IMG/VR virus record: IMGVR_UViG_2609459834_000006
Location: 1-16,505 of that record
Source of the DNA: a virus
Taxonomy: Duplodnaviria; Heunggongvirae; Uroviricota; Caudoviricetes
Direction: 5' to 3' (one strand)
DNA length: 16,505 nucleotides
The position numbers were made by a program, and so were the translations under genes. Every line of letters starts with the position of its first letter. Within the stretch, counting starts at the first letter, position 1. The notes below the pieces were generated by a model that saw only the letters and a program-made list of their open reading frames with translations, searched no databases and was not told where the DNA came from. Shown here piece after piece: positions 1 to 16,505 of the stretch.

Positions 1-230
1 CCGAATACGTGCGCAACAACCGTCTTCCGGAGCCTGTCATACGCGTAAAACAGCCAGCGCTGGCGCGATTTAGCCCCGACATAGCCCCACTGTTCGTCCA
101 TTTCCGCGCAGACGATGACGTCACTGCCCGGCTGTATGCGCGAGGTTACCGACTGCGGCCTGAGTTTTTTAAGTGACGTAAAATCGTGTTGAGGCCAACG
201 CCCATAATGCGGGCAGTTGCCCGGCATCCA
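1..230 (-). CDS. insB: IS1 InsB' reading frame, 5' part only; 5' limit approximate, 3' end outside window
   Basis: Minus-strand translation of 3-59 gives ...[20 protein letters not shown], recognisable as InsB. The frame is -1 relative to insA, as expected for IS1 programmed frameshifting. The upper boundary was not traced codon by codon. Confidence 0.6.
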
Positions 231-421
231 ACGCCATTCATGGCCATATCAATGATTTTCTGGTGCGTACCGGGTTGAGAAGCGGTGTAAGTGAACTGCA
301 GTTGCCATGTTTTACGGCAGTGAGAGCAGAGATAGCGCTGATGTCCGGCGGTGCTTTTGCCGTTACGCACCACCCCGTCAGTAGCTGAACAGGAGGGACA
401 GCTGATAGAAACAGAAGCCAC
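146..421 (-). CDS. insA: IS1 InsA (transposition regulator / N-terminal part of InsAB' transposase), 91 aa
   Basis: Track [42 protein letters not shown]... matches IS1 InsA as recalled; zinc-finger CxxC pairs visible. Confidence 0.92.
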
Positions 422-635
422 TGGAGCACCTCAAAAACACCATCATACACTAAATCAGTAAGTTGGCAGCATCACCTAGTAAATCTGTAATAAAAGCGTA
501 AACAACTGCCGCTAGGCTTGCTGATCCCGCGCAACAAAACGCCATGCTTTGCTCGCAGATGGTTGGCAACCGACGACAGTCCTGCTAAAACGTTCGTTTG
601 ATATCATTTTTCCTAAAATTGAATGGCAGAGAATC

Positions 636-1739
636 ATGAGTGACAGCCAGACGCTGGTGGTAAAACTCGGCACCAGTGTGCTAACAGGCGGATCGCGCCG
701 TCTGAACCGTGCCCATATCGTTGAACTTGTTCGCCAGTGCGCGCAGTTACATGCCGCCGGGCATCGGATTGTTATTGTGACGTCGGGCGCGATCGCCGCC
801 GGACGTGAGCACCTGGGTTACCCGGAACTGCCAGCGACTATCGCCTCGAAACAACTGCTGGCGGCGGTAGGGCAGAGTCGACTGATTCAACTGTGGGAAC
901 AGCTGTTTTCGATTTATGGCATTCACGTCGGGCAAATGCTGCTGACCCGTGCTGATATGGAAGACCGAGAACGCTTCCTGAACGCCCGCGACACCCTGCG
1001 TGCGTTGCTCGATAACAATATCGTTCCGGTAATCAATGAGAACGATGCTGTCGCTACGGCAGAGATTAAGGTCGGCGATAACGATAACCTTTCTGCGCTG
1101 GCGGCGATTCTGGCGGGTGCCGATAAACTGTTGCTGCTGACCGATCAAAAAGGTTTGTATACCGCTGACCCGCGCAGCAATCCGCAGGCAGAACTGATTA
1201 AAGATGTTTACGGCATTGATGACGCACTGCGCGCGATTGCCGGTGACAGCGTTTCAGGCCTCGGAACTGGCGGCATGAGTACCAAATTGCAGGCCGCTGA
1301 CGTGGCTTGCCGTGCGGGTATCGACACCATTATTGCCGCGGGCAGCAAGCCGGGCGTTATTGGTGATGTGATGGAAGGCATTTCCGTCGGTACGCTGTTC
1401 CATGCCCAGGCGACTCCGCTTGAAAACCGTAAACGCTGGATTTTCGGTGCGCCGCCGGCGGGTGAAATCACGGTAGATGAAGGGGCAACTGCCGCCATTC
1501 TGGAACGCGGCAGCTCCCTGTTGCCGAAAGGCATTAAAAGCGTGACTGGCAATTTCTCGCGTGGTGAAGTCATCCGCATTTGCAACCTCGAAGGCCGCGA
1601 TATCGCCCACGGCGTCAGTCGTTACAACAGCGATGCATTACGCCGTATTGCCGGACACCACTCGCAAGAAATTGATGCAATACTGGGATATGAATACGGC
1701 CCGGTTGCCGTTCACCGTGATGACATGATTACCCGTTAA
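636..1739 (+). CDS. proB: Glutamate 5-kinase (gamma-glutamyl kinase), 367 aa
   Basis: ATG at 636 opens [19 protein letters not shown]..., with amino-acid kinase and C-terminal PUA-like regions. The track ORF begins at an upstream TTG (549); the ATG fits the known ProB N-terminus. Confidence 0.95.
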
Positions 1740-1750
1740 GGAGCAGGCTG

Positions 1751-3004
1751 ATGCTGGAACAAATGGGCATTGCCGCGAAGCAAGCCTCGTATAAATTAGC
1801 GCAACTCTCCAGCCGCGAAAAAAATCGCGTGCTGGAAAAAATCGCCGATGAACTGGAAGCACAAAGCGAAATCATCCTCAACGCTAACGCCCAGGATGTT
1901 GCTGACGCGCGAGCCAATGGCCTTAGCGAAGCGATGCTTGACCGTCTGGCACTGACGCCCGCACGGCTGAAAGGCATTGCCGACGATGTACGTCAGGTGT
2001 GCAACCTCGCCGATCCGGTGGGGCAGGTAATCGATGGCGGCGTACTGGACAGCGGCCTGCGTCTTGAGCGTCGTCGCGTACCGCTGGGGGTTATTGGCGT
2101 GATTTATGAAGCGCGCCCGAACGTGACGGTTGATGTCGCTTCGCTGTGCCTGAAAACCGGTAATGCGGTGATCCTGCGCGGTGGCAAAGAAACGTGTCGC
2201 ACTAACGCTGCAACGGTGGCGGTGATTCAGGATGCCCTGAAATCCTGCGGCTTACCGGCGGGGGCCGTGCAGGCGATTGATAATCCTGACCGTGCGCTGG
2301 TCAGTGAAATGCTGCGTATGGATAAATACATCGACATGCTGATCCCGCGTGGTGGCGCTGGTTTGCATAAACTGTGCCGTGAACAGTCGACAATCCCGGT
2401 GATCACAGGTGGTATAGGCGTATGCCATATTTACGTTGATGAAAGTGTAGAGATCGCTGAAGCATTAAAAGTGATCGTCAACGCGAAAACTCAGCGTCCG
2501 AGCACATGTAATACGGTTGAAACGTTGCTGGTGAATAAAAACATCGCCGATAGCTTCCTGCCCGCATTAAGCAAACAAATGGCGGAAAGCGGCGTGACAT
2601 TACACGCAGATGCAGCTGCACTGGCGCAGTTGCAGGCAGGCCCTGCGAAGGTGGTTGCTGTTAAAGCCGAAGAGTATGACGATGAGTTTCTGTCATTAGA
2701 TTTGAACGTCAAAATCGTCAGCGATCTTGACGATGCCATCGCCCATATTCGTGAACACGGCACACAACACTCCGATGCGATCCTGACCCGCGATATGCGC
2801 AACGCCCAGCGTTTTGTTAACGAAGTGGATTCGTCCGCTGTTTACGTTAACGCCTCTACGCGTTTTACCGACGGCGGCCAGTTTGGTCTGGGTGCGGAAG
2901 TGGCGGTAAGCACACAAAAACTCCACGCGCGTGGCCCAATGGGGCTGGAAGCACTGACCACTTACAAGTGGATCGGCATTGGTGATTACACCATTCGTGC
3001 GTAA
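1751..3004 (+). CDS. proA: Gamma-glutamyl phosphate reductase (glutamate-5-semialdehyde dehydrogenase), 417 aa
   Basis: [38 protein letters not shown]... is full length and typical ProA. It starts 12 nt after the proB stop with GGAG upstream. Confidence 0.95.
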
Positions 3005-3118
3005 ATAAAACCGGGTGATGCAAAAGTAGCCATTTGATTCACAAGGCCATTGACGCATCGCCCGGTTAGTTTTAACCTTGTCCACCGTGATTCACGTTCG
3101 TGAACATGTCCTTTCAGG

Positions 3119-3194
3119 GCCGATATAGCTCAGTTGGTAGAGCAGCGCATTCGTAATGCGAAGGTCGTAGGTTCGACTCCTATTATCGGCACCA
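3119..3194 (+). tRNA. thrW: tRNA-Thr (anticodon CGU), 76 nt with encoded CCA
   Basis: GCCGATATAGCTCAGTTGGTAGAGCAGCGCATTCGTAATGCGAAGGTCGTAGGTTCGACTCCTATTATCGGCACCA: acceptor stem GCCGATA/TATCGGC, D-loop AGCTCAGTTGGTAGAGC, anticodon loop with CGT, T-loop GGTTCGACTCC. Confidence 0.95.
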
Positions 3195-3208
3195 TTTAAA
3201 TCAATAAG

Positions 3209-4372
3209 TTACACATCATTAGTACCTTCCTTATTTTTTGACTGGGACAAATTTGGGACCGATGGGTTCAGGATCGAGTCTATTTGCCGTGCGTGTTCGG
3301 TAAGGTGATTAGGTGCAAGGTGAGCATATCGACGAACCATTTCGATAGACTCCCAGCCTCCCATTTCCTGTAACACTGACAACGGGACTCCGGCTTGAAC
3401 CAGCCAACTTGCCCAGGTGTGTCTCAAGTCGTGAAATCTGAAATCATCAATACCAGCCCGTCTCAGCGCCGCTTTCCAGGCTGTGTTTGCGTCATACCGC
3501 ATCTTCCTTACTGTTGGCGCTTTCGTTCCGTCTGGTTTGGTACAGCTTTCCTTGTACACAAATACCCAACGGTGATGATTCCCGATTTGTTTTTTCAATA
3601 CGCGACATGCAGTATCATTCAGCGCAACGCCAATTGCGCGGTTTGATTTACTCTCTTCCGGGTTTATCCATGCCACCCGGCGCTGCATATCTATTTGTTG
3701 CCATTCAAGGTTGATGATGTTCGAGCGTCTTAAGCCTGTTGCCAGTGCAAATTCAACAACAGACTTTAATGGCTCCGGACATTCATCAATCAGCCTTTGT
3801 GCTTCATGGGGCTCCAGCCAGCGGATCCGTTTATTCTTTGGTTGAGGCACTTTAATAATTGGTGCCTTATCCAGCATTTTCCATTCACGCTCTGCGGCTC
3901 TTAGTAGGGCCTTTATAAATGAAAGATGCGTAGCCTTCGTTGCAACGGACGCTGGTTTTGGCGTGTATTCTGGAACAGGTTTCCCTTTTTTTCTGCATGC
4001 TTCTGCCCTGAGTTTCCAGTTTTCCTCATGACGCCGGTTCGTCATTTTCTGCATTGCTGAATAAATTTTTGATTCAGTGATGTCTCTTAGTTGCATCCCT
4101 GCGAAATGTTGAAGCCAGAATCCGATCCGGCTTTTGTCATCGTCCAGTGATTTCTTATGTGCTTTCTCTTCGAGCCACCTGACACACGCTTCCTCAAACG
4201 TCATATCAGGTATTTCACCAAGTTTGCTGACCCGCCATGCTTCAGCCTTTAGCTTGTCATGGAGCTCTGTCGCCTGCCTTTTGTCCTTTGTTCCAAGAGA
4301 CTGTTTAAATCTTTTACCGTTCGGCAATGTGAAACTGGCGTACCATATTTCACTTCTGCGGAAGAGTGACAT
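3209..4372 (-). CDS. int: Phage integrase, tyrosine recombinase (P22 Int-like), 387 aa
   Basis: [46 protein letters not shown]... with C-terminal catalytic region [10 protein letters not shown]...VRRYAHL (R..H..R..Y). It sits immediately 3' of the tRNA, a classic attL arrangement. Confidence 0.93.
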
Positions 4373-4599
4373 TTTCTTTCCTCTGTTATGCCATCACCCG
4401 CGTTCACCTGGACAGTATGCAGCGGAGACTGAAGCGCCGCAATGCAGGCTTGCCGTGTTGTGAGGTAAGGAGATTTTGGCTTGGTTGGATCTTTACGTGT
4501 TGCCTGTAGGCGGCCTGTTCGTATCCAGTTGGTGGCGGTTGGTCTGGATATCTTAAGAAACTGACAGGCCTCATCGAGTGTGAGGCTGTATGATTCCAT
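4249..4599 (-). CDS. xis: Excisionase (P22 Xis-like), 116 aa
   Basis: [38 protein letters not shown]... from the ATG at 4599, with GAGG about 7 nt upstream. Its 3' end overlaps the int 5' end by about 124 nt. The track's longer ORF begins at an upstream GTG. Confidence 0.85.
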
Positions 4600-4897
4600 G
4601 GTTACCTCTGCTTTTTGAACGCATGTCACGTAACTTCTTAATGTGTTCTGCCGTTTCGATCTCTTCTGCTATCCGATCTGCATCAGCTTTATTCACAGGT
4701 TCAAAGTCATGATTAAAGCGGAACATGCTGGCGATACATGTTCTGCCTTTTCGGATGTAGTGAACTTTGTTGTGGGTAGAACGCAGGATTTTGCAGGGAG
4801 TGCCGTGGTGGTCGACGTACCAGGTGTTAGGAAAAATGATTCTGAACATTTTTACACCCCAGTTGGACGATGTTGAAATTTGCTGCTTTGAGGCCAT
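4571..4897 (-). CDS. Hypothetical phage early protein, about 108 aa
   Basis: ORF MASKQQISTSSNWGVKMFRIIFPNTWYVDHHGTPCKILRSTHNKVHYIRKGRTCIASMFRFNHDFEPVNKADADRIAEEIETAEHIKKLRDMR.... Its ATG at 4895-4897 overlaps the stop of the upstream zinc-finger gene (TGATG), with GGGGA upstream. No family recognised. Confidence 0.6.
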   Translation of the reverse strand: MASKQQISTSSNWGVKMFRIIFPNTWYVDHHGTPCKILRSTHNKVHYIRKGRTCIASMFRFNHDFEPVNKADADRIAEEIETAEHIKKLRDMRSKSRGNHGIIQPHTR

Positions 4898-5115
4898 CAC
4901 AGTCCCCATTGTTTGTTCTTAAGTTCGATCTCCTCCTGGCAACTTGCACAAGTCCGACAACCCTGAACAGCTAGGCGTCTTCGCTCATCTATCGGATCGC
5001 CACACTCACAACAATGAGTTGCGGATACAGTCTGGTAGTTCAGACGACGCATTTTTATTGCTGTATTGCGCTGTAATTCTTCGATTTCTGATGCTGAATC
5101 AATGATGTCTGCCAT
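4897..5115 (-). CDS. TraR/DksA-family C4 zinc-finger protein, 72 aa
   Basis: MADIIDSASEIEELQRNTAIKMRRLNYQTVSATHCCECGDPIDERRRLAVQGCRTCASCQEEIELKNKQWGL: CxxC-x15-CxxC with an acidic/coiled N-terminus, typical of phage TraR-like proteins. Confidence 0.8.
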   Translation of the reverse strand: MADIIDSASEIEELQRNTAIKMRRLNYQTVSATHCCECGDPIDERRRLAVQGCRTCASCQEEIELKNKQWGL

Positions 5116-5164
5116 CTTTCATTAATCCCTGAATTGTTGGTTAATACGCTTGAGGGTAAATGCG

Positions 5165-5191
5165 AATAATAAAAAAGGAGCCTGTAGCTCC
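5165..5191 (-). terminator. Candidate rho-independent terminator (minus strand)
   Basis: Minus strand reads GGAGC-TACAG-GCTCC followed by TTTTTTATTATT (plus coordinates: stem 5177-5181/5187-5191, A-run 5165-5176). It lies just downstream of the ORF ending at 5214. Confidence 0.55.
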
Positions 5192-5213
5192 CTGATGATT
5201 TTGCTTTTCATGT

Positions 5214-5495
5214 TCATCGTTCCTTAAAGACGCCGTTCAACATGCCGATCGCCAGGCTTAAATGAGTCGGTGTGAATCCCATCAGCGTTACCGTTTCGCG
5301 GTGCTTCTTTAGTACGCTACGGCAAATGTCATCGACGTTTTTATCCGGAAACTGCTGTCTGGCTTTTTTGATTTCAGAATTAGCCTGACGGGCAATGCTG
5401 CGAAGGGCGTTTTCTTGCTGAGGTGTCACTGAACAAGCCCCATGCCGGCAAGCATAAGCACACAGAATATGAAGCCCGCTGCCAGAAAAATGCAT
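5214..5495 (-). CDS. Hypothetical small phage protein; start uncertain (93 aa from ATG 5495, or 71 aa from GTG 5429)
   Basis: Track ORF MHFSGSGLHILCAYACRHGACSVTPQQENALRSIARQANSEIKKARQQFPDKNVDDICRSVLKKHRETVTLMGFTPTHLSLAIGMLNGVFKER. No SD precedes ATG 5495, and the N-terminal 22 codons overlap an alternative-frame hydrophobic mini-ORF (see findings). Confidence 0.55.
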   Translation of the reverse strand: MHFSGSGLHILCAYACRHGACSVTPQQENALRSIARQANSEIKKARQQFPDKNVDDICRSVLKKHRETVTLMGFTPTHLSLAIGMLNGVFKER

Positions 5496-5505
5496 TCAGT
5501 GGTTG

Positions 5506-5697
5506 TCATACCTGGTCTCTCTCATCTGCTTCTGCTTTCGCCACCATCATTTCCAGCTTTTGTGAAAGGGATGTGGCTAACGTATGAAATTCTTCGTCTG
5601 TTTCTACTGGTATTGGCACAAACCTGACTCCAATTTGAGCAAGGCTATGTGCCATCTCAATACTCGTTCTTAACTCAACAGGAGATGCTTTGTGCAT
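5506..5697 (-). CDS. Hypothetical small phage protein, 63 aa
   Basis: [63 protein letters not shown], with a strong RBS (GGGAGG) 6-8 nt upstream of the ATG at 5697. Confidence 0.75.
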   Translation of the reverse strand: MHKASPVELRTSIEMAHSLAQIGVRFVPIPVETDEEFHTLATSLSQKLEMMVAKAEADERDQV

Positions 5698-5852
5698 ACC
5701 GCCTCCCGTTTATTATTTATCTTCTCAGCCAGCCGCTGTGCTTTCAGTGGATTTCTGATAACAGAAAGGCCGGGAAATACCCAGCCTCGCTTTGTAATGG
5801 AGTAGACGAAAGTGATCGCGCCTACCCGGATATTATCGCGAGGATGCTTCAT
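5670..5852 (-). CDS. Hypothetical small phage protein, about 60 aa, translationally coupled to exo
   Basis: [60 protein letters not shown]. The ATG at 5850-5852 overlaps the exo stop (ATGA). The track's alternative start is at 5858. Confidence 0.65.
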
Positions 5853-6529
5853 CGCCATTGCTCCCCAAATACAAAACCAATTTCAGCCAGTGCCTCGTCC
5901 ATTTTTTCGATGAACTCCGGCACCATCTCGTCAAAATTCGCCATGTACTTTTCATCCCGCTCAACCACGACATAATGCAGGCCTTCACGCTTCATGCGCG
6001 GGTCATAGTTGGCAAAGTACCAGGCATCTTTTCGCGTCACCCACATGCTGTACTGCACCTGGGCCATGTAAGCCGACTTTATGGCCTCGAAACCACCGAG
6101 CCGGAACTTCATGAAATCCCGGGAGGTAAACGGGCATTTCAGCTCAAGGCCATTGCCGTCACTGCATAAACCATCGGGAGAGCAGGCGGTGCGCATACTT
6201 TCGTCGCGATAGATGATCGGGGATTCAATAACATTTACGCCGGAAGTGAACTCAAACAGGGTTCTGGCGTCGTTCTCGTACTGTTTTCCCCAGGCCAGCG
6301 CTTTAGCGTTAACTTCCGGAGCCACACCGGTGCAAACCTCGGCAAGCAGGGTGTGGAAGTAGGACATTTTCATGTCAGGCCACTTCTTTCCTGATCGGGG
6401 CTTTGCTATCACGTTGTGAACTTCTGAAGCGGTGATGACGCCGAGCCGTAATTTGTGCCATGCATCATCCCCCTGTTCGACAGCTCTCACGTCGATCCCG
6501 GTACGCTGCAGTATAATGTCCGGTGTCAT
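5849..6529 (-). CDS. exo: Lambda-type exonuclease (Red alpha), 226 aa
   Basis: [65 protein letters not shown]... is near-identical to lambda Exo as recalled; 4-nt overlap with bet. Confidence 0.95.
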
Positions 6530-7311
6530 GCTGCCACCTTCTGCTCAGTGGCTTTCTGTTTCAGGAATCCAAGAGCTTTCACTGCTTCGGCCTGTGTCAG
6601 TTCTGACGATGCGCGAATGTCGCGGCGAAATATCTGGGAACAGAGCGGCAATAAGTCGTCATCCCATGTTTTATCCAGGGCAATCAGCAGAGTGTTAATC
6701 TCCTGCATGGTTTCATCGTTAACCGGAGTGATGTCGCGTTCCGGCTGACGTTCTGCAGTGTATGCGGTATTTTCGACAATGCGCTCGGCTTCATCCTTGT
6801 CATAGATACCAGCAAATCCGAAGGCGAGACGGGCACACTGAATCATGGCTTTATGTCGTAACATCCGTTTGGGATGCGACTGCCACGGCCCCGTGATTTC
6901 TCTGCCTTCGCGGGTTTTGAATGGTTCGCGGCGGCATTCATCCATCCACTCGGTAACGCAGATCGGATGATTGCGGTCTTTGCGGTAAATCCGGCATGTG
7001 CAGGATTCATTGTCCTGCTCAAAGTCCATGCCATCAAACTGCTGGTTTTCATTGATGATGCGGGACCAGCCATCAACGCCCACCACCGGAACGATGCCGT
7101 TCTGCTTGTCAGGGAAGGCGTAAATTTCTTTCGTCCACGGATTAAGGCCGTACTGGTTGGCGACGATCAACAATGCGATGAACTGCGCATCGCTGGCATC
7201 ACCTTTAAATGCCGTCTGGCGAAGAGTGGTGATCAGTTCCTGTGGGTCGACAGAATCCATGCCGACACGTTCAGCCAGCTTCCCAGCCAGCGTTGCGAGT
7301 GCTGTACTCAT
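6526..7311 (-). CDS. bet: Lambda-type single-strand annealing protein (Red beta), 261 aa
   Basis: [89 protein letters not shown]... matches lambda Bet. Confidence 0.95.
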
Positions 7312-7316
7312 CCGTT

Positions 7317-7613
7317 TTATACCTCTGAATCAATATCAACCTGGTGGTGAGCAATGGTTTCAACCATGTACCGGATGTGTTCTGCCATGCGCTCCTGAAA
7401 CTCAACATCGTCATCGAACGCACGGGTAATGGCTTTTTTGCTGACCCCGTGGCGTTGCAAATGATCGATGCATAGCGATTCAAACAGGTGCTGGGGCAGG
7501 CCTTTTTCCATGTCGTCTGCCAGTTCTGCCTCTTTCTCTTCACGGGCGATCTGCTGGTAGTGACGCGCCCAGCTCTGAGCCTCAAGACGATCCTGAATGT
7601 AATAAGCGTTCAT
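7317..7613 (-). CDS. gam: Gam (RecBCD inhibitor), short 98-aa GamS form
   Basis: [98 protein letters not shown] matches lambda Gam. The frame is closed upstream of this ATG, so no long GamL form. Confidence 0.93.
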
Positions 7614-7688
7614 GGCTGAACTCCTGAAAATGGCTGTGAAAATATCGCCCGCGAAATGCCAGGCTGATTAGGAAAACAGGAAAGGGGG

Positions 7689-7979
7689 TTAGTGATTCAG
7701 GCCGTTGCCGCGTCCGTCGAGAAAAACTTCCACGAGCAAGTCACGGGTATAAGTGCGCTCGATGCCGCGATGCAGATAAAGCCGTCCGCGTAAATTAGCT
7801 GATGCAGTCCAGGTACCATCTTTGTGTTTGACCAGCATTCCTGGCATGACCGCACCGCGATTAACGGTCTGCGTTCCGTAATGTTGATGAACCATAAAAA
7901 CTCCTGCCCGTAAGCTGGGCTGCTGAACATATAGAGACTTCTGCGCGTATTCAGGCGGTGGATGGCCGCCGGTTGTCAT
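7689..7979 (-). CDS. Hypothetical protein in the kil position (not lambda Kil or cIII), 96 aa
   Basis: ATG at 7977-7979 preceded by AAGGAGG; product [96 protein letters not shown]. The stop TAA coincides with where the lambda kil stop would be; upstream of it the sequence is unrelated to lambda kil as I recall it. Confidence 0.6.
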
Positions 7980-8164
7980 AACTAAGCCGCCTCCTTGAAG
8001 CGACTGAGGTATAAAGTGTTGTGTTGATTTCAGCTGGTCACACCGACGTTCACGCGTCCGTTTCACCCCTCGCACTCCCCGAAGCCTGCTGAAATTCAAG
8101 CTGCGGATCTAAGCGGTCATCGCAACGGTGAATCAGGTGGTTGCCGTATGATTGTGTTGTTGCG

Positions 8165-8215
8165 ATGAACTTATTTAAAACTATAGTTGTATTATCGTCA
8201 ACAACATAAGTTGTT
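8165..8215 (-). promoter_or_regulatory. Candidate pL promoter with OL operator (leftward)
   Basis: Minus strand reads TGTTGTTGACG-ATAATACAACTATAGTT-TTAAAT (-35 TTGACG, 17-nt spacer, -10 TTAAAT). This is nearly the same module as the pR/OR region (GTTGTTGACT-AAAAACAACCATAGTTT-TAATCT). TGGTTGT/ACAACCA half-sites recur through 8150-8260. Confidence 0.6.
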
Positions 8216-8341
8216 TTATTGGTTGTTTTAGATATAACTGGTTGTATTTGGGATGGATTTATTTTGTGACTTGAATTGCATAGCGATAACTGAAGCGAGG
8301 TTGTGGTGGTTTTTTGAACGGTGTGTGTGATGAGGGGAGGC

Positions 8342-8368
8342 AAAAGAAAACCCGGCACGGTGGCCGGG
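8342..8368 (-). terminator. Rho-independent terminator ending the cI/kinase/DUF3037 transcript
   Basis: Minus strand reads CCCGGC-CACCGT-GCCGGG followed by TTTTCTTTTG (plus coordinates: stems 8351-8356 and 8363-8368, A-run 8342-8350), 36 nt downstream of the DUF3037-like stop. Confidence 0.8.
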
Positions 8369-8403
8369 TTATTAATAAGGAATATCACATACAAAAATAA
8401 ATT

Positions 8404-16505: not shown

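What the first reader, a model, noticed from the sequence alone, without database searches (positions are those of the whole stretch)
5426..5509. Hidden 27-codon hydrophobic mini-ORF overlapping the annotated 93-aa ORF
In an alternative frame, an ATG at 5507-5509 overlaps the stop of the upstream 63-aa gene (ATGA) and encodes MTTTECIFLAAGFIFCVLMLAGMGLVQ, a single predicted transmembrane helix. Its TGA in turn overlaps a GTG (5427-5429) that would start a 71-aa version of the downstream protein (VTPQQENALRSIARQ...). The 93-aa ORF called by length has no Shine-Dalgarno sequence and an odd Cys/His-rich N-terminus. The chained stop-start overlaps suggest the true organisation is a small membrane peptide followed by a 71-aa protein. 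Small membrane peptides in the early-left operon of lambdoid phages include cell-division and host-physiology modulators.
Basis: seen in the sequence. Interest (0 to 1): 0.45.

Follow-up and report, generated by a model that had tools for sequence, protein, structure and literature searches.

The report
Unannotated 27-codon hydrophobic phage gene
Between two known early genes of a lambda-like prophage lies a 27-codon reading frame for a greasy mini-protein. It varies among relatives the way real genes do. The 93-residue protein drawn over it is really 71 residues long, so published "orf61" knock-outs hit two genes at once.

Summary
On the minus strand, ATG 5509-5507 overlaps the orf63 stop (ATGA). 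It opens a 27-codon ORF whose TGA (5428-5426) overlaps GTG 5429-5427.

The window is the exo-xis region of a lambdoid prophage at thrW, 97% identical to phage lambda.

The 71-aa start is firmly supported:
- RefSeq already annotates it (WP_000188870.1).
- Homologues at 28-46% identity start there.
- Phage SfI swaps its upstream gene there.
- 82% of relatives have ATG at that position.

The 93-aa form is a longest-ORF artefact, although the exo-xis literature uses it.

For the mini-ORF, over 225 distinct sequence contexts:
- 81% of nucleotide diversity is synonymous in its frame (null 26%), against 11% and 9% in the other two frames. This matches the 71-aa gene (79%).
- It is intact in 220 of 225.
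- Its ATG always overlaps an upstream stop, whichever gene lies upstream (three orf63 C-terminal variants or a Dam methylase). The Dam junction supplies a strong GGGAGG ribosome site.

It is the most hydrophobic of 183 small ORFs in the window.

Translation and membrane location are untested. The family is confined to Escherichia. The peptide already sits in databases as "hypothetical protein". I rate this a probable real small gene of modest novelty, useful for reinterpreting orf61 genetics.

The parts
5506..5697 (-). orf63 (63 aa, DUF1382). It is the upstream gene, and its TGA stop (5508-5506) overlaps the mini-ORF ATG.
   Evidence: PF07131, E=7.7e-31. It is 93.7-95.2% identical at protein level to lambda orf63, depending on the lambda record.
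5516..5523 (-). GAGAGAGA, a weak Shine-Dalgarno-like purine run 6-13 nt upstream of the mini-ORF ATG.
   Evidence: -5.6 kcal/mol pairing with the anti-SD, reached at roughly 15% of positions. In the alternative Dam-methylase upstream context the same position holds GGGAGG (-10.3 kcal/mol).
5426..5509 (-). Mini-ORF: 27 codons plus stop, encoding MTTTECIFLAAGFIFCVLMLAGMGLVQ. It has a short polar N-terminus, a hydrophobic segment of about 16-21 residues and a short C-terminal tail.
   Evidence: Intact in 220 of 225 contexts, with an 81% synonymous share of diversity in this frame. Hydrophobicity rank 1 of 183. Deposited as a hypothetical protein.
5426..5429 (-). GTGA stop/start overlap between the mini-ORF TGA and the orf61 start codon. 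It reads ATGA in 82% of relatives.
   Evidence: ATG 206, GTG 44, AGG 1.
5214..5429 (-). The true orf61 coding sequence, 71 aa (PHROG 303, unknown function). RefSeq protein WP_000188870.1.
   Evidence: 79% synonymous share of diversity in its own frame.
5430..5495 (-). Spurious 22-codon N-terminal extension (MHFSGSGLHILCAYACRHGACS) of the 93-aa longest-ORF call. It is the mini-ORF read in another frame.
   Evidence: No SD. Not covered by homologues below 95% identity. pLDDT 45-59. Only 11% synonymous share of diversity.
5122..5217 (-). 31-aa ORF whose ATG overlaps the orf61 stop (ATGA, 5217-5214). It is the next link in the same chain of coupled small ORFs.
   Evidence: It corresponds in size and position to lambda 'orf2313', reported as translated by ribosome profiling (PMC8614690). 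It contains a terminator-like hairpin at 5193-5175.

Best explanation
The 84 bases at 5426-5509 (minus strand) are a real protein-coding gene of the early-left (pL) operon of lambda-type prophages. It sits between orf63 and a 71-aa orf61.

Proposed mechanism (inferred):
- Ribosomes finishing orf63, or in other phages a Dam methylase, stop at a TGA that shares its TG with the mini-ORF ATG, and they restart there.
- Ribosomes finishing the mini-ORF stop at a TGA that shares TG with the A/GTG of orf61, and they restart again.
- The mini-ORF therefore yields a 27-residue acidic, hydrophobic peptide and also passes ribosomes on to orf61, whose own ribosome-binding site is weak.
- The peptide most likely partitions into the inner membrane early in lytic growth and acts on the membrane or on a membrane protein.

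Shown here: the anatomy, the conservation of both overlaps in four upstream junctions, coding-type selection in this frame only, and extreme hydrophobicity.

Inferred only: translation, coupling, membrane location and any effect on the host.
For: 1. Frame-specific selection.
- In 225 distinct contexts from viral and metagenome contigs, 15 of 33 variants are synonymous in the mini-ORF frame (null 9.3, p=0.02). They carry 81% of nucleotide diversity (null 26%; 0 of 5000 permutations, 0 of 3000).
- The 93-aa frame carries 11% and the third frame 9%.
- The neighbouring real genes score 79% (71-aa gene) and 56% (orf63) in their own frames.
- Of variants seen in at least 3 contexts, 9 of 14 are synonymous (binomial p=0.004).
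- Seventeen DNA haplotypes encode one identical peptide, found in 85% of contexts.
- 933W differs from the window at three mini-ORF sites outside the Gly/Asp22 codon, and all three are silent in this frame.

2. Integrity.
- No indel occurs in any homologous copy.
- The ORF is intact in 220 of 225 contexts.

3. Gene-boundary behaviour.
- Homology to the window starts exactly at the mini-ORF ATG in prophages where a 185-aa Dam methylase replaces orf63 (68 viral contigs and E. coli B).
- There the ATGA overlap is kept and a strong GGGAGG site precedes it (-10.3 kcal/mol).
- Three divergent orf63 C-termini (..RDQV..RDPA..KELI) also keep the overlap.
- In phage CobraSix the same Dam end plus ATGA leads directly into the orf61 homologue. 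The mini-ORF ATG therefore occupies a position used by a bona fide gene start.

4. Hydrophobicity rank 1 of 183 small ORFs in the window.

5. The rival 93-aa reading fails.

6. The region has no Rfam match and folds no better than shuffled sequence (z=+1.37).

7. The adjacent 31-aa ORF in the same overlap chain is reported as translated in lambda (PMC8614690).

8. Gene callers have independently called the peptide in some E. coli genomes.
Against: - There is no direct evidence of translation. The review of the lambda ribosome-profiling data lists two extra small ORFs in this block (7 and 31 aa) but not this one. Reads there would, however, have been credited to the overlapping annotated orf61.
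- The Shine-Dalgarno site in the orf63 context is weak.
- The family is confined to Escherichia lambdoid prophages at 90% DNA identity or more. Hits in other genera were lambda contamination. Conservation therefore rests on within-species polymorphism. The diversity statistic is dominated by a few common variants in related sequences.
- An antisense frame that shares wobble positions scores almost as high: 76% share, but only 11 of 33 variants synonymous.
- One context has ATG>ATA. SfI-type phages carry orf61 without the mini-ORF.
- The common allele has Asp22 in the hydrophobic stretch. My summed Hessa-scale values come to about 0 rather than -2.5 to -2.9 kcal/mol.
- The peptide has no Lys or Arg to fix a membrane topology.
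- It has no significant match in Pfam, PHROGs or NCBIfam.
Confidence: 0.65

Rival explanations
1. The mini-ORF is translated only as a relay. Its role would be to carry ribosomes from the upstream stop to the orf61 start and to melt local mRNA structure. The 27-residue product would be a by-product that is degraded and has no function.
For: Both ends are stop/start overlaps in all 225 contexts. orf61 has a weak SD of its own, and in the window a GTG start. The mini-ORF looks like an 80-nt insertion between a Dam/orf63 stop and the orf61 ATG, because CobraSix has the two joined directly. The peptide lacks basic residues and belongs to no family.
Against: A pure relay needs only an open frame, not a fixed amino-acid sequence. 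Yet 85% of contexts encode the identical peptide from 17 DNA haplotypes, and diversity is 81% synonymous. Extreme hydrophobicity (rank 1 of 183) would then be left unexplained.
Confidence: 0.2
2. The stretch is an untranslated 77-nt spacer between orf63 and the 71-aa orf61. The open frame and its overlaps would be accidental or left over from recombination.
For: RefSeq leaves it unannotated. The lambda profiling summary does not list it. The SD is weak. A 27-codon open frame alone is not rare: about 0.27 by chance, by my own estimate from (61/64)^27.
Against: The frame-specific synonymous bias. There are no indels in any copy. The exact ATG/stop overlap is kept in four different upstream junctions, one of which has a strong SD. 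No RNA family or unusual structure would explain conservation at the RNA level.
Confidence: 0.08
3. The 93-aa protein is the real product, as in the Phi24B/933W literature and many phage records, and the 27-codon ORF is a chance alternative frame inside it.
For: It is the longest ORF and is open in all copies. Many GenBank records and PHROG 303 include the 93-aa form.
Against: - Its ATG has only background-level SD pairing.
- Homologues in Klebsiella, Yersinia, Enterobacter and Vibrio phages start at residue 23.
- SfI has another gene ending 12 nt upstream of that point.
- Hits below 95% identity cover only residues 23-93.
- pLDDT is 45-59 for residues 1-20, and the literature itself excludes residues 1-23 from its model (PMC8614690).
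- Only 11% of diversity is synonymous in this frame, and the commonest polymorphism changes residue 20.
- RefSeq uses the 71-aa form.
Confidence: 0.05
4. The selection signal belongs to a gene on the opposite strand (plus-strand ORF 5442..5627, 61 aa), whose third codon positions coincide with those of the mini-ORF.
For: This antisense frame has a 76% synonymous share of diversity (p=0.001), and it is open.
Against: It fits less well than the mini-ORF frame: 11 against 15 synonymous variants, with a count test of p=0.15. It runs on through the 3' half of orf63 out of phase with that gene. It lies antisense to the pL operon, and no promoter-like site was found upstream on the plus strand within 5000-6000. 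Open 'shadow' frames opposite real genes are expected.
Confidence: 0.02

Closest known systems
Lambda orf61 / Phi24B vb_24B_7c / 933W ST933Wp10 ('Orf61', exo-xis region)
   Same: It is the same locus. The window is 97% identical to lambda here. The mini-ORF lies wholly inside the coordinates published for orf61 (lambda 30925-31008 within 30839-31024). The 71-aa protein is the conserved core of what the literature calls Orf61.
   Different: The literature treats Orf61 as 61 aa in lambda and 93 aa in Stx phages (PMC8614690, PMC6213356). The evidence here says the protein is 71 aa. The lambda form is a frameshift product caused by an extra A in an A-run. The first 22 codons of the 93-aa form are a different gene read out of frame. 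The published lambda delta-orf61 primers delete from mini-ORF codon 13 to about codon 13 of the 71-aa gene (PMC4699033).
Small unannotated ORFs of lambda found by ribosome profiling (Liu et al. 2013, as summarised in PMC8614690: orf2311, 7 aa; orf2313, 31 aa)
   Same: They lie in the same operon and the same conserved block, are of similar size, and are linked into the same chain of stop/start overlaps.
   Different: Those two are reported as translated, while this one is not listed. It could not have been told apart from the overlapping annotated orf61 without frame resolution (my inference). I could not read the primary paper.
Small hydrophobic bacterial and prophage peptides: type I toxins (TisB, DinQ, ShoB, Ibs, Hok) and small inner-membrane regulators (AcrZ, MgtS, KdpF)
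   Same: The size (about 20-50 aa) and a single hydrophobic helix-length segment. This comparison is from my own knowledge. The hydrophobicity was measured.
   Different: There is no sequence similarity to any family. It has no basic flanking residues and a net charge of -2 in the common allele. It is embedded in an operon with translational coupling, not in a separate locus with an antisense RNA, and Rfam finds no RNA there. Toxicity and membrane location are untested.
Translationally coupled overlapping genes (ATGA junctions) in phage and bacterial operons
   Same: There are four-base stop/start overlaps at both ends, kept in every copy. The neighbouring junction orf61/31-aa ORF is built the same way.
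   Different: Coupling itself has not been measured here.

Membership tests
Protein-coding gene (as opposed to a chance ORF) | Open frame with a start codon, kept intact across relatives | tested here: met
   Intact in 220 of 225 contexts (ATG, 27 codons, stop). No indels. The exceptions are 3 with Q27>stop, 1 with ATG>ATA and 1 with TGA>GGA.
Protein-coding gene (as opposed to a chance ORF) | Purifying selection on the encoded amino acids, specific to this frame | tested here: met
   The synonymous share of diversity is 0.81 against a null of 0.26. The other two sense frames score 0.11 and 0.09. The count test gives 15 of 33 synonymous, p=0.02. Caveats: the sequences are closely related, and the wobble-sharing antisense frame scores 0.76.
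Protein-coding gene (as opposed to a chance ORF) | A means of ribosome recruitment (SD or coupling) | tested here: met
   An ATGA overlap with an upstream stop is present in all contexts. The SD is weak in the orf63 context (-5.6 kcal/mol) and strong in the Dam context (-10.3 kcal/mol).
Protein-coding gene (as opposed to a chance ORF) | Direct evidence of translation (ribosome footprints, start-site peak or peptide) | not testable with these tools
   The primary lambda profiling paper is not held. The review does not list this ORF. There are no hits in the supplements of PMC5597208, and none are held for 10.1101/520783.
Single-pass small membrane protein | Hydrophobic segment long enough to span the bilayer (about 18-21 residues) with favourable insertion energy | tested here: inconclusive
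   Window allele (Gly22): summed Hessa scale -2.5 to -2.9 kcal/mol over 19-21 residues. Common allele (Asp22): +0.3 to -0.7, leaving an uninterrupted stretch of only 16 residues. The scale values are from memory.
Single-pass small membrane protein | Positively charged flank that fixes topology (positive-inside rule) | tested here: not met
   The peptide has no Lys, Arg or His. Its only charged residues are Glu5 and, in the common allele, Asp22.
Single-pass small membrane protein | Membrane localisation shown experimentally | not testable with these tools
   This needs fractionation or imaging of a tagged peptide.
Type I toxin-antitoxin toxin | Small hydrophobic peptide | tested here: met
   27 aa, GRAVY 1.6-1.7.
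Type I toxin-antitoxin toxin | Separate locus with its own promoter and a cis- or trans-encoded antisense RNA antitoxin | tested here: not met
   It is embedded in the pL operon between overlapping genes. Rfam finds no RNA family on either strand. No promoter-like site flanks it.
Type I toxin-antitoxin toxin | Toxic when over-expressed | not testable with these tools
   This is an experimental test.
ZapA (the name RefSeq and PGAP give the downstream 71-aa protein) | Match to the ZapA family model above its threshold, or ZapA-like fold | tested here: not met
   Pfam PF05164 scores 16.2 bits against a cut-off of 23.8 (E=0.014). There is no NCBIfam hit. Foldseek against the PDB gives no match with E below 1.7.
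Orf61 family (PHROG 303) | Sequence match of the 71-aa protein to the family profile | tested here: met
   phrog_303 E=4.7e-36, aligned to profile positions 23-93.

The most novel reading that the evidence does not exclude
The 27-residue acidic hydrophobic peptide, not 'Orf61', would be responsible for at least part of the pro-lytic phenotypes assigned to orf61 in lambda and Stx phages. In lambda PaPa the 71-aa gene is frameshifted, while the mini-ORF is intact and is cut by the published deletion. The peptide would then be a new type of phage-encoded membrane micro-protein, lacking the usual positive flanks, that tunes the timing of induction of Shiga-toxin prophages.
Probability: 0.15. Interest if true: 0.6.

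Novelty: new member of a known kind. Interest (0 to 1): 0.4.

Why it matters
The exo-xis block of lambda and Shiga-toxin phages is studied because it shifts the timing and efficiency of prophage induction, and so of toxin release. That work assumes five genes, one being a 61- or 93-aa Orf61.

If the block instead holds a 27-aa hydrophobic peptide plus a 71-aa protein:
- The structural models of 'Orf61' carry 22 residues that do not belong to it.
- The lambda 'Orf61' is a frameshift chimera.
- The deletion and frameshift mutants used to assign a pro-lytic role to orf61 also destroy the small gene, so their phenotypes need to be re-assigned.

The block matches in 3347 of 5426 complete E. coli genomes, so the annotation gap is widely propagated. 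It is also a well-controlled example of a small gene masked by a longest-ORF call.

Tried and rejected
- Divergent copies of the mini-ORF. Distant orf63 homologues (P1 variant, ZX5, TL-2011c, Sasha, CobraSix) and distant orf61 homologues (Klebsiella, Yersinia, Vibrio, Enterobacter phages) have no small hydrophobic ORF at the junction. The module is confined to Escherichia.
- The genome-contig scan returned mostly lambda DNA contaminating unrelated assemblies.
- The peptide is too short for the search for related loci and the search for homologous proteins.
- A first variant count on 148 haplotypes, dominated by singletons, had no power even for orf63 (dN/dS about 0.9). I replaced it with a frequency-weighted permutation test calibrated on the neighbouring genes. 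The calibration block at the end was badly filtered and I discarded it.
- RNA-level explanations: no Rfam hit and no unusual folding.
- Family searches for the peptide in Pfam, PHROGs and NCBIfam gave only chance-level hits.
- Literature. The lambda ribosome-profiling paper and the Casjens-Hendrix review are not held. A search for the peptide sequence found no paper. The Ribo-RET preprint has no held supplements, and the Sakai small-gene supplements contain no match.
- Long members of the peptide's 90% clusters (428-471 aa) are unrelated clustering artefacts.
- Foldseek of the 93-aa model against the PDB supported neither ZapA nor a homeodomain.
- Programmed frameshifting from the mini-ORF into orf61: I considered it and found no slippery sequence by eye.

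Full report
**1. Where we are**

The window is E. coli chromosome: proB, proA and tRNA-Thr thrW (3119-3194). Next comes a lambdoid prophage, whose integrase lies at 3209-4372 on the minus strand.

The finding lies in the exo-xis block of that prophage, read on the minus strand:
- exo, 5849-6529
- orf60a, 5670-5858 (DUF1317)
- orf63, 5506-5697 (DUF1382)
- the 27-codon ORF, 5426-5509
- the '93-aa ORF', 5214-5495
- a 31-aa ORF, 5122-5217
- a TraR/DksA-type zinc-finger gene, 4897-5115, the equivalent of lambda orf73

The 601 bases around the finding are 97% identical to phage lambda. They match 180 phage records, and they match in 3347 of 5426 complete E. coli genomes.

**2. The observation**

All coordinates, both stop/start overlaps and the peptide sequence are as described.
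- The 93-aa ATG has only background-level pairing to the anti-Shine-Dalgarno sequence (-3.8 kcal/mol).
- The mini-ORF ATG has weak pairing (-5.6, GAGAGAGA) and the GTG has -4.7.
- The peptide is the most hydrophobic of all 183 ORFs of 20-45 aa in the six frames of the window.

**3. The 71-aa protein is the real downstream gene**

- RefSeq annotates exactly this form (216 nt, WP_000188870.1) in a genome identical to the window over the 601 bases compared, GTG start included. It leaves 77 nt upstream unannotated.
- In 82% of related copies the start is ATG, giving a second ATGA overlap.
- Homologues at 28-46% identity in Klebsiella, Yersinia, Enterobacter and Vibrio phages are annotated as 66-74 aa and begin at the residue equivalent to 5429.
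- In phage SfI a different gene ends 12 nt upstream of an ATG at that same place. Homology to the window begins a few codons inside the 71-aa gene.
- In the large protein search, every hit below 95% identity covers only residues 23-93.
- An AlphaFold model of the 93-aa form has mean pLDDT 45 and 59 for residues 1-10 and 11-20, against 71-86 for the helical core. The published models likewise excluded residues 1-23 (PMC8614690).
- The lambda reference has an extra A in an A-run inside this gene. Its annotated 61-aa orf61 is therefore a composite: an upstream ATG inside orf63, the mini-ORF read out of frame, about 29 real codons and a frameshifted tail.

**4. Is the mini-ORF a gene?**

*Distribution.* I found no divergent copies. 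The element exists only in Escherichia lambdoid prophages at 90% DNA identity or more. The test therefore had to use polymorphism.

*Polymorphism test.* I collected 225 distinct 500-nt contexts from viral and metagenome contigs.
- Within the 76 interior bases, 33 variants occur. Fifteen are synonymous in the mini-ORF frame, against 9.3 expected when each variant is moved to a random site with the same base (p=0.02).
- Those synonymous variants carry 81% of nucleotide diversity (null 26%; no permutation reached it).
- The 93-aa frame scores 11% and the third frame 9%.
- The same test gives 79% for the 71-aa gene and 56% for orf63 in their own frames, and 9-26% in their wrong frames. So the mini-ORF behaves like its validated neighbours.
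- Of the 14 variants seen in three or more contexts, nine are synonymous (p=0.004).
- One peptide sequence, encoded by 17 DNA haplotypes, accounts for 85% of contexts.
- 933W differs from the window at three mini-ORF sites outside the Gly/Asp22 codon, and all three are silent in this frame.
- No copy has an indel.

*Caveats on this test.* The sequences are related, and a few common variants dominate the statistic. The antisense frame that shares wobble positions scores 76%, although it has fewer synonymous variants and a non-significant count test.

*Junction evidence.*
- In 68 viral contigs and in E. coli B, orf63 is replaced by a 185-aa Dam methylase.
- Homology to the window begins exactly at the mini-ORF ATG.
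- The methylase TGA overlaps that ATG, and GGGAGG sits four bases upstream (-10.3 kcal/mol).
- Three different orf63 C-termini also keep the overlap.
- In phage CobraSix the same methylase end and ATGA lead straight into the orf61 homologue. The mini-ORF ATG therefore sits where a genuine gene start sits elsewhere.
- The next junction downstream, orf61 to the 31-aa ORF, is again ATGA. That 31-aa ORF matches in size and place one said to be translated in lambda.

*Other explanations of the conservation.* There is no Rfam match, and the RNA folds no better than shuffled sequence.

**5. What weighs against**

- I could not obtain any translation data. The review of the lambda profiling lists 7-aa and 31-aa extras in this block but not this ORF. 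Footprints there would have been attributed to the overlapping annotated orf61, which is my inference.
- One natural copy has ATG>ATA, and SfI-type phages lack the element.
- The common allele has Asp22, so the uninterrupted hydrophobic run is only 16 residues and the summed insertion energy is about zero. The window's Gly22 allele is rare.
- There are no basic residues to orient a helix.
- No family matches the peptide.

**6. Known or new?**

- The 71-aa annotation is already standard in RefSeq.
- The peptide is deposited as 'hypothetical protein' in some GenBank E. coli genomes and in UniRef. The exact sequence occurs on about a thousand contigs.
- It was absent from the RefSeq and phage records I sampled.
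- It does not appear in the exo-xis literature I could search.
- That literature models Orf61 as 93 aa.
- The lambda delta-orf61 deletion runs from mini-ORF codon 13 to about codon 13 of the 71-aa gene (PMC4699033).

**7. Verdict**

I put about 0.65 on a translated gene with a selected peptide, and about 0.2 more on a translated relay without a functional product.

Membrane action is a reasonable but untested inference. The finding is a new, uncharacterised member of a familiar class: small hydrophobic ORFs in phage early operons. Its practical consequence is for interpreting existing orf61 genetics. Interest is moderate.

Noticed in passing
window 5369-5374 (A-run inside orf61); lambda NC_001416 about 30,870: Reference lambda and its laboratory derivatives, including DE3, carry A7 where the window and nearly all wild relatives have A6. 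This frameshifts the 71-aa gene. Lambda's annotated 61-aa orf61 is therefore a composite of out-of-frame pieces, and lambda would make only a 29-aa stump.
   Followed up: yes
window 5099-5217, minus strand: The chain of overlaps continues downstream. The orf61 TGA overlaps the ATG of a 31-aa ORF (5122-5217). The TAA of that ORF overlaps the ATG of a 7-aa ORF (MKDGRHH, 5099-5122), which in turn overlaps the orf73 start at 5115. Sizes and positions fit lambda 'orf2313' and 'orf2311', said to be translated (PMC8614690).
   Followed up: partly
window 5175-5193, minus strand: A terminator-like hairpin followed by a T-run (AGGGAGCTACAGGCTCCTT TTTTATTATT) lies inside the 31-aa ORF. It matches the place of the predicted terminator t2 between orf61 and orf73 described in PMC4195576.
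   Followed up: partly
L332 880-990 (E. coli B prophage); L007 1190-1215 (phage CobraSix): The Dam methylase ends ...GGGAGGC(T/C)GCATGA in both. In CobraSix this junction leads directly into the orf61 homologue. In E. coli prophages it leads into the mini-ORF and then orf61. Both the mini-ORF and orf61 begin ATGACA, so the mini-ORF looks like an 80-nt insertion at a gene junction.
   Followed up: partly
window 5427-5438, minus strand: The GTG start allele of orf61 is almost always linked to GGGG rather than GGGA nine bases upstream (34 of 37 GTG copies; Fisher p=2e-18). This could be simple linkage, or a better ribosome site compensating for a weaker start codon.
   Followed up: partly
window 5214-5429 (71-aa protein): The RefSeq product name 'cell division protein ZapA', used for many copies, rests on a sub-threshold Pfam match (16.2 bits against 23.8). 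Foldseek against the PDB gives no significant match, so I also could not reproduce the homeodomain resemblance proposed in the literature. The 434 record calls the protein a 'putative membrane protein'.
   Followed up: partly
window 5442-5627, plus strand: A 61-aa antisense ORF is open opposite the mini-ORF and the 3' half of orf63. It shares wobble positions with the mini-ORF, which gives it a misleadingly high synonymous score. It is probably a shadow frame.
   Followed up: partly
Genome-contig loci L339-L352: About a dozen assemblies of unrelated bacteria (Shewanella, Pseudomonas, Bradyrhizobium, Paenibacillus, Kitasatospora and others) contain contigs with the lambda-type frameshifted copy of this gene; three of them are about 48 kb long. 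This is presumably lambda DNA contamination.
   Followed up: no
protein P0113 (NCBI, 66 aa): One E. coli genome carries an indel that fuses the mini-ORF in frame to the start of orf61 (MTTTECIFLAAGFIFCVLMLADMGACSVTPQQ...). The gene caller then chose the mini-ORF ATG as the start.
   Followed up: no
window 3119-3194 and 3209-4372: The prophage is integrated next to tRNA-Thr (CGT) thrW, downstream of proBA. No complete E. coli genome covers more than 79% of the window in one piece, so this combination of modules is uncommon.
   Followed up: no

Follow-up and report, generated by a model that had tools for sequence, protein, structure and literature searches.

A predicted KilR/phi80-type kil gene and a conserved leader element in the early-left operon of an Escherichia coli lambdoid prophage without N, nut or put

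In the prophage described here, a lambda-type Red block (exo-bet-gam) gives way to another cassette precisely at the kil stop codon. This cassette runs from pL/oL through a leader of ~187 nt to a predicted KilR/phi80-type kil gene and replaces the whole lambda stretch that begins with kil, continues with cIII, ea10, ral and N, and ends at nutL. The window, by which we mean the whole stretch of 16,505 nt that was analyzed, contains the entire pL operon from its promoter to the attachment site, and the region controls early-left expression in a lambdoid prophage of the Lambda_4A7 / Perceval / PhiR5_1 type, which is very common in E. coli. The cassette documents a clean non-orthologous swap, in which two unrelated Kil genes end at the same stop codon. 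It also bears on the wider matter of how lambdoid phages without a recognizable N deal with their early terminators: N, nut and put are all excluded here, and a specific 123-nt candidate, found in about 40% of complete E. coli genomes, has been identified in the leader.

The prophage is integrated at tRNA-Thr (CGT) (3119–3194), next to proB and proA, and an IS1 InsA-like ORF lies upstream of proB at 146–421. The early-left operon is read on the minus strand and contains, in the order of transcription, kil, gam, bet, exo, homologs of orf60a, orf63 and orf61, a TraR/DksA-like gene, a DUF4222 homolog, xis and int. To the right of this operon lie pL/oL, the genes for a DUF3037 protein and a HipA_2 kinase, cI and cro, followed after cro by a CII-like gene, O, P, ren, a gene for a 250-aa DNA-binding protein and an IS256-family transposase gene. 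The CII-like activator (11194–11733) belongs to PHROG 163 (E=3e-67); this conflicts with the PGAP name for the gene in an E. coli genome with the same module, ‘toxin YdaT domain-containing protein’. The 402-aa ORF that follows the 250-aa DNA-binding gene (15271–16479) is presumably an IS256-family transposase, judging by eye; it may interrupt the nin/Q side, in which case the prophage may be defective here. The HipA_2-family kinase (250 aa) and DUF3037 protein (280 aa) are encoded between cI and pL (8404–9980, minus strand) by genes with a 19-nt overlap, in the slot occupied by rexAB in lambda. The pair matches the PADLOC candidate defense system PDC-M66 A/B with E about 1e-15, is annotated in PhiR5_1 as HipA toxin and HipD antitoxin, and has a similar counterpart in the same slot of a Citrobacter locus (L020).

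When the window was compared by blastn with lambda 27500–38500, a single lambda-like block was found: positions 4920–7695 (minus strand) correspond to lambda 30418–33193 with 96.8% identity over 2777 bp and comprise the orf61/63/60a homologs, exo, bet, gam and the gam-kil spacer. The right end of the block is the lambda kil stop codon (lambda 33187–33189, window 7689–7691), and the block reaches 4 nt into the 3′ end of a 96-aa ORF. The sequence common to the two phages ends with ...GGGGGTTAGTGA, and divergence is complete beyond it. An earlier sequence-only reading of this DNA had placed a mosaic breakpoint at the kil stop, had called exo, bet, gam and ~75 nt of the gam-kil spacer lambda-like, and had proposed that the lambda genes kil and cIII, with all that follows as far as N and nutL, are replaced. 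The blastn comparison bears this out in full: the breakpoint is exact, the ~75 nt from gam to the lambda kil stop fall within the block, and no lambda match is present across the replaced stretch. The gam gene is a 98-aa short form (7317–7613, minus strand; Pfam Gam, E=1.4e-64). It is open only in this form, whereas 138 aa are annotated in the lambda record, and the start of the lambda long form would fall past the recombination breakpoint.

The sole lambda match outside the block is the terminator after rexB, at window 8337–8373 (89%). The terminator scan placed an intrinsic terminator there at 8349–8370 (minus strand), which ends the cI-HipA_2-DUF3037 operon and is the equivalent of lambda t_imm; it is 89% identical to lambda 35794–35829 and is conserved in other genera. 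Lambda, phi80, HK225 and prophages of several genera all have a conserved copy of this segment (AACCCGGCCACCGTGCCGGGTTTTCTTTTG), which looks like another mosaic junction sequence.

The 96-aa ORF to the right of the breakpoint was confirmed, from ATG 7979 to TAA 7689–7691 on the minus strand. The sequence-only reading had noted that the ORF does not resemble lambda Kil and had offered it as a candidate novel host-interfering protein. The dissimilarity is real: lambda Kil gives no BLASTP alignment to the ORF at E<=100, and a Pfam search of the ORF returned no match. The novelty did not survive. PHROG 294, ‘Kil protein for bacterial septation inhibition’, matches the ORF with E=1.2e-38 across profile positions 4–80 of 83, and the NCBIfam KilR model NF008465/PRK11354, ‘FtsZ inhibitor protein’, matches it with E=4.4e-17 and 61.9 bits, a score below the curated cut-off of that model (92 bits). 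Phi80 Kil is 40% identical to the product over 67 residues (E=3e-15). By tblastn, proteins 100% identical to the ORF are encoded in phages PhiR47_2, Lambda_4C10, 1W and PhiR34_1, Kil of HK225 and mEp237 is 68% identical, and the counterparts in phi80, HK639, Rac and Stx phages are 34–40% identical. Deposited phage records label the identical proteins Kil, the Perceval record reads ‘phage phi80 Kil homolog’, and the PGAP name for the 68-aa core is ‘phage encoded cell division inhibitor protein’. The HMM search that the sequence-only reading had proposed thus aligned the ORF to a known Kil family, an outcome that by its own account tells against novelty. A host-takeover protein with no kinship to any Kil, which the lack of lambda Kil similarity and of a Pfam domain might have suggested, is refuted by these family matches, by the identity to phi80 Kil and by the existing Kil annotations, and we give it virtually no credence.

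The comparisons therefore identify the ORF as a predicted KilR/phi80-Kil-type gene that is already known and common. A segment comprising the leader and the 5′ part of the gene (window 7890–8195) is present in 2231 of 5426 complete E. coli genomes with 95–99% identity. Its product would be a relative of Rac KilR rather than an equivalog, in a distinct subfamily. The gene shares with those of Rac KilR and phi80 Kil a product of ~70 aa and, within the early-left operon, a position after pL and ahead of the recombination genes; it is located at 7895–7689, directly upstream of gam-bet-exo, and the homology is clear. It differs from them in being only 34–40% identical to the studied members, in being the first gene after pL, and in having a reading frame that, together with a short ORF upstream, can give a fusion of 96 aa. 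Rac KilR is an inhibitor of division and elongation (PMC12482147), and Rho/NusG limit kilR expression (PMC5793797). From its homology to these relatives, this Kil is predicted to block FtsZ-dependent division. Lambda Kil (47 aa) lies in the same genomic slot with the same stop codon adjoining gam, and its reported target pathway, FtsZ ring assembly (PMC3961180), would through the KilR homology be shared; the two proteins nonetheless have no detectable sequence similarity, which makes the exchange a non-orthologous replacement.

Several observations place the start of the conserved protein downstream of ATG 7979. The PHROG 294 and NCBIfam KilR profiles align only from residue 20–29 of the 96-aa form onward. 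The match starts at residue 22–33 in 14 loci of other genera (Kluyvera, Leclercia, Citrobacter, Enterobacter, Klebsiella, Raoultella and others), where the gene encodes 67–68 aa with a start that corresponds to ATG 7895. RefSeq and PGAP annotate the 207-nt form, and conservation of the 68-aa core extends to about a dozen other genera. By these comparisons, the conserved gene is the core from ATG 7895 (7689–7895, minus strand), rather than the form from ATG 7979; the core has an AGGAG RBS of its own at 7905–7901, and its variable sites are distributed 4/7/21 over the three codon positions. The stretch 7896–7979 (minus strand) holds a short ORF (MTTGGHPPP...) and a linker, in frame with kil here to give the 96-aa ORF. 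In many other phages the short ORF of the ATG 7979 type stops after 10–33 codons, ahead of the next gene, and in some relatives that carry the conserved leader segment a frameshift or stop separates it from the kil core. Because the short ORF ends early elsewhere and the core alone is conserved, the 96-aa product is an in-frame fusion of the short upstream ORF and Kil; this form may be synthesized. The strong AAGGAGG RBS that the sequence-only reading had assigned to the 96-aa ORF is present as a sequence at 7996–7990, but it makes up the loop and 3′ arm of a stable conserved hairpin, AGUCGCUUC-AAG-GAGGCGGCU (7985–8005, minus strand; dG -12.8, z -3.4), whose stem is invariant and whose loop varies (AAG, ACC, AAC) across >150 loci; the assignment thus holds for the motif and fails for its role, the core starting at ATG 7895. 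These results correct an annotation on which public records vary between 68, 96 and 139 aa: the gene encodes, by homology, a KilR-type division inhibitor of 68 aa.

The Shine-Dalgarno-sequestering hairpin belongs to a junction module at window 7945–8014 (minus strand), which also contains the MTTGGHPPP short ORF (polyproline) and an internal GGCGG/CCGCC hairpin, a layout that resembles a translational attenuator. The module is also found in L031, L033, L066, L112, L125 and about 150 other loci, and in most phages it directly follows a strong intrinsic terminator, with kil or other early-left genes coming next. Across genera, the sequence just ahead of the kil RBS contains a common motif, AACGTTCCGCCAGCCTGGCGACAAGGGCAAA (leaders of L014, L016, L017, L020, L011 and L010); the window copy, GTTCAGCAGCCCAGCTTACGGGCAGGAG (7899–7926, minus strand), has diverged and lies inside the 96-aa reading frame.

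The position of pL is fixed by its operators. A pattern search for ACAAC-N4-GTTGT palindromes with <=1 mismatch found five in the window, against an expectation of 0.66 (0/200 shuffles reach five), and all of them fall at 8177–8214 or 10801–10892. These clusters are oL and oR. Since operators cluster at these two sites only, pL is placed at 8173–8214 (minus strand) together with two overlapping oL operators (8177–8190 and 8201–8214); its -35 is TTGACG (8201–8196) and its -10 TTAAAT (8178–8173), with a 17-nt spacer. Transcription is predicted to start near A8166 and to produce a leader of ~187 nt, in good agreement with the 185 nt given by the sequence-only reading. The predicted pL transcript opens with a 5′-terminal stem-loop (CAUCGCAAC...GUUGCGAUG; 8118–8167, minus strand) that is far more stable than expected (dG -14.7, z -4.5, 0/200 shuffles), and its pairs are retained in 46–48 of 48 variants.

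The sequence-only reading had seen no N-like antiterminator and no obvious boxA/boxB nutL, and a wider search gave the same answer. Apart from an in-frame extension of kil that lacks support, the leader contains no credible ORF. None of the pL-operon ORFs is N-like, each being assigned to a known non-N family, and the annotation of the complete 4A7 genome lists no N, although a Q-like gene is present. The pL leader has no boxA within 3 mismatches and no boxB-type hairpin. No Rfam family matched the leader, even at E<=10; HK022 and HK639 did not match either, which indicates that Rfam has no put family. We therefore used a put covariance model (R1) built from 18 aligned put RNAs, including HK022 putL, HK022 putR and HK639 putL, with the putL set reduced to unique variants, an alignment in which covariation of stem II was confirmed. 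With filters off, the best match of this model in the window had E=0.5 and lay elsewhere, with none in the leader, and the complete 4A7 genome gave no match, nor did the PhiR5_1 and Perceval loci. A put-like RNA in the leader, suggested by a short likeness to put stem I (GAAACGGACGCG...CGUCGG in place of GAACGGCGCG...CGUCGG), was rejected on this ground, as the likeness scored nothing. The absence of N, nut and put in phages of this type is a solid result.

What an early-left transcript would meet in this operon divides into two parts. From pL to exo there are only weak terminator-like sites, and because of this the expression of kil and Red should need no factor. Beyond this stretch come a hairpin at 5788–5766 with a poor U-tract and then the canonical intrinsic terminator of the pL operon, which lies at 5193–5168 (minus strand; an 8-bp stem and UUUUUUAUUAUU; dG -10.2, z -3.3), upstream of the traR-like gene, xis and int, and inside the segment that is 96.8% identical to lambda. 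In lambda, N-modified polymerase reads through such terminators. Because this one precedes xis and int, induction-dependent excision and xis expression are unexplained without a mechanism of read-through; partial read-through, a promoter not yet seen or an antitermination activity borne by the leader might each account for them.

The leader segment that might bear such an activity is element X, 123 nt at 8030–8152 (minus strand), which occupies the putL slot and carries no coding signal: no codon periodicity was detected in it. X is nearly invariant. Copies that are without exception 95–99% identical occur in at least 120 viral contigs and in 16 deposited phages of E. coli, in combination with at least three operator/immunity types, and in the core of X 8 of 74 sites vary, as against 21 of 68 third codon positions of kil. 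Two groups of put-bearing contigs show where X sits. The first (L026, L120, L128 and L133) has essentially the oL/pL of the window and the same first ~15 nt of transcript, followed by putL. In the second (L031, L033, L112 and L125), putL, lying 60 nt upstream of the downstream hairpin/short-ORF junction, leads directly into ...AATCAAACGACTTTCATACCTCAGTCGCTTCACCGAGGCGGCTTAGTTATGACAACCGGCGGCCATCCACCGCC, the homolog of window 8029–7951. These contigs show that the sequences on either side of X are ones that border putL in other phages. When loci were scanned for the downstream hairpin, X lay upstream of it in 90, putL directly upstream in 4 and something else in 60, the last class including three X variants (L290, L305 and L307) that lack the exact 18-mer used for classing. 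In ~55 of these 60 loci the upstream gene ends in a strong intrinsic terminator, for example GACCCGCCACGGCGGGTTTTTT followed by CATACCTCA, and one (L274) has neither a terminator nor putL.

As an RNA, X is less distinctive. The folding energy of its core (z -0.66) is no better than that of shuffled sequence. In the helices that can be drawn, among copies that are 95–99% identical, five changes are wobble-compatible and three disruptive; compensatory pairs are lacking, and 29 of 48 variants disrupt one of the drawn hairpins. Among the known copies there are no diverged relatives. By blastn, X has no homology to the leaders of kil-first prophages in other genera, which contain another element, Y, instead. 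Nor was a second copy found in the pR operon; a 15-nt match between 8105–8091 and 11115–11129 was dismissed as probably due to chance (E about 0.6), the latter site lying at the 3′ end of cro and largely within its coding sequence. The two sites of this match (14/15; CGCAGCTT[G/A]AATTTC; 8091–8105 on the minus strand and 11115–11129 on the plus strand) are both in the sense of transcription. A published prophage sRNA, svsR, is unrelated and sits at the 3′ end of cI. Put RNA has two stems and makes polymerase pass terminators in cis, an activity that rpoC zinc-binding-domain mutations block. The residues that matter in put are the stem I core, U28, G35 and the GGCAAU face of stem II (PMC9378689). 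X has neither the 5′ duplex of put nor U28, G35 or the stem II face, and gives no match to the put covariance model; its likeness to HK022/HK639 putL, beyond the short resemblance to stem I, is one of setting: X comes next after pL, the same junction follows it, and the phage, like the put phages, has no N.

We consider it probable, and the likeliest account of these data, that the early-left operon is N-independent by architecture and that its leader is a regulatory 5′ UTR for a toxic gene. On inactivation of CI, pL would fire near A8166 and yield a transcript that opens with the stable 5′ stem-loop. Kil would be translated from ATG 7895 as a protein of 68 aa, and maybe also in its 96-aa form from the hairpin-buried start at 7979, and by homology to Rac KilR and phi80 Kil would block FtsZ-dependent division. 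Transcription from pL would meet no strong terminator before gam-bet-exo and would continue directly into these genes, so that Red could be made without N, and the leader would most simply be a 5′ UTR that stabilizes the message and limits translation of the toxic gene. Such an arrangement recalls N-independent lambda derivatives of the nin5/byp type, which express early genes without N as the intervening terminators are missing; those are laboratory mutants of the pR operon, whereas the present one is a natural cassette with an equivalent effect for pL, at least as far as exo. It also keeps the operon logic of lambda N/nutL, in which pL is followed by a leader and the early-left genes, with terminators before xis and int, but the N gene is absent, the leader contains neither boxA nor boxB, and the lambda segment with N, tL1 and the genes between N and kil has no counterpart. 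Against the architectural account stand the canonical terminator upstream of xis and int, the KilR score below the curated cut-off, and a leader of which ~123 nt are conserved well beyond the needs of a simple UTR, exactly in the putL slot.

This last point raises an alternative in line with the non-N antitermination that the sequence-only reading had thought possible: X, by itself or together with the 5′ stem-loop, would be a new antiterminator RNA that acts in cis as put does in HK022, the nascent leader binding the elongating polymerase and carrying it past the terminator at 5193 and beyond. We regard this as a tentative proposal that is more probably wrong than right. It is favored by the cassette-like exchange of X and putL between the same pL and the same junction, by the near-invariance of X across immunity types, and by the lack of N, nut and put in a phage whose lambda-derived terminator precedes xis and int; the carriers 4A7, Perceval and the PhiR phages are, moreover, deposited as complete genomes, several with a named host strain. 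The indistinct folding of the core, the lack of covariation, of diverged relatives and of a pR copy, and the absence of the residues and stem II that define put all speak against it, and the same slot does not prove the same function: HK022 Nun occupies the slot of lambda N yet does the opposite job. X does lie next to pL, on its downstream side, in a lambdoid phage that lacks N, but this agreement with put is one of position only. That X should represent another class of antiterminator RNA, acting in cis like put but unrelated to it in structure, or the loading site of an antitermination factor, is accordingly a minority view, if one with consequences, since it would explain how phages without N and put pass lambda-type terminators to reach xis and int. 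For such a phage a 2025 survey of lambdoid phages suggested only “maybe put-like” (PMC12315714). We think it rather less likely that an unrecognized trans-acting factor, whether host Nus factors acting through a boxA-like sequence or a phage protein, uses the leader as a nut-like loading site. The leader does contain a poor boxA-like CGCUUAGAU at about 8116–8108, related phages have leaders that join put stem I or element Y to a boxA, and a perfect rrn-type boxA (CGCTCTTTAACAA; 11137–11149, plus strand), the only perfect GCTCTTTAACAA in the window, lies in the cro-cII spacer at the position equivalent to nutR. No boxB hairpin follows that boxA, however, and it belongs to this immunity module, being absent from the sibling phage 4A7, which nevertheless carries X; in the pR operon it may provide Nus-factor-dependent protection from Rho. 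The pL leader itself has neither a boxA within the limit of the search nor a boxB, and the non-N family assignments of the pL-operon ORFs leave little room for a phage factor. Least plausible among the explanations of antitermination, and very improbable in our view, is that the in-frame extension of kil from TTG 8099 (136 aa) is an N-like arginine-rich domain fused to Kil. The frame is open, a 139-aa Kil is annotated in the Perceval record, and the peptide, which reads ...RLRGVRGVKRTRERRCDQLK..., superficially resembles an arginine-rich RNA-binding motif; yet none of the in-frame starts has a Shine-Dalgarno sequence, variable sites are distributed 7/4/7 by codon position rather than 4/7/21 as in the kil core, and the extension is missing from other genera and uncovered by any family match. 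It was rejected for its lack of codon periodicity and of an RBS, and the architectural account with a regulatory 5′ UTR remains the one we prefer.

Further leader types were seen in related phages. Element Y is a two-hairpin element of ~65 nt just downstream of the early promoters of many enterobacterial lambdoid phages, with the consensus GCGAACAGGCAGGACGCCCACGAAGUAGCCGCCUGGGGCAUAUGAAGUCCAGGAUGAUUCGC; it was seen in related loci only (L010, which is SEN34, at about 2875–2940; L014; L020; and L317–L435) and has no Rfam match. Clear compensatory changes are present in both its outer helix and its second hairpin. Downstream of Y follow a nut-like hairpin with a boxA, or putL, or a kil leader. 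The leaders of two viral contigs (L079 and L096) are hybrids: an rrn-type boxA (...CATGCGTCGGAACCGCTCTTTAACAATCTGG) comes directly after put stem I and takes the place of put stem II.
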